DNA of 64,000 nucleotides from Trueperaceae bacterium (GCA_034520945.1 JAXHNB010000009.1:1-64000), one strand, 5' to 3'. Shown: positions 1 through 64,000, numbered from the stretch's first letter. Translations and numbers: made by a program. The notes: generated by a model from the sequence alone, not told the origin.

Positions 1-47
1 ACGGGAAGCAAGCGGCGGCGGCCGTCGAGCCGTGACGAGCGCCGGCG

Positions 48-383
48 TCACAGGGGCACCGCCTCGTCCAACACGCGCTGGCGAATCTCGGAGCGCACGG
101 CCGCGAGTGGCACCACGTCGGCCTCGACGCCGACGATCCTCTCGACGTCACGCGCGATCCGTCCGAGCGTGAAGATGCCGGTGCGGGCGGGCAGATCGAC
201 GAGCAGGTCCAGGTCGCTGTCCGGCCCCCCGTCGCCGCGTGCCACGCTCCCGAATACACGCACGTCCGTACCTCCGTGGGCCGCCACGACCTTGTGGATG
301 GCTTCGCGACGTTCCAGCAACCGTCGCGCCAGCGGCGTGTCCGGCAAGCGTCGCGGGGTACGCGCCTCGGGCTCGGTGTCCAT
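48..383 (-). CDS. Minimal nucleotidyltransferase (MNT family)
   Basis: FGSVARGD...SDLDLLVD Pol-beta NTase motif; 111 aa. Confidence 0.85.
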   Translation of the reverse strand: MDTEPEARTPRRLPDTPLARRLLERREAIHKVVAAHGGTDVRVFGSVARGDGGPDSDLDLLVDLPARTGIFTLGRIARDVERIVGVEADVVPLAAVRSEIRQRVLDEAVPL

Positions 384-430
384 GGGCCGTACCTACCACG
401 AAGGCGCCTCGCGCTGCCGCGACGAACCTC

Positions 431-1504
431 CTACTCCTTCACCCCGCTACTGGCGATGCCGGTGGTGATGAAGCGCTGCAGGAACGCGAACACCAGGGTG
501 ACCGGCAACAAGGTCAGCACGGTCATTGCCAGCACGTAGTGCCACTGCACGTTCAACTGGCCCTGGAAGGCGTTCAGGCCCACCTGAAGGGTGAACAGCT
601 CGCTGCGGGTCAGCACGATCAGCGGCCATAGGAAGTCGTTCCAGCGCCACATCACCGAGAAGATCGCCAGGACCGCCAGGGCGGGGGCGGCGAGGGGCAG
701 CACGATCTGCCAGTACAGCCGCCACTCGGACGCCCCGTCGATGCGTCCGGCGTCCAGCAACTGGTCGGGAATGGTCAACATGTACTGCCGCAGCAGGAAC
801 ACACCGGTCGGCGTCGCCGCGCCGGGAATGATCACGCCCCATAGGTTGTTCACCCAGCCGACCTGGTTGATGACCAAGTAGATGGGCACCAGGATCACGC
901 TGACCGGGATCATCAGCGTGCCGATGATCAACAGGAACACGATGCTGCGCCCCCGGAAGCGGTACTTGCTCAACGCGAACGCCGCCATGCTGTTGATCAG
1001 CAGGGTGATGAGCGTGGCGGTGACGGTGACGATCACGCTGTTGCGGAGGTAGGTCAGGAAGTTGAACCGCTCCAGCGGGACGGTGTAGTTCTCGGTCGCC
1101 AGCCGTAGCGTGCGGACCTGCTCGCGCCGGTCGGTGGGAACGGAGACGGTTTCATCCGGCGCGTCGGGATCGACCATGGTCGCCTCGAGGCCGATGCGTC
1201 GCACCTGCGCCAGGCGCTGTACCGAGCCGTCCTCCATGCGCACGTCGTACAGCGGAAGGGGCTCGTCGTAGCCGGGGACACTGGCGCTCTGCTGGGTGTA
1301 CGGCAGGAAGGTGGGCGGGAACTCCAGCAGGCCCGCCTGGGTCTTGAACGACGACGCCACCAGCCACACCACGGGGCCGAACATGACGATGACGCCGGCG
1401 GCGAGGTAGGCGTAGGACAGCACGTCGGTCAGGTCCCAACGACCGGGCCGGCGCCGGCGCGTGAACAACGCCCGGAGGGCACTCAGGCGGAACGGGTCAG
1501 GCAA
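431..1504 (-). CDS. Carbohydrate ABC transporter permease (MalG-like)
   Basis: EAA-like loop LLDAGRIDGASEWR; WNDFLWPLI; several TM segments. Confidence 0.9.
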   Translation of the reverse strand: MPDPFRLSALRALFTRRRRPGRWDLTDVLSYAYLAAGVIVMFGPVVWLVASSFKTQAGLLEFPPTFLPYTQQSASVPGYDEPLPLYDVRMEDGSVQRLAQVRRIGLEATMVDPDAPDETVSVPTDRREQVRTLRLATENYTVPLERFNFLTYLRNSVIVTVTATLITLLINSMAAFALSKYRFRGRSIVFLLIIGTLMIPVSVILVPIYLVINQVGWVNNLWGVIIPGAATPTGVFLLRQYMLTIPDQLLDAGRIDGASEWRLYWQIVLPLAAPALAVLAIFSVMWRWNDFLWPLIVLTRSELFTLQVGLNAFQGQLNVQWHYVLAMTVLTLLPVTLVFAFLQRFITTGIASSGVKE

Positions 1505-2531
1505 GGTGGCGCTCGCTTCCGCGGCCGAGCCGCAACTGGATCAGGGTGATGATCAACAACGCCACGCCCAACGTGACGGACGCGCCGGCCGCCAGGCCGA
1601 AGCGTTGGATCTGACTGGCGAAGCCGACCTCGTAGATGTACTGCACCAGGAATAGGGTTGCGCTGCCGGGCCCCCCGCCGGTCAGCACGAACACCTCGTC
1701 GAACATCTGCACCGCCCGGATCAGGGCGAGGACCAGCACCACCATCACGTTGGGCATCAGCAGCGGCAGCGTGATGTACCACAGGCGCTGCCAGCGCGAG
1801 GTGCCGTCGATGGCGCCGGCGTCGTACAGCTCGGTCGGAATCGACTGCAGACCCGCCAGGAGGATCAGGGTGTAGAACCCCATGTTGGCCCAGATGGTGA
1901 CCACGATCACCCAGAACATGGCCCAGTCGGCGTGCAGCATGAACTGAATCGGATCCAGGCCCACGCCCACCAACAACGCGTTCAGCAACCCGTCGCGCTG
2001 CAGGATCCACTTCCAGATCAACGCCACCACCACCGGCGACAGCAGTACGGGGTAGAAGAACACGCTGCGGAAGAACCCGCGCGCCACGATGCGGCCGTTC
2101 AGCACCAGCGCGGTGAGCAGCGACAACAGCACCATGCCGCCGACCTGCAAGATCACGAACGTGCCCGTGTTCCACACCGCGCGCCAGAAGCGATCCTCGC
2201 GGCAGGTGTTGGGATCGAGGTAATTGCCACAGTCGTACAACGTCGTGAAGTTCTCCGCCCCGACGAAGGGGCGATCCTGCGGATACAGACTGGTGCCGCT
2301 GGTCATGGCGTAATAGAAGTTCATCGCCATCGGGAACAAGATGAAGATGCCGAAGATCAGCAAATTGGGCAGCAGGAACACCCACGCCATGCGCCGCACG
2401 CCGGTCAGGCGCTGCAGGGGCTCGAGAACCAACCCCAGCAGCGACATCACCAGCGAGAAGGCGCCGAACGCCATGCGTCCCAGCGCCGACCCCGGCCCGG
2501 TCCCGGGTCGTGGCGGCGGGTCGTGACTCAT
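1497..2531 (-). CDS. Carbohydrate ABC transporter permease (MalF-like)
   Basis: LAGLQSIPTELYDAGAIDG; LTGGGPG; overlaps the next permease by 8 nt. Confidence 0.9.
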   Translation of the reverse strand: MSHDPPPRPGTGPGSALGRMAFGAFSLVMSLLGLVLEPLQRLTGVRRMAWVFLLPNLLIFGIFILFPMAMNFYYAMTSGTSLYPQDRPFVGAENFTTLYDCGNYLDPNTCREDRFWRAVWNTGTFVILQVGGMVLLSLLTALVLNGRIVARGFFRSVFFYPVLLSPVVVALIWKWILQRDGLLNALLVGVGLDPIQFMLHADWAMFWVIVVTIWANMGFYTLILLAGLQSIPTELYDAGAIDGTSRWQRLWYITLPLLMPNVMVVLVLALIRAVQMFDEVFVLTGGGPGSATLFLVQYIYEVGFASQIQRFGLAAGASVTLGVALLIITLIQLRLGRGSERHLA

Positions 2532-2567
2532 GCGCTCCCTTCCAGCACGGGCACGGGGCGTCGAATT

Positions 2568-2639
2568 CGATCGGGCGCGCCCGATCGTTCACCGCGCGGC
2601 GGGGGCGCGGAGCGCGTCGCCCCGCCCTCCCGCCGCGCG
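2568..2639. repeat. Intercistronic palindrome plus stem-loop after the binding-protein gene
   Basis: Perfect 20-bp palindrome CGATCGGGCGCGCCCGATCG (2568-2587); inverted repeat CGCGCGGCGGG (2593-2603) / CCCGCCGCGCG (2629-2639). Confidence 0.7.
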
Positions 2640-2649
2640 AAGGCCGGTC

Positions 2650-3924
2650 CTACTCGGCCGCCTCGATCTGATCGTCGATGTCGGACTGCATGCGGGCGAT
2701 GGCCTCGTCCAGCGTCAACTCGCCCACGAACACCTGGGTGAGGCGGTCGGGAACGGCGTCGTAGACGACGCGGTTGAACTCGTAGCCCTGCAGCTGGTAC
2801 GCGATCGGATGCAGGTCGGGCACCTCGGCCGCGAACACCGAGAGCGCCTCACGGGTCGCTTCGAGCTCGGTGTCGAAGTCCACGCCCGATTCCGCCAGTC
2901 CCAGGTGGCCGGGGATGAACAGGCTGCGGCCGTAGAACTCCGCCAGGATCTCCTCCTGCGCCAGGAAGTCCAGCAGGCGGGCGACCTCCTCGGGGTGCTC
3001 CGTGTCGTCGAATCCGACCAGGGCGGCGCCGCCGGGCATGCCGGTGCAGGCGGCCGGCCCGCAGGGGTTCGGCACGGCCTGCCAGTCGAAGGCGTCCCCG
3101 ATCAGGTCGGCGAACTGCCCGATCTGCCAACTGCCGGACATGTAGAACACCACCTGTGCGTTGACGAACTGCTCGTTGCCGGCCGCGTAGCCGCCACCGG
3201 AGCCGATCCACACGTCGGGGATCATGGTGCCGTCCTCGTGCCACTCGACCATCAGCTCGGCCATGCGCCGGAACCCCTCGTCGGTAAGGTCGGGGTCACC
3301 GTTCTCGTCGAACAGCTGCGCGCCCATGCTGATCGCGGGGCCGGCCATGCGGTGCATCGTGCGGTCCATCGCCATCGCGAACGGCGTGCCGGTGGCCTCG
3401 GCCACTTCGCGGCTCGCCTCGGCCCAGTCCTGCCAGGTGGCGCCCTCGCCGGGCATGTCGACGCCGGCTTGCCGGAACAGGGTGGCGTTCACGTACGGCC
3501 CGGTGACGGTCAACTGGGTCATGAAGCCGGGGATGGCGTCCGATCCGTCCGGTCGCATCCAATCCAGGAACGGTCCGAAGGAGTCTTCCCAGTAGGCAGG
3601 ATCGTCGACCAGCGGCCGGAGGTCCAGGTAGTACTCGGACAGCCCACCCAGGTCGGTGACGCGCGCCAGGTCGGGCCCCTCGCCGGAGGCGAGCTGCAGC
3701 GGCAGCGACTGCAGGATCCCGCTGTTGTAGGGCACCGTGTCCATCACCACCTCGACGTCGGGGTTCTCGGCTTCGAAGCGATCCAGGAGTTCGCGCATCA
3801 CCTGGCCTTCGTTGCCGTCGTCGTACCAGGTCATGCGGAGCTCGACCTGGGCGGCGGCGGCGCCGAGGACGAGCATGGCCGTGAGGAACGCGGCCAGGGC
3901 GGAGCGGGGGAATCGTGACGTCAT
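2650..3924 (-). CDS. Sugar ABC transporter substrate-binding protein
   Basis: Start moved to MTSRFP (GGAGG RBS); signal peptide; SGEGPDLARV and SGSWQIG; upstream of two permeases. Confidence 0.9.
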   Translation of the reverse strand: MTSRFPRSALAAFLTAMLVLGAAAAQVELRMTWYDDGNEGQVMRELLDRFEAENPDVEVVMDTVPYNSGILQSLPLQLASGEGPDLARVTDLGGLSEYYLDLRPLVDDPAYWEDSFGPFLDWMRPDGSDAIPGFMTQLTVTGPYVNATLFRQAGVDMPGEGATWQDWAEASREVAEATGTPFAMAMDRTMHRMAGPAISMGAQLFDENGDPDLTDEGFRRMAELMVEWHEDGTMIPDVWIGSGGGYAAGNEQFVNAQVVFYMSGSWQIGQFADLIGDAFDWQAVPNPCGPAACTGMPGGAALVGFDDTEHPEEVARLLDFLAQEEILAEFYGRSLFIPGHLGLAESGVDFDTELEATREALSVFAAEVPDLHPIAYQLQGYEFNRVVYDAVPDRLTQVFVGELTLDEAIARMQSDIDDQIEAAE

Positions 3925-4062
3925 GTGGCTTCCTCCTTCGCTGCGAGGGCGGTCCGGTGATCCCCGCACGCAGCACGGGGCCCCGGCGGCACCGAGCCGT
4001 CCCGGTCGTCGCGGGCCCAGGTCGGGCTCGCGGCGGCTGGCGATCGGTCGGTGCGTACCGCG

Positions 4063-4091
4063 AGTATCGGCCGCGAGGGAAGCCACGTCAA
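4063..4091 (-). promoter_or_regulatory. Putative sigma70-type promoter of the sugar ABC operon
   Basis: Minus strand TTGACG-N17-GATACT. Confidence 0.5.
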
Positions 4092-4157
4092 GATGGCGCG
4101 GGGCGTTCCGGTCCATGCCCCGCGTGCACCGAAACGCCCCGCCCGGGGAAGGTGCGA

Positions 4158-4340
4158 CTAGCGATCGTCGCTACGAATCGCGGCGATCGCCTGGGCGACG
4201 ACCTCGTCCGGCACCTCCTCGATCCCGTGGACGTCCCGGGCGTGCGTGGCGACCTGCGCCAGCACCTCCTCCTGCGTGTCGGCACGCACCTCGGCGTCGC
4301 AGTCGAACCCTACGTCTCGGCACCGCAACATCTTGGCCAT
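4158..4340 (-). CDS. DUF1059-family small putative metal-binding protein (60 aa)
   Basis: MAKMLRCRDVGFDC...HARDVHG (Cys/Cys/His/His); GGAGG RBS; corresponds to the C-terminal part of ORF 4158..4946. Confidence 0.85.
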   Translation of the reverse strand: MAKMLRCRDVGFDCDAEVRADTQEEVLAQVATHARDVHGIEEVPDEVVAQAIAAIRSDDR

Positions 4341-4378
4341 TTCGAGCCTCCCTTCCCGTCGAATCGTGTCGCAGCAGG

Positions 4379-4396
4379 CGTGACGCCACCGTGACG
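4379..4396 (-). promoter_or_regulatory. Heptamer direct repeat, SARP/OmpR-type box
   Basis: CGTCACG-N4-CGTCACG (11-bp period), 10 nt upstream of a CACGAT -10-like hexamer. Confidence 0.5.
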
Positions 4397-4417
4397 GGCT
4401 CCGCCCACGGCGGGCCC

Positions 4418-6187
4418 TCACCCCTCCGGGTCGCCAGCCAGCCAGCCGTCGACCTGCTGCTCGAAGCCCGCGGCCGGGGCGGACGCGCGGGCGGCGCGGC
4501 GAACAGCCCACGCCGCGGACAGGGCGGCGGCTTCGCGGCGAAGGGCGGCCGCGGCGCGGTCGTCGTCGCGCACCGCCGCGACCATGGCTTCGGCGTCCGT
4601 ATGCCCGCGCCCGATCGCGCGCGCCACGGCCAGCGCGGCCCGGAACGCGCCCGGCAGCGTGCCGGACGCCCGCGCCAGCCGCAACGCTTCGCGCGCCAGG
4701 GGACGTGCGGCCTCGGGCCCGGCCGTGCACCGTTGCGCCTCGGCCACGGTCGTCAACGCCTCCACCTGCAGCAGCACGTGGCCACCTTCCCGCCCGACGG
4801 CGAACGCCTGCGCGGCGAGGCTGCGCGCCGGGGCGGCGTCGCCCGCCGCCAGCGTCGCCCGCGCCAGCGTGTCCAGGGCGTGGCCCTCCACCTGCCGGTC
4901 CTCTCCGCGGCGCGCCAGGGCGATGGCGGCGCGCGCCAAGGTGCATGCCTCACCTGCGTTGCCCTGCTGGAGGTGCTGGTGCGCCAGGTTGTTCAGCACG
5001 ATCGCTTGCCCGCGCAGGTCGCCGTCGCGCACCATCAGCGCGTGGGCGGCGAGGTAGTGCGCGCGTGCTTCCTTCGCCTGCCCGAGGGCGTCCGCGACCA
5101 TGGCCAGGTCGAGCCGCAACGTCCGCGCACCCGCCGGATCGGCGCTCGCGTCGATCGCCGCCACCGCGCGACGCCAGTCGCGTGCGGCGTCGTCGTTCCG
5201 GCCGTCGTGCAGGGCGATGGATCCCAGCACGAACCACCCCTCGCTGGCGGCGGGCATGCCGTCCAACGATGCGAGTCCCTCACGCGCGGCACGCGCGGCG
5301 GCGTCGTGACGGCCGCGCTGGTGCTCCAACCAGGCGACGTCGATCAGGCGTCGCCCGCGAGGCACGGGACGGACCTCCATCTCTACTTCGGCGCGGAGCA
5401 GGGTCGCGGCCTCCGCCAGCCAGCCGCCCGCCTCGGCGCGGCGCACCACCGTCCCCCCAGGGGCGCCGTACCCACCGATCCCGCCCGCCGGGCGGGCGAT
5501 GGTCGCCGCGGCCCGACGCGCCAACGCCCGCGCCTCGTCGGGCGGTTCGGCGTCGAAGGCGTGCGCCATCATGTTGCGAAGCGTCGCGTAGGCGTCCAAG
5601 AGCCCGTGGGGGTCACCCTCGGCGTGATGGGCACGCATGCGCGCAAGGTGGGCCGGCACCGCATGCGGGTCGGCGGCCAGCCAGCGCCGGGCCGACGTCA
5701 GCGCGTCTGCGGTGCGCCCTTCGCGGAGGGCGGCCTCGACGGCCTGGGCGTGACGTTCGGCGTGGAGGCCGCGGCGGCGTTCCGCCTCGGCGGCGAACCG
5801 CTCCGCCAGTTCGGTCCGCTCACCCGGGTCGGGAAGCTCGAACGGGTCGCCGGCGCCCTCGGGCCCTGCATGCTCCCCGTCGTGCCACGGAAAGGCGACG
5901 GGCAGGTCGGCCGGCAACGTCAACGGATCGCCGTGCAGCAACGCGCCCGCCAGGTTCACGCGCCGTACGACCTGACGCAGGTTGCTGCGTGCCCGGGCCG
6001 CATCGGCGTCGGGCCACAGCCATGCCGCCATCCGGGCGCGCGAGGTGGGACCGAACGATGCCACGGCGCACAGCAGCAGGGCGCGCACGCCCGTGAAGGT
6101 CGCGATGACGGCGTGGTCCGCACGCAACTCGACCCGGTCCGCCCGCACGCGCAGGCGCTCCCTTGCCGCAGGCCGCGTGGCCGACAT
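4418..6187 (-). CDS. SARP/BTAD-like transcriptional regulator with C-terminal TPR-like repeats
   Basis: SRARMAAWLWPDADAARARSNLRQ wHTH; BTAD-like WLAADPHAVPAHLARMRAH...EPPDE; TPR-like AIVLNNLA and HALDTLA. Confidence 0.75.
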   Translation of the reverse strand: MSATRPAARERLRVRADRVELRADHAVIATFTGVRALLLCAVASFGPTSRARMAAWLWPDADAARARSNLRQVVRRVNLAGALLHGDPLTLPADLPVAFPWHDGEHAGPEGAGDPFELPDPGERTELAERFAAEAERRRGLHAERHAQAVEAALREGRTADALTSARRWLAADPHAVPAHLARMRAHHAEGDPHGLLDAYATLRNMMAHAFDAEPPDEARALARRAAATIARPAGGIGGYGAPGGTVVRRAEAGGWLAEAATLLRAEVEMEVRPVPRGRRLIDVAWLEHQRGRHDAAARAAREGLASLDGMPAASEGWFVLGSIALHDGRNDDAARDWRRAVAAIDASADPAGARTLRLDLAMVADALGQAKEARAHYLAAHALMVRDGDLRGQAIVLNNLAHQHLQQGNAGEACTLARAAIALARRGEDRQVEGHALDTLARATLAAGDAAPARSLAAQAFAVGREGGHVLLQVEALTTVAEAQRCTAGPEAARPLAREALRLARASGTLPGAFRAALAVARAIGRGHTDAEAMVAAVRDDDRAAAALRREAAALSAAWAVRRAARASAPAAGFEQQVDGWLAGDPEG

Positions 6188-6223
6188 ATCCGAGTATACG
6201 GAGCGTGGCCGCCCCGCGGCCGC

Positions 6224-7093
6224 TCAGTCGCCGCTGCGCACGTCCATGGCGTCGCGAAGGCCGTCACCAAGCAGGTTGAACCCCACGACCGCCAGCGCGA
6301 TGGCGATGCCGGGGATGGTGGCGATGTGCGGCGCGCTGGTGATGTAGTCGCGGCCGGCCGCGATCATGCCGGCCCAGGACGGTGTCGGCGGCTGCACGCC
6401 CAGCCCCAGGAAGGACAGGGCCGCCTCCATCAGGATGGCGTAGGCGAGGTAGAGGCTGGCGTACACCAGCAGGGTCGCCAGGAAGTTGGGCACCACGTGC
6501 CGACGAACGATGCGCGGGCCGCGCGCGCCCAACGCCCGGGCGGCGTTGATGTAGTCGCGCTCGCGGATGCCCGCCACCGCGCCGCGCGCGATGCGTGCGA
6601 AGGCGGGCACCGTCCAGATGCCGATCGCGATGATGGTGTTGTCCATGCCGGGCCCCAACGCCGTGACGATGATGATGGCCAGCAGCAGGTAGGGGAACGC
6701 CAGAAGCACGTCCATCGCGCGCATGATCACGTTGTCCAGCACCCCGCCCACGTACCCGGCGATGGTGCCCAGCAGCCCGCCGACCAGCACGCCGAACCCG
6801 ACGGAGGTGACGCTAACGATCAGCGTGACGCGCGCCCCGAAGATGAGGCGGGACAGGATGTCCCGTCCGAAGGCGTCCGCGCCCAGGATGAAGCCGTCGC
6901 CGGGCGCGGCGCGACGTTCGAACAGGCTCTGCGCGGCGGGATCCTGCGGCGCCAGCCAGGGTGCGAACACGGCCACCAGCACCAGAAGCGCCACGATGAC
7001 CAGCCCCACCATGGCCAGGCCGTTGCGGCGAAAGCGCGTCCATACCCCGCGGGAGGGGCGCCGCTGCACCGTTTGCGCGGCCGGAGCGCTCAC
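6224..7093 (-). CDS. Peptide/nickel ABC permease (DppC-like)
   Basis: LGADAFGRDILSRLIFGAR; EAALSFLGLG. Confidence 0.9.
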   Translation of the reverse strand: MSAPAAQTVQRRPSRGVWTRFRRNGLAMVGLVIVALLVLVAVFAPWLAPQDPAAQSLFERRAAPGDGFILGADAFGRDILSRLIFGARVTLIVSVTSVGFGVLVGGLLGTIAGYVGGVLDNVIMRAMDVLLAFPYLLLAIIIVTALGPGMDNTIIAIGIWTVPAFARIARGAVAGIRERDYINAARALGARGPRIVRRHVVPNFLATLLVYASLYLAYAILMEAALSFLGLGVQPPTPSWAGMIAAGRDYITSAPHIATIPGIAIALAVVGFNLLGDGLRDAMDVRSGD

Positions 7094-7136
7094 CGTGCGA
7101 GCTCCGCGGCGGAAACGATCCCGATACCCGGCCGAA

Positions 7137-8057
7137 TCACGAGTAGCTCACCCTCGGGTCGAACAGGCCGTAGCTCACGTCCACCAGCAGGTTCACGCTG
7201 ACGTAGGTCGTGGCCAGCACCAGCACCACCCCCTGCACCAGGATGAAATCGCGGTTGAAGATCGCGAACACCGTCAGGCGCCCAAGGCCGGGCCACGAGA
7301 ACACGGTCTCGGTCAGCACCGCGCCGCCCAGCATCTGGCCCAACTGGAGGCCGAGGGCGGTGACGACGGGGATGATGGCGTTGCGCAGTGCGTGCTTGTA
7401 CAACATGCTGCGGCGCGACACCCCTTTGCTGCGCGCGGTGCGGACGTAGTCCTCCTGCAGCACCTCCAACAGGCTGGCGCGGGTCATGCGCGCCAGGATG
7501 GCGACGGACGGCAACGCCAGCGTGACAGCCGGCAGCACCAGGTGCCGGAAACTGCCCCGGCCCGCCACGGGGAACCACCCCAGGTTGACGCTGAACACCA
7601 CGATGAACACCAGGCCGGTCCAGAACACCGGCATCGATAGGCCGGCCAGCGACACCACCCGGACCAGGTTGTCCACCCAGCTTTGCGGACGTGCGGCCGA
7701 GGCCACGCCGAGGGGCACGCCGACGAACACGGCCAGCAGCACCGCGGCGCCGGCCAGCTGCGCCGTGGCCGGCAGGGTCTCGCCGATCATCACCGCGACC
7801 GGCCGACCGTCCTTGATCGAGGTGCCGAGGTCGCCCCGAACGACGTCGGCGATGTACTGCACGTAGCGAACGTGCAACGGCTGGTTCAGGCCGAGCTCAT
7901 TGCGGGTGCTCTGAATCGCCTCGGGGGTGGCGAACTCGCCCAGCATCAGGGCGACGGGATCGCCCGGCACGATCTCCATGGTGAGAAGTACGACCAGCAC
8001 GACCCCGAGCAGGATCGGCACGGCCATCAAGATTCGGCGGATCACATAGACGAACAT
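7137..8057 (-). CDS. Peptide/nickel ABC permease (DppB-like)
   Basis: PGDPV; DYVRTARSKG; ETVFSWPGLG. Confidence 0.9.
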   Translation of the reverse strand: MFVYVIRRILMAVPILLGVVLVVLLTMEIVPGDPVALMLGEFATPEAIQSTRNELGLNQPLHVRYVQYIADVVRGDLGTSIKDGRPVAVMIGETLPATAQLAGAAVLLAVFVGVPLGVASAARPQSWVDNLVRVVSLAGLSMPVFWTGLVFIVVFSVNLGWFPVAGRGSFRHLVLPAVTLALPSVAILARMTRASLLEVLQEDYVRTARSKGVSRRSMLYKHALRNAIIPVVTALGLQLGQMLGGAVLTETVFSWPGLGRLTVFAIFNRDFILVQGVVLVLATTYVSVNLLVDVSYGLFDPRVSYS

Positions 8058-8068
8058 GGTCGGAAGGG

Positions 8069-8095
8069 GCTGGAGGGGCGCGAGGCCCCTCCAGC
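8069..8095 (-). terminator. Intercistronic stem-loop after the binding-protein gene
   Basis: 11-bp stem GCTGGAGGGGC / GCCCCTCCAGC with 5-nt loop; no U-tract. Confidence 0.6.
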
Positions 8096-8108
8096 GACAC
8101 GGTCCCTC

Positions 8109-9671
8109 CTACTCGATACTGACGGGGTACAGGTCGAGGTTGTACTCGATGGGGTGCGGCACGAAGCCGTTCACGTCCGAGCCGACCACCGCCACCTCGA
8201 TGGTGTTGTAGATCGGCACGGAGGGCACGTCCTCGGCCAGGATCTCCTGCACCTCGGCGTAGAGCTCCTCGCGCGTCTCGACGTCGGTCTCGGCGCGGGC
8301 CTCCTCGAGCAGCTCGTCGACGCGCTCGTTGGCGTAGCGCCAGCTGTTCCAGCTCTCCGGCGGCACTTCGTCGCTGTGGAAGTTCGAGAACATCGTGTAG
8401 TCGGCGTCGGCGGTGGTGGTGAGCCACCCGAAGGTGAACATGTCGTACGCCAGCGAGCCTTCCCGCAGCTGCGTGAAGGTGGTGGCCCACTCGAACACGT
8501 CCAGCTCGACCTCGATCCCGACCTGGCGCAGGAACTCCTGGAGCACCTCGGCGATCTCCTGGTCCTGCAGGTAGCGGCCGGCGGCGGGCAGCATTTCGAG
8601 CACCAGTTCCTCGCCGTCGCGCTCCATCACGCCGTCGGCGTTCATCTCGAAGCCGGCCTCCTGGAGCAGCTCGCGGGCCCGTTCGGGGTCGTAGGGGTAG
8701 CGCTCATCGAGGTTCATGTCGGTGTAGCCCAGCACGCCGGGCGAGATCACGCTGGTCGGCACCGTCGCGGCGCCCTCCAGCAGGTTGTCGACGATGCCGG
8801 GCACGTCGATGGCGTGCGCGATGGCCTGGCGCACCAGGAGCTCGTCCATCGGCTCGCGCTCCAGGTTGAAGCCCAGGTAGAACACCCGCAGGCCCGTGGC
8901 CTTCAGCACGTCGAAGTCGGGGTCGTCCTCGAACGACGGCAGATCCGAAGGGCTGGGCTTGAGCAGCATGTCGGCCTCGCCGGAGCGCAGCGCCAAGGTG
9001 CGGGCGCCGTTCTCGGGCACGGTGCGGAACACCACCCGGTCCAGCTCGGGCCGGCCGCGCCAGTAGTCGTCGTTGGCTTCCAGAACCACCTGTTCGTTGG
9101 TCTGCCACTCGACGAACTCGAACGGGCCCGTCCCCACGGGATTGCGGCCGTAGGCGTCGCCGTGCTTTTCGACCGCCGTCGGACTGACCACACCGGTGTA
9201 CACCATGGTGCTGACCAGCAGCAGCGGGCCGTAGGCACGCTCGGCGACGATGTCGACGGTGTACTCGTCGACGACCTCGACCGCTTCGATGGGGCCGGCC
9301 AGGCTGGCCCAACGGCCGGGCGGGTCGGCGAACAGGGCGCGATCCCAGGTGAACTTGACGGCGTCGGCGTTGAAGGGGGTGCCGTCGTGGAAGGTCACGC
9401 CCTCGCGCAGGGTGAAGCGCAGCCGACGGTCGGAGACGAACTCCCAGTCGGTCGCCAGGCGCCCCTCGACCTCCATGTCGGCGTTGAGGGTGATCAACGG
9501 CTCGATGACGTTGCCGAACACCCAGGCGCCGGGCGCGGTGGTCTCTTGCTGCGCGTCCAGCGAGACGGGATCGGACGGACGGACGATGACGAGTTCCTGG
9601 TCGTCCTGGGCCAACGCCATCGGCGTCGCCAGTAGGACCAGCATTGCGAAGGTTGCGAAGCCACGCTTCAT
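8109..9671 (-). CDS. Peptide ABC substrate-binding protein (family 5)
   Basis: Signal peptide; LREGVTFHDGTPFNADAV; PVGTGPF. Confidence 0.92.
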   Translation of the reverse strand: MKRGFATFAMLVLLATPMALAQDDQELVIVRPSDPVSLDAQQETTAPGAWVFGNVIEPLITLNADMEVEGRLATDWEFVSDRRLRFTLREGVTFHDGTPFNADAVKFTWDRALFADPPGRWASLAGPIEAVEVVDEYTVDIVAERAYGPLLLVSTMVYTGVVSPTAVEKHGDAYGRNPVGTGPFEFVEWQTNEQVVLEANDDYWRGRPELDRVVFRTVPENGARTLALRSGEADMLLKPSPSDLPSFEDDPDFDVLKATGLRVFYLGFNLEREPMDELLVRQAIAHAIDVPGIVDNLLEGAATVPTSVISPGVLGYTDMNLDERYPYDPERARELLQEAGFEMNADGVMERDGEELVLEMLPAAGRYLQDQEIAEVLQEFLRQVGIEVELDVFEWATTFTQLREGSLAYDMFTFGWLTTTADADYTMFSNFHSDEVPPESWNSWRYANERVDELLEEARAETDVETREELYAEVQEILAEDVPSVPIYNTIEVAVVGSDVNGFVPHPIEYNLDLYPVSIE

Positions 9672-9791
9672 GGAGCCTCCTCGAGGTTCGGACTCGGCCG
9701 CCGGGCCACGACGGGACCGACGAGCGCACGGAGAACGGACCCACCCCCGACCTCGGCTCCGGACGATCCGCGTCGGCAGGTGTTAGGCGCA

Positions 9792-9880
9792 AGTGTAACG
9801 GTCATGAAGTTGCAGCGTCAATCACGCCGTGGAGCCGGCGTGCTTTGACCGAAGGGGCCGCGCCCTGTTACAGTCATGCA
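9792..9880. promoter_or_regulatory. Back-to-back promoters with a repeated operator-like motif
   Basis: Minus TTGACG-N18-TACACT; plus TTGACC-N18-TACAGT with extended TG; motif TGTWACRGTCATGMA at 9794 and 9866. Confidence 0.6.
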
Positions 9881-9888
9881 TAACGCGT

Positions 9889-10968
9889 ATGGATTCGGTG
9901 CCCAGACCCCCGCCGCTGTTCCTGACCCTCGACCGGGAGCTTCCCGTGTCGATCCACGCGCAGTTGGTGGGCCAGATCGAGTACGGCGTGTCGTCGGGCC
10001 GGCTGCCGCCCGGCAGTCAGCTGCCCTCCGTACGGGAACTGGCCGAGCAACTCGCCGTGTCCCCCGTGACCGTGTCGCACGTGTTCCGTACCCTGCGCGA
10101 GCGCGACCTGATCGAGACCGTCCCCGGGCGCGGCACCTTCGTGGCGACCAAGCTGGACCGTCCCGGGACGGCGAGCTCCCACCTGCCGGCGCTGCATCGC
10201 GCCGTGGACGACCTGATCCGGGTCGCCGACGGGCGCGGCGTGTCCCGCGACGAGTTGGCCGGCATGGTCTCGCTCCGCCTGCGGCAGGACACGCCCCCGC
10301 CGGCGGCGGCGCTGCGGGTCCGCTTCGTCGGCATCTACGCCGAAGCAACGTGGGACTACGCCCGCGACGTGCAGCGCGCGCTGGGGCCGAACTGCCGCGT
10401 CGACGCCGTGTTGTTCGACGAGCTGCAGGGCGAACGCGGCGCCGCCACGCAGCCGCTGCAGGGGGCCGACCTGCTGTTGACCTTCCCCCACCGCCGCGCC
10501 GACCTGGAGCGGTTGGTGGGTGAGAGGCCGCCGATCGGCGTCGTCCGGTTCATCCCCAGCGCCCGGGTCCGCACCCGCCTGGCCGAGCTCTCCCCCTTCA
10601 CCCGCGTCGGGCTGGTCTCGGCCGTGCCGGAGTTCCTGCCCACGTTTCTCAAGGGCGTGCGTGGCTTCGCCCAGCACGTGCGGGAGATTCACGGCACGGT
10701 GCAGGGCGCGGACGACCTGGACGCCCTGCTGCAGGCCAGCGATCTGGTGATCTACGCCACCGGCACCGAGGAGGCCGCCCGGCACCTCCCCCCACAGGTG
10801 CCCAGCTTCGAGTACCGTCACGTGCCCGATCCCGTGTGGCTGGACGAGCACGTCGCCCCCCTGGTCGCCACGCTGGCCCGCCCACAACGCACCGCGGACG
10901 TCGCCCCGCCCGCACCCACCACCCCCCAGGACGCGGTGCCCGCGACGCGCCCGCGCTTTGACGAGTAG
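9889..10968 (+). CDS. GntR-family transcriptional regulator
   Basis: LPPGSQLPSVRELAEQLAVSPVTV...GRGTFV wHTH; long C-terminal effector region. Confidence 0.88.
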   Translation: MDSVPRPPPLFLTLDRELPVSIHAQLVGQIEYGVSSGRLPPGSQLPSVRELAEQLAVSPVTVSHVFRTLRERDLIETVPGRGTFVATKLDRPGTASSHLPALHRAVDDLIRVADGRGVSRDELAGMVSLRLRQDTPPPAAALRVRFVGIYAEATWDYARDVQRALGPNCRVDAVLFDELQGERGAATQPLQGADLLLTFPHRRADLERLVGERPPIGVVRFIPSARVRTRLAELSPFTRVGLVSAVPEFLPTFLKGVRGFAQHVREIHGTVQGADDLDALLQASDLVIYATGTEEAARHLPPQVPSFEYRHVPDPVWLDEHVAPLVATLARPQRTADVAPPAPTTPQDAVPATRPRFDE

Positions 10969-10986
10969 ACGAGTAGGAGACGACGC

Positions 10987-11691
10987 ATGCACGCCCACGA
11001 CATGACCTGGTTCGACATGGAGACCTACCTGGAGCGGGACGACCGCGCCGTCGTCCCGCTCGGCAGCCTGGAGCAACACGCCTACCTGAGCCTGGGGGTC
11101 GACAACCTTCTCTCGCAGCGCGTGGCGCGCGACGCCGCCGAGCCGCTCGGCGTGCCCGTGTTTCCGGGTGTGCCCTACGGGCTCACCCCCTACCAGACGG
11201 GCTATCCCGGCACGCTCACCCTGCGGATGGAGACCTACCTGCACCTGCTGCGCGACCTGATGGACGGCCTGGCCGGCCAGGGTTTCCGCCGCATCATCTT
11301 CGTCAACGGCCACGGCGGCAACGCCGGCTGCCGCGGGTTGCTGCAGGAATGGATGATGGACCACCCCGAGGTGACGGTGAAGTGGCACGACTGGTGGAGC
11401 GCGCCCCGGACCATGGCCAAGATCAAGGAGATCGATCCGGTCGCGTCGCACGCCTCCTGGATGGAGACGTTTCCGTGGACGCGCCTGGCGCACGCCGTGC
11501 CGCCAGAGGGGCAGAAACCGATGATCGACGTGGACGTACTGCGGATGTTGTCCCCCGCCCAGGTCCGCGACTACATGGGCGACGGCAACATGGGCGGCGT
11601 GTACGCCAAGCCGGACGAGACGATGGACGCGGTCTGGGCCGTCGGCGTCGAGGAGACGCGCGCGGCGATCGAAGGGCCGTGGGGCGCATGA
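10987..11691 (+). CDS. Creatininase / creatinine amidohydrolase family protein
   Basis: GSLEQH, NGHGGN and HASWMET metal-site motifs; AGGAG RBS. Confidence 0.88.
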   Translation: MHAHDMTWFDMETYLERDDRAVVPLGSLEQHAYLSLGVDNLLSQRVARDAAEPLGVPVFPGVPYGLTPYQTGYPGTLTLRMETYLHLLRDLMDGLAGQGFRRIIFVNGHGGNAGCRGLLQEWMMDHPEVTVKWHDWWSAPRTMAKIKEIDPVASHASWMETFPWTRLAHAVPPEGQKPMIDVDVLRMLSPAQVRDYMGDGNMGGVYAKPDETMDAVWAVGVEETRAAIEGPWGA

Positions 11692-11722
11692 GCGCTCACG
11701 ACCACCGCAGGGGGGCCGCGCC

Positions 11723-12742
11723 GTGCGCACGCTGATCTGGGGCGCCGGCGCGATCGGGGGCACGTTGGGCGCCTACGCCCTCCGCGCCGGACGCGAGCTG
11801 ACCTTCGTGGACGTGGACGAAGACCACGTCGCCGCCATTCGCGCCCACGGGCTGCACGTCACCGGCCCCGTCGATGACTTCACGGTGCCCGCCCGCGCCC
11901 TCCTGCCAAACGAGGTCACGGGCGAATGGGACGCGATCCTGTTGTGCACCAAGGCCCTCCACACCGAGGCGGCCGTGCGCGCGCTGACGCCCCACCTGGC
12001 CGAGGACGGCTTCGTGGTCTCGGTGCAGAACGGCCTGAACGAGTTCGTGATCGCCGAGCACGTCGGCCACGAACGCACCCTCGGCGCCTTCGTCAACTTC
12101 GGCGCCGACTACCTGGAGCCCGGCGTGATCCACTTCGGCGGGCGCGGCGCGGTGGTGGTCGGCGAACTGGACGGCCGCGCCAGCGAACGTCTGGACTGGC
12201 TGCTGGAGCTGATGCGCACCTTCGAGCCCGGCGCGGAAGCCACCCGTGATATCTGGTCCTACCTGTGGGGCAAGATGGGCTACGGCGCGATGTTGTTCGC
12301 CAGCGCGCTCACCAATGACAGCATCGCCGACGTGCTGGCCGCCCGCGAGGCACGACCGATCCTGGACGCACTGGCCCGCGAGGTGCTGGCCGTGGCGGCC
12401 GCCGAGGGCGTGACGCCGCGCGGCTTCAACGGCTTCGACCCCGCCGCGTTCGGGCCGTCCGGCAGCGACGCGGCCCGCGACGCGTCGTATCGGGCGATGG
12501 AGGCGCACAACCGCGGCTCCGCCAAGACGCACAGCGGCGTGTGGCGCGACCTGGCCGTCCGCAAGCGCAAGACCGAGGTGGACGCGCAGTTCGGCCCCAT
12601 CCTGGAGCGGGCGGAGGCGCACGGCATCCCCGTCCCCACCACGCGCCGCATGGTCGACCTGGTGCACGACGTCGAGACGGGGCGCCGCCCGCAGGACTGG
12701 GCGACGCTGATGGCCCTCTCCCCGCAATCGGACCCCGCATGA
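11723..12742 (+). CDS. Ketopantoate reductase (PanE/ApbA) family oxidoreductase
   Basis: IWGAGAIGG; SVQNGL; WRDL...KTEVD. Confidence 0.85.
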   Translation: MRTLIWGAGAIGGTLGAYALRAGRELTFVDVDEDHVAAIRAHGLHVTGPVDDFTVPARALLPNEVTGEWDAILLCTKALHTEAAVRALTPHLAEDGFVVSVQNGLNEFVIAEHVGHERTLGAFVNFGADYLEPGVIHFGGRGAVVVGELDGRASERLDWLLELMRTFEPGAEATRDIWSYLWGKMGYGAMLFASALTNDSIADVLAAREARPILDALAREVLAVAAAEGVTPRGFNGFDPAAFGPSGSDAARDASYRAMEAHNRGSAKTHSGVWRDLAVRKRKTEVDAQFGPILERAEAHGIPVPTTRRMVDLVHDVETGRRPQDWATLMALSPQSDPA

Positions 12743-13524
12743 GCGCAGGCGCCATGAACATCCGCTTCGACGGGCGGACCGCCCTGGTCACCGGCGCCGC
12801 GCACGGCATCGGCCGCGCCATCGCGCTGGCCTTCGCCCGCCTGGGCGCGCACGTGTTCGCGTCCGACGTCAATGAGGGCGAACTGGCCGAGACGCAGCGG
12901 CAGGCGCGCGAGGCGGGCACACCGCTCGAGGTCGCCCGCGTGGACGTCACCGACCGTAATGCGGTCACCTCCTGGGTGGACGACGCCGCGGCCCGGCACG
13001 GCCGGCTGGACGTGCTGGTCAACGACGCCGGCGGGGTGTTGGGGCAGGTCGGACGACCGGTCGAGGAGGTGTCCAGCGAGGACTGGCGCGCCATCTTCGC
13101 CGCCAACCTGGACGGCGCCTTCCACACCAGCGCCGCCGCCACGCCGCACTTCAAGCAGGCCGGCAGCGGCCGGATCGTGAACGTCTCGAGCGGCGCCGGC
13201 CTCGGGGTGAGCCTGACCGGCATCCAGGCGTACGCCTCCGCCAAGGCCGGCCTGATCGGGCTCACCCGGCAACTGGCGCACGAACTGGGACCGCACGGCG
13301 TCACGGTCAACTGCGTGGCGCCGGGGTTCGTGCGCTCGAACCCCACCACCGAGGCGCAGTGGCAGTCGTACGGCGAGGAGGGGCAGGCCCGGCTGCTGCA
13401 GAGCCTGGCCCTTCGGCGGCTCGGCTCGGCGGACGATATCGCGCACGGCGCGCTGTTCCTGGCGTCGGACCTGGCCGGCTGGGTCACCGGCCAGACGCTC
13501 GCGATCGACGGAGGACGCCTGTGA
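12739..13524 (+). CDS. Short-chain dehydrogenase/reductase
   Basis: TGAAHGIG; YASAK; VNCVAPG; ATGA overlap with the previous gene. Confidence 0.9.
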   Translation: MSAGAMNIRFDGRTALVTGAAHGIGRAIALAFARLGAHVFASDVNEGELAETQRQAREAGTPLEVARVDVTDRNAVTSWVDDAAARHGRLDVLVNDAGGVLGQVGRPVEEVSSEDWRAIFAANLDGAFHTSAAATPHFKQAGSGRIVNVSSGAGLGVSLTGIQAYASAKAGLIGLTRQLAHELGPHGVTVNCVAPGFVRSNPTTEAQWQSYGEEGQARLLQSLALRRLGSADDIAHGALFLASDLAGWVTGQTLAIDGGRL

Positions 13525-14948
13525 CGCACGACCTGGACGCGGTCCTGGGCGAGCTGCAGGCGAACCTGGAGGCGTATCGCGCCGAGCTGGCCACCTTCAT
13601 CGCCATCCCCACCGTCTCCACCGACCCAGACCACGCCGGCGACGTGGAACGCGGGGCGCAGTGGGTGGCCGACCGCCTCCGCGCGGCCGGCGACATCGCG
13701 GTCGAGGTCGTCCACACCGGCCACCACCCGGCCGTGCTGGGACGCTGGGACGGCGCGGAGGACGCCCCCACCGTGCTGGTGTACGGGCATTTGGACGTGC
13801 AACCCCCCGACCCGCTGGAGGCGTGGCACTCCCCCCCGTTCGAACTGACCGAGCGTGACGGGCGTTGGTACGCGCGGGGCGTGTCCGACGACAAGGCGTC
13901 GATGCTGATCCCGATCCTGGTCGCGGAGGCGTTCTTCCAACGCGGCGCCCCGCCCGTGAACCTGCGCTTCTTGTTCGAAGCGGAGGAGGAGATCGGCAGC
14001 CCCAGCCTTCCTGGGCTGGTCCGGAAGCGCGCCGATGACCTCGCCTGCGACGTGGCCCTCTCCGCCGACGGGGGCATGTGGCGCGCCGACCTGCCCAGCC
14101 TCACCACCCGCGCCCGCGGCCTTACGGCCCTCGAAGTGCAGGTCGAGGGGCCAGGCAAGGACCTGCACTCCGGGCGGCACGGCGGCGCGGTGCACAACCC
14201 TCTGCACGCGCTGGTGGATCTGCTGTCCGGCCTTCACGACGCCGACGGCCGCGTCGCGGTGGCAGGCTTCTACGACGACGTCCTGCCGCCGGACGCGGAC
14301 AGCCTGGCCGCCGTCGAGGCGCTGCCGTTCGACGACGACGACTATCTGCGGGAGGTCGGCGCACCCGCCCCCTACGGCGAGGTGGGCTTCGGCACGCTGG
14401 CCCGGCGCTGGCTCCGCCCCACCCTGGAGCTGAACGGCGTCGCGGGCGGCTACCAAGGGCCCGGCATCAAAACCGTCCTCCCTCGGGAGGCTTCGGCGAA
14501 GATCACCTGCCGCCTGGTGCCGAACCAAGAGCCCGAAACGGTGCTGGCACGGGTCAGGCAGCACCTCGAGGCGGCCGCCCCGCCCAGCGTGCGGGTGCAG
14601 GTGACGCTGGACGAGACGGGCGCTCGGGCGTACGCCATGACGCCGGACCATCCCGCCTTGCGGGTGGCCGAAGAGGTCCTGGAGCACGTGTTCGGTCGGG
14701 CGCCGGTGCGGGTCGGCATGGGCGGCAGCGTGCCGATCCTGACCACCTTCCGAGAGGCGCTCGGGGTCGACACGCTGTTCTTCTCGTTCAGCACCTCTGA
14801 TGAGGACATTCACGCCCCCAACGAGTTCTACCGCCCCGAACGGTTCGCGGCCGGCCTGCAGGCGTGGGCGCGGCTGTGGGACGGCCTGGCGCGGTCGCCG
14901 GACGTGAAGCGCGCGGCCGCGGGCGAAGAGAACGGACCGTCCACGTGA
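13521..14948 (+). CDS. M20-family dipeptidase / amidohydrolase
   Basis: YGHLDVQP, RGVSDDK, EAEEEIGS, DLHSG, HAPNE. Confidence 0.9.
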   Translation: MTHDLDAVLGELQANLEAYRAELATFIAIPTVSTDPDHAGDVERGAQWVADRLRAAGDIAVEVVHTGHHPAVLGRWDGAEDAPTVLVYGHLDVQPPDPLEAWHSPPFELTERDGRWYARGVSDDKASMLIPILVAEAFFQRGAPPVNLRFLFEAEEEIGSPSLPGLVRKRADDLACDVALSADGGMWRADLPSLTTRARGLTALEVQVEGPGKDLHSGRHGGAVHNPLHALVDLLSGLHDADGRVAVAGFYDDVLPPDADSLAAVEALPFDDDDYLREVGAPAPYGEVGFGTLARRWLRPTLELNGVAGGYQGPGIKTVLPREASAKITCRLVPNQEPETVLARVRQHLEAAAPPSVRVQVTLDETGARAYAMTPDHPALRVAEEVLEHVFGRAPVRVGMGGSVPILTTFREALGVDTLFFSFSTSDEDIHAPNEFYRPERFAAGLQAWARLWDGLARSPDVKRAAAGEENGPST

Positions 14949-15595
14949 CGGACCGCGGCGCCGCGGCGAAGGCCGGCGGCACAGGAGACGTGTCGGCGAC
15001 CGAGGTGGCGGACCGCCTCCGTGAACGCCTCGGCGAAGGCGACCTGGCGTGCCTGCTGTGCGACCACGGGGCCGCCCGACCCGTGCCGGAGACCGGCGGG
15101 GTGCGCTTCGGGCCCGCCACCTTCGCTGGCGTAGCCAAGACGGTTCGCGCCCCCGGCGGCGCGCTCGCGGCCGTCCGGCGCGCCGTGCGCGAGCCGTGCG
15201 ACGGCCACGTGCTCCTGCTGCACTCGAGCGGCGAACCGGCGGTGTGGGGCGGCCGCCTGAACGCCGCGGCGCGTACCGCCGGCGCCGCCGGCGTCGTGGT
15301 GGTGGGCCGCGTCCGGGACGTGCCCACCCTGCGGGCCTCGTCGCTCGGGATCGTCGCCTCGGGCGTCGCGCCGCATCGCAGCGACGCGGACGACCCGGGC
15401 GAGGTGGACGTGGCACTGCATGTGGGCCGAACGCACGTGAACCCGGGCGACGTGCTGCTGGCGGACGAGAACGGCGTCGTCGCGATCGCGCCGAGCGCGT
15501 TCGCCATGGTCGTGCGCCAGCTGGACGACTGGATTCGCGAGGAACGGGCGGCCGACGAGGCGGGCCCCTCGGGCACCGAGGGGAACGCGCGCTGA
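14945..15595 (+). CDS. RraA / HMG-aldolase-like protein
   Basis: AVWGG; GVVVVGRVRD; VNPGDVLLADENGVV. Confidence 0.75.
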   Translation: MTDRGAAAKAGGTGDVSATEVADRLRERLGEGDLACLLCDHGAARPVPETGGVRFGPATFAGVAKTVRAPGGALAAVRRAVREPCDGHVLLLHSSGEPAVWGGRLNAAARTAGAAGVVVVGRVRDVPTLRASSLGIVASGVAPHRSDADDPGEVDVALHVGRTHVNPGDVLLADENGVVAIAPSAFAMVVRQLDDWIREERAADEAGPSGTEGNAR

Positions 15596-15681
15596 GGGGT
15601 CGCAGGACCCGGCCGGATCGCACCCCGCGGCCGTCGTACCGCCGTGCGGAAAATCCCGCCCCCACGGCGGTACCATGCGAC

Positions 15682-16434
15682 ATGCGTTCGACATGTAGAA
15701 GCCGGCTCGTCGTCCCGGTCCTGCTGGCGCTCCTGTGGGCATGCGCCGGCAGCGCCGCCGCGCAATGGTCGGTGGAGATCTACACCGGCTCGTCGTCCAC
15801 CCTGCCCACCACGCTCGAACTCCGCCAGGAGGGCCACCCCGACACCGTGATCACGGGGGTTCGCTACGAGACGCGCCCCTGGAACCACTTCGAGTCGCTG
15901 GCGCTGCTGACCGAGAACTACTACATGGTTCGCGCCGGGTACCTGACGCCGCTCTCGCCGGTGCAGGACACCCGCCTGGGTGTCGAACTCGAGGTGCTGC
16001 ACGACAAGGCGTACTACCGCTCCGGCCATGATCCCGGCGGCGTGGTGCAGCACTTCGAGCTGTCGGACGGCGTGGTCTACGTGCTGGCGAACGCCTCGCT
16101 GGTGCACCCCGTGGCGCGGGACGACGCCTTCCCGCGCGGGCGGGTGCAGGTGGTCGGCCGGGTCGGTGCGGGACCGGTCATCACCAAGCCGGCCTCCACC
16201 ATTCGCGGCGAGGGACTGGGGCACGACATCCACGGCACCTGGACCGGGTACGAAGTGGCGGGCTTCGGCGGGCAGGCCGCGGCGCAGGTCCGCGTCTTCC
16301 TCACGCCATGGCTCACCACCGGCATGGAGACCAAGTTCAGCTACGCCGACGTGACGCAGCGCATCGCGGGCGGCACCTCGCGCACCACCCTGCCGAGCGT
16401 GCACCTCACCTTCGGGCTCGGCGTGGTGCACTGA
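15682..16434 (+). CDS. Outer-membrane beta-barrel protein (LpxQ-like motif pattern)
   Basis: Signal peptide; alternating beta strands; C-terminal VHLTFGLGVVH; TACCAT 5 nt before the ATG. Confidence 0.65.
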   Translation: MRSTCRSRLVVPVLLALLWACAGSAAAQWSVEIYTGSSSTLPTTLELRQEGHPDTVITGVRYETRPWNHFESLALLTENYYMVRAGYLTPLSPVQDTRLGVELEVLHDKAYYRSGHDPGGVVQHFELSDGVVYVLANASLVHPVARDDAFPRGRVQVVGRVGAGPVITKPASTIRGEGLGHDIHGTWTGYEVAGFGGQAAAQVRVFLTPWLTTGMETKFSYADVTQRIAGGTSRTTLPSVHLTFGLGVVH

Positions 16435-16459
16435 CCCAGCTGCGCTCCGAGCCACCTCG

Positions 16460-17677
16460 TCACGACAGCAGCGGCGCGAGTTGCCCCGCGAGGTGCTCCC
16501 CGATCGCCAGCGACGCCGTCGCAGCGGGCGACGGCGCGTTGAGGACGTGCAGCGCGTCGGCGGTGCGCACCACGTGGAAGTCGTCCACCAGCCGGCCGTG
16601 GCCGTCCACCGCCTGCGCCCGCACGCCCGCCCCGCCCGTCCGCACCTCGTCGGCGCGAAGGTCGGGCATCAGCCGTTGCAGCGAACGCACGAACGCGCGG
16701 CGGTTCAGCGAGCGCGCCACCTCGTACGCCCCCGTCCCGCCGTACCGCGCCGCCAAGCGCCAGAAACCCGGATACGCCAACGTGTGCGCCAGATCGAAGC
16801 CGTTCACGTCGCGCCAACGGTAGCCCTCCCGCGCGAAGGCCAGCACCGCGTTCGGACCGGCCTCTACCTCGCCGTGCACGGTGCGGGTGACGTGCACGCC
16901 CAGGAACGGCAGGTCCGGGTCCGGCACGGGGTAGATCAGACCCCGCACGCGGGCGGCGGCGTCGGGCCGGAGCATCACGTACTCCCCGCGGAACGGCACG
17001 ATCCGCACGCCGGGGTCCACGCCGGCCAGGCGGGCGAAGCGATCGGCGTGCAGCCCGGCGCAGCCCACCAGGCGGGCGGTGCGCACCTCGCCGCGCGGGG
17101 TGTCGAGGCGGAGGCCGGCCGCGTCGCGGTCCACAGCACGGACGGGCGCGCCGGTGAGGATGCGGACGCCGTCTGCGTCGAGGTCGTGCGCCAGGGCGCG
17201 GCTGACGGCGGTGAAGTCGGTAATCGCGGTGTGCGGCGAGTGAATGGCGGCCAGGCCGGCGGCGTGCGGCTCCAGCCGGCGCAGTTCGCCTCCGTCGATA
17301 CGCCGGACGTCGGGGACGCCGTTCTGCACGGCCCGCTGATGCAACGCCTCCAGGCGTGGCAGGTCCGCTTCGCGGGTGGCGGTCACCACCTTGCCGCACG
17401 CCTGGTAGGGCAGGTCGTGCGCGCGGCAGAACGCGCGCAGCATGCGGCCGCCCTGCATGCACAGGCGCGCCTTGAGCGAGCCGGGCCGGTAGTACAACCC
17501 GGCGTGCACCACCCCGCTGTTGTGGCCCGTCTGGTGGCGGGCCAGCTGGTCCTCCTTCTCCAGCAGCACCAGCCGCAACTGCGGCCAGCGGGCCCGTACG
17601 GCGCGGGCGGTCGCCAGGCCGACGATGCCGCCGCCAATGACCGCCAGGTCGGCCTCGATTCGCTCCGTTCGGGTCAC
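16460..17677 (-). CDS. lhgO: L-2-hydroxyglutarate oxidase
   Basis: IGGGIVGLA; HQTGHNSGVVHAGLYYRPGSLKA; PFLGVH; NAPSPAATASL. Confidence 0.88.
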   Translation of the reverse strand: MTRTERIEADLAVIGGGIVGLATARAVRARWPQLRLVLLEKEDQLARHQTGHNSGVVHAGLYYRPGSLKARLCMQGGRMLRAFCRAHDLPYQACGKVVTATREADLPRLEALHQRAVQNGVPDVRRIDGGELRRLEPHAAGLAAIHSPHTAITDFTAVSRALAHDLDADGVRILTGAPVRAVDRDAAGLRLDTPRGEVRTARLVGCAGLHADRFARLAGVDPGVRIVPFRGEYVMLRPDAAARVRGLIYPVPDPDLPFLGVHVTRTVHGEVEAGPNAVLAFAREGYRWRDVNGFDLAHTLAYPGFWRLAARYGGTGAYEVARSLNRRAFVRSLQRLMPDLRADEVRTGGAGVRAQAVDGHGRLVDDFHVVRTADALHVLNAPSPAATASLAIGEHLAGQLAPLLS

Positions 17678-17693
17678 GGATGCGGCGCGTGCG

Positions 17694-18560
17694 TCACGCC
17701 CGCGCCCCTTCGGCCCGCACGGGATTGTGGACCTCGCCCACGCCGGTCACGACGCAGCCTATGGTGTCGCCGTCCGCCAGGACCGCGGCGCCGGGCGTGC
17801 CGGTCGAGATCATGTCGCCCGGTTCGAGGGTGGAGACGTGCGAGAAGAACGACACCAGCTCCCAGGGGCCGAAACGCATGTGCGCGACCGTGTCGCGCCG
17901 GTGCTCGCGCGATCCGTGCAGGGTGGCGACCTCCACCTTCGTGATGTCGGGCACTTCGTCCACGCTGACCATCTCGGCCCCGACCGACAGGAAGGTGTCG
18001 AACGACTTGGCGCGGGTCAGGAAGCGCGGGTTGCGCTGCAGGATGTCCTCCGCCGTCATGTCGATCACCGCCACCAGCCCGGCCACGACCGAGGGCGCAT
18101 CCGCCGCAGGCACGTCTCGGCAGCGCCGCCCGATCACCAGCGCCAGTTCGGCCTCGCCGGTGGTGCGCTGGCTGGCGCGGGGGATCACGATCTCGTCGCC
18201 GGGGCCAACGATCGTGGTGGCCGGCTTCATGAAGGTGGCGGGTTCGCTGGGGCGTTCCTCGCCCAGGTCGCCGGCGTGCGCCTGGTAGTTCAGCCCCACG
18301 CCGAGGATCTTGGGGGGGTGCAGCAGCAGCGGGGCGGGCCGGACGTCGTCGCCGAGCCGCTCGGCCTCCCGTACGGCGTCCTCGTGGGCGTCGAGCCAGG
18401 CCCGCAGCTCCCCCAGGCGGCCGCTGGCGAGGAGGTCGTCGACGGTGATGGGCCACAGCGTGCCGGCCGTCCGGTTCAGGGTACGCAACGACACCCGGCC
18501 TTCGGGTACGACCACGCCCGCACGCGGGCCGCCCGGCGTATGAAAGCTGCAGAGGCGCAT
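17694..18560 (-). CDS. Fumarylacetoacetate hydrolase family protein
   Basis: GVGLNYQAH; EAELALVIG; RAKSFDTF; LEPGDMISTGTPG. Confidence 0.88.
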   Translation of the reverse strand: MRLCSFHTPGGPRAGVVVPEGRVSLRTLNRTAGTLWPITVDDLLASGRLGELRAWLDAHEDAVREAERLGDDVRPAPLLLHPPKILGVGLNYQAHAGDLGEERPSEPATFMKPATTIVGPGDEIVIPRASQRTTGEAELALVIGRRCRDVPAADAPSVVAGLVAVIDMTAEDILQRNPRFLTRAKSFDTFLSVGAEMVSVDEVPDITKVEVATLHGSREHRRDTVAHMRFGPWELVSFFSHVSTLEPGDMISTGTPGAAVLADGDTIGCVVTGVGEVHNPVRAEGARA

Positions 18561-18637
18561 GCATGATTGTCGCATCCTCGGCCGCCATTCGGCGCCCCTC
18601 GGCGTCGCTCGCAGCGTCGGCCGCGCCACTCGGGGCG

Positions 18638-19672
18638 CTACGGGATCAGCAACGTCACGCCCTCCGCCGCGAACGACCCCATGCCCTCCATCGCCGGGTG
18701 CGCCTCGCGCAACGGCCGGCGGGCGCGGATCAGCGCCTCCACCGGAACCTGCCGGGTTTCGATGAAGCGGAGCATGTCGGCGTAGCGCCAGGCCTGCATC
18801 CCGTGGCTGCCCAGCAGGGTGAGCTCGCGGCGGATCACCTCGAACATGGGGACGGGCGGGGCGGCCTCGTCGCCCAGCAGCAAGCCCAACTGCAGGTGAC
18901 GGCCGCGCCTGCGCACCGACCGGACCGCCTGCGCGCAGGTGTCGGCGCTGCCCAGCGCGTCGATCGCGACGTGCGCCCCGCCGTCGCTGGCGTCGCGGAC
19001 GGCGCCGATGGGGTCCTCGTCGCGGGCGTTCACGCACGTGGCCGCGCCGAAGGTGCGGGCCAGCGCCAACGCTTCCTCCCGCACGTCCACGGCGACCACC
19101 CGCGCGCCGACCGCGACGCCGACCATCACCGCTGAGAGGCCCACCCCGCCGCAGCCGTACACCGCCAGCGCCTCGCCGGGCGCCAGTCGCGCCTTGTCGA
19201 CCAGGCCGCCGTACGCCGTCATGAAGCGGCACCCCAGGGCGGCGGCGACCTCGAACGAGACGGCCTCCGGCAACGACACCAGGTTGACGTCGGCCCACGG
19301 GACCGCCACGTACTGCGCGAAGCTGCCCCAGCCGTCGAACCCGGGCTGGTATTCGACGTCGCACAGGTTCTGATGCCCCGAGCGGCAGGTGGCGCACCGG
19401 CCGCAGCCGCAGCAGAACGGCGCCGTCACCCGCTCGCCGCCGTGGAACGCCTGAACCTCCGCCCCGACGCTTCGCACCACCCCCGCGAACTCGTGTCCCG
19501 GCACGTGCGGGAACGACACGCTGGGGTCGTGCCCGACCCAGGCGTGCCAGTCGCTCCTACACACGCCGGTGGCCCGCACTTCGATCACGGCCCCGTGCGG
19601 CGGCGGTTCGGGGTCGGGCGCGTCGCGATACGTCAAGGGGGCGTTCGGGGCGTCGACGAGGATGGCGTTCAT
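18638..19672 (-). CDS. Zinc-dependent alcohol dehydrogenase family protein
   Basis: GVCRSDWH; PGHEFAG; CGRCATC...C structural zinc; GCGGVG. Confidence 0.9.
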   Translation of the reverse strand: MNAILVDAPNAPLTYRDAPDPEPPPHGAVIEVRATGVCRSDWHAWVGHDPSVSFPHVPGHEFAGVVRSVGAEVQAFHGGERVTAPFCCGCGRCATCRSGHQNLCDVEYQPGFDGWGSFAQYVAVPWADVNLVSLPEAVSFEVAAALGCRFMTAYGGLVDKARLAPGEALAVYGCGGVGLSAVMVGVAVGARVVAVDVREEALALARTFGAATCVNARDEDPIGAVRDASDGGAHVAIDALGSADTCAQAVRSVRRRGRHLQLGLLLGDEAAPPVPMFEVIRRELTLLGSHGMQAWRYADMLRFIETRQVPVEALIRARRPLREAHPAMEGMGSFAAEGVTLLIP

Positions 19673-19778
19673 GGTGTCTCGATGGTACGCCGCACGGGGC
19701 GGCGCGTGGCGCGTGCGCCCAGCCGGCGGCCAAGACGTGCGCAAGCGCAGGGCGTGCGTCGGGCGGCACCCCATGAAC

Positions 19779-19810
19779 CGGCCCCTTCGCACGGGTCGGC
19801 GAAGGGGCCG
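19779..19810 (-). terminator. Stem-loop downstream of the LysM lipoprotein gene
   Basis: 12-bp stem CGGCCCCTTCGC / GCGAAGGGGCCG; weak U-tract. Confidence 0.55.
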
Positions 19811-19846
19811 TCGGGTTGGACCGGCGCACGCGTCAGCCGTTCGGGC

Positions 19847-22800
19847 TCAGGCGGCGTCCTCCTCGGCGACCGTCTCGTCCTCTTGCTCGTCCTCCAGCGA
19901 GGGAATGATCAGGACCATGCCGTCGAAGATCAGGTCCGGCTCTTCGATCAGGTTCGCGTTGGCCTCCAGGATCTCGGGCCAGAGGTTGCCGTTGCGGTAG
20001 AAGAACGTGGCGATGCTGGAGAGGCTGTCACCCTCCTGGACCGTGTAGATGCCGCGGGCGCCGCTGAGGCGGGCGACCTCGTTCTGGGTCTGCTGCAGCT
20101 CGCTGCGGATCTGGGCCAGCTCGTCGCGTTGCGCCTGCGTCGTCTCGGCAAGTCCGGATTGCTCCTCCAGCACCTCCTCGAGGCGCTCGGTCAGCGTCGA
20201 CGCGCGGCCCTGGGCCGTCTCCAACTGGGAAGCGGTGGACTCGAGTTGCTCTTCGGTCTGCTCCCGCTCAGCGCGCACCGTGTTCAGCTCGCTCTGAAGC
20301 TCGTCGCGTTCCGCCGTGACGGTGGTCAGCTCCTCTTGGAGCTGATCGCGTTCGTCCGTGACGGCGGACAGGTCCGCCTGCGCGGCGTCGCGCTCGTCGC
20401 GCACCGCGGCCAGGTCGGCCTGCAGGGCGTCGCGCGCTTCGGCGAGCTCGGCGAGGTCGGCCTGAAGCGCGTCCCGTTCGCTTCGCACCTGCTCGAGTTC
20501 GGACGCCAGCGCGTCCCGTTCGGCGCGGACCTCCTCGAGCGTGCCCTGTACGTCTTCGAGGGAGGCTTCGCGCGTTGCGAGGCTCTCTTCGAGCTCGGCC
20601 ATCTCGGCTTCACGCGCTTCGAGGGCCTGCTCACGCTCGGCCACCTCGGCCTCGCGCGTGGCCAGCGTCTCTTCGAGGGTCGCCATCTCGGCCCGCACCG
20701 AGGACAGCTCCTCCTGGGCAGCTTCGAGGTCGGACGCGAGTGCGTTGCGCTCTGCCGACATCGCCGACAGGTCGTCTTGCAGCGAATCCCGCTCGGCACG
20801 AACCTCCTGCAACGCTGCCTCGGTCTGGGCCAGCTCCTCCGCGCGTTCCGCCTCGGCCTCACGCGCTTCGGTCAGCTGCGCCTGCAAGTCCGCCTCACGC
20901 GCTTCCGTGCGCTCCCGCGCGTTCAACGCACGCGCCAACTGCGACTCGACCGTGGACAACGACGCCTCGGCCGCTGCCAACTCGGACCGAAGCTGATCGC
21001 CCCGCGCCTCCGCAGAATCCCGCGCGTTCGATGCCCGTTCCAAACGACTCTGCAGGTCGTCCCGCACTTCACGAAGCTCGGCCAGCTCCGCTTCCTTCGC
21101 GCTCACCTGCTCCTGCGCCTCCTGCGCCTCCGCCTCGGCAGCGTCGGCACGCGCCTCGGCGGTCTCGCGGGCGTTGGTGGCACGCGCCAAGCGCGCCTCC
21201 AACTCGTCCCGCGCCGCCTGCGCCTCGGCAAGCTCCGCTTCGCGGGCCGACAGGGTCTCCTGCAAGCCCGTCAATTCGGCCTGGGCCGACGCCAACGCCT
21301 CCTCCGAAGCGCTCAGGTCGGCCGCCAGCGTGTCACGCTCCTCCGACAGCGACGCCACCTGCGCCTCGAGCGAATCCCGCTCGGCACGAACCTGCTGCAA
21401 CGCCTCCTCAGCCTCGGCCTCTTCCTGCGCGCGGGCCTCCTGGCTCTGCCGGGCCTGGGCCAACGCGTCTTCGCGCTCGGCCAGCATCTCCTCGGCGTCG
21501 GCCAGGTCGGACTCCCGTGCGGCAAGTGCCTCCTCGCGCTGGGCGAGCGACTGCTGGAGCGCATCGCGTTCGTCCCGGACCTGAGCCAGCTCGGATGACA
21601 TGGCGTCGCGTTCGCTCCGTACCTCGTCCAATGTGCTGCGCACGTCGGCCAGTGAGGCGTCGTGCTCGGCCACGTTCGCCTCGAGCTCGCTCAGTTCGGT
21701 CTCCCGCGCCGCGAGCGTCTCTTCCCGTTCCGCGAGGGCGGCCTCGCGCGCCGCGAGGGACTCCTCGAGAGAGGTCATCTCCGACTGGACCGCGTCCAAC
21801 TCCTCCATCGCAGCGTCGCGCTCGTCCGCGATCGCGTCCCGCTCCTCGCGCACGCTGGCGAGTTGCGCTTCGACTTCGTCGCGTTGCTCGGCGGCCTGGG
21901 CCTGGGCGGCCTCGGCGTCGCGAAGCTGGGCGTCGGTCGCTTCGCGTTCGGATTCCAGCTCTTCGATCCGGCCTCGCAGCGCCTCGAGCTCCTCCTGTTG
22001 CTCGCTGACCGTCTGGCGGGCCTCCGCCAGCTCGGCGTTGGTGGCCTCGAGCTCGGCGTTGGCCGCCTCCAGTTCGGCCCTGGCCTCGTCGACGGCGCTT
22101 TGCAACGTGCGGACGTTGGCGAGGGCAGCGTCGCGTTCGACCTCGGCGATGGTCAACGCGGTCGAGCTCTCTTCGCGCGCTGCTTCGAGCTCCTCGACGC
22201 GGGCCTGTGCCTCTTCGGCTTCGGCTTCGGCCTCCTCGGCCCGGGCGATCACCTCTTCGAGTTGGGCCTCTGCCTCCTGGGCACGGGCCTCGGCGGCGTC
22301 GGCACGCTCCGCGGCGGTCTCGCGGGCGTTGGTGGCACGCGCCAACTGCGACTCCACCGTCGACAACGCGTCCTGCACCGACGCCAACTCGCTGCGAAGC
22401 TGATCGCCGCGGGCCACGGCCGAGTCCCGCGCATTGGCGGCACGTTCCAGTCGCTCCTGCAACGCATCGCGTTCCTCGCGAAGCTCCGCCAGGTCTGCCT
22501 GCGTATCGCTCAGCTCCTCCTGTGCCTGCTGCGCCTCGACCTCGGCGGCGTCGGCGCGCTCGGCGGCGGTCTCGCGGGCGTTGGTGGCACGCGCCAAACG
22601 CGCCTCCAGCTCGTCCCGCTCTGCCTGCGCCTCCGACAACTGGGCACGCAGCTCCGCCTCGCGCACCTCGGCACGCTCCCGCGAATTCAACGCACGCGCC
22701 AACTGCGACTCCACCGTGGACAACGCGTCCTGCGCCGCGCCCAACGCCTCCTCGGAAGCGCGAAGCTCGTCTGAGAGTGCGTCGCGCTCCTCCGTGAGCG

Positions 22801-23383
22801 AGTCCAGCCGTTCCTCGAGCGCGTCGCGCTCCTCGCGCAGGGTGTCGATCTCGTCCTCGAGCTCGCTCAGGCGGGCTTGCGCCTCTTGCGCACGGGCTTG
22901 AGCCCGTTCCGTGAGCTCCTCGGCGCTGGTGCGCGCGGCGGCGGTCGCTTCCAGTTCGGCCGCCAGCTCGTCCCGCTCGGCGCGTGCCTCTTCGAGGGAG
23001 GCTTCCAGTTCCTGCGCCCGCGTCGAGGCGTCCGACAGCTCCTGATCGGTGGATGCGAGCGCGTTCTCGAGGTCGGCGTTCTCCTCCTGCAGCGCGTCGA
23101 CGGTGTCAGACATCGCGTCGCGCTCCCCCTCGAGCTCGTCGACGCGGGTCTGAAGCTCTTCGAGCTGGGACGTGGCCTCCTCGGCCTCGGTCTGAGCCTC
23201 TTCCGCGCGGGTTTCGGCCGTGGAGAGCTCCTCTTCGAGGGAGCCGACCTGTTCGCTCAGCTGCTCGTTCTCGGACGCCAGCTCCTGTTCACGTTCGCTG
23301 GGCCCGCAGGCCGCCAGCGCCACCACGAGCGCGAGCAGGGCCGCGAACCCGAACGAACGACGAAGCCATCTGGGGGTCTTCAT
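19847..23383 (-). CDS. Giant coiled-coil lipoprotein with C-terminal LysM domain
   Basis: Lipobox LAA-C; about 1080 aa E/A/L/R heptad region with no Pro or aromatic residues; YTVQEGDSLSSIA...LIFDGMVLII LysM; AGGAGG RBS. Confidence 0.85.
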   Translation of the reverse strand: MKTPRWLRRSFGFAALLALVVALAACGPSEREQELASENEQLSEQVGSLEEELSTAETRAEEAQTEAEEATSQLEELQTRVDELEGERDAMSDTVDALQEENADLENALASTDQELSDASTRAQELEASLEEARAERDELAAELEATAAARTSAEELTERAQARAQEAQARLSELEDEIDTLREERDALEERLDSLTEERDALSDELRASEEALGAAQDALSTVESQLARALNSRERAEVREAELRAQLSEAQAERDELEARLARATNARETAAERADAAEVEAQQAQEELSDTQADLAELREERDALQERLERAANARDSAVARGDQLRSELASVQDALSTVESQLARATNARETAAERADAAEARAQEAEAQLEEVIARAEEAEAEAEEAQARVEELEAAREESSTALTIAEVERDAALANVRTLQSAVDEARAELEAANAELEATNAELAEARQTVSEQQEELEALRGRIEELESEREATDAQLRDAEAAQAQAAEQRDEVEAQLASVREERDAIADERDAAMEELDAVQSEMTSLEESLAAREAALAEREETLAARETELSELEANVAEHDASLADVRSTLDEVRSERDAMSSELAQVRDERDALQQSLAQREEALAARESDLADAEEMLAEREDALAQARQSQEARAQEEAEAEEALQQVRAERDSLEAQVASLSEERDTLAADLSASEEALASAQAELTGLQETLSAREAELAEAQAARDELEARLARATNARETAEARADAAEAEAQEAQEQVSAKEAELAELREVRDDLQSRLERASNARDSAEARGDQLRSELAAAEASLSTVESQLARALNARERTEAREADLQAQLTEAREAEAERAEELAQTEAALQEVRAERDSLQDDLSAMSAERNALASDLEAAQEELSSVRAEMATLEETLATREAEVAEREQALEAREAEMAELEESLATREASLEDVQGTLEEVRAERDALASELEQVRSERDALQADLAELAEARDALQADLAAVRDERDAAQADLSAVTDERDQLQEELTTVTAERDELQSELNTVRAEREQTEEQLESTASQLETAQGRASTLTERLEEVLEEQSGLAETTQAQRDELAQIRSELQQTQNEVARLSGARGIYTVQEGDSLSSIATFFYRNGNLWPEILEANANLIEEPDLIFDGMVLIIPSLEDEQEDETVAEEDAA
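21158..22597. repeat. Three identical 33-bp intragenic repeats
   Basis: GGCGGTCTCGCGGGCGTTGGTGGCACGCGCCAA at 21158, 22313 and 22565. Confidence 0.85.
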
Positions 23384-23586
23384 TCCAGCACCTCCTGGAT
23401 GCGAGATAGGCGTGTGTAGACGTCCACAGCATACGCGTTCGGAGGGGGGTCACGCAGCCGGTGCCCGCGCGGCCGCCCATGGCGGATCCTCCTGGCCACG
23501 ACGAGGGGGCGAACCGTGCGACCGGCCCGCCCCCGTTCGAGACCCACCTCGTGGAAGGCGCCGCACGGGGCGCGCCTAGCGACGGA

Positions 23587-25116
23587 TCAGCGGTCCAGCC
23601 AGGTGGTGCGCAGACCGAGGTAACTGGTGTTGGGGAAGTGCTCGAAGCCGCGCACCTCGGGCCGCAGCGCCTCGTACTGCGAGGAGTGGAACAGGAAGGT
23701 GTGCGGCGCCTCGTCGAGGATCAGTTCCTGTGCCTGGGCGTAGATCTCGCGCCGCGCCTCCTGATCGGACACGCGCCGGCCCTCCTCCAGCAGCGCGTCC
23801 AGCTCGGGGTTGCTGTAATTCCCGAGGTTGCCGCCGTTGTCGGTGTAAAACACGTTGAACAGGAAGTCGTCGGGGTCGCTCTGACCGGACTCGCCCAGGA
23901 TGGTGGCGGCGTAGTCACCTTCCAGCACCTTGGGCAGGTACACGCTCCAGTCCTCCGCCACGATCTCGGCGTCGATCCCGATCTCCGCCAGGTTGGACTG
24001 GATCACCTCGGCGGGCGTGCGCAGGAAGTCGTAGGTGCTGGTCACGTACAGCTCGAACGAAAAGCCGTCCGGGTGGTCGGACGCCGCAAGCGCCTCGCGG
24101 GCGGCCTCCAGGTCGCGGCCGACGTAGCGGTCGTCCTCGATGCCGTAGTAGTTCTGCGAGGGGATGGTGGTGCCGGTGGCGGGCACCCCGCCGGTGCCGA
24201 ACAGCGCCAGGTCGACGACCGCCTGCTCGTCGACGGCGTAGGAGATGGCGCGCCGCACGTTCACGTCGTCGAACGGCTCACGCTCGACGTTGAAGTAGAT
24301 GGAGCGGAAGTTGGCGGACAGGCCGCCGACCACCTCGACGTTGGGGTCGGCCTCCAGCGTCTCGACGTCCGCGGCGGGCACGTACTCGACCATGTCGGCG
24401 CTGCCGGTCTGGATCGCCGTGCTGCGCGAGGTCGGGTCGGGGTAGAACTCGAAGGTGATCCCGTCCAGGTACGGCAGCGCGGTTCCGTCCGCGTCCGTGC
24501 CCCAGAAGTCGGGGTTGCGCTCCAGCACCATCCGCGTCTGCGGCAGGTACTCCACGAACGCGAAGGGACCTGTGCCATTGACGACCTCCTGCAGGTCGCC
24601 GTGCTCCTCGACCGTCGCTTCGCTGACCACCACGTTGAGGGTGTGCGCCAGCTTGGACAGCAGCGGGCTGAACGGCTCGCTCAGGTTCAGCACCACCGTG
24701 CGGTCATCGGGCGTGTCGATGCTGTCGATCACCGCGAAGTCGTCCGCGCGGGGCGAAGCGATGTCGGGATCGGTGATCCGGTTCAGCGAGAACGCCACGT
24801 CGCTGGCGGTGAGGGGCGTGCCGTCGTGGAAGGTGACGCCCTCACGCAGCGTGAAGGTCCAGGTGAGGCCGTCGTCGGAAGCTTCCCACGACTCGGCCAA
24901 TCCCGGCACGATCTGGAGGCTGGAATCGAACGCCACGAGCGTGTCGTAGACGTTCTCCAGCATGTTGCGGGTGGAGGTGGCGTTGGTGATGTGCGGGTCC
25001 AGGCCGACCGGGTCGGCCTGCATGCCGACGGTCAGCGTGCCGCCGGACTGCGGTTGGGCCAGGGCCAGCGGCGCCAGGAGCGCCAGGACGAGAACGAAGA
25101 GCGAACGACGGATCAT
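23587..25116 (-). CDS. Peptide ABC substrate-binding protein (family 5)
   Basis: Start MIRRSLF; GGTLTVG; LAESWE...LREGVTFHDG; GTGPF. Confidence 0.9.
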   Translation of the reverse strand: MIRRSLFVLVLALLAPLALAQPQSGGTLTVGMQADPVGLDPHITNATSTRNMLENVYDTLVAFDSSLQIVPGLAESWEASDDGLTWTFTLREGVTFHDGTPLTASDVAFSLNRITDPDIASPRADDFAVIDSIDTPDDRTVVLNLSEPFSPLLSKLAHTLNVVVSEATVEEHGDLQEVVNGTGPFAFVEYLPQTRMVLERNPDFWGTDADGTALPYLDGITFEFYPDPTSRSTAIQTGSADMVEYVPAADVETLEADPNVEVVGGLSANFRSIYFNVEREPFDDVNVRRAISYAVDEQAVVDLALFGTGGVPATGTTIPSQNYYGIEDDRYVGRDLEAAREALAASDHPDGFSFELYVTSTYDFLRTPAEVIQSNLAEIGIDAEIVAEDWSVYLPKVLEGDYAATILGESGQSDPDDFLFNVFYTDNGGNLGNYSNPELDALLEEGRRVSDQEARREIYAQAQELILDEAPHTFLFHSSQYEALRPEVRGFEHFPNTSYLGLRTTWLDR

Positions 25117-25255
25117 ACGGGACCTCCGGGGTCGAGAGACGTATGGCCGAGGATACGCGACGGGCGGCGGCGGCGAAAGGGCAGGTGCCGCTCGCGGGGT
25201 GGCGGCGTCCGTTGCGTGCGTCCTTGGCGCAGCATGGGCGCTCACACTGCCGCCC

Positions 25256-26131
25256 TCACCCCCGCTTGCGCAGCACGCGCGGATCGAGCACGTCCCGCAG
25301 CCCGTCCCCGAACAGGTTGAAGCCCAGCACCACCGCCATGATCGCCAGGCCGGGCGCGACGGTCGCCCAGGGGCTCAAGGCGAGGAACCGCCGCCCTTCG
25401 GCGATCATCATCCCCCAGCTCGGCGTGGGCGGTTGCGTGCCCAAGCCCAGGAACGACAGCGACGCTTCCGCCAGGATGGCGTACGCCAGCCTGAGCGTAG
25501 TCTCGATCAGCAGCGGCGCCGCGGCACCGGGCAGGATGGCGCCCAGCACGATGCGGAGGTCGCGGCTCCCCAGGGCGCGCGACGCCTCCACGAACTGCTC
25601 CTCGCGGACCGTCATCACCGCCCCGCGCGCCACCCGCGCGAACGGCCCGACGTACACCACCCCGATGGCCAGCACCAGGTTCACGAACCCGCTGCCGAGA
25701 AACGCCAACAGCGCGATGGCCAGCAGGATGGCCGGGAACGACAGCAGCACGTCGGTGATCCGCATGATCACCATGTCCATGGCGCCGCGGTAGAAGCCCG
25801 CCAGCACCCCCAGCACGCCGCCGACCAGCAGCGCGAAGCCCGTGGCGGCGAAGGCGACCGACAGCGAACTGCGGCCGCCGTACACGATGCGCGACAGCGT
25901 GTCGCGGCCGTACTGATCCGTGCCCAGCCAGTGCTCCGGCGAGGGGCCCTGCAAGCGGGCGCCCGGCTCCAGCGCGATCGGGTCGTACGGCGCCACCCAG
26001 GGCGCCGCAAGCGCGGCGACCGTCGCGACCAGCACCACGAGCAACCCGAGGCCACCGGTCCCCAGCAACAGCTTGCGGACGGCCTCCCCGCCACGGCCTT
26101 CACGGGCGCCGACTGCGTGCGCGTCAGCCAT
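25256..26131 (-). CDS. Peptide ABC permease (DppC-like)
   Basis: HWLGTDQYGRDTLSR; EASLSFLGLG. Confidence 0.9.
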   Translation of the reverse strand: MADAHAVGAREGRGGEAVRKLLLGTGGLGLLVVLVATVAALAAPWVAPYDPIALEPGARLQGPSPEHWLGTDQYGRDTLSRIVYGGRSSLSVAFAATGFALLVGGVLGVLAGFYRGAMDMVIMRITDVLLSFPAILLAIALLAFLGSGFVNLVLAIGVVYVGPFARVARGAVMTVREEQFVEASRALGSRDLRIVLGAILPGAAAPLLIETTLRLAYAILAEASLSFLGLGTQPPTPSWGMMIAEGRRFLALSPWATVAPGLAIMAVVLGFNLFGDGLRDVLDPRVLRKRG

Positions 26132-27074
26132 AGCGCACCCGCGGATCGATCAGGGCGTACAGCACGTCGACGAGCAGGTTCACCACCACGAACGCCGCGG
26201 CGATCAGCAACACCGCGCCTTGCACCACCGGGTAGTCGCGCAGGTTGATCCCGTCCAGCGCGTACCGGCCGACGCCGGGCAGGCTGAACACCTGCTCGAT
26301 GATCACCGCGCCGCCGAGCAGCTGCCCGAACTGCAGGCCCACCACCGTCACCACCGGAATCAGCGCGGTCCGCAAGGCGTGGCGGTACGTCACCGTCCCC
26401 TCACGCAGGCCCTTGGCCCGAGCGGTCCGCACGTAGTCCCGGCCCAGCGTCTCCAGCAGGGACGACCGCACGATCCGCGCCGTGGCGGCCGCCAGGATCA
26501 ACCCCAGCGACAGCGCCGGCAGCACCATGTGCCGCAGGTTGTCGAGCGGGGCCTCGGCGAACGGCACATAGCCGGCCGGGGGCAACCACCCCAGCCGCAG
26601 CGAGAACAAGAGAATCAGCAGGATCCCCAGGAAGAACCCGGGGATCGACAGGCCCAGCAGCGCGAATACGGATGCGAACGCGTCGGGCCAGCGGCCGCGG
26701 TGCAGCGCCGCCGTCACGCCCAGCGGTACCGCGATCGCCACGGCGATCAGCAGGCTCAGCACCGTCAGTTCCAGCGTGATGGGGAACCGGATCATCAGGT
26801 CGCCGGAGATCGAACGTCCCGTGCGGAGCGAATTGCCGAGGTCGCCCTGCACCGCGGCACCGAGCCACGCGGCGAACTGCTCGTGCACGGGGAGGTCCAG
26901 GCCGAACATGCGCCGGAGCTCTTCGATCCGCTCCTGCGAGACGTTGCCTTCCAGCCCCACCAGGTTGGTCACCACGTCACCTGGTATGGACCGCATCAGC
27001 GCGAAGACCACCACCGCGACGCCGAGGAGGGTGGGGAGGGTCAGGAGCAGGCGCCGACCGAGGAAGGCGAGCAT
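26124..27074 (-). CDS. Peptide ABC permease (DppB-like)
   Basis: IPGD; DYVRTARAKGL; DYPVVQG. Confidence 0.9.
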   Translation of the reverse strand: MLAFLGRRLLLTLPTLLGVAVVVFALMRSIPGDVVTNLVGLEGNVSQERIEELRRMFGLDLPVHEQFAAWLGAAVQGDLGNSLRTGRSISGDLMIRFPITLELTVLSLLIAVAIAVPLGVTAALHRGRWPDAFASVFALLGLSIPGFFLGILLILLFSLRLGWLPPAGYVPFAEAPLDNLRHMVLPALSLGLILAAATARIVRSSLLETLGRDYVRTARAKGLREGTVTYRHALRTALIPVVTVVGLQFGQLLGGAVIIEQVFSLPGVGRYALDGINLRDYPVVQGAVLLIAAAFVVVNLLVDVLYALIDPRVRYG

Positions 27075-27163
27075 GAGGGGCCAGTATGGCATGCGCCCGC
27101 GAAGAGAACGCGTTCCGCCGGGCCACCATCTCTCACCGCTCGTATAGGGCGTATAGTGGGTGC

Positions 27164-29083
27164 ATGATCGAGTATCGCCATCGTGCTCGGCTGCGCGGCG
27201 TATGCCGATCCCTCGATCGCGCGATACGCACGCTGCTGCTCGCGGGGCTCTTGCTGGTAATCGGCGTGGCGTGCGACCTCACGAACGGAGCTTCGTGGCA
27301 ACACGAGGGTACGTACGCGATCACCTCTGCCCACTATGCCGCGACGGAAGCCGGCATCCGCGTTCTGGAGACGGGCGGGTCCGCCGCCGACGCCGCGGTC
27401 GCCGTCGCGACCGCCTTGAGCGTGGTCGAGCCATGGTTCTCGAGCGTGCTGGGCGGCGGGACGTGGGCCCTGTACTACGACGCGGAGACGGGAAACGTCA
27501 CCAGCCTCGACGGGGTCGGTCCCGTCGGCAGCGGTGCGTCGGTGGCCGACTACGAGTCGCGCGTCCTGGACGCGGGCATGCACCAGGCGATCGTGCCGGG
27601 CGCGTGGGACGGTTGGATGTTGTGGCTGGCGCGATACGGTCGACTGCCGTTGGGCGAGGTGCTCGCACCCGCCATCCAGTTGGCGCGGGAGGGCCATCCC
27701 GCCAGCCCCGAGTTGGTGGCGTGGCTGCGGCGCGACCGGAATTTGGTCCTGTCTCACCCGCCCTCCGCGGCGATCTACGCACCGGAGGGCGAGCTCCTGA
27801 ACGTGGGCGACACCGTGTACCAACGCGCCTTGGCACAGACATTGGAAGCGATTGTCGCCGCGTTCGACGCGGCCGCAGACCAGGGACGCTCGGCCAGGTT
27901 ACAGGCCGCTCGGGATCACGTGTACCGCGGGCCGGTAGCCGACGCCATCGTGGCGGCCTCGGACGCCGGCGGTGGGTACCTGACCACGGACGACTTCGCC
28001 TCGTTCGCGGCGGAGATCGTCGAGCCGATCTCCATCCAGTACGAGGACGTCGAGGTGTTCCAGAACCCACCCAACAGCCAGGGCATCACCATGTTGCTGG
28101 CGCTGAACATCCTGAACGGCTTCGATCTGGCGGCAATGGACCCCGACGATCCCGACGCTGTGCACCTGCAGGTCGAGGCGCTGAAGTTGGCCTTCGCGGA
28201 CCGGAACGCCTACGTCGGCGATCCCGAGCGTGTCGACTTGCCCACCGAGCAACTCCTGTCCCAGGCGCACGCCGAACGGCAACGTGCACGCATCGCGTTG
28301 GACGACGTACTCGAGTGGCCGATCGCTCCTGGCCTCGAGCCCGAAAGTATCCCCCCGCCCGACCTGCCCACGGGCACTACGACCTTTCACGTGCTCGACG
28401 CCGAGGGCAACGCGGCGGCGGTCACCACCAGTCTGGGCGCGCAGTTCCTCGTGGTTGGGGACACCGGCGTCCACATCAACAACCGCATGCGGTTCCTGGC
28501 ACTGGAGGAAGGCGATCCGAACCGCTTGACACCGGGATTCAAGGTCAGGCACACGTCGAACCCCTACATGGTGCTCCACACGGGCCGACCGTACGTGCTA
28601 GGCGGCAACACGGGCGTGGACACCCAACCCCAGGGGCAGCTGCAGCAATTCCTCTCGGTGCACGCGTTCGGCACGACGCCGCAAGACGCGATCGATCGCC
28701 CACGATTCGTGTCGACTGCCTTCCCGGCCTCCACGTATCCGTACCGAGTACGTAACACCCTGCAGCTCGAGCTCGACTATCCTCGCTCATTACGGAACGC
28801 TCTCGAAGCAAAGGGCCACGACGTTCACCTCGGTCAGGGAATCTTCGGTTCCGCGAACATGCTGGTCGTAGACGTGTCCGGCGTCGCGGCCGGATCCGAG
28901 TCGCGTACGTCGAGCGGCGCCCACGAGGTGTTCTCGGACCCGGTCCATGTGCGCGAAACTGCCCACGACCTGCTTGAACCCGTACGCACCGCCCGTCCGT
29001 TCAGATACTCCTCGTCGAGCGTAGGACGCGTTCCGCCTCCCCCCAACCGACACCCAAGAGGGCAAAGACCAGTGGCTCCATAG
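27164..29083 (+). CDS. Gamma-glutamyltransferase-family Ntn hydrolase, probable lipoprotein
   Basis: GGSAADAAVA; VPGAWDGW; PPNSQG; nucleophile region GTTTFHVLDAEGN; lipobox-like IGVA-C; TATAGT 6 nt before the ATG. Confidence 0.85.
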   Translation: MIEYRHRARLRGVCRSLDRAIRTLLLAGLLLVIGVACDLTNGASWQHEGTYAITSAHYAATEAGIRVLETGGSAADAAVAVATALSVVEPWFSSVLGGGTWALYYDAETGNVTSLDGVGPVGSGASVADYESRVLDAGMHQAIVPGAWDGWMLWLARYGRLPLGEVLAPAIQLAREGHPASPELVAWLRRDRNLVLSHPPSAAIYAPEGELLNVGDTVYQRALAQTLEAIVAAFDAAADQGRSARLQAARDHVYRGPVADAIVAASDAGGGYLTTDDFASFAAEIVEPISIQYEDVEVFQNPPNSQGITMLLALNILNGFDLAAMDPDDPDAVHLQVEALKLAFADRNAYVGDPERVDLPTEQLLSQAHAERQRARIALDDVLEWPIAPGLEPESIPPPDLPTGTTTFHVLDAEGNAAAVTTSLGAQFLVVGDTGVHINNRMRFLALEEGDPNRLTPGFKVRHTSNPYMVLHTGRPYVLGGNTGVDTQPQGQLQQFLSVHAFGTTPQDAIDRPRFVSTAFPASTYPYRVRNTLQLELDYPRSLRNALEAKGHDVHLGQGIFGSANMLVVDVSGVAAGSESRTSSGAHEVFSDPVHVRETAHDLLEPVRTARPFRYSSSSVGRVPPPPNRHPRGQRPVAP

Positions 29084-30491
29084 CGATGGAGAAAAACCAC
29101 GCTTGCGCCCAGATGGCGTAGACGAGCAAGGCTGACGCGACGCCCCACGTGACGGGGGTCGCGGCCCGCACCATTCGCACGAACAACGACACGAGCAGAA
29201 CGACGAGCAGGGCCGTCGGGACGACACCATACGCGATCCAAAGGTCCAAGAGGTAGTTGTGGACCTTGTCGTGAATGACGGGCCGCCTGACTTCTTCACC
29301 GCTGACGGGATCACGGTACATGAGCACATTCTGTATGCGTTCGGCCGACCCCATCGCGCCCTCGGGAATCTCCATGCGCATCAGGCGCGCGGTCTCTGCT
29401 TCATTCGCGCTGCGCCACACCATGATGGTGAAAGAGCCCACCCCGTACGGCCGCAGGGGCTGCTGCGCGATCGCCCTCGACGCGACGCCCATGAAGGTCC
29501 GCCTAACCTCCCAGCTTCGTTGCCCGCTGTTCTCGATGACAGCGCCGCCCACGGAGGCCGCTCGCTCTTGAAGGTACGGGCTTGCCACGAGTCCGAGCGC
29601 GAACGCCATCACAACGCCAACGACGCCACCCACAGCGTACCGACGCCCCCAACCGGGCACCAGCCTCACAACCACCGCCACCAACCACACCACGAACACC
29701 CCGTACAACGCCGCCTCCGCAGCCACGCTCCCAGCACGAATTGCCGCGTACCACAGATACACGCTCGTGGCCAGCAACGCAATGCCGCGCCAGGGACCGC
29801 CCCGCGTCTTCGGCTCCACCAACAGGTTTACCACCAGTATCGCCGCCGTCGCGGCGAGTACAGACACGAATCCTGAGTTGCCCAGCGTCGACCTTGGCGG
29901 GCGCGCACCGAGTCCGTCCACACCCAGCCAGGCCCACACGTCGAATCCCCCAGCCTGCGCGACCGCAATCCCTCCGACCAGCACCGCCGCCCCCGCGTAC
30001 GCGGCGATCCCCAGGTAGGCGGCCCGCTCGGACAGGAACGACAAGCGCGCCATTGCACCCGAGATCAACAAGCAGGTCAGGAACAGAAATGCGCCGTCGA
30101 ACCTGAAATCGAATCCAAAAAAACCAATGCGTGTTGGTGTCTCAGTAGCAAGCACTGCCGACGCTGCAAACCCCAACGCAGCAAGGATCGCGACTCCCAC
30201 GACACGCTCTCGCGAATACGCCCGCGTTCCGCCCCGCACCGCGACCCCGACTCCACCCAGCCCTATAGCGATGACCGCGCAGAGCACCCCCACGGTCAAG
30301 CTAACCAACTTCGGCGTGACATAGAAACTTCCTTGCCCAATGAAACCGAACATGGGTCTTGGATCCACCGCGACCGCGTGCATCACCATGAAGCCGACCA
30401 TCAGCCATGCACCGACCCACACCCTGCTGCGCCTCGCGCCAAGCACCCGGTTTCCCTCCTCTGCGGCACCATCGTACGCCAATGCTTCCAC
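29001..30491 (-). CDS. O-antigen ligase / O-oligosaccharyltransferase (Wzy_C) family membrane protein
   Basis: About 11-12 TM segments; STLGNS; large loop with R...PYGVG...DKVHNYLLDLWIAYG; start uncertain. Confidence 0.7.
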   Translation of the reverse strand: MEALAYDGAAEEGNRVLGARRSRVWVGAWLMVGFMVMHAVAVDPRPMFGFIGQGSFYVTPKLVSLTVGVLCAVIAIGLGGVGVAVRGGTRAYSRERVVGVAILAALGFAASAVLATETPTRIGFFGFDFRFDGAFLFLTCLLISGAMARLSFLSERAAYLGIAAYAGAAVLVGGIAVAQAGGFDVWAWLGVDGLGARPPRSTLGNSGFVSVLAATAAILVVNLLVEPKTRGGPWRGIALLATSVYLWYAAIRAGSVAAEAALYGVFVVWLVAVVVRLVPGWGRRYAVGGVVGVVMAFALGLVASPYLQERAASVGGAVIENSGQRSWEVRRTFMGVASRAIAQQPLRPYGVGSFTIMVWRSANEAETARLMRMEIPEGAMGSAERIQNVLMYRDPVSGEEVRRPVIHDKVHNYLLDLWIAYGVVPTALLVVLLVSLFVRMVRAATPVTWGVASALLVYAIWAQAWFFSIAMEPLVFALLGVGWGEAERVLRSTRSI

Positions 30492-30560
30492 CCTGCCACG
30501 CCGAGGCTACCAGCCTCCTTCCCTCGCACCCCTTCGATTTTCGCAGCAAGCCATCATCAC

Positions 30561-30591
30561 AAAAACGGTGCCACCCCGTAGGGTGGCACCG
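30561..30591 (-). terminator. Rho-independent terminator of the large lipoprotein gene
   Basis: 11-bp stem CGGTGCCACCC / GGGTGGCACCG, 4-nt loop, followed by T5 on the minus strand. Confidence 0.85.
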
Positions 30592-30617
30592 CATCCAGGA
30601 TTTCCTGGCCTAGGGGC

Positions 30618-33600
30618 TTATGGGTTGATGACCGTCGTCTCTGAGACGGGCCCGACCGGTACGCTCTGCGTCCCGGGATTCCCGTACGTCAACTCAGCGT
30701 CCACGTCGAACTCACCGGTGTCAAGCGCTTCCGCTTCGATGACTACCCGGATCCACTCACCGGGGCTCACGTCAATGGCGTCGAACGTAACCACGTTTCC
30801 GGCAAGGGTCGCCCCAACGCCGGCAGGCGACGACCACGGATCGCTAACTCCACCGTCGGAACTCACGTAGAGGTCTGCTGTGCCCGTGAATCCCATCTGG
30901 TCAGGCGAGGAGCCACCAAGATCTTCAACCTCGATCACGACGTCCTGCGCAGGCTGATCGCCCACGTTCTGAGACGTGAACCGGTAGTAGTAGACGTCGT
31001 CGACATTGACGTTCTCGTTCTGCGGATCGCCCGGATCGCTGTCCGGTGCCTCTCCATTCGTCGACAGGTTCATCGACGGCTCGCCCGAGGGCGGCACGAC
31101 GGCGACCGGATCGCAGACATCCGGCAACGCGAGCCCCTCGACACTCCCACCGAAGCGGAAGTCGGAGCTGCTTGTCGCATCGACGCTCTCCTGGAGCCAC
31201 TCAGCGTCAGAATCGGTCGTGATCTGACTCTGGGTCCACGGTGCGTTCGACACCGTCGCGTACCACGTGTCGCCAACGTCCGCTTTACCGGGCTGGTTCA
31301 ACTGATCCGCACCGAGGTACAAGCAGTTGTTCCAAGCGTTGAACGTGCCTGCACCGCTCGTGACGATGTTGTCTTCCAACGGATCGGACGGGTCGTAGTC
31401 GGTGTCGCTGTTGTTGAGCGCGTTGCCCTCACCGTCGTCGCTCAGCAGATTGCCCGTGAGGGTCAACTGCGCCACGCCGGTCACACCAGCATCGAGCTCT
31501 GCCACGCTCCAGCTGACTTCCTTGTCGGTGCCAGCGTTCGAGGTGTCGATGGTACCGAGCGTGTCACCGTTCGCCGTGAACGGCGTACCGTTGGTGAAGT
31601 CGAGTCCGACCTCCCAGGCGTCCGTGACCTCGAGCCCTTGCGCGTACGCGTTGTTCCTCAACTCGTAGCCGGGGGCTTGATGACCGTCGCCTTGCGTGTC
31701 GTCTCCGAACTCCCACGGGTACAGCTCGCGCAGGAGCTCGTACGCTTCGCCGTCGTCGTCGGAACGATCCACATTCGTGATCGACAGCTCGTACGTCGCC
31801 GAAGCGCCGCGCTCCATTACGCTCTGACTGACCCGCTCCTTGGTGATCTCGAAGATCGGGCGCACCACCCAGATGTCGGACTCGTCGTCCTCGGGGCGAT
31901 ACTCGAACACGGGCTGCGAGCCGCTCACGTCGTCGGGCTCGAAGAAGCCCGCTGCCGTGACGCTCCCAGAGGCGCGTCCGTTGGTCACCGCGTACGGATC
32001 GGCGTAGCAGTCCGCAGGGTCGTCGGGCTGGACGTCGAAGTTGGCGCTGTCGGTGCTGTCCCAGCAGTACCCCGGCTTCTGACGTGCGTACACGTCGAAC
32101 TCGAGCTCGACCTGTTCATCCTGGAGCACGTCCTGCAAGGCCGGCGAAGAGTTGAAGTCCCACGTGACCACGTGGTTTTGGGAATCGTAGGTGCCGCCAT
32201 TGCTGATGGTGCTCTCGACGACGCCAAGCTCGGCCGGCACGGCGTCCCGAATGGTCACGTTGTAGATGTCGCTGCCACTGTCGTTCGACACCGTCACATG
32301 CACGGTAGACGTCCACGGATCAACCGATGCCGTCGACGCGTTCGCCGCATCGAGCGTGACGTCAGGGCCAGCCCACGTCAGAACGTGGTTGTCAACTTCC
32401 TTGTCGAGCGTGAGGAAGCCACCGACCCATTCCTTCGTGAAGGTGTAGTCCTTGAGCTCGAAGGTGTACAGCTCGTTGCCGTACGGGAACACCGCTACGT
32501 ACGTCGCCTCGACGTCCACTTCGATGGGCAGGTCCTCGAGTGAAACATCGTCGTCGGGGACCAACGACACGCCAGTCTGCGTGCCGGATGCAACGTCATC
32601 GATGCAGACGGAGCCGTCGTCACTCAAGGCGTCGCACCTCGTCTCGTTCCACGAAACGACATCGTCGTTCTCGCCGGACAGCTCGTACCTCATGTAACCA
32701 GGGAAGCCCGGGAAGTCCCACGCGTATCCGTAATCCGCGATGACGCTTTGCAACCCCGATCCACCATTCAGACCCAGGACCGTGGCGTCTGGGGTATTGC
32801 CTGGGGTTGCGCCGTTGAACAGGAATTCCTGCCAGCAGCCTTCCGGGAGGAAGGTCAACTCGCCTTCATCGTCGAACTCGATGTCGCAATCGAGCGTGTC
32901 CCCAACAGCGAACGGCCCTTCGGACGGCTGCTTCTGCAGCGCGAACGTACCGAAGTGGTGGGCATTGTCGCCTTGCGGATCCCAAATGTTGATGATCGTG
33001 CCAAAGTCGGCCCCGAGCCTCTGGTCGGTGTACTGGAGTTCGGGCTCGAAGTCTTCGTACTCGGCCTCCGGGCCCTGGGTCTCATCGACCCAACTTTCGG
33101 AGCCGACGAGCACGTAGTCCGGGGAGGACTCTTCCTCGTCGATCTGCTCCAGCGGGAACATCTCGCCGAGCCACAAGTGCGACATGTTCAGGAAGAACGT
33201 CTTGAACTCGACGCGCTTCGCGACATTGTCACCACCGACGGCGCTCACGATCAGCTTGGTCGGCTCGGCCTGGAACTCGTCGTCCTCAAAGGCGTTCAGG
33301 ATCTCCTGCCACGAAATGTCCGCGTTCGTCGCCTCGATGACGAAGTGCGCCATCCCCGCATCGTCCGTGACGAGGCCCTGGAAGGTCTGGGTCGCGGAGG
33401 CCGAAAGCCCGGCCGTCGGCTGCCCCGAGTAGATCGCGAGCGCGTCGCTGAAGTCGCCCGTAATGCTCACGGTGACCGGAGCGTTGGTCACGGGATCGCC
33501 GTTCTCGTCCAAGACGAGCACGGACACGCCGACCATCTCTTCGGTCTGCGCGGCGACAAGAGTCGCATCCTTGACGTCATTGACCTCGTCCACTGTGTCG

Positions 33601-34019
33601 TAGGCATTGCCGTCGACATCCGCGAAGCTCAACTCGAGAGAGTCGACGTTTGCGACACCTTCGCTCTCAGCCACGAGCGTGACGTTGACGACCGTCTCAT
33701 CGCCTGCAGACACCGTGACACTCTGTTGGCCACCGTCGAGATACCCATCCGCTGTCGCCTCGACGGCGTACGTGCCTGCGGCCACGTCGGGAATGGTGAA
33801 CGTACTAGCGTTGGATTGGCTTCCGAGCTCGTTGCCCTCGGAGTCCGTGACGACGATTTGGGCGTCGACGGGGTTACCGGTGTTGGCATCCGACACGTTG
33901 ACCACGAGGGTGCCCGTGTCAGGGCCGTTGCCTCCGTTGTCCCCGTCGTCGCTGGTCCCGCAGGCGGCCAGAATCATGGCCGACGCTACGAGCAGCAACA
34001 GATACTTGAGCATATTCAT
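30618..34019 (-). CDS. Large acidic surface lipoprotein with carboxypeptidase-regulatory-like and DUF11 Ig-like domains
   Basis: Lipobox ILAA-C; GTYAVEATADGY; VTVSNDSGSDIYNVTIRDAVP...VVTW; ATYELSITN; FTSQNVGDQPAQDVVIE; AGGAGG RBS. Confidence 0.78.
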   Translation of the reverse strand: MNMLKYLLLLVASAMILAACGTSDDGDNGGNGPDTGTLVVNVSDANTGNPVDAQIVVTDSEGNELGSQSNASTFTIPDVAAGTYAVEATADGYLDGGQQSVTVSAGDETVVNVTLVAESEGVANVDSLELSFADVDGNAYDTVDEVNDVKDATLVAAQTEEMVGVSVLVLDENGDPVTNAPVTVSITGDFSDALAIYSGQPTAGLSASATQTFQGLVTDDAGMAHFVIEATNADISWQEILNAFEDDEFQAEPTKLIVSAVGGDNVAKRVEFKTFFLNMSHLWLGEMFPLEQIDEEESSPDYVLVGSESWVDETQGPEAEYEDFEPELQYTDQRLGADFGTIINIWDPQGDNAHHFGTFALQKQPSEGPFAVGDTLDCDIEFDDEGELTFLPEGCWQEFLFNGATPGNTPDATVLGLNGGSGLQSVIADYGYAWDFPGFPGYMRYELSGENDDVVSWNETRCDALSDDGSVCIDDVASGTQTGVSLVPDDDVSLEDLPIEVDVEATYVAVFPYGNELYTFELKDYTFTKEWVGGFLTLDKEVDNHVLTWAGPDVTLDAANASTASVDPWTSTVHVTVSNDSGSDIYNVTIRDAVPAELGVVESTISNGGTYDSQNHVVTWDFNSSPALQDVLQDEQVELEFDVYARQKPGYCWDSTDSANFDVQPDDPADCYADPYAVTNGRASGSVTAAGFFEPDDVSGSQPVFEYRPEDDESDIWVVRPIFEITKERVSQSVMERGASATYELSITNVDRSDDDGEAYELLRELYPWEFGDDTQGDGHQAPGYELRNNAYAQGLEVTDAWEVGLDFTNGTPFTANGDTLGTIDTSNAGTDKEVSWSVAELDAGVTGVAQLTLTGNLLSDDGEGNALNNSDTDYDPSDPLEDNIVTSGAGTFNAWNNCLYLGADQLNQPGKADVGDTWYATVSNAPWTQSQITTDSDAEWLQESVDATSSSDFRFGGSVEGLALPDVCDPVAVVPPSGEPSMNLSTNGEAPDSDPGDPQNENVNVDDVYYYRFTSQNVGDQPAQDVVIEVEDLGGSSPDQMGFTGTADLYVSSDGGVSDPWSSPAGVGATLAGNVVTFDAIDVSPGEWIRVVIEAEALDTGEFDVDAELTYGNPGTQSVPVGPVSETTVINP

Positions 34020-34684
34020 TGCTTCCTCCTGCTTTGGGTTTTTTGCGACCACGTTTGTGTCATGGCTTTCAAGTGCGAACCCTCCCTTGACCTGAGCGGT
34101 CGTCTAGCTCCTCCGTCGCGATGTCGGCGCGCGGCCGAAGCCACCACGTAGGCGTGGCGCCCTAGGGTACCACGATACGGGCAACCCCCTCATGGAGCAA
34201 GACGAGAAAGGTTGCGAGCCACGCACGGGTCCTGCGTGTAGAGAACGGATGGTCACGAATGATCAGTCCCGCTGGTCGGAAACGCGAGTGGTCCGAGTTT
34301 CCTCTGCTTCCGAGCCCCGGGCACGTCACCCGCGCCAAGACTGCTGACGGTTGCCAGACCGCTGTCCCGCACCTCCTTCCGCGCCAGTCCACACAAGCGC
34401 CAACATCCGCCTGCGACTATCGCACGCGGACACGTCCCTGTCAACGAAAATGCCACTCCATGAGGGCTTCTTGTGAGCGAGTTCGCATTGGCACGGACGC
34501 ACTTGACCCACGCACTCGTGCCCAAACGCACAGGCCGGACGTGCTCCCGTCGCGGCCCAGGGTTGGCCGCGAGCCGCGGTCCGTGTGGCCTGTCGGCGCA
34601 CACGGACGCTGGACGGCACCTCGCGCGTCTCGCTCCCCCGCACGATCATGCGACGTTCGCGGGGAAAACCCTCATCTCCTTGCA

Positions 34685-36119
34685 TCATCTCACCTCCTTT
34701 CCAGCCACGGCCGTTTCGCCTCCCGACTCGGGTGCCTCGACGCTGGCGGCGAAGGTCGGCAACGTCACCACGAAGGTGGCGCCGTGCCCGGGCTCGGACC
34801 GGACCGCGATGGTCCCGCCGAGCAGCGTGGTCAGGCGACGGACGACGGCCAAGCCCAACCCGGTGCCGCCGGAGCCGGTGACGTAGCGACCGAAGATGGC
34901 CTCGCGCTCTTCCGGGCGCAGGCCGGGCCCGTCGTCCTCCACCTCGAGGCGGAGCGTCTCGCCCGGCAGGCTTTTGCCGTCGTCTGCTTCAGGCGGGCCG
35001 TCCTCGGGCGTCCCCACGCGCACGGTCACGCCCTGTGGCCGGCCGGCCGCGCGGACGGCGTTGCGCACCAGGTTGCGAAGCACCTGGCGCATCCGGACGG
35101 GATCCACGACCACCCGCAGGTCCGCGTCGTCCGCGTCCTGCGACCCGTCCACCAGGGGCACGCCCTCGAGGTGAACGCCGGGATAGGCAGCGGTGACCTG
35201 GCGCGCCAGCTGGCCCAGGTCCACCACCTCCCACGAAAGCTCGGCGTCCAGGTCACCGCGCGCCAACGTCAGCAGGTCCTTCGAGGCGTGCAACAACTCG
35301 TCGGAGGCGGCCTCGGCGGCGCGGAGGCGCTCGCGTTCCTCGGGGGTGGCAGCGTCGGACCACCGGCGGGCCAGATGGCTCAGGTGCCCCGTCACCACGG
35401 TGAGCGGCGCGGCCAACTCGTGCGCCACGTCCGCCAACCGTTCGCGTTCCGCCTGCCGGTACGACCGGATCGCGTCCAGGGCGCGGTTCAGGCCGCTCGC
35501 GACCATGCCGACCTCGTCCTGCGGCCCGTCGTAGCGGGCCATGTGCGGGTCGACGGGATCCACCGCCGACGCCTCCTGCGCCAGACGGGTGAGGGGCCGC
35601 AAGGTCCGCCGGACGGACAGCACCACGAAAGCTCCGGCCAGCAGCACGAACGCCGCCCCCGTCCAGGCCAGGGTGCGGCGGAGCGTGGCGCGGGCCGCGG
35701 CGGCGTCCGCCATCGACACCGCGATGCGGATGGTGCCGGCCTCCACGCCGGAGGGCAGCACCCACGGGGCGGAGGCCACCGTCCACGGGCCCCTCCTCCA
35801 CCTGCTGCAGGCGCTCGGCGTCCATGGGGGTCGGCTCCTGGGCCAGGGGGAGCGCCGGCTGGGTCGGGTCCGGCAGCTGCACCCGGCCGTCGCGGGACAC
35901 GAACTGCAGCATGAAGTCGTCGCGCGGCCCCAGCAGCCTCTCGCCCGGCGATCCCGCCTCCACGACCGACGCTACGCGCTCCAGGTCGCGTTGGGCCAGC
36001 GAGGCGTACTCGCGGCGTTGCAACTCGCCGAAGGCGGCGTCGGTGGTGAGAATCACCGCGGCGACCGTGACCACCAGCGTGCACAGCACCAGCAGGGTGA
36101 GGCGGTCCCTCAGGAGCAC
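34685..36119 (-). pseudogene. Sensor histidine kinase (HAMP-HisKA-HATPase) split by a 1-nt frameshift
   Basis: First TM and sensor region in the 36119 frame; TM2, H box DVAHELAAPL, N box NLVRNA and G boxes in the 34685..35779 frame; deleting one base at 35787-35793 joins them as EEGPWTVASAPW. Confidence 0.75.
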
Positions 36120-36159
36120 GCGGGGCGCCTCCTTCCCACACCGCGGGTCTTCGGGGCGC

Positions 36160-36819
36160 TCATGCGACCGTGTACCCCTTGCCGCGGACCGTCTGGATCA
36201 CGTCGTTCTCGCCCAGGTCCGCCAGTTTCCTGCGCACCTGCGACACGAACACCTGCACCGTGTTGGACTCCGGCAACTCGCCGTCGTAGAGGCGCCGTTC
36301 CAGCTCGTCGCGCGTGAACACCTTGCCGGGGTGCGCCAGCAACAGCCGCAGCAGTTCCGCCTCCCGCTCGGGCAGCACCACTTCGCGGCCGCCCGCCCGC
36401 AGGGTACGAGTCTCGACCTGCAGGCGCAGCGAGCCGTACTCGAGCACGTCGCTGCCGGCACTCTCGCGCATCCGGACGTGCACGCGCGCCACCAGTTCAC
36501 GCACGTCGAACGGCTTGGGGACGTAATCGCTGGCGCCGGCGTACAACCCGGCCACGCGGCTGTCCACGTCGGTGCGCGCGGTCAGCATCAAGATAGGCAC
36601 CTCGTCGTCGCGAAGCCGTTCCGCCACCTCGAGGCCGTCCATGTCCGGCAGGTTCAGGTCCAGCACGGCCAGGTCGAAGGCCTTGAGGGCCGCCTCGCCC
36701 AGGCCGTCGCCGCCCGTGCCGGCCTCGATCACCTCGTACCCCAGCGTCCGCAGCTCGCGGGCGACGAGGTCCCGCAGTGCGCCGTCGTCCTCGATGAACA
36801 GGATCCGTCCGCGCGTCAC
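36160..36819 (-). CDS. OmpR/PhoB-family response regulator
   Basis: IEDD; LDLNLPDMDG; DYVPKPF; IQTVRGKGY. Confidence 0.92.
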   Translation of the reverse strand: MTRGRILFIEDDGALRDLVARELRTLGYEVIEAGTGGDGLGEAALKAFDLAVLDLNLPDMDGLEVAERLRDDEVPILMLTARTDVDSRVAGLYAGASDYVPKPFDVRELVARVHVRMRESAGSDVLEYGSLRLQVETRTLRAGGREVVLPEREAELLRLLLAHPGKVFTRDELERRLYDGELPESNTVQVFVSQVRRKLADLGENDVIQTVRGKGYTVA

Positions 36820-37760
36820 GGCAGGTCCAGGTCGACCGATCCGGAAGCGTCGTCCTCATCTTCGTCGTCCTGATCTGCGTCCTCGCCGGACGCATCCTCG
36901 TCGCCTTCATCCTCGTCGTCGTCTTCCCCACCGACGTCCACGTCCGCATCCACGCCCACGTCGACGCCGCCGTCCCCGTCGTTCTGCTCGTCCGGGACGT
37001 CCTGGTCGTCTTGCTCGTCTTGGGCGGGCTCGTCGTCGCCGCCGTCCTGTGGCGCGTCCGAACCGGGGACGTCCGGCGCCTCGTCCGGAACGTCATCCGG
37101 CACCTCGTCCGGCAGGTCGGGGCGGGCGGGTCCGGCGCCGTCTTCGTCTCCGCCTTCGTCCTCGGGGTCGGCCTGCGGCGGGCGGCGATCGTCGTCCTGC
37201 CGTGGGCTGCCGTCGCCTGCCCCGTCGCCTGGGCGATCCCCCGGCGCGTCGGCGCTGCGGCCGGGCGCATCGTCGTCGGGTGCGCCCTCGGGCGCCGCGT
37301 CGGCAGCACCCCCGTCGCTCGCCTGGCTGGGCATTGCGTCCGGCAAGACCACCTGCCTGCGACCGTCGGGCCAGGACAGGCTCAGGATGCGCCCCTCGTC
37401 CGCCAGCGCGGCGGCCACGTCCACCTCGCTACCGCCGGCGTCCGTGAGCGTCAGCGACTGTCCATTCCACCGACCCCGGTACGGCTGCGAAGCTCCCTCC
37501 GGCGTGACCACCACGACGCGGAACTCCGCCAGCTCCTCCGACAGTTCCAGGTTCAGGCCGGACTCGCTCAGCGTGCCGTACCCGACGAACCGACTGCCGC
37601 TGGTGTCGGTGATCAGCACCTCGCTGCCGAGGGGCGGCGAGAACGCCAAGACCCAGGCCGTGCAGGCCAAGGCCAGCACCCCCAGGACCAGGCGCCGCGC
37701 CACCTCGGAAGACCCGTGCCCCCCCTGCGTACTTCGAACTGTCTTCGGCCGAACGATCAT
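36816..37760 (-). CDS. Exported protein with D/E/P-rich low-complexity tail
   Basis: AGGAGG RBS; hydrophobic signal segment; beta-rich N domain; acidic tail; overlaps the regulator start. Confidence 0.7.
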   Translation of the reverse strand: MIVRPKTVRSTQGGHGSSEVARRLVLGVLALACTAWVLAFSPPLGSEVLITDTSGSRFVGYGTLSESGLNLELSEELAEFRVVVVTPEGASQPYRGRWNGQSLTLTDAGGSEVDVAAALADEGRILSLSWPDGRRQVVLPDAMPSQASDGGAADAAPEGAPDDDAPGRSADAPGDRPGDGAGDGSPRQDDDRRPPQADPEDEGGDEDGAGPARPDLPDEVPDDVPDEAPDVPGSDAPQDGGDDEPAQDEQDDQDVPDEQNDGDGGVDVGVDADVDVGGEDDDEDEGDEDASGEDADQDDEDEDDASGSVDLDLP

Positions 37761-37849
37761 CGGCGCTCCTCCTTCGAGTTTTCCTCATCATGCCGGCCCC
37801 CCGCGTGGCGCGTGGGGCTCTGGGCTCACAGCCCAGTGCACCGTGCCGA

Positions 37850-37921
37850 CCTGAAGGCCGCCTGAAGCGCGCCCCAGCCGGGCCACACCGAGCCGGCGGC
37901 TCGACTTCAGCGAGGCTTAAG
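37850..37921. promoter_or_regulatory. Two oppositely oriented 11-bp-period direct repeats (OmpR-type boxes)
   Basis: CCTGAAG at 37850 and 37861; CTTCAG at 37905 and CTTAAG at 37916. Confidence 0.55.
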
Positions 37922-38024
37922 CAACGGCGTCCAAGGTGAAGGGTGAACGCGCCAGGAGAAGGCGCGGGAGGCGCAGGCGACGCCCATCAGGGACGCACCG
38001 CACGCGCCGGAAAGGAGACGAACA

Positions 38025-38921
38025 ATGTTCAAGCGACTTACGTTCACGGTGATGCTGGTCTTGTTCCTGCCGCTCGCGGCAGCGCAGGAGGTCAGCGCTG
38101 AGTCGACGCTCGAGGCGGAGGGGAACCTCACGTTCTACGACGGCGAGGGCAACGTCCTTGACCTGGACGGCGAGCTTTCGCAGGCGACGAGCGTGGAGTT
38201 CACCACCGAGAGTGGCAACACGTTCACCTTCGACCTCGAAGGCGGCGCCGAGTCGGTCGCCGACATGCGCGTGAACGTCGACAGCGACGACGGCGAGGCG
38301 CCGAGCCTGGCGTCGATCGTGGCGCGCCTGACCGCTGCCGAGCGGCAAGAGCTCGACGTGACCACGATGGTCGAGGACGGCATCGTGACCTACGTGGCGA
38401 TCTCCGGCCCGGCCGGTCCCGCAAAGAGCTCGGTCAGCGTCGACGGTGAGGAAGAAACCGACGTCGAGGCCGACGCGGAAATTGAAGGCGATGCCGAAGC
38501 GAAAGTCGGCGCCAGCGTCTCGGTAAACGTGAACGAGGAGACGGGCGAGACCACCCAAACCGTCGATACGCCCTCGGGCGCGACCGTGACCGTGACGAAG
38601 GACACCGACGTCGAAGGTGAAGAGAACGCCGGCGCCAGCGTCGAAGTGGAACTTCCCGACACGCCCGGCGCCTCCGACGAGCGCCCCGAGGACGAGGGCC
38701 AACGTCCGGACGAGCCCGGCCAGCCCGAAGACGAAGAAGACGGCGACGACAACGGCGCGGACGCCGAGGCGGAAGCCGAAGCGGAGACCGAAGCCGAAGG
38801 CAGCGCCGAGGTCGGCGAAGAGAACAGCCCTGACGCCGAGGGCAAAGCCGAAGTCGAAGTCGACATGGACGTCGACGCGGACGGCGAAGTCGACGTCGGC
38901 CAGGGCGGCGACGAAGACTGA
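38025..38921 (+). CDS. Secreted highly acidic protein
   Basis: Signal peptide ending AAA-QE; AGGAG RBS; E/D/A/V-rich mature region. Confidence 0.75.
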   Translation: MFKRLTFTVMLVLFLPLAAAQEVSAESTLEAEGNLTFYDGEGNVLDLDGELSQATSVEFTTESGNTFTFDLEGGAESVADMRVNVDSDDGEAPSLASIVARLTAAERQELDVTTMVEDGIVTYVAISGPAGPAKSSVSVDGEEETDVEADAEIEGDAEAKVGASVSVNVNEETGETTQTVDTPSGATVTVTKDTDVEGEENAGASVEVELPDTPGASDERPEDEGQRPDEPGQPEDEEDGDDNGADAEAEAEAETEAEGSAEVGEENSPDAEGKAEVEVDMDVDADGEVDVGQGGDED

Positions 38922-39065
38922 GCCTTACGGGCCTTCTCTCAGCACGTGACCGAGCGTCGCGTGCAGGTCCGAGTGACGACGCGGTGGGCGAACGTGCCCA
39001 CCGCGTCATTGTTTTGGCTGCGCCAGCAAAAACGTGCGCCCGCGCGGCGCGCCACGACCGATGGC

Positions 39066-40256
39066 TCAGGCCGAAAGCTGCGACCGGTTGCTGCGCAATA
39101 CGGCGAAGGCCAACCCCGCGGCCGGCAACAGGAAGGCGAAACCGGCGATCAGCGCCGGGCCGATCCCGACGGCCTGCTGCAGCGCGCCGAAGGCGATGTA
39201 CGCCACCCCCGCGATCCCCCAGGTGAACCCCATCAGCATGCCCGACGCGGTCGCGACGGCGTTGGGGGCGAGGTCCTGCGCGCTGACCACCAGCAGCGGG
39301 ATGGCCCCGTTGGTGAAGGCCCCGGCCGCGGCGACCACCAGGTAGAACTCGGCGGAGCCGGCCGGCAGGAGCAGGGTCGAGAGCAGCAACGGGAACGCCG
39401 TCAGCATGGTGCCGGTGATGAGCCGGATGCGGCCCACCCGGTGTTCCAGCGCGCCGGTCGTCAGCACGCCCAGCGAGGCGGCGACGCCGTACGCCCCCAA
39501 CGTCCAGCCGATGATGGGCGCGTCCGGCGCGAAGCCGCGCACGTTGACCAGAAACAGCGGCATGGCGTTCAAGAAGCTGATGAACGCCACGGCGCGCAGG
39601 ATGCCCACCCCCGCCAACAGCCCGACCGGCCCGAGGAACAGGGCTCGGTCGAAGATCTTGGGTCGGTGCGCGCGTTCCGGACGGTCCTGCGTCGGCGCCA
39701 GACCCAGCAGTGCCAGGCCCAATGCCACCCCGACGACGGCCAGCCAGGGGACGTACGCCGCGCCGTAGGTTCGCAGGATCCACAGCGCCACCACCGGCAT
39801 GGCGGCCGACCCGAGCGGCCCGCCGGCCGTGAACAACCCCACGGCGAAGCCCTTGCGGGAGCCGGCGCTGCGCGCCATCGAGGCGGCGGCGGGGTGGTAG
39901 ATGGCGGAGCCGAGCCCGCCGATGGCCAGCAACAGGAACAGCGCCCACACCGTGGGCACCACCGCCAGGAAGCTCATCAGCACCGAGCCAGTGATCAGGC
40001 CCAGGGCGGCGGCGCGGCGGCGGCCCCAGCGGTCGGCCAGGGCGCCGGCGAAGGCCTGCAGCACGTTGGAGGAGAACGAGATGAGCGCGACGAAGCCGGC
40101 CAGGGCCGCTTCGCCCAGGCCGAAGCGGGCCTGCAGCGTGGGCAGGAAGGCCGGAAGCACGTTGGTGAAGGCGTCGTTGGTGGCGTGCGTGAGGCTCAGC
40201 AGCAGTGCCAGGCTGGCGCCCCCGAGGACGGTGCGGCGTGCGGCGACCGGCATCAT
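39066..40256 (-). CDS. MFS transporter (Fsr-like)
   Basis: LTHATND; GALADRWGRR motif A; GLGSAIYHP; TACACT 6 nt before the ATG. Confidence 0.85.
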   Translation of the reverse strand: MMPVAARRTVLGGASLALLLSLTHATNDAFTNVLPAFLPTLQARFGLGEAALAGFVALISFSSNVLQAFAGALADRWGRRRAAALGLITGSVLMSFLAVVPTVWALFLLLAIGGLGSAIYHPAAASMARSAGSRKGFAVGLFTAGGPLGSAAMPVVALWILRTYGAAYVPWLAVVGVALGLALLGLAPTQDRPERAHRPKIFDRALFLGPVGLLAGVGILRAVAFISFLNAMPLFLVNVRGFAPDAPIIGWTLGAYGVAASLGVLTTGALEHRVGRIRLITGTMLTAFPLLLSTLLLPAGSAEFYLVVAAAGAFTNGAIPLLVVSAQDLAPNAVATASGMLMGFTWGIAGVAYIAFGALQQAVGIGPALIAGFAFLLPAAGLAFAVLRSNRSQLSA

Positions 40257-40348
40257 CCGCGCAGTGTACGCCCAGGCCGTCCGCGAGGTGGGCGCGGCGC
40301 CCCCGGTGCCGATCACGCGCCACCTCGCCAGGAGCTCGCTCCGTACGC

Positions 40349-41545
<1,197 letters not shown>

Positions 41546-41546
41546 G

Positions 41547-42321
<775 letters not shown>

Positions 42322-42335
<14 letters not shown>

Positions 42336-43689
42336 GTGGGTCCCCTCCCCCGGTTTGCGGATAGGTGACGGCCGCCCCGTCGGACAACATGTCGAGGCCC
42401 ACCACCGCGATCGGGTCGCCTTCGGCCAGCGGGGAGGCCGTGGGGTCCAGCGCCGCGACGGTGGCGTTGCGGTCCAGCACCGCGACCTCGACGCGCTCGG
42501 CCGTGCCGCGATCGCCCTCTTCGGCGGCATCGACGCGGTAGACGAAGGCGGGATCGTCATCGGGCTCGGTGATCGCCTCCAGCGGCACCAATAGCGCGTC
42601 TTGCCGTTCTGCCACGCGCACGCGGGCCGTGACGGTGTAGCCGGGACGGACCGCGCCGCCCGCCTGCGGGTCGTCGCCGGTGAACTGGAGCATCACCTCG
42701 ACCTGCGCGCCGCCGCCCTCGCGGGTGGCGACGGGGCTCAGGCGCGCCACGCGCGCGGGCAGGCGCCGCCGCGTGTTCGCGTCGGGGACGATCTCGGCGG
42801 GTTGATCATTCGCCAGTTCGCTGGCGCGGTTCTCGTCGAAGGTGGCGCGGACGCGGAGTTCACGGGGGTCGGCCACGGTAACGACCGGTTGCGTACCGAC
42901 CGCGTCCCCCACCTCGACGTCCAACGTGGCGACGACGCCGTCGAACGGTGCGCGCAGCTCGGCGTCGGCCAGGCGCGCCTCCAGGTTGGCCACCTCGGTC
43001 TCCAGTTGCGCCACGTTGGCGTCGGCGCTGGAGCGTTGTGCCTCCGCCAGCGACTGCTGGTTGTCGAGGCGCGTGCGGGCCGACTCGAGGGCGAGCTCCG
43101 CCTGGCGCAGGCTGCGGGCGGCCGCGTCGCGGGCGTCGCGGGCGTCCTGCAGCTCGTCGCGCGAGGCGGCACCCAGCTCGAACAGCCGCTGCACGCGGTC
43201 CAGGTCCGCTTCGCGGCCGCGCAGGTCGCTGGCGGCCTGGGCGCGAGCGTCCTCCGCCTCGGCCACGGCGGACGCTGCGTCGAGCCTGTCCACACGAAGC
43301 TGCGCCTGCGTACGTTCACGCTCGGCACGGGCTGACGCCAGCGAGGCGCGGGTCGAGGCCAGGCTGCGCTCCAGCTCGGCCACGTCCAGCCGCACCAGCG
43401 GATCGCCTTCCGAGACTGGATCGCCCTCCTCGACCCGCACCTCGCCCACCGTGCCCGCGTTGCGAAACGCCAACGCCCGCTCGCGGACCGCTTCGACCAC
43501 GCCGCTTCCGGTGACCTCCCGCAGAAACGCCCCCCGCGGGAGCGGCTCGACCACCACCGAGACGGGGGCGGGCCCCCCGCCGCCCCGCAGCGCGATCGCC
43601 ACGGCGGCGCCCGCCACCACGAGCAAACCCACGCCCCAGAACCACCGCCGCCGGCGTCGCCGCCGCGCGGCGCTCGCGTCCGTACTCAC
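42322..43689 (-). CDS. Periplasmic adaptor subunit (MacA-like)
   Basis: N-terminal TM; lipoyl halves GTVGEVRVEEGD and APFDGVV; long alpha hairpin. Confidence 0.88.
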
Positions 43690-44765
43690 GAGCCGGCCCC
43701 CAGGATCGCCATCTCGAGCGAACGCAGGGCGTCCAGCAGATCGTGCCGCGCCGCGCGAAGCTGGTTCTCGCTCCGCATCGCGTCCAACCGGCTGCGTTCG
43801 AGTTCGATGGCGGCGATGCTGCCCGCCTCGAAGCGCACCTCCTGCACCTCGACGTCCTCCCGGGCGGTGGCGCGCTGCTCGCGGGCGTTCGCCAGGCTGC
43901 CCTCGGCGGCCAGCGCGGCGTCGTGCGCCTGCCGGATCGACAACGCCAACGTGCGGGCCAACTCGTCGGCACGCAACCGGGCCGTCTCGAGGCGGTCGCG
44001 CGCCGCCTCGATCTCCGAGGGCGGCGTCGTGAACGGCACGTCGGTCGCGGCCAGCCGCGCCTCGGCCAGCACCACCGAGCGCCGCGCGGATCGCAGGGAG
44101 GCGTTCTCCTCCAGGCGATCGAGGGCGTCCTCGACCGAACCCACGTCGGGCACGTCGGTCACGTTCCGCAACGGCGGCAACGCCTGCGTGACGTCCAAGA
44201 GGCTGCCCAGGCGATCCTGCGCCAGGTCGCGGGCCTGCACGGCGTTTCGCACGTCGCGCTCCGTCTCCCGGACGGCGTCCTCGGCGCGCCGCACGTCGCT
44301 CTGCGTGGCGGCGCCGGCCTCCAGGCGGATGCGGGTGGCCTCGGCTTCGGTGCGGGCGATATCACGGGCCGTCTCGGCCACCGCCACCCGCCCCTCGGCG
44401 TCGACCCCCTCGGCGAAGGCGTCGCCGGCGCCGTCACGGGCGGCGGCCTCTGCGTTGCGGAGCGTGTCCCGCGCCGCCTCCACGGCGTGGCGCGCCTCCA
44501 ACAGCGGGACGCGCAGACTGGTGGGGTCGGATTCGACCCGCGCCAACGCCCGCTCGGCGCTGGCGAGGTCCAAGCGCGCGGTGCGCACGTCGGTCGAGGC
44601 CTCGACGGCCAGGTTCATGACGCTCGCCAGGTCCAAGGGGTCGGGCACGGCCTCGCGTTCGACGTCGGACGCACCCGACTGGGCCGCGGCCGCGCTCAGA
44701 ACGGCAAAAATCAACAGAAGGCGAAGGGCGAGCCCGAGGGGGCGACGGGAAATCATCATGTTCAC
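43686..44765 (-). CDS. TolC-like protein, apparently without beta-barrel strands
   Basis: Signal peptide; two helical repeats with RLEAGAAT and RFEAGSIA turns; only short linkers where beta hairpins are expected. Confidence 0.65.
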   Translation of the reverse strand: MNMMISRRPLGLALRLLLIFAVLSAAAAQSGASDVEREAVPDPLDLASVMNLAVEASTDVRTARLDLASAERALARVESDPTSLRVPLLEARHAVEAARDTLRNAEAAARDGAGDAFAEGVDAEGRVAVAETARDIARTEAEATRIRLEAGAATQSDVRRAEDAVRETERDVRNAVQARDLAQDRLGSLLDVTQALPPLRNVTDVPDVGSVEDALDRLEENASLRSARRSVVLAEARLAATDVPFTTPPSEIEAARDRLETARLRADELARTLALSIRQAHDAALAAEGSLANAREQRATAREDVEVQEVRFEAGSIAAIELERSRLDAMRSENQLRAARHDLLDALRSLEMAILGAGS

Positions 44766-46174
44766 TCCAGACGTTCCGGCGCGACGGCCAAGGCGTCGAG
44801 CAGGCGAAAGACGGCGAGTCGGGCCTCATCTCGAGCGCGCGCGGCATCGAGCTCGGCCCGCTGCGCCTCCAGTTGCGAGCGGCGCGCATCGGCTTCGGAC
44901 GCGCTGCCGGCGTCGCGGCGCGAGGCCACCAGTTCGGCCGAAAGGCGGGCCAACTCGGCCGAACGGGCGGCGAGCTCGGCCCCTTCGAGGGCGTCCTCGG
45001 CGGCGGCGTAGGCCCGGTCCACGGCCAAGGCCGCCTGATCACGCGCCGACGCTTCGCGGGCGCGGGCCTGTCGTTCTCCCAGGCGTGCCGCCGACAATGC
45101 GCTCGGCACCGCGGGTGACAGCGGCACCTCCAGCTGCACGCCGATCTCGAAGCTACGGCTCGACGCGCCGGGCCCCAGGCCCTGCAGGCCGTCGTCCGGG
45201 TCGAACGACGCCTCCAGCGTGGGGGTGAACTCCGCCGAGTCCAGCGAGGCGCCGACGCGAAGGTTGCGGGCGTCGCTGCCGCTTGCGAACGCGACGTTCA
45301 GGCTGGCGACGGGCAGCGCGTCCCGAACCGCCGCGTTCGCGTCACGCTCGGCGGCGTCCACGTCGCGGGCGGCCGCACGAAGGTCGGGCCGCTCCGCCGG
45401 CGCGACCGCTTCCTCGCGCGGGGGGAGGGGGGGCGGGTCCGGCAGCGGCCCGCGGGGCGCGGGCACATCCGCGCCGAGCTGCGTGCGGAGCGCGCGCAGC
45501 GCCAGTCGGTGCTTTCGCTCGGCGGCGCGCAGCGACTGCTCGGCGCGGGCCAAGGCCAGTTCGGCCTCGCGCACGTCGAGATCGCTGGCGGCACCGGCTC
45601 TGCGCCGCTCGCGGGCGGCCGCCGTTTCTCGCGCGGCCAACGCGGCCTCCTGCCCGGCCAGGTCGGCGGCACGCCCGGCGCGCGCCGCCTCCTGGAACGC
45701 CCGCACGGTTTCGATGCGGGCGGTCCGCCGTGCCGCCGCCAGTTCGTCCCGGGCGGCCTCGAGGCCGGCGCGCGCCCGCGCCAACTGATCCGCGCCGGAC
45801 CCCGCCGCCGTGCCGGCGAAGCGGGCCGCGACGCGGATCGGCACGACGTCGCCCCCCGACGAGTCCTCGCTGCCCCCACCAGGCAGGTCCGTACGGCCGA
45901 ATCGTTGATCGAAGCCCCCCGACAGGGTCACGTCGACGGGCGCAGCGGCCGCCGACGCGCGTGCCTCGGCCTGCGCCAAGGCCAACTCGGCTCGTTGGAC
46001 GCCGGGGGATTGGTCGGCCAAGCGCACGGCGTCCTCGTACGTCAGCGGGGCGCCCGGCGACTGGCCGAACGCCAACGATGCAACGACGAACGCAGCGCCG
46101 AGCAAGACCCCGCGGAGGCGCGCCCACGAGCGTACCGGCGGATCGAGGGGGAGGCGGTTGGGGGAACGATGCAC
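44762..46174 (-). CDS. TolC-family outer membrane protein
   Basis: RRRAGAASDLDV and RRDAGSASEAD; beta strands VDVTLSGGF, PVASLNVAF, FEIGVQLEVPL; start placed from an AGGAG RBS. Confidence 0.75.
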   Translation of the reverse strand: MHRSPNRLPLDPPVRSWARLRGVLLGAAFVVASLAFGQSPGAPLTYEDAVRLADQSPGVQRAELALAQAEARASAAAAPVDVTLSGGFDQRFGRTDLPGGGSEDSSGGDVVPIRVAARFAGTAAGSGADQLARARAGLEAARDELAAARRTARIETVRAFQEAARAGRAADLAGQEAALAARETAAARERRRAGAASDLDVREAELALARAEQSLRAAERKHRLALRALRTQLGADVPAPRGPLPDPPPLPPREEAVAPAERPDLRAAARDVDAAERDANAAVRDALPVASLNVAFASGSDARNLRVGASLDSAEFTPTLEASFDPDDGLQGLGPGASSRSFEIGVQLEVPLSPAVPSALSAARLGERQARAREASARDQAALAVDRAYAAAEDALEGAELAARSAELARLSAELVASRRDAGSASEADARRSQLEAQRAELDAARARDEARLAVFRLLDALAVAPERLE

Positions 46175-46417
46175 GATGAACGACTCCTGTGCGCGAGGAT
46201 GGGGTTGCGTCGCACGCACGCGACGTGCGTGGCGCGCCGGGCGTCCGGCCGGACACCGGGGCCTAGCGCGCGACCCAGCATCGCAGCCGCCACCGGGCCT
46301 GTCCTCCGACCTCAGGAGGAGACCGCCCCCGTCCCGAGACCCGGCAGGGGTCTTCGCCGCGTCGGCCGCCTCGACGCGCGTTCGATGGTGGTGAGATCGA
46401 CCCGTACGCCGACGCCT

Positions 46418-47191
46418 CTAGCGACCCGTCGCGTTCACGCTGAACACGGCCCCGAACGGGTCGTTCAGAACCGTAATGCGTCCATAAAGCGTATCGAAGG
46501 GCGGAACCGACACCGTCCCGCCGGCCGCTTCGGTGGTGCTCGCGGCTTCGTCGGCGTCGCGCACCTCGAAGTACGGCATCCAGTGCGGCGGCACGCCCGC
46601 CCATTCCTCGGTCATCTGCAGGATGCCTCCCACGTCCTCGCCGTCCTTCGAGAGCACGTAGTAGGTGGTCGGCACGCCCTCCTCGAGGCGGCGAGCCTGG
46701 GCGCCCATCGACCCCGTGTAGAAGTCCCGCGCCGCCTCGGCGTCGGGCACGTTCACCTCGCACCACCCCATCGCGCCGGGTTCGTGAGCAACCTCCGCAC
46801 CTCGATGCGCCAGCGGTTGCCACAGCCCGAACACCGCCCCCGCGGGATCCTGCACGATCGCCAGGTGTCCCATGCCCGGCACCTCGAAGGGTTTTTGCAT
46901 CACCGACCCACCCCTGGCGCGGACGTCGTCGGCCATGGCGGCGACGTCGTCCGCCATCAGGTAGACCGTCCAACTGGACGGCATGTCGGCCCCGGCAGGG
47001 ATCTGGCCCAGCCCGGCCGCCGCGGCACCCCGCACCTTGGCGACGTGGTAGTGCCCTATCTCTGGACCGCTCACATCGTACGTCCATCCGAACAGATCGG
47101 CGTAGAACGACGCCGCGCGTTCTACGCCGGAAGACATGAGGTCGAACCAACACGGGACCCCGTGGGGCCGGGGCGTCTCGACTTTGGCCAT
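46418..47191 (-). CDS. VOC/glyoxalase family protein (two domains)
   Basis: GVPCWFDL...FYADLFGW; DPAGAVFGLWQ; HWMPYF; DPFGAVF. Confidence 0.88.
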   Translation of the reverse strand: MAKVETPRPHGVPCWFDLMSSGVERAASFYADLFGWTYDVSGPEIGHYHVAKVRGAAAAGLGQIPAGADMPSSWTVYLMADDVAAMADDVRARGGSVMQKPFEVPGMGHLAIVQDPAGAVFGLWQPLAHRGAEVAHEPGAMGWCEVNVPDAEAARDFYTGSMGAQARRLEEGVPTTYYVLSKDGEDVGGILQMTEEWAGVPPHWMPYFEVRDADEAASTTEAAGGTVSVPPFDTLYGRITVLNDPFGAVFSVNATGR

Positions 47192-47433
47192 GGCGACCCT
47201 CCGCTTCCTCGTCCCAGGTACTTCGGACGAATCCCCACTATAGGCCGTCGCCCGCTCCGCACCCTCGACCTGCCGCCACGCCGCCATACCCATTTCCACA
47301 CGATTCGGAGCAAAGCGGCTAGACTCGAGTCCATCATGATGCGGTCCCCCTCCTTCGCCTGCCCGCCGCCCACGCGACGTACGTGTCGCATGCGAACGTG
47401 CCGGCCGCGGCGACGGCATCGCGGGGCACCGTC

Positions 47434-49260
47434 ATGACCTCCGACGACGGCGCTGAGACCCACACGTCCGTACAGGTCGACCTGGAGAAGCTCACCGAAC
47501 TGGTGCCCGGCATGGTCTACCAGTTCCGTCTCGAGGCCGACGGTCGTGCCAGGCTCCCCTACGTCAGCCGCGGCATTCGCGACCTGTTCGGGTTGTCGCC
47601 CGCGGACGTGGAGGTGAACGCCGAACCGGTGTTCGCGTGCATCCACCCCGAGGACCGCGAGGCCTTTCACGCCTCCATCCAAGAGTCGGCTGCCAGCCTG
47701 CATCCATGGATGCACGAGTTCCGCGTGGCGCTCCCAGAGGGGGAGGTCCGGTGGTTGCGCGCCCACGCCAACCCGGAACGCCTGGACGACGGTGCCACGG
47801 TGTGGCACGGTTTCGTGACCAACGTGACCGAGCGACGCACGCAGGAGGAGCGGCTCCGTCAGCGCGAACAGGTCCTGCAGCGCATGACCGACGCCCTGCA
47901 GGACCTGGTGGTGATGGCGGACGCCGAGCGGCGCATCACCTTCGTCACGCCCAGCGTGCGCACGGTCCTGGGACTCGATCCCGACGAGTTGCCGGGCACG
48001 CCGGTCCTGGACCTCTTCGCCGACCATGAGCGCCCACGTGTGGCCGAAGCCCTGAACGTCGCGCAGCAGGAGCCCGGCGGCCATGCGCTGGAGGCACGCG
48101 GCGCGCACCGGGATGGCCACGACGTGTGGCTGGACACGACCTTCGAATGGCTCGGCTCCGGCGAAGGCGTGGTGCTGGCGTCCCGCGACGTGACGGACCG
48201 AATACGGGATCGCCAGGCCCTTGAGCGCGAGGCCGCCTACCGCCGCGCCCTGGTCGAGATCACCAACGACATGCTCTCCGCCCGCCTGGACAAGGGCTTC
48301 TACCAGCAACTCATGAAGCGCACCATCGAAGTGGTCCCCGACGCGGAAGGCGGCAGCATGGTGTTGTGGGACGACGCGGGGCACTACCGTTTCGTGGCTG
48401 CGGAGGAGTTCGACCTCGACGTGCTGCGCGAGTTGCGCCTGGAACCCGACGAGATCGGCCGGAGCCATCCGCCGCGCGTGGAACGCATCCAGGTCCATGA
48501 CACGCACGGGCGTTTGTCGGAGAAGAAGGTCGAGGTGTTTCGCCGCGCCGGCAACCTGCTCGACATCAAGATGACGTTGTCGGTCCCGATCCTCGCGGCG
48601 GGCGAGCCGCGCGGGTTCATGAATCTGGACAACTTCCACGACGAAGACGCGTTTGGCGCGGAGGCGATCGAGGTCGCCGAAGCGTTGGCGGCGCAGGTCG
48701 GGATCGCGCTGCAGCGCCTGCAGCTCGAGGATTGGCTGGAAGAGGAGCGGGCCCGGTACCGTCACCTGGCGAGCCACGACCCGCTGACGGGCCTGCCGAA
48801 CCGCCGGCTGTTCCAGGACCGCCTGGACCAGGCCACCTTACGTGCGCAGCGCCGCTCGTTGCGGGTGGGGCTCGTCTACGTCGATCTGAACGCCTTCAAG
48901 TCCGTCAACGACTCCTACGGCCACGGTGTGGGCGACGACCTGCTGGTCGAGGTGGCACGCCGCCTGCAGACGCAGGTGCGGGCCGAGGACACCGTCGCCC
49001 GCCTCGGTGGGGACGAGTTCGCAGTGGTGCTGTCGGACCTCCCCTCTCCCGACGACGCGCAACGGATCATCGACGCGTTCGCGCATGAACTCAGGGTTCC
49101 CTACGTGCTGGATGGGCGCGGGTTGCGCGTGGACGCCAGCCTCGGCGTGGCGTTCTATCCCGACGACGGCACCGACCGCGAAGCGCTGATGCGGGCCGCG
49201 GACGACGCGATGTACGCGGCCAAGCCGAACCGTACGCGGGATCTGCGCGGCCACGCCTGA
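47434..49260 (+). CDS. PAS-PAS-GAF-GGDEF diguanylate cyclase
   Basis: IHPED PAS; HDPLTGLPNR; FKSVNDSYGH; I-site RAED; intact GGDEF. Confidence 0.9.
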   Translation: MTSDDGAETHTSVQVDLEKLTELVPGMVYQFRLEADGRARLPYVSRGIRDLFGLSPADVEVNAEPVFACIHPEDREAFHASIQESAASLHPWMHEFRVALPEGEVRWLRAHANPERLDDGATVWHGFVTNVTERRTQEERLRQREQVLQRMTDALQDLVVMADAERRITFVTPSVRTVLGLDPDELPGTPVLDLFADHERPRVAEALNVAQQEPGGHALEARGAHRDGHDVWLDTTFEWLGSGEGVVLASRDVTDRIRDRQALEREAAYRRALVEITNDMLSARLDKGFYQQLMKRTIEVVPDAEGGSMVLWDDAGHYRFVAAEEFDLDVLRELRLEPDEIGRSHPPRVERIQVHDTHGRLSEKKVEVFRRAGNLLDIKMTLSVPILAAGEPRGFMNLDNFHDEDAFGAEAIEVAEALAAQVGIALQRLQLEDWLEEERARYRHLASHDPLTGLPNRRLFQDRLDQATLRAQRRSLRVGLVYVDLNAFKSVNDSYGHGVGDDLLVEVARRLQTQVRAEDTVARLGGDEFAVVLSDLPSPDDAQRIIDAFAHELRVPYVLDGRGLRVDASLGVAFYPDDGTDREALMRAADDAMYAAKPNRTRDLRGHA

Positions 49261-49264
49261 GCGT

Positions 49265-49792
49265 TCAGGCGGCGGTGTCGTTGAGCTCCTTGAACCCACC
49301 GAGATCCAGCATGCATACGGACAAGGCCTCGTCGTTGCGCGTTGCCCGAGCCAAGGCGCGCGCCAGTTCGACTTCCGCGCCGCGCCGGTTGGTGAGCCCC
49401 GTCAACGAATCGGTCAAGGCGTCACGCCGAGCCGCATCGCGGTCGAACGCCACCCAGAGCGTCGACGCGGCCGCCGCGAACCCTTCGAGCGCCCGGCGCG
49501 TCGCGCATGGGCGGGACCTCCCAGCCCGTGCGCAGGGCCGCTTCGATCTCGGTGGCGCCGGGAACCAACCCGGATCCGCTGGACCGTCGGGATGGTGCGC
49601 GACCCAGTCGCACCCTCCGAGGCGGCGTTCCAGCACGCAGCTTCGCGCCCCGAACGATTCGGCCAGCGCGTGGACCACGCGCCACCACAGGGCCTGGCGC
49701 CGAAACGTGGTGGGCAGGTCGGCGCAGGCCTGCCCCGGACCGACCCACGTTCCCGTGGCCGCGCCTACCTCGTCGAGAAGCTTGCGCTCCAT
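49265..49792 (-). pseudogene. Truncated GGDEF-domain gene remnant
   Basis: TDSLTGLTNRR...LDLGGFKELNDT followed by a stop, before the GH..GD and GGDEF motifs. Confidence 0.7.
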
Positions 49793-49939
49793 GTCACCGA
49801 GTATGCCCGAGCCCCACTTCCCGATTCCTTACCGCGCCCCGGAGCATGGGTACCCGGGGGGCGTCCGCCGGGCGGGGACGTCCCCCGGGACATTCGAACG
49901 CTGCGACGTCCAGGACGCATCCCGTAAGCTCGCGGCATC

Positions 49940-51559
49940 ATGCACACATCATTGCGCCCCATTACCGACGTCGCCCACGAGTTGGGCCTAGACCCCGCCC
50001 GCCTCCTCCCCCTCGGCCATCACAAGGCCAAGGTCGTCCCCCTGGCGCAAGGCGTGGACGGGGCGCCACGCGGCCGGCTGGTGCTCGTGAGCGCCATCGG
50101 CCCCACCAAGGCCGGCGAGGGCAAGACCACCGTCAGCGTCGGCCTCACCGACGGCCTCCGCCGGACGGGCGTGCGCGTCGCGGCCTGCCTGCGGGAACCG
50201 TCGCTGGGACCCGTGTTCGGCATCAAGGGCGGCGGCACCGGCGGCGGGGCCGCCCAGGTGGAGCCGGCCGAGGACATCAACCTGCACTTCACCGGCGACC
50301 TGCACGCCGTCACCGCCGCGCACGACCTGTTGGCGGCCCTGATCGACAACGATCTGCACTTCGGCGGCGCCAGCGGCCTGACGCCCGAGCGGGTCACCTG
50401 GCCGCGGGTGCTGGACCTGAACGACCGCGCACTCCGCAAGATCATGGTCTCCGCCGGCAAACCCACGGAACGCACCACGCGCTTCGACATCACCGCCGCC
50501 AGCGAGATCATGGCCATCCTGGCGCTGGCCGAATCGCTGGACGACCTCCGTGCCCGCTTGGCCCGAGTCGTGGTCGGCACGCGCCCCGACGACAGCGTCG
50601 TCACCGCTGGCGATCTCGGCGCGGTCGACGCCATGTTGGCGCTGTTGCGGGACGCCCTACACCCCAACCTGGTCCAGACGCGTGAGGGGGCCCCCGCCTT
50701 CGTGCACGCCGGCCCGTTCGGCAACATCGCCCACGGCTGCTCCAGCGTGATCGCGACCCGCACGGCCCTTGCCCACGCCGACGTGGTCGTCACCGAAGCA
50801 GGCTTCGGCTTCGACCTGGGGGGCGAGAAGTTCCTCGACATCAAGATGCGCCAATCCGGCCTGTGGCCGCGCGCCGTCGTGCTGGTCGCCACCGTTCGCG
50901 CCCTGGCCGCGCACGGCGACGGCGACGTGGCCCGCGGCCTGGCGCACCTGGATCGGCAGCTCGCCAATGTGCGCGCCTTCCGCCTCCCCGTGCTGGTGGC
51001 GATCAACGTGTTCGCGGGCGACGCCGAAGCGGACCTTCAGGCGCTGGAACGCCACTGCGAAGCGGCCGGAGTACCCTCGGCCCGCGTCACCTCGTTCGTG
51101 GACGGCGGCGCGGGCGGCGAGGCGCTGGCCCAGCAACTCATGACCCTGTTGGACGCGACCGAGTCGTGCCCGGCCGAACCGCACTTCGTCTACGCCGACG
51201 ACGAGCCCCTGCCCGAGAAGCTGCACGCCCTCGCGACCCGCATCTACGGCGCCGGGGCGGTCACCTACACCGAGCGGGCCGAGCACGACCTCGCCCTGCT
51301 CCGTGCCGGGGGCCACGACCGCCTGCCGGTCTGCGTCGCCAAAACGCACCTGTCGTTCAGCGGCGACCCCAAAGCCGGCGGGCTGGCGGAAGGGTTCCCC
51401 CTCGAAGTACGCGGCCTGCGCCTCTCCGCCGGCGCGGGCTTCGTGGTGGCCCTCGTCGGCCGCATCGTCACCATGCCGGCGCTGCCCCGCGACCCGGCCG
51501 CGAAGCACGTCCGCGTCGCCCCCGACGGTTCGATCCGGGGTCTGATGCAAGGCGACTGA
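49940..51559 (+). CDS. fhs: Formate--tetrahydrofolate ligase
   Basis: GEGKTT; LREPSLGPVFGIKGG; INLHFTGD; HAGPFGNIAHG; TEAGFG; AKTHLS. Confidence 0.93.
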   Translation: MHTSLRPITDVAHELGLDPARLLPLGHHKAKVVPLAQGVDGAPRGRLVLVSAIGPTKAGEGKTTVSVGLTDGLRRTGVRVAACLREPSLGPVFGIKGGGTGGGAAQVEPAEDINLHFTGDLHAVTAAHDLLAALIDNDLHFGGASGLTPERVTWPRVLDLNDRALRKIMVSAGKPTERTTRFDITAASEIMAILALAESLDDLRARLARVVVGTRPDDSVVTAGDLGAVDAMLALLRDALHPNLVQTREGAPAFVHAGPFGNIAHGCSSVIATRTALAHADVVVTEAGFGFDLGGEKFLDIKMRQSGLWPRAVVLVATVRALAAHGDGDVARGLAHLDRQLANVRAFRLPVLVAINVFAGDAEADLQALERHCEAAGVPSARVTSFVDGGAGGEALAQQLMTLLDATESCPAEPHFVYADDEPLPEKLHALATRIYGAGAVTYTERAEHDLALLRAGGHDRLPVCVAKTHLSFSGDPKAGGLAEGFPLEVRGLRLSAGAGFVVALVGRIVTMPALPRDPAAKHVRVAPDGSIRGLMQGD

Positions 51560-51596
51560 CGGCGGGCGGGGCGGGACGTACGGGTGCACGGCCCGA

Positions 51597-51750
51597 TGAT
51601 GCCCATGGGCATCAAGGCTGCCGCAATACCCATCTCGAAACCCTCGGTGCGTCCCTGACGGCATCTCGGCCCCCTTGCCGCGAAGATGAGGGCATTCTGA
51701 GCGCGCTGATGCCCATGGGCATCGAGGTGGCCCGCAACGCATGTCGACCT
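51597..51750. repeat. Twin palindrome element (REP-doublet-like)
   Basis: TGATGCCCATGGGCATCA (51597-51614) and GATGCCCATGGGCATC (51708-51723), 110 bp apart, with degenerate shared flanks. Confidence 0.8.
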
Positions 51751-51853
51751 CCGCCGGCGCCAGGGCGCGGGCCGGCCGAAGGCCCGAACGCCCCACGACC
51801 GGGACACGACGTGTTGCAGCCGGCGGTCTGATGATCTATGGTGGGCTCTAACC

Positions 51854-51871
51854 CCACCCCCCGAGGGGTGG
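51854..51871. promoter_or_regulatory. CsoR-type operator candidate
   Basis: CCACCCC-N4-GGGGTGG C-tract/G-tract inverted repeat 35 nt upstream of the copper ATPase. Confidence 0.6.
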
Positions 51872-51905
51872 ACGCCAACGGAGTCTCGGCTGGATGGGAG
51901 CCCGC

Positions 51906-53918
51906 ATGCACGACGCGCACGACGAACACGGCAACGGCGGTCACGCGGAAGGCGGCCACGACAAGCACGCGGGGCACAGCCCGGCCATGTTCCGCGACCG
52001 GCTGTGGTTCAGCCTGGTGCTGAGCGTGCCGATCCTCTACCTCTCCGAGGCGTTCCAGGCATGGTTCGGCTATCAGGCGGTGGCGTTTCCCGGTGCGGCG
52101 TGGGTGAACCCCGTGCTGGCCACGGCCATCTTCGTGTACGGCGGCATGCCGTTCCTGCGGGGCGCCCGGCACGAACTGGCGGAGCGGGCGCCCGCCATGA
52201 TGACCCTGATCGCGTTGGCGATCAGCGTGGCGTACCTGTTCTCGATGGCCGTCACGTTGGGGTTCCCGGGGACGCCGTTCTTCTGGGAGCTGGCGACGCT
52301 CATCGACGTGATGCTGCTGGGGCACTGGATCGAGATGCGCAGCGTGCAGAACGCCAGCCGGGCGTTGGACGAACTGAGCGAGCTGATGCCGTCGGTGGCG
52401 CATCGGTACGTGGGTGACCAGCAGGTGGAGGACGTGCCCGTCGATCGCCTGCGCCTCGGCGATCGCATCCTGGTCCGGCCCGGCGAACAGATCCCCGCCG
52501 ACGGCGAGGTGCAGGACGGCACCAGCAGCGTGAACGAAGCCTTCCTCACCGGCGAGTCCCGGCCGGTGACGAAGGAGTCCGGCAGCGAGGTGGTCGCCGG
52601 CGCGGTCAACGGCGAAGGCGCCCTCGACGTCGAGATCACCCGCACCGGCGACGAGACCACCCTGAGCCAGGTCATGCGCCTGGTGGACGAAGCGCGCACC
52701 AGCCGCAGCCGCTTCCAGGGGTTGGCCGACCGCGCCGCGGGCTGGTTGGCCTACGTCGCCGTCGCGGTCGGCGCCATCACCTTCCTGACCTGGCTCGGTG
52801 TGCGCGGCGACGTGTCGTTCGCGGTGACGCTCGCCGTCACGGTGCTGGTGATCGCCTGCCCGCACGCCCTGGGGCTGGCCATTCCGCTGGTCACCGTGAA
52901 CGCCACCAGCGTGTCCGCGCGGAACGGCATCCTGGTCCGCAACCGCGACGCCTTCGAGCGGGCGCGCGACCTCCGCTTCGTGGCGTTCGACAAGACCGGC
53001 ACGTTGACCGAGGGCGCCTTCGCCGTCACGCACGTCGAGACCGACGACATCGGCGAGGACGAGGCGTACCGATTGGCCCTCGGCCTGGAGGCGAAGAGCG
53101 AGCATCCCCTCGCCCAGGCGGTGATGGAGGCCGGGGCGGGCCGCGACGCGGCCGCCGTCGACGATTTCACGGTGGAGTCCGGCAAGGGCGTCGAAGCCCG
53201 CGTCGAGGGTGTCACCTACCGCATGGGCCGCCCCGAATGGCCCGACGAACTGGGACTCCAGACCTCCCCGTCGCTTCGCGAGGCGTTGGAGCGCGCGGAA
53301 GGGCGCGGCGAGAGCGTGATCGCCCTCATGAACGAGCGCCGCACGCTGGCGCTGTTCGCGTTGGCGGACCAGGTCCGGCCCAGCGCCAAGCGCGCCGTGG
53401 CGCGCCTCCAAGAGCTCGGCATCGAGCCGGTCATGATCACCGGCGACGCCGAGGCGGTCGCCGCGTCCGTCGCCGCTGAGCTCGGCATCGAACGCTACTC
53501 GGCGCGCGTCCTGCCGCAGGACAAGTCGGAGAAGGTGAAGGAGCTCCAACGCACGGGCCCCACCGCGTTCGTCGGCGACGGCATCAACGACGCACCCGCC
53601 CTGCTCCAGGCAAACCTTGGCGTCGCCATCGGCGCCGGCACCAACGTCGCGATCGAAAGCGCGGACCTGGTCCTCGTCCACGACGACCCCGAGGACGTGC
53701 TGCGGGCCCTGCAGCTCAGCCGCGCCACCTACGCCAAGATGATCCAGAACCTGATCTGGGCGACCGGCTACAACGTGGTCGCGCTTCCGCTGGCCGCCGG
53801 CGTGCTCTACCCCATCGGCATCACGCTGTCCCCCGCCGTCGGCGCGCTGCTGATGAGTGCCAGCACCGTCATCGTCGCGATCAACGCGATGACCTTGCGA
53901 CGCGTGCGGTTGACGTAA
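51906..53918 (+). CDS. copB: Copper-translocating P1B-type ATPase (CopB / P1B-3 type)
   Basis: His-rich N terminus; TGES; CPH; DKTGT; SEHP; GDGIND; YN and MSAS TM motifs. Confidence 0.88.
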
Positions 53919-54297
53919 CGGTCGATGTGCGGCCACGACCGGCCGAAAACGCCGGTGTCCTGCCTACCGTAGGTTCAGGCTTCTGAGCGGAGCCGCGGTC
54001 TTCCCGCGAGGCCTGCTCGCACCGGTTGGCGCGCACGGTTCCAGACCGGACCATACCCGAGTCGTACACTCATGTTTGTGCGCCCCTGACAGGACAGATG
54101 CCCCGGCGAATTGCCTGAACCATGCCGTATTTTGCGGTATCGGAACCACGCAGCGTCGCGGGCCTGGCCGTGCCGTTGAACCGTGACGCAAAAGGGGGTT
54201 TCACGTCCGTCCAACACGAGCCTGCCTCGAGGCGCCGGGACTCGGGCCCGCTTGCCGGTGCATCGCGCCACCGGTCCACACCCGCAAGGAGGAGCGC

Positions 54298-55551
54298 ATG
54301 AGCCGACCGCATCCGGACCCAGGAGCCCCCCGCGACGACAGGGCGCTCGACCGCGCCACACGCGAGCACTACGAACGGCTGGCCGCCGAGGCCGACCGGC
54401 ACCTCGACGAGTTGGAGGCCCGCGCGCCGCTGAACGACGTCACGTTGGAGGACGTCCTGGCGCGCCGCGGCATCTCGCGACGCGACTTCTTGAAGCTGTC
54501 GGCCGTGATGACCACCACCATGGCGCTTCCCTCCATCTTCGACCTGCGCGTGGCACGGGCGGCCGAGTTGAGCACGCGATTGCCGGTCATCTGGCAGGAG
54601 TTGCAGTCGTGCACCGGCAACAGCATGGCGCTGATCCGGAACGCCGACCCCGGCATCGATACGCTGATCCTGGACCTGTTGAGCCTGGAGTACGCCGAGG
54701 TGCTGATGGCCCCCTCGGGCCAGGCGGCCGAGGACGTGCTGGAGGCGGCGATCGAACGCAACGACGGCCAGTACATCGCCGTGTTCGAAGGCTCAGTGCC
54801 GGTGGCCGCCGACGGGTCGTTCCTGACGATCGGCCCGGCGGGCGAGACGGGCGCCGACAAGGTCGTGCACGTGGCGTCGCACGCGGCCGCCGTGATCACC
54901 GCCGGGACGTGCGCGTCCTACGGCGGCATCCCCGCGGCCAACCCCAACCCCACCGCGGCGCTCGGCGTGGGCGACTTCCTGAACACCCGTGGGGTCCGCA
55001 AGCCGGTCGTGAACCTGCCGGCCTGCCCGGTGTCCAGCACCAACGTGGTGGGCACCATCCTGGAGTACGCCATGTTCGGGCGGCTGCCCTCGCTGGACGC
55101 GTACGGGCGTCCCTTGTGGGCGTACAGCCAGCGGATCCACGACAAGTGCGAACGGCGCGGCCACTTCGACGCCGGCGAGTTCGTGGAGGGATGGAGCGAC
55201 ATCGAAGGCATGAAGCGCGGCTTGTGCCTGTTCAAGGTCGGCTGCAAGGGCCCGATGGCCTACAACAACTGCAGCGTGGTCCGCTACAACGAGGGCGCCT
55301 CCTGGCCGATCATGGCCGGCCACGGCTGCATCGGCTGCAGCGAGCCGAACTTCTGGGATTCGATGAGCCCCTTCGAGGTCCCCCTGGCGCGGCGCGTGTA
55401 CCAAGCACCGTTCGGGACCGACGCGGACGCCGACACCATCGGCCGCGTGGCCCTGGGCGCTGCCGCCGTCGGGGTCGCGGCCCACGCGGGCGTGACCGCC
55501 GCGAAGGGCGTTCGCGAGCGGCGCGAGGCATCTCGCGAGAAGGAGGAGTGA
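54298..55551 (+). CDS. [NiFe]-hydrogenase small subunit (Tat-exported, membrane-anchored)
   Basis: SRRDFLK; CTGN; GTCASYGG; ACP; HDKC...CLFKVGCKGP...NC...CIGC; C-terminal TM with His. Confidence 0.92.
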   Translation: MSRPHPDPGAPRDDRALDRATREHYERLAAEADRHLDELEARAPLNDVTLEDVLARRGISRRDFLKLSAVMTTTMALPSIFDLRVARAAELSTRLPVIWQELQSCTGNSMALIRNADPGIDTLILDLLSLEYAEVLMAPSGQAAEDVLEAAIERNDGQYIAVFEGSVPVAADGSFLTIGPAGETGADKVVHVASHAAAVITAGTCASYGGIPAANPNPTAALGVGDFLNTRGVRKPVVNLPACPVSSTNVVGTILEYAMFGRLPSLDAYGRPLWAYSQRIHDKCERRGHFDAGEFVEGWSDIEGMKRGLCLFKVGCKGPMAYNNCSVVRYNEGASWPIMAGHGCIGCSEPNFWDSMSPFEVPLARRVYQAPFGTDADADTIGRVALGAAAVGVAAHAGVTAAKGVRERREASREKEE

Positions 55552-55554
55552 GCC

Positions 55555-57246
55555 GTGGCCAGCAAGCACGTGATCGACCCCATCACCCGCATCGAGGGGC
55601 ACCTGCGCATCGAAATCGACGTCGGCGACGGCGGGCAGGTCGAGGAAGCCGCCAGCAGCAGCACCGCCTTCCGCGGGTTCGAGACGATCATGAAAGGACG
55701 CGATCCGCGCGACGTCGGCCTGTTCGCCCAGCGGATCTGCGGCGTGTGCACCTACCATCACTACGAACGCGGGGTGGAGGCGACCGAGCGGGCCTATGAC
55801 GTCCAAATTCCGCCGAACGCCCGCCTGCTGCGCAACCTCATCTGGGCGGCGCAGCTGGTGAACGACCACACCACGCACTTCTACCAACTGCACTCGATGG
55901 ACTGGTGGGACGTCATCTCCGCCTTGGACGCCGACCCGGTGCTGGCCACCGCCGTGGCGCACCAGTACCACGAAACCCCGTACAACGCCTCCGAGAGTCA
56001 CTACCGGCAGGTGCTGGCGCGCCTGAGCGCGTTCGCGCAGAGCGGGCAGTTGGGGCCGTTCGCGGGCGGCTACTGGGGGCACCCGAAGTACGCCCTGACG
56101 CCCGAGGAGAACCTGGTCCTGGCCTCGCACTACCTGGACAACCTCGCCGTGCAGCGGGCCAGCGCCAAAGCCAGCGCCATCTTCGGCGGCAAGAACCCGC
56201 ACCCGCAGAGCCTGATCGTGGGCGGCGTGACCTCGGTGCGTGACGCGTTGGACGCGCACCGGCTGGCCGAGTACCAGTTCCTGATGAAGCAGGCCATGGA
56301 CTTCGTGAACCGCGCCTACCTGCCGGACATGGAACTGTTGGCCGACCGCTACCGCGACGAGGCGTTGGCAGGGCACGGCGGCGGCCTGCGCAACTACATG
56401 AGCTTCGGCGCCCTGTCGCTGGACGAGCAGCCGTGGGACCGCCGAGCGTTCTTCCTGCCCGCCGGGTTGGTGCTGGACCGAAACCTGGACGAGGTGCAGT
56501 CGGTCGACCCGATGCGGATCGGCGAGGAGGTCGCGCACGCCTGGTACGACTACGAGGGCGACGAGGCGTCGCTCCACCCGCTCCAGGGACAGACGAACCC
56601 CGCCTACGAGGGCCTGAACGACGATGGCACCCTCAAGACCGAGGGCGGCTACAGCTGGGTCAAGTCGCCCCGCTACGACGGCACGCCGGTCGAGGTCGGC
56701 CCGCTGGCCCGCCTGATCATCGCCTACGCCAGCGGCCACGAAGGCGTCCGTCAGAGCATGGACGACTTCACCTCGCGCCTGGGCGTGCCGTTCGAGTTCT
56801 GGTACTCGACCGTCGGCCGCACCGTCGCCCGCGGGCTCGAGACGAAGTTGGTCGGCGACCGGCTGCCCGGCCTGATCGAGGAGCTGACCGGCAACGTCGG
56901 CGGCGGGGACGACCGCTTCTTCGCGCGCTACGACGCGCAGGACGGCGAGGGCTGGGCGATGGGCGAGGCGCCGCGCGGCAGCCTGAGCCACTGGTTGACC
57001 GTCCGCGACGGCGCGGTCGACAACTACCAGGCGATCGTGCCCTCCACCTGGAACGCCAGCCCCAAGGACGGACGTGAGCAACGCGGCGCCTATGAGGCGG
57101 CGCTGGTGGGCCAGCCGATGGCCGACCCGACCCGGCCGCTGGAGGTGGTGCGGACCGTCCACTCGTTCGATCCCTGCCTGGCCTGCGCCGTGCACATCCT
57201 GAACCGCGACGGCCAGGAGATCGCCCACCACGAAGTGGAGGTGTGA
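55555..57246 (+). CDS. [NiFe]-hydrogenase large subunit (group 1)
   Basis: DPITRIEGH; L1 QRICGVCTYHH; L2 SFDPCLACAVH with a cleavable C-terminal tail. Confidence 0.95.
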   Translation: MASKHVIDPITRIEGHLRIEIDVGDGGQVEEAASSSTAFRGFETIMKGRDPRDVGLFAQRICGVCTYHHYERGVEATERAYDVQIPPNARLLRNLIWAAQLVNDHTTHFYQLHSMDWWDVISALDADPVLATAVAHQYHETPYNASESHYRQVLARLSAFAQSGQLGPFAGGYWGHPKYALTPEENLVLASHYLDNLAVQRASAKASAIFGGKNPHPQSLIVGGVTSVRDALDAHRLAEYQFLMKQAMDFVNRAYLPDMELLADRYRDEALAGHGGGLRNYMSFGALSLDEQPWDRRAFFLPAGLVLDRNLDEVQSVDPMRIGEEVAHAWYDYEGDEASLHPLQGQTNPAYEGLNDDGTLKTEGGYSWVKSPRYDGTPVEVGPLARLIIAYASGHEGVRQSMDDFTSRLGVPFEFWYSTVGRTVARGLETKLVGDRLPGLIEELTGNVGGGDDRFFARYDAQDGEGWAMGEAPRGSLSHWLTVRDGAVDNYQAIVPSTWNASPKDGREQRGAYEAALVGQPMADPTRPLEVVRTVHSFDPCLACAVHILNRDGQEIAHHEVEV

Positions 57247-58115
57247 TCGTGGCGAGCCGTGCCCGCCGCACCCGGCCGGAAGCCGTGGTCGTGCAGCGGC
57301 CGGGGCGACCGAGGATGGTGATGTACGTCTTCGGGCGCTTCATCCGGGCCGCGCACTGGATCCGCAACGGCCTGTTGATCTGGCTGGTGATCAGCGGTTT
57401 CTACCTGGCGAATCCGTTCCTGGCGCGGAACCCCGTCACCGACACCAGCAGCAACTTCGTCCTGGCGCAGGTCCGTGGCCTGCACGTGATGGCGGGGTGG
57501 CTGCTGCTGGCGTTCACGCTGGTGCGCATCTACCAGTTCCTGTTCATCCGCCGGGACGGGCGCCTGGGCCTCGGCGCCGAGCTGCGCATGGCGCCGATCC
57601 TGCTGAACTGGAAGGCGTGGCGCGACCAGCTGGCGTTCTATCTGCTGCTCCGGCGCGACCATCCGCACTTCACCTACAGCAACTACGGGCCGCTGCAGTA
57701 CCTGGTGTACACGCTGCTGTACGCGGCGCTGCTGGTGATCAGCGTCACCGGCATCCTGTTGGCCGCGCCGTACGTGCAGGGCGGGCTGGCCAGCTTCGGC
57801 GCCGGCCTGCTGCGGCCGATCGAAGTCGCACTGGGCGGCCTGGCCAACGTGCGAGCCCTGCATCACTTCACGATGTGGTTCTTCATCGTGTTCACGCTGA
57901 TTCACATCTACATGGCGGTGTGGAACAGTTTGCGCACGGGCAACATGCTGATCGAAGGCATCATCTCGGGCTTCAAGGCGGTGGACACCGAGGTCGAGCG
58001 GGCCACGGAGGCCGACGTGGCCCCGGACGCGGCCGATGACACGACGAACGCGACATCGAAGGACACCAAGGCGCAAGGGAAGGCGCAAGGCAAGGCGAAG
58101 GGCTCGAAGCGGTGA
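57243..58115 (+). CDS. Ni/Fe-hydrogenase b-type cytochrome subunit
   Basis: Four TM segments with His ligands AAHW, GLHV, ALHH, IHIY; YGPLQ; IISGFK. Confidence 0.88.
   Translation: MIVASRARRTRPEAVVVQRPGRPRMVMYVFGRFIRAAHWIRNGLLIWLVISGFYLANPFLARNPVTDTSSNFVLAQVRGLHVMAGWLLLAFTLVRIYQFLFIRRDGRLGLGAELRMAPILLNWKAWRDQLAFYLLLRRDHPHFTYSNYGPLQYLVYTLLYAALLVISVTGILLAAPYVQGGLASFGAGLLRPIEVALGGLANVRALHHFTMWFFIVFTLIHIYMAVWNSLRTGNMLIEGIISGFKAVDTEVERATEADVAPDAADDTTNATSKDTKAQGKAQGKAKGSKR
58068..58103 (+). repeat. Three-copy 12-bp tandem repeat encoding KAQG/KAQG/KAKG
   Basis: AAGGCGCAAGGG AAGGCGCAAGGC AAGGCGAAGGGC. Confidence 0.7.
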
Positions 58116-58669
58116 GCGGCGCACGCCCCCTCCTGGTCCTCGGCGTCGGCAACCTGTACTACGGCGACGAAGGGGCGGGCGTGCACCTGGTGCACCATCT
58201 GCGCCGCAAGTACGCCTTCCCCGAAGGCGTCGACGTCGTCGACGGCGGGACGCTGGGCTGGGACCTGCTGGGCATGATCGCCGAACACCACCACGTCATC
58301 CTGCTCGACGCCGTCGCGGCCCCGCCCGGCAAGATCTACCGCTTCGGCCGCGACGACGTGCCCGACGAGATCGGCTACGGCAAGCTCTCCTCGCACGAGT
58401 GGGAGGTGCCGGACCTGCTGAGCGCCATGGCGCTGTTGGGCGATCTGCCGGACGTGACCATCATCGCCATCGGCGTCGCGCCGCTGGAGTTCGAAACGGG
58501 ACGGGTCGGGGTCGCACTGAGCGCCCCCATTTTGGCCCGGATGGGGGCATGGGCCGAGGTGGTGCTCCGCGAATTGGCGCGCCACGGGGTCGCGCCGATC
58601 ACGGTCCGACCCGAGCTTCGCGCCGAACGTCCCCTCACCGCCGAGGAGATCGTGTTGCATCATGCATGA
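58112..58669 (+). CDS. Hydrogenase maturation endopeptidase (HyaD/HybD family)
   Basis: VLGVGNLYYGDEGAG; VDGGT; LDAV; SSHE. Confidence 0.9.
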   Translation: MSGARPLLVLGVGNLYYGDEGAGVHLVHHLRRKYAFPEGVDVVDGGTLGWDLLGMIAEHHHVILLDAVAAPPGKIYRFGRDDVPDEIGYGKLSSHEWEVPDLLSAMALLGDLPDVTIIAIGVAPLEFETGRVGVALSAPILARMGAWAEVVLRELARHGVAPITVRPELRAERPLTAEEIVLHHA

Positions 58670-59009
58670 GTTCGGGCTGGCCGTGAGCATGCTGGATCTC
58701 GCCGAACGCAGCGCGCGGGCGGACGGCGCGCAGCGCATCGACGTGATCCACGTCGAGATCGGCGCCTTGGCCGCCGTGGTGCCCGAAGCGCTCACGTTCG
58801 CGTTCGAGGGGGCACGCCTGGGCACCATGGCGGAGGGGGCACGCCTGGAGGTCACCTACCTCCCCGCCATCGCGTTTTGCGCGTCGTGCCAGCGCGAATT
58901 CGAGGCGTACGATGGCTTCGGCGTCGCGCTGTGCCCCGACTGCGACACGCCGTCGGCGGATCTGCGCCAGGGGCGCGAGCTGCGCCTGAGCCACTTGGAG
59001 GTGGCCTGA
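58662..59009 (+). CDS. hypA: Hydrogenase nickel metallochaperone
   Basis: MHE start; CASC and CPDC; GREL. Confidence 0.92.
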   Translation: MHEFGLAVSMLDLAERSARADGAQRIDVIHVEIGALAAVVPEALTFAFEGARLGTMAEGARLEVTYLPAIAFCASCQREFEAYDGFGVALCPDCDTPSADLRQGRELRLSHLEVA

Positions 59010-59728
59010 TGGCCGACACCCCGAACGTCCGCGACGTCCACCTCAGCGCTCACGGCACCGGCGTGGCGCCCGACCCCCGGGTCGTGCAGGTCCAGAAGTC
59101 GCTGATGACGCACAACGACACCGTGGCGCGCGCCAACCGTGAGGCCTTCGCCGGCAGCCTGGTGCTGAACGTCGTCTCCTCGCCCGGCTCGGGCAAGACG
59201 GCCCTGCTGGAGGGCACCGTGCGCGCCTTGGCCGGCCAGCTGTCGGTGGCGGTCATCGTCGGCGACCTGGAGACCGACAACGACGCCACGCGCCTGCATG
59301 CGGCCGGGGCGCCCTCGGTGCAGATCGCGACGGGGGCGGTGTGCCACCTCGAGGCCGAGATGGTGGCGCGGGCCGCCGAGCGGCTCGACCTGGACGGCCT
59401 GGACGTGCTGGTGGTCGAGAACGTCGGCAACCTCGTCTGTCCCGCCGCCTGGGACCTCGGCGAGGACCTGCGGGTGGTGCTCCTGGCCGTCACGGAGGGC
59501 GAGGACAAGCCCCTGAAGTACCCGCGGATCTTCAAGGATGCGCACGCGGTGGTGATCAACAAGATCGACATCGCGGACGCCGTCGGCTTCGACCGCGACC
59601 TGGCGCTGGACGCCGTCCACCGCGTCACCCCCGCCGCGCAGGTGTTCGAGCTCTCGGCCCGCACGGGCGAGGGCATGAACGCCTGGCTGGACTTCCTGCG
59701 AGAGCGCCGCAGCAGCAAGCGGGGCTGA
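59009..59728 (+). CDS. hypB: Hydrogenase nickel-insertion GTPase
   Basis: SSPGSGKT; CHL; ENVGNLVCPA; EGEDKPLKYP; NKID. Confidence 0.93.
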   Translation: MADTPNVRDVHLSAHGTGVAPDPRVVQVQKSLMTHNDTVARANREAFAGSLVLNVVSSPGSGKTALLEGTVRALAGQLSVAVIVGDLETDNDATRLHAAGAPSVQIATGAVCHLEAEMVARAAERLDLDGLDVLVVENVGNLVCPAAWDLGEDLRVVLLAVTEGEDKPLKYPRIFKDAHAVVINKIDIADAVGFDRDLALDAVHRVTPAAQVFELSARTGEGMNAWLDFLRERRSSKRG

Positions 59729-59730
59729 GC

Positions 59731-62061
59731 GTGCCGGCCGAGCGGCTGCGCCTCCGCGTCACCGGCACGGTGCAGGGCGTCGGCTTCCGCCCGTTCGTGT
59801 ACCGGCTGGCCCGCGAGGCGCAACTGCGGGGCTGGGTCCGCAACGACGCGCGCGGCGTCACCATCGAAGTGAGCGGGGACGTTCAGGCGACGGCGCGCTT
59901 CGCGGACGCCCTCGCCAGCGATGCGCCGCCCGCCGCCCGCGTGGACGCCGTGACGGTCCTGGAGCGCGGGCCGCACACCGACGACGCACCCCCCGGCTTC
60001 GTGATCGTGCCCAGCGAGGACGCAGACGACGTCACCACCGACGTCTCGCCCGACCTGCCCGTGTGCGACGCCTGCCTGCGCGACATGCGCGACCCCACCG
60101 ACCGCCGCTACCGCTACCCGTTCGTGAACTGCACCGATTGCGGCCCGCGCTACTCGATCGTGGAGGCGCTGCCCTACGACCGTCCCCTCACCACCATGCG
60201 CGGCTTCACGATGTGCAACGACTGCGCGCGGGAGTACCACGACCCGAACGACCGGCGCTTTCACGCCCAACCGGTCGCCTGCCCCCGCTGCGGCCCGCGG
60301 CTGCGATTCGTGGCCTCGCCGAATCCGGACGCGTCTCACGCGGGAGACACGGCGCCCCCGGAAGAGGCGGCGCCGGCCGCCTGGGACGAGGCGGCGCTGG
60401 AGGCGACGGTGCGCGCCCTGCGCGAGGGGCGGATCGTGGCGGTCAAGGGCCTAGGCGGGTACCACCTGGCGTGCGATGCGCACGACGAGGCGGCGCTGCG
60501 GGCGCTCCGGGAACGCAAGTTCCGCAAGGAGAAGCCGTTCGCGGTGATGGCGCGCGACCTGGCGGCGCTGGACGGCGTGGTGGTCCTGAATGATGCCGAG
60601 CGGGCGCTGCTGGCGTCCACGGCGCGGCCGATCGTGCTGGCGCGCAAGGGAGAGGTGCCGCTGCCGGACGGGCTGGCGCCCGACAACGCCTCGCTGGGCG
60701 TGATGCTGCCCTACACGCCGGTGCACCACCTGCTGTTCGACGGCGGCGCGCCCGCGTTGCTGGTGATGACCAGCGCGAACCGTTCCTCCGAACCGATCGC
60801 CTACCGCGACGACGAGGCGCTGGCGCGCTTGGCCGGCCTGGCGGACGCCTTCCTGATCGGCCAGCGGCCGATCGCGCGGCGCGTCGACGACAGCGTGGCG
60901 CAGGTCGCGGCCGGCCAGGCGTCGGTGCTGCGGCGCGCGCGGGGGTACGCCCCCGCCCCGGTGGTGCGCGATACGCGCTTCGAGCGGCCGTCGTTGGCGC
61001 TGGGCGCCGAGTTGAAGAACGCCGTGACGCTGGCGGTGGGCGGCGCCGCCTACGTCAGCCAGCACCTCGGCGACCTGGGCGACCTGGCGTCGTTCGAGGC
61101 GTTCCAGGAGACGGTGCACGACCTGTGCGCCATGTACCGCGTCGACCCGCGCACGGTGCCGGTGGCGCACGACCTGCACCCGGCCTACCCCAGCACCCGC
61201 TTCGCGATGGAGCTGGGCGGCCCCCGCGTAGGCGTGCAGCACCACGAGGCCCACATCGCCAGCGTGCTGGCGGAGCGTGGCGCCTGGGAGGTGCCGGTGC
61301 TGGGGTTCGCGTTCGACGGTGCGGGCCTGGGTCACGACGGCACGGTCTGGGGCGGCGAGGTGTTCCACGGCAGCCTCGACGCCGGCCTGACGCGCGTGGC
61401 GCACCTGCGGCCCGCCCGCCTGCCGGGGGGCGACGCCGCGGCGCGCACGCCCGTGCAGGCCGCGGTCGGCTGGCTGGAGGCGCTGGGGGACGAGGCGCTG
61501 GAGCGGGTGACGGCCCCGCCGTTCGACTTCCCTGCAGCGCGGGTCAATGTCTCGCGGCAGTTGATCCAACGAGACACGCAAGCGCCGGTGACCACCAGCG
61601 TCGGCCGGTTGTTCGACACCGTCGCTGCGCTGACCGGCTTCGCGGGCTCAATGAGCTTCGAGGGGCAGGCGGCGATCTGGTTGGAGGCCGCCGCCTGGCG
61701 CTGTGCGGAGGCGCCGCCCTACCCCTGGCCGTTCGACGGGCGGCAGTGGGACCACGTCCCCTTGCTGCAGGCGGTGATGGACGACGTCGCGAACGGAACG
61801 GAGCGGGCGCGGGTGGCGCGCCGCTTCCACGAAAGCCTGGCGCAGGGCATCCTCGACGCGGTGATGACATTGCGTGGCCGACACGAGGTCGCCCACGTGG
61901 TGCTCTCCGGCGGGGTGTTCCAGAACCGCCTGCTGCTGGAGCGGACGGCGGCGCGGCTGGCGCGTCAGGACATCAGCCTCTGGTGGAACCGCGCGGTTCC
62001 GGCCAACGATGGGGGCATCTCGCTCGGTCAGTCCGCACTGGCCGCCATGTCAGGAGGGTGA
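59731..62061 (+). CDS. hypF: Carbamoyltransferase
   Basis: GTVQGVGFRPFV; CxxC zinc fingers; KGLGGYHL; QHHEAH; PANDGGISLGQ. Confidence 0.93.
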   Translation: MPAERLRLRVTGTVQGVGFRPFVYRLAREAQLRGWVRNDARGVTIEVSGDVQATARFADALASDAPPAARVDAVTVLERGPHTDDAPPGFVIVPSEDADDVTTDVSPDLPVCDACLRDMRDPTDRRYRYPFVNCTDCGPRYSIVEALPYDRPLTTMRGFTMCNDCAREYHDPNDRRFHAQPVACPRCGPRLRFVASPNPDASHAGDTAPPEEAAPAAWDEAALEATVRALREGRIVAVKGLGGYHLACDAHDEAALRALRERKFRKEKPFAVMARDLAALDGVVVLNDAERALLASTARPIVLARKGEVPLPDGLAPDNASLGVMLPYTPVHHLLFDGGAPALLVMTSANRSSEPIAYRDDEALARLAGLADAFLIGQRPIARRVDDSVAQVAAGQASVLRRARGYAPAPVVRDTRFERPSLALGAELKNAVTLAVGGAAYVSQHLGDLGDLASFEAFQETVHDLCAMYRVDPRTVPVAHDLHPAYPSTRFAMELGGPRVGVQHHEAHIASVLAERGAWEVPVLGFAFDGAGLGHDGTVWGGEVFHGSLDAGLTRVAHLRPARLPGGDAAARTPVQAAVGWLEALGDEALERVTAPPFDFPAARVNVSRQLIQRDTQAPVTTSVGRLFDTVAALTGFAGSMSFEGQAAIWLEAAAWRCAEAPPYPWPFDGRQWDHVPLLQAVMDDVANGTERARVARRFHESLAQGILDAVMTLRGRHEVAHVVLSGGVFQNRLLLERTAARLARQDISLWWNRAVPANDGGISLGQSALAAMSGG

Positions 62062-62063
62062 CC

Positions 62064-62294
62064 ATGTGTCTGGGAATTCCACACGAAGTCGTCGAGGTGC
62101 TGGACGGTGATCGCTGCTTGATTCGCGTCGGCGACGGGGCACGTCACTGCTTCATCGGCCTGATCGAAGACTTGCAGGCGGGTGACTGGGTCGTGGTGCA
62201 CGCCGGCTTCGCCATCGACAAGATCGCGCCCGAGGACGCCAAGGCGAACCTGCGCCTGATCCAGCGCTACCTGGAGCCCGAGACCCGTGCTTGA
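62064..62294 (+). CDS. hypC: Hydrogenase assembly chaperone
   Basis: MCLGIP; GDWVVVHAGFAI. Confidence 0.92.
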   Translation: MCLGIPHEVVEVLDGDRCLIRVGDGARHCFIGLIEDLQAGDWVVVHAGFAIDKIAPEDAKANLRLIQRYLEPETRA

Positions 62295-63465
62295 GAACGC
62301 GGCAGGGTCGTACCGCCCCGAGACGTACAAGGACCCGGCGCTGGTCGCCGGCCTTCGCACGCGCATCGCCACGCTGGCCGAGCAGATCGGCCGGCCGGTC
62401 AAGCTGATGCACATCTGCGGCACGCACGAGCACGAGATCGGACGCTACGCCCTGCGCGACCTGCTGCCGGACAGCGTGACGGTGCTGGCCGGCCCCGGCT
62501 GTCCGGTGTGCGTGTGCGACACCGAGTACATCGACACCGCGATCGCGCTGTCGCTCACGCCGGGCGTGATCCTGGCCTCCTTCGGCGACATGCTGGCGGT
62601 CCCCGGCAGCATTCCGCTGCAGGGCGAGCGCCGCGGCGACGTGCGCATGAGCCTGCTGGACGCGCGCGCCCAGGGCGGCGACGTGCGGGCCGTGTACAGC
62701 GTGTTCGACGCCGCGCGGCTGGCGGAGCGCACCCCGGACGCGGAGGTGGTGTTCTTCTCGGTCGGGTTCGAGACCACCGTAGTGGCGGTGGCGGCGATGC
62801 TGGCGCGCGGCGCGCCCGACAACCTCTCCATCATCGAAGCGAACTACTACACCCCGCCGGCGACGCGCATCCTGCCCGACCTGGACGGATTCGACGTCGA
62901 CGGGTTCATCCTGCCGGGCCACGCCGCGACGATCACCGGCCTGCGCGTGTACGAGCCGCTGGCCGAGCGCGGCATCGCCTGCGCCTGCGGCGGGTTCGAG
63001 CCGGTCGACGTGATGGCGGCCGTCGCGTCGCTGCTGGAGCAGATCCGTGACGGCGCGCCCACCGTCGCCAACCCGTATCAGCGGCTGGTGAAGTACGACG
63101 GCAACGAACGCGCCCAGCGGGAGCTGGACGAGGTGTTCGCGCTGGTGCCGATCCGCTGGCGCGGCATCGCGGAGATCCCCGCCTCGGGGTACGCGCTTCG
63201 CCCGCCGTACCAGCGTCACAGCGCCGCCCATCGCTTCGCCGGCACGCTGGCGGCGCGTTCCACGGAGGGCACCGAGCATCCCGCCGGCTGCCGCTGCGCC
63301 GAGGTGACGCTGGGCCAGATCCGACCCGATCAGTGCCGCGTGTTCGGCGTGCGCTGCACCCCCGACAGCCCGTACGGGCCGTGCATGGTCAGCCACGAGG
63401 GCACCTGCCGCGCCTGGTACGTGTACGGCATGCACAAGGAGAGGCTCCATGTCGAACCCGCCTGA
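62287..63465 (+). CDS. hypD: Hydrogenase formation protein
   Basis: CGTH; GPGCPVC; GFETT; PGH; PCMVSHEGTC. Confidence 0.93.
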   Translation: MLENAAGSYRPETYKDPALVAGLRTRIATLAEQIGRPVKLMHICGTHEHEIGRYALRDLLPDSVTVLAGPGCPVCVCDTEYIDTAIALSLTPGVILASFGDMLAVPGSIPLQGERRGDVRMSLLDARAQGGDVRAVYSVFDAARLAERTPDAEVVFFSVGFETTVVAVAAMLARGAPDNLSIIEANYYTPPATRILPDLDGFDVDGFILPGHAATITGLRVYEPLAERGIACACGGFEPVDVMAAVASLLEQIRDGAPTVANPYQRLVKYDGNERAQRELDEVFALVPIRWRGIAEIPASGYALRPPYQRHSAAHRFAGTLAARSTEGTEHPAGCRCAEVTLGQIRPDQCRVFGVRCTPDSPYGPCMVSHEGTCRAWYVYGMHKERLHVEPA

Positions 63466-64000
63466 CACCACGGCCACCGCGCCACGCCCCGCCTCGGTGT
63501 CTCGCTACGACACGGTGCGCCTCAGCCACGGCTCGGGCGGGCAGGCCACGCTGGAACTGATCGAGCAGCTGTTCGTCGCCACCTTCGCGAACGGTCCGCT
63601 GCGCGAACTGACCGACGCCGCCATCCTGGACAACCTCGGCGGGCGCCTGGCGTTCGCGACCGACTCTCACACCGTCAAACCCGCCGTCTTCCCGGGCGGC
63701 GACATCGGCCGCTTGGCGGTGGCCGGCACCATCAACGACCTGGCCGTGATGGGCGCGAGGCCCGCCTACCTGAGCGCCGCCTTCCTGCTGGAGGAGGGCT
63801 ACGACATGCGGGAGTTGGAGCGGGTGGTGCAGTCGATGAAGGCCACCGCGGACGAGGCGGGCGTGACCATCGTGGCCGGCGACACCAAGGTGTTGGGCCG
63901 CGGGCACGGCGACGGGATCTTCGTCAACACCACCGGCATCGGCTTCCTGCCGGACGACGTGCACCTGGGTGCCGATATGGTTCGACCCGGCGACAAGGTG
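63449..64000 (+). CDS. hypE: Hydrogenase maturation protein, partial (runs off the window; absent from the ORF track)
   Basis: Translated by hand from ATG 63449: LSHGSGG, TDSHTV, FPGGDIGRLAVAGTINDLA, GDTKV. Confidence 0.9.
   Translation, partial: MSNPPDTTATAPRPASVSRYDTVRLSHGSGGQATLELIEQLFVATFANGPLRELTDAAILDNLGGRLAFATDSHTVKPAVFPGGDIGRLAVAGTINDLAVMGARPAYLSAAFLLEEGYDMRELERVVQSMKATADEAGVTIVAGDTKVLGRGHGDGIFVNTTGIGFLPDDVHLGADMVRPGDKV

Follow-up and report, generated by a model that had tools for sequence, protein, structure and literature searches.

The closest described counterparts of the protein presented here are stalk proteins that join a membrane to peptidoglycan. Lpp, a trimer, and OprI combine a lipobox with an all-helical stalk with an Ala-rich core, Lpp being cross-linked to the wall via its C-terminal Lys. 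SlpA/OmpM and Thermotoga Omp-alpha likewise extend from membrane to wall by means of a coiled-coil stalk, occur in deep-branching diderms and differ in stalk length between species. More remote analogues include Helicobacter Csd5, composed of a transmembrane helix, a coiled coil and an SH3 wall-binding domain, Vibrio CrvA, a periplasmic filament, the LysM-containing lipoprotein NlpD and the periplasmic coiled coil EnvC. The closest solved LysM domain belongs to Escherichia coli Kbp (YgaU), a small cytoplasmic potassium sensor. The control of membrane-wall distance in diderms outside Proteobacteria is largely unknown. Two reports indicate that the length of the Lpp stalk matters for envelope spacing (PMC5736177, PMC8824477), and SlpA/OmpM is the only such system described for Deinococcota (PMC9388160).

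The gene analysed here is located in a window (the whole stretch of DNA analysed) of 64,000 nucleotides from a Trueperaceae bacterium (GCA_034520945.1 JAXHNB010000009.1:1-64000). Its product shares with Lpp/OprI the lipobox, the helical stalk with Ala-rich core and the presumed membrane-peptidoglycan link. In contrast to Lpp, the rod is ~19 times longer and modelled as a dimer, a LysM (non-covalent) domain takes the place of the cross-linked Lys, and the membrane is probably not the same. It differs from SlpA/OmpM and Omp-alpha in the absence of SLH domain and beta-barrel and in module polarity. Csd5 and CrvA resemble it in joining a membrane anchor or export signal to a coiled coil, Csd5 also in its wall-binding end domain. 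NlpD shares with it the lipoprotein nature and LysM, and EnvC the coiled coil, but the LytM domain with which LysM or a coiled coil is combined in the NlpD/DipM/EnvC group is absent. Membership in known families was not found: the Lpp/OprI model NF040598 gave 25.1 bits against a cut-off of 43 and the C-terminus (...VAEEDAA) has no terminal Lys; Pfam returned no SLH or barrel match, the SLH genes of the genome lying elsewhere; and the Kbp/YgaU model PRK11198 gave 49.2 bits where 134 are required, its alignment being limited to LysM, and there is no BON domain. The likeness to Lpp, Omp-alpha and SlpA drawn in a preliminary description of this DNA is fair as a functional analogy but does not extend to membership, as C-terminal Lys, SLH and beta-barrel are all absent.

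Gene, flanking signals and assembly

The coding sequence (19847..23383) resides on the minus strand, as do all features given below, and specifies 1178 amino acids plus stop codon from an ATG start. A Shine-Dalgarno motif AGGAGG (23391-23396), separated from the ATG by 7 nt and also present ahead of orthologues, accounts for the ribosome binding site named in the preliminary description. Of the 3' hairpin named there, a GC-rich stem (19780-19809) exists 38 nt past the stop codon, but it has no U-run, a z-score of only -1.35 versus shuffles, and was not called in a promoter and terminator scan that returned 0 sites; a terminator is thus weakly indicated. No conserved gene neighbourhood was detected: the ADH and FAA-hydrolase neighbours are common to the lineage only and five distant loci have unrelated neighbours, so that the adjacent genes support no particular role.

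Two runs of one sample, probably that from which the genome was derived, provided listed contig pieces that cover parts of the gene in tiled fashion and deviate from it by 0-2 differences; gene parts that they leave uncovered were taken as no evidence. These contigs are short and break at repeats, and no single one from the two runs spans the whole gene, so the order and number of internal repeats rest on the 10-contig assembly. In one repeat copy (residues 706-840), 336 nt, equal to 16 heptads, are missing from a contig that belongs to a related strain. An assembly artefact, in which repeats were mis-joined and the true gene is shorter, or an unexpressed gene would agree with the contig breaks and with the frameshifted pieces that make up the orthologue in genome G005. 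Such an explanation is nevertheless extremely improbable in view of one open frame of about 1200 codons in DNA of 70% GC, the single heptad phase throughout, the close agreement of the tiling pieces and known relatives of 1013 and 1708 aa. Moreover, the repeats are only 57-66% identical at the protein level, which makes collapse or expansion by the assembler unlikely.

Anchor, coiled-coil rod and LysM domain

The N-terminus MKTPRWLRRSFGFAALLALVVALAAC reads as a type II signal peptide (residues 1-26; 23306..23383) in agreement with lipoprotein signal criteria: a positive n-region with K2, R5, R8 and R9 is followed by the hydrophobic core FGFAALLALVVA and the lipobox L-A-A-C (pattern used, [LVI][ASTVI][GAS]C) ending in Cys26. 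The lipobox LAA-C of the preliminary description is thereby recovered together with its n-region and core. Of 15 orthologues in the alignment, 13 have a lipobox continued by C-G-P-[SN], and genes for Lgt and LspA were both found in the genome. From its sequence, the rod protein is predicted to be exported and lipidated. Among 56 representatives, assigned to classes by crude rules devised for this analysis, 28 carry a lipobox, 12 an uncleaved N-terminal hydrophobic helix and 2 an ordinary signal peptide, the other 14 being fragments; a Truepera-bin member of 836 aa has a transmembrane anchor in place of the lipobox. Since a transmembrane-anchored form can only be located in the inner membrane, the family points to this membrane, and the rod studied here is probably anchored in it (i.e., the cytoplasmic membrane). 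The Pfam model for LolA had no match in this 97% complete genome, the control matching in D. radiodurans. The lipid Cys is followed by Gly instead of Asp, which counts against an inner-membrane anchor by the E. coli sorting rule, according to which Gly at this position directs to the outer membrane; this rule may not hold here.

The coiled-coil rod (residues 30-1107; 20063..23296) follows one heptad register, as determined by position-modulo-7 counts. The whole protein is rich in Ala (21.4%), Glu (20.7%), Leu (11.9%) and Arg (9.8%) and has a net charge of -201. Pro is restricted to residues 4, 28, 1136, 1149 and 1161, Lys to 2 and 763, and aromatic residues are confined to before residue 14 and after 1112. 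Occupancy by LIVMF at the seven positions (residues 30-1105) amounts to 0.05, 0.02, 0.02, 0.60, 0.00, 0.01 and 0.48, and Fourier power is 20.6 at period 3.5 versus <1 at other periods. This single unbroken register of ~1075 residues, corresponding to ~154 heptads without a stutter, is far beyond chance; to our knowledge, few heptad coiled coils in any protein run as far without interruption. The core positions, 154 each, include L75 R36 A13 V12 (a) and A49 L48 V22 R13 (d). If straight, the rod would measure ~160 nm. The preliminary description was accurate in these respects: the absence of Pro and aromatic residues and the single Lys hold exactly over residues 29-1112, the very long heptad-like stretch was correctly noticed, and the length of about 160 nm at ~0.15 nm per residue was properly estimated. 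Several orthologues show register shifts, i.e. heptad continuity is not conserved.

A diagonal identity scan revealed internal repeats. Copy 1 of the first pair (residues 237-371; 22271..22675) is identical to copy 2 (residues 706-840; 20864..21268) in 89 of 135 positions at an offset of 469 residues (67 heptads). In a second pair, residues 519-630 (21494..21829) resemble residues 883-994 (20402..20737) at an offset of 364 residues (52 heptads). All 27 listed internal repeat offsets are multiples of 7 residues; self-BLAST for repeats yielded the identity match only. Segmental duplications in phase with the heptads account for the lengthening of the rod. Membership in coiled-coil families such as SMC, Rad50 or crescentin was not found: all NCBIfam matches, and likewise that to crescentin (Rod_CreS, 37.9 bits versus 100), remained below curated cut-offs. 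The other Pfam matches concern eukaryotic coiled-coil families, of which CENP-F_leu_zip, ATG16, GAS, CCDC113 and DUF4200 are among those passing their low cut-offs; these matches include no non-coil domain and are therefore read as matches by composition.

Multimer modelling, a check named in the preliminary description, was applied to the last 230 residues in two copies, the only copy number modelled, and gave a score of 0.59; the best of 3 controls scored 0.00. A score at this level was reached by 20 of 30 proteins whose solved structure pairs two copies of one chain and by 1 of 23 solved as a single chain. At least 94% of contacts are shared between runs, with a partner pLDDT of at least 83, and the parallel contacts are i-to-i, involve the assigned a/d positions and extend over residues 949-1107. 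As coiled-coil dimers are abundant among solved structures, the result may reflect likeness to these. The model thus shows the C-terminal part as a dimer, parallel and in register. By established coiled-coil rules, this arrangement agrees with the Arg found at 36 of the 154 a positions and with the Asn at two others, residues 39 and 102. The whole rod is most likely two-stranded.

Within the rod, conservation among family members is highest in a helical neck (residues 1049-1110; 20054..20239), apparent from alignment A1; profile matches to it come both from Trueperaceae and from other bacteria. AF2 predicts two helices with pLDDT above 90, and the break that the monomer model places at residues 1077-1082 is absent from the dimer model. 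The adjoining LysM domain (residues 1113-1161; 19901..20047) was recognized by Pfam (PF01476, 27.3 bits versus a cut-off of 20.9), genome scan, AF2 fold and Foldseek. For the last 130 aa, AF2 yields a beta-alpha-alpha-beta fold (E63-66, H73-81, H84-93, E109-112) with pLDDT 91.5, so that the single C-terminal LysM of the preliminary description is retained. In Foldseek, the LysM of E. coli Kbp ranked first, with 41-46% identity and an rmsd of 0.6-2.4 A; LysM-like modules from the baseplates of phages and injection systems came next. These nearest solved domains are cytoplasmic and not known to be wall binders; the ligand here should, therefore, not be presumed. The LysM motifs GDSL, IA, N and G-x-x-L-x-IP are kept, and the domain would be expected to bind peptidoglycan non-covalently. 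By sequence and alignment, the acidic C-terminal tail (residues 1162-1178; 19850..19900) is not conserved.

Family and variation in rod length

A search for the lipobox, coiled coil and LysM architecture, as proposed in the preliminary description, covered 81 genomes of Trueperaceae (Deinococcota) and recovered it in 59 of these (C-terminal profile, E <= 1e-18), as well as in metagenome bins from Pseudomonadota and others. Membership was defined by a match to all of the 129-position profile at the end of the protein, together with a lipobox or transmembrane helix at its N-terminus. Beyond Trueperaceae, one genome (G030) of an order-wide sample of 201 gave a full-profile match, the others matching by LysM alone, and family members were also found in metagenome bins labelled Sedimenticola, Burkholderiales and Binatia. 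The window protein matches profile A1 with 180.5 bits over positions 2-129 of 129, plus lipobox; having been included in A1, it does so by construction, and the evidence lies in the matches of its relatives. Complete orthologues with the same plan number 15 and span 325-1708 aa. Typical members have 300-600 aa, and the mature length in the wider family (some in Pseudomonadota-labelled bins) has a median of about 300-345 aa. This protein is the second longest of 38 measured, its rod 2-3 times the family norm. Only its LysM is named by Pfam and NCBIfam. A homologue search among proteins of 647-2062 aa returned none at E <= 1e-10, that among shorter proteins 35 matches, named at most 'nucleoid-associated protein YgaU', and a protein atlas comparison gave best scores of 0.83-0.85, under the 0.9 level and hence a lead only. 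Literature outside subscription journals provided no description of a lipoprotein or transmembrane anchor combined with coiled coil and LysM, and none of the Trueperaceae envelope. The protein belongs to a widespread unnamed family whose members start with a membrane anchor, continue as a coiled coil and end with the conserved neck and a LysM domain.

The genome's own SlpA has 968 aa, ends with YTVAF and possesses an SLH-to-barrel stalk of 263 aa, of which the rod (1075-1086 aa) is ~4 times the length. The length spread in relatives, likewise proposed for study, amounts to 261-1630 aa for rods of 38 Trueperaceae genomes, the SlpA stalk mostly being ~221 aa. Set aside from this comparison were G016 (SlpA split over contigs), G222, G042, G212 and G075 (barrel-start motif not found), G219, G196, G089, G230, G182 and G150 (SlpA fragmentary, duplicated or with paralogues) and G226 (unpublished). 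Rod and stalk lengths showed no overall link (Spearman rho 0.20, p = 0.22; means of 21 genera, rho 0.18); a rho of 0.52 (p 0.066) for an initial 13 genomes was not sustained with 38. The longest rod (1630 aa, G017) coexists with an ordinary SlpA stalk of 208 aa. Stalks >250 aa were observed in 4 of 5 genomes with rods of at least 775 aa versus 1 of 33 others, the four representing 4 different genera (Fisher p = 3e-4, with thresholds picked after the data were seen). An envelope spacer, as originally suggested, is argued against, if meant to be of fixed length, by the about five-fold rod variation and the missing overall link to the SlpA stalk, which for the same reasons renders a tether likelier than a fixed ruler. 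According to PMC9388160, the periplasm of D. radiodurans measures 121 +/- 4 nm and its SlpA stalk 28 nm, so that rods of 40-240 nm would not be out of scale for Deinococcota.

Candidate roles in the cell envelope

Our tentatively preferred reading is that of a lipid-anchored dimeric rod of ~160 nm tying the inner membrane to peptidoglycan. Cleavage at Cys26 would leave a lipid-anchored N-terminus in the outer leaflet of the cytoplasmic membrane, from where residues 30-1107 would extend as one continuous parallel in-register coiled coil. At its far end, the conserved neck would present the LysM domains, which would hold peptidoglycan non-covalently, the rod thereby acting as a compliant tether or strut between inner membrane and wall rather than as a rigid ruler. 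The periplasm of Deinococcota is typically wide and wall-filled. Proteobacterial periplasm is narrower than rods of the wider family are long, indicating that a perpendicular span is not the general geometry. This last point and the about five-fold length variation in close relatives without overall link to the SlpA stalk would suit a dimeric rod lying along wall or membrane, pinned by lipid at one end and LysM at the other and organising, for example, wall growth, division or cell shape instead of setting a distance, as would the sub-threshold likeness to the crescentin rod and the analogues CrvA and Csd5. We consider such an in-plane scaffold rather unlikely, given that no sign of higher-order assembly motifs and no conserved division or shape neighbours were seen and that the association of long rods with long stalks would be unexpected.

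Placing the lipid in the inner leaflet of the outer membrane, with LysM on the wall beside SlpA, would yield an Lpp-like non-covalent tether. This is distinctly unlikely: relatives with an uncleaved transmembrane helix cannot sit there, LolA was not found with the Pfam model, the C-terminal Lys for a covalent link is absent, and a rod ~4 times the own SlpA stalk cannot stand upright in the same gap. The outer-membrane location draws on the Gly after the lipobox, the weak match of residues 13-91 to the Lpp/OprI alanine zipper, Ala at 49 of the 154 d positions and the coincidence of the longest rods with the longest SlpA stalks. Very improbable is a role of LysM as protein- or ion-binding module with the acidic rod as periplasmic adaptor or polyanion brush, even though the closest solved domains are those of Kbp and baseplates, relatives are labelled 'YgaU' by their sources and the rod is very acidic. 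The LysM motifs are kept and the protein, unlike Kbp, is predicted to be exported; furthermore, SlpA of this genome is acidic too (-0.14 per residue) whereas the wider family is not (median -0.025), so that the acidity looks like habitat adaptation.

An extension of the inner-membrane tether, which we regard as unlikely, is that the family constitutes a second, unrecognised length-setting element of the envelope, a dimeric strut from inner membrane to peptidoglycan tuned with the SlpA stalk. If true, a rod of ~160 nm and a stalk of ~39 nm, both stretched here, would imply an exceptionally wide periplasm. The unbroken rod of 154 heptads is in itself attractive for coiled-coil biophysics and protein design. 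Beyond the individual protein, the gene points to a widespread unnamed family in which a membrane anchor is joined to a predicted wall-binding domain via a coiled coil whose length is free to evolve by whole heptads. The resulting natural series of rods from ~40 to 240 nm makes the relation between stalk length and periplasm width directly testable outside E. coli.

Gene, domains and genomic neighbourhood

The gene for the rod protein is located on the minus strand (19847–23383), starts with ATG 7 nt downstream of AGGAGG and codes for 1178 aa, confirming the ORF and ribosome-binding site given in the preliminary description. The lipobox L-A-A-C26, already read in the preliminary description, follows a positive n-region and a hydrophobic core at the N-terminus, and the single C-terminal LysM then proposed was assigned by Pfam to residues 1113–1161 (27.3 bits; cut-off 20.9). 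The protein is rich in A (21%), E (21%), L (12%) and R (10%), lacks Pro between residues 29 and 1135 and aromatic residues between 14 and 1112, and contains Lys at residues 2 and 763 only, in agreement with the earlier account of a heptad-like stretch without Pro or aromatics and with one Lys. ORF, lipobox, heptads and LysM thus bear out the overall observation of a lipoprotein-coiled coil-LysM gene. The remaining Pfam matches were to coiled-coil families (some above their low cut-offs, crescentin below); since none brings a non-coil domain, they were read as matches in composition. NCBIfam yielded below-cut-off matches only (SMC, Rad50, Lpp alanine zipper, PRK11198), and membership was rejected for the Lpp alanine zipper (25 bits vs. 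cut-off 43) and PRK11198 (49 vs. 134). The 3' hairpin claimed earlier does have its stem (19780–19809, minus strand), but lacks a U-run, its z of -1.35 is unremarkable for 70% GC DNA, and the terminator scan called no site, this hairpin included.

The gene is preceded by an ABC peptide transporter and followed by genes for a zinc alcohol dehydrogenase and an FAA-hydrolase-family protein; these neighbours are common to the lineage only, and distant members sit among unrelated genes. The FAA-hydrolase-family gene (17694–18560, minus strand) is also next to the LysM-family gene in several genera of Trueperaceae (loci L013, L014, L019, L024, L027), in varying orientation; this looks like synteny of the lineage, and no functional link is evident. 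Elsewhere in the window, Pfam matched CarboxypepD_reg and DUF11 to a 1144-aa ORF (30618–34052, minus strand) in a region of lower GC (0.62–0.65 vs. about 0.70), suggesting a large protein of the surface or envelope; the 496-aa ORF beside it (29001–30491, minus strand) had no Pfam match.

Heptad register and structure models

Between residues 30 and 1105, LIVMF occupancy is 0.60 and 0.48 at two of seven positions and at most 0.05 at the other five, and Fourier power is 20.6 at period 3.5 and below 1 at other periods. The rod is one heptad register over ~154 heptads, with no phase-shifting stutter. Core positions a hold L (75), R (36), A (13) and V (12), positions d A (49), L (48), V (22), R (13) and T (10). 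In long stretches every second a position is Arg, producing a super-repeat of 14 residues (L-x-x-V-x-x-E / R-D-x-L-x-x-E). Scanning the protein against itself for identity along diagonals aligned residues 237–371 with 706–840 (89 of 135 identical) and 519–630 with 883–994; all 27 listed repeat offsets are multiples of 7, so the protein lengthened by segmental duplications that kept the heptad phase. At the textbook helix rise of 0.1485 nm per residue, 1075 residues extend over ~160 nm, the reach estimated previously.

In sequencing run X4, one contig derived from a related strain (~96% alike; depth 4.4) lacks 336 nt at 20866–21203. The missing stretch equals 112 codons, exactly 16 heptads, and falls within the duplicated segment 20864–21268; this is a weak hint of a possible in-phase length polymorphism. 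Each chain has a net charge of -201. Similar acidity in this genome's SlpA and in Trueperaceae orthologues, and its absence from the wider family, make it look like an adaptation to habitat; the sequencing runs matching the gene are labelled salt pan metagenome.

The last 130 residues, modelled by AF2 with alignment A1 (neck and LysM of the family; pLDDT 91.5, pTM 0.79), form helices 2–28 and 35–59, with a break at protein residues 1077–1082, followed by a canonical LysM. Multimer modelling, proposed earlier as a check, was run on two copies of the last 230 residues and scored 0.59 (best of three controls, 0.00); among proteins of solved structure, 20 of 30 one-chain pairs and 1 of 23 single chains attain that mark. 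Contact agreement between runs was 94% or higher, and the partner's pLDDT 83 or higher. Contacts link residue i to residue i every 3–4 residues from 949 to 1107, giving a parallel, in-register coiled coil on the assigned a/d positions, unbroken up to the LysM. The model supports, without proving, self-association of this part as a dimer; the pass may reflect mere likeness to known structures, because coiled-coil dimers are common among them.

Distribution and length of the family

A whole-protein search of 40 related genomes yielded matches in 26 of 41 genomes (the window's own counted), including 21 of 24 of its family. The 15 complete orthologues share signal peptide, coiled coil and C-terminal LysM (ARGIYTVQPGDSLSSIAxFFYRxGNRWPDIL.AN..LI.DPDLIF.GMVLVIP), 13 with C-G-P-[SN] after the signal peptide. 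They measure 325, 333, 402, 407, 443, 484, 500, 542, 630, 659, 709, 720, 1013, 1178 and 1708 aa (402–1178 aa inside the window's genus); named relatives occur in a 'Truepera sp.' and an 'uncultured Trueperaceae' bin, which places the organism in Trueperaceae, Deinococcota. In the same genus, one orthologue (G005:C11:14000-21000, L021) reads as two frames, 633 and 421 aa long, that overlap; a frameshift or a wrongly assembled repeat in that draft genome could account for this. Some Trueperaceae genomes hold two or three tandem copies (G150:C1:468152-470121; G166:C13:3710504-3712484; G177:C25:7137-11799), the window's genome one.

The profile A1, built from the last 130 residues, was run on an order-wide sample of 201 genomes and had matches in 43 of its 53 Trueperaceae members, two of which matched through the LysM only; beyond Trueperaceae, G030 alone had a full-length match, the others LysM alone. 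Trueperaceae-wide, 59 of 81 genomes matched at E ≤ 1e-18, counting the unpublished G226, which was left out of other comparisons. Against 1.84 billion representative proteins, 162 matches were obtained at E ≤ 1e-30; among the 150 listed, 56 whose best stretch covers most of A1 were taken as representatives, the others being very short fragments or multi-LysM proteins that match through the LysM alone. By crude rules of our own, with one assignment mended by eye, these 56 listed representatives comprise 28 with a lipobox (mostly C-G-P-S), 12 with an uncleaved N-terminal hydrophobic helix, 2 with an ordinary signal peptide and 14 fragments without N-terminus. Mature lengths of those fetched among the matches listed have a median of ~300–345 aa and a maximum of 593; many are Lys-rich and low-GC. 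A transmembrane-anchored member of 836 aa occurs in a Truepera bin. The proposed search for this architecture and its length spread recovered both in relatives. The plan is not confined to Trueperaceae, full-length members occurring in bins with the labels Sedimenticola, Burkholderiaceae, Burkholderiales and Binatia. No family name beyond LysM was found in Pfam, NCBIfam or the other libraries searched, source annotations reach at most 'nucleoid-associated protein YgaU', and the literature search found no description of an anchor-coiled coil-LysM family.

Envelope setting and possible function

The window's genome has Lgt and LspA genes and four LysM-bearing genes. It also encodes an SlpA-type protein (SLH domain, 263-aa stalk, barrel ending YTVAF), which marks the organism as a diderm carrying the usual Deinococcota tether. 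For D. radiodurans, a periplasm of 121 ± 4 nm and an SlpA stalk of 28 nm are given in PMC9388160. Across 38 Trueperaceae genomes, the median rod (anchor to LysM) measures 498 aa (IQR 395–599, range 261–1630; the window's is second longest) and the median stalk (SLH end to barrel start) 221 aa (IQR 195–228, range 92–816). Rod and stalk yielded a Spearman rho of 0.20 (p = 0.22), or 0.18 across 21 genus means (p = 0.42), with mixed trends inside genera (g1 +0.64; g11 and g26 negative or flat), and the longest rod (G017) accompanies an ordinary stalk; the comparison is evidence against a strict ruler. Stalks above 250 aa occur in 4 of 5 genomes with rods of at least 775 aa (G218, G228, G014 and the window's, in four genera) vs. 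1 of 33 others (Fisher p = 3e-4, thresholds picked post hoc), which lends slight weight to rod length being linked in some way to the dimensions of the envelope. G228 encodes an SlpA-like protein with an 816-aa SLH-to-barrel stalk (1434281–1438909 of contig C1, L187; open frame 1552 aa) and also has an 861-aa rod of the LysM family.

On a rival reading, less probable than the best explanation below, the rod would lie in plane as a periplasmic scaffold. An Lpp-like tether anchored in the outer membrane is rather unlikely; a LolA Pfam match was not found in the window's genome, the D. radiodurans control being positive. The comparison with Lpp and SlpA drawn earlier holds insofar as the rod protein is read as working alike, but it is a member of neither. 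That the LysM is not a wall binder appears improbable. The best Foldseek matches of the C-terminal model were E. coli Kbp LysM (7vcm, 8zex, 7pvc; 41–46% identity); LysM-like modules of baseplates ranked next, ahead of wall-binding LysM domains (e.g., of a T. thermophilus NlpC/P60 endopeptidase). Short contigs from two sequencing runs on a single sample, the probable source, cover the gene parts listed with 0–2 differences, none spanning the gene; an assembly artefact is very improbable.

The rod protein belongs to a widespread family of anchor-coiled coil-LysM proteins that has no name, and within it is a stretched form. In the best explanation, held tentatively at somewhat short of an even chance, its lipid anchor would hold it in a membrane, probably the inner one, two chains would form a parallel dimeric rod of ~160 nm, and the C-terminal LysM domains would bind peptidoglycan, tying membrane to wall.
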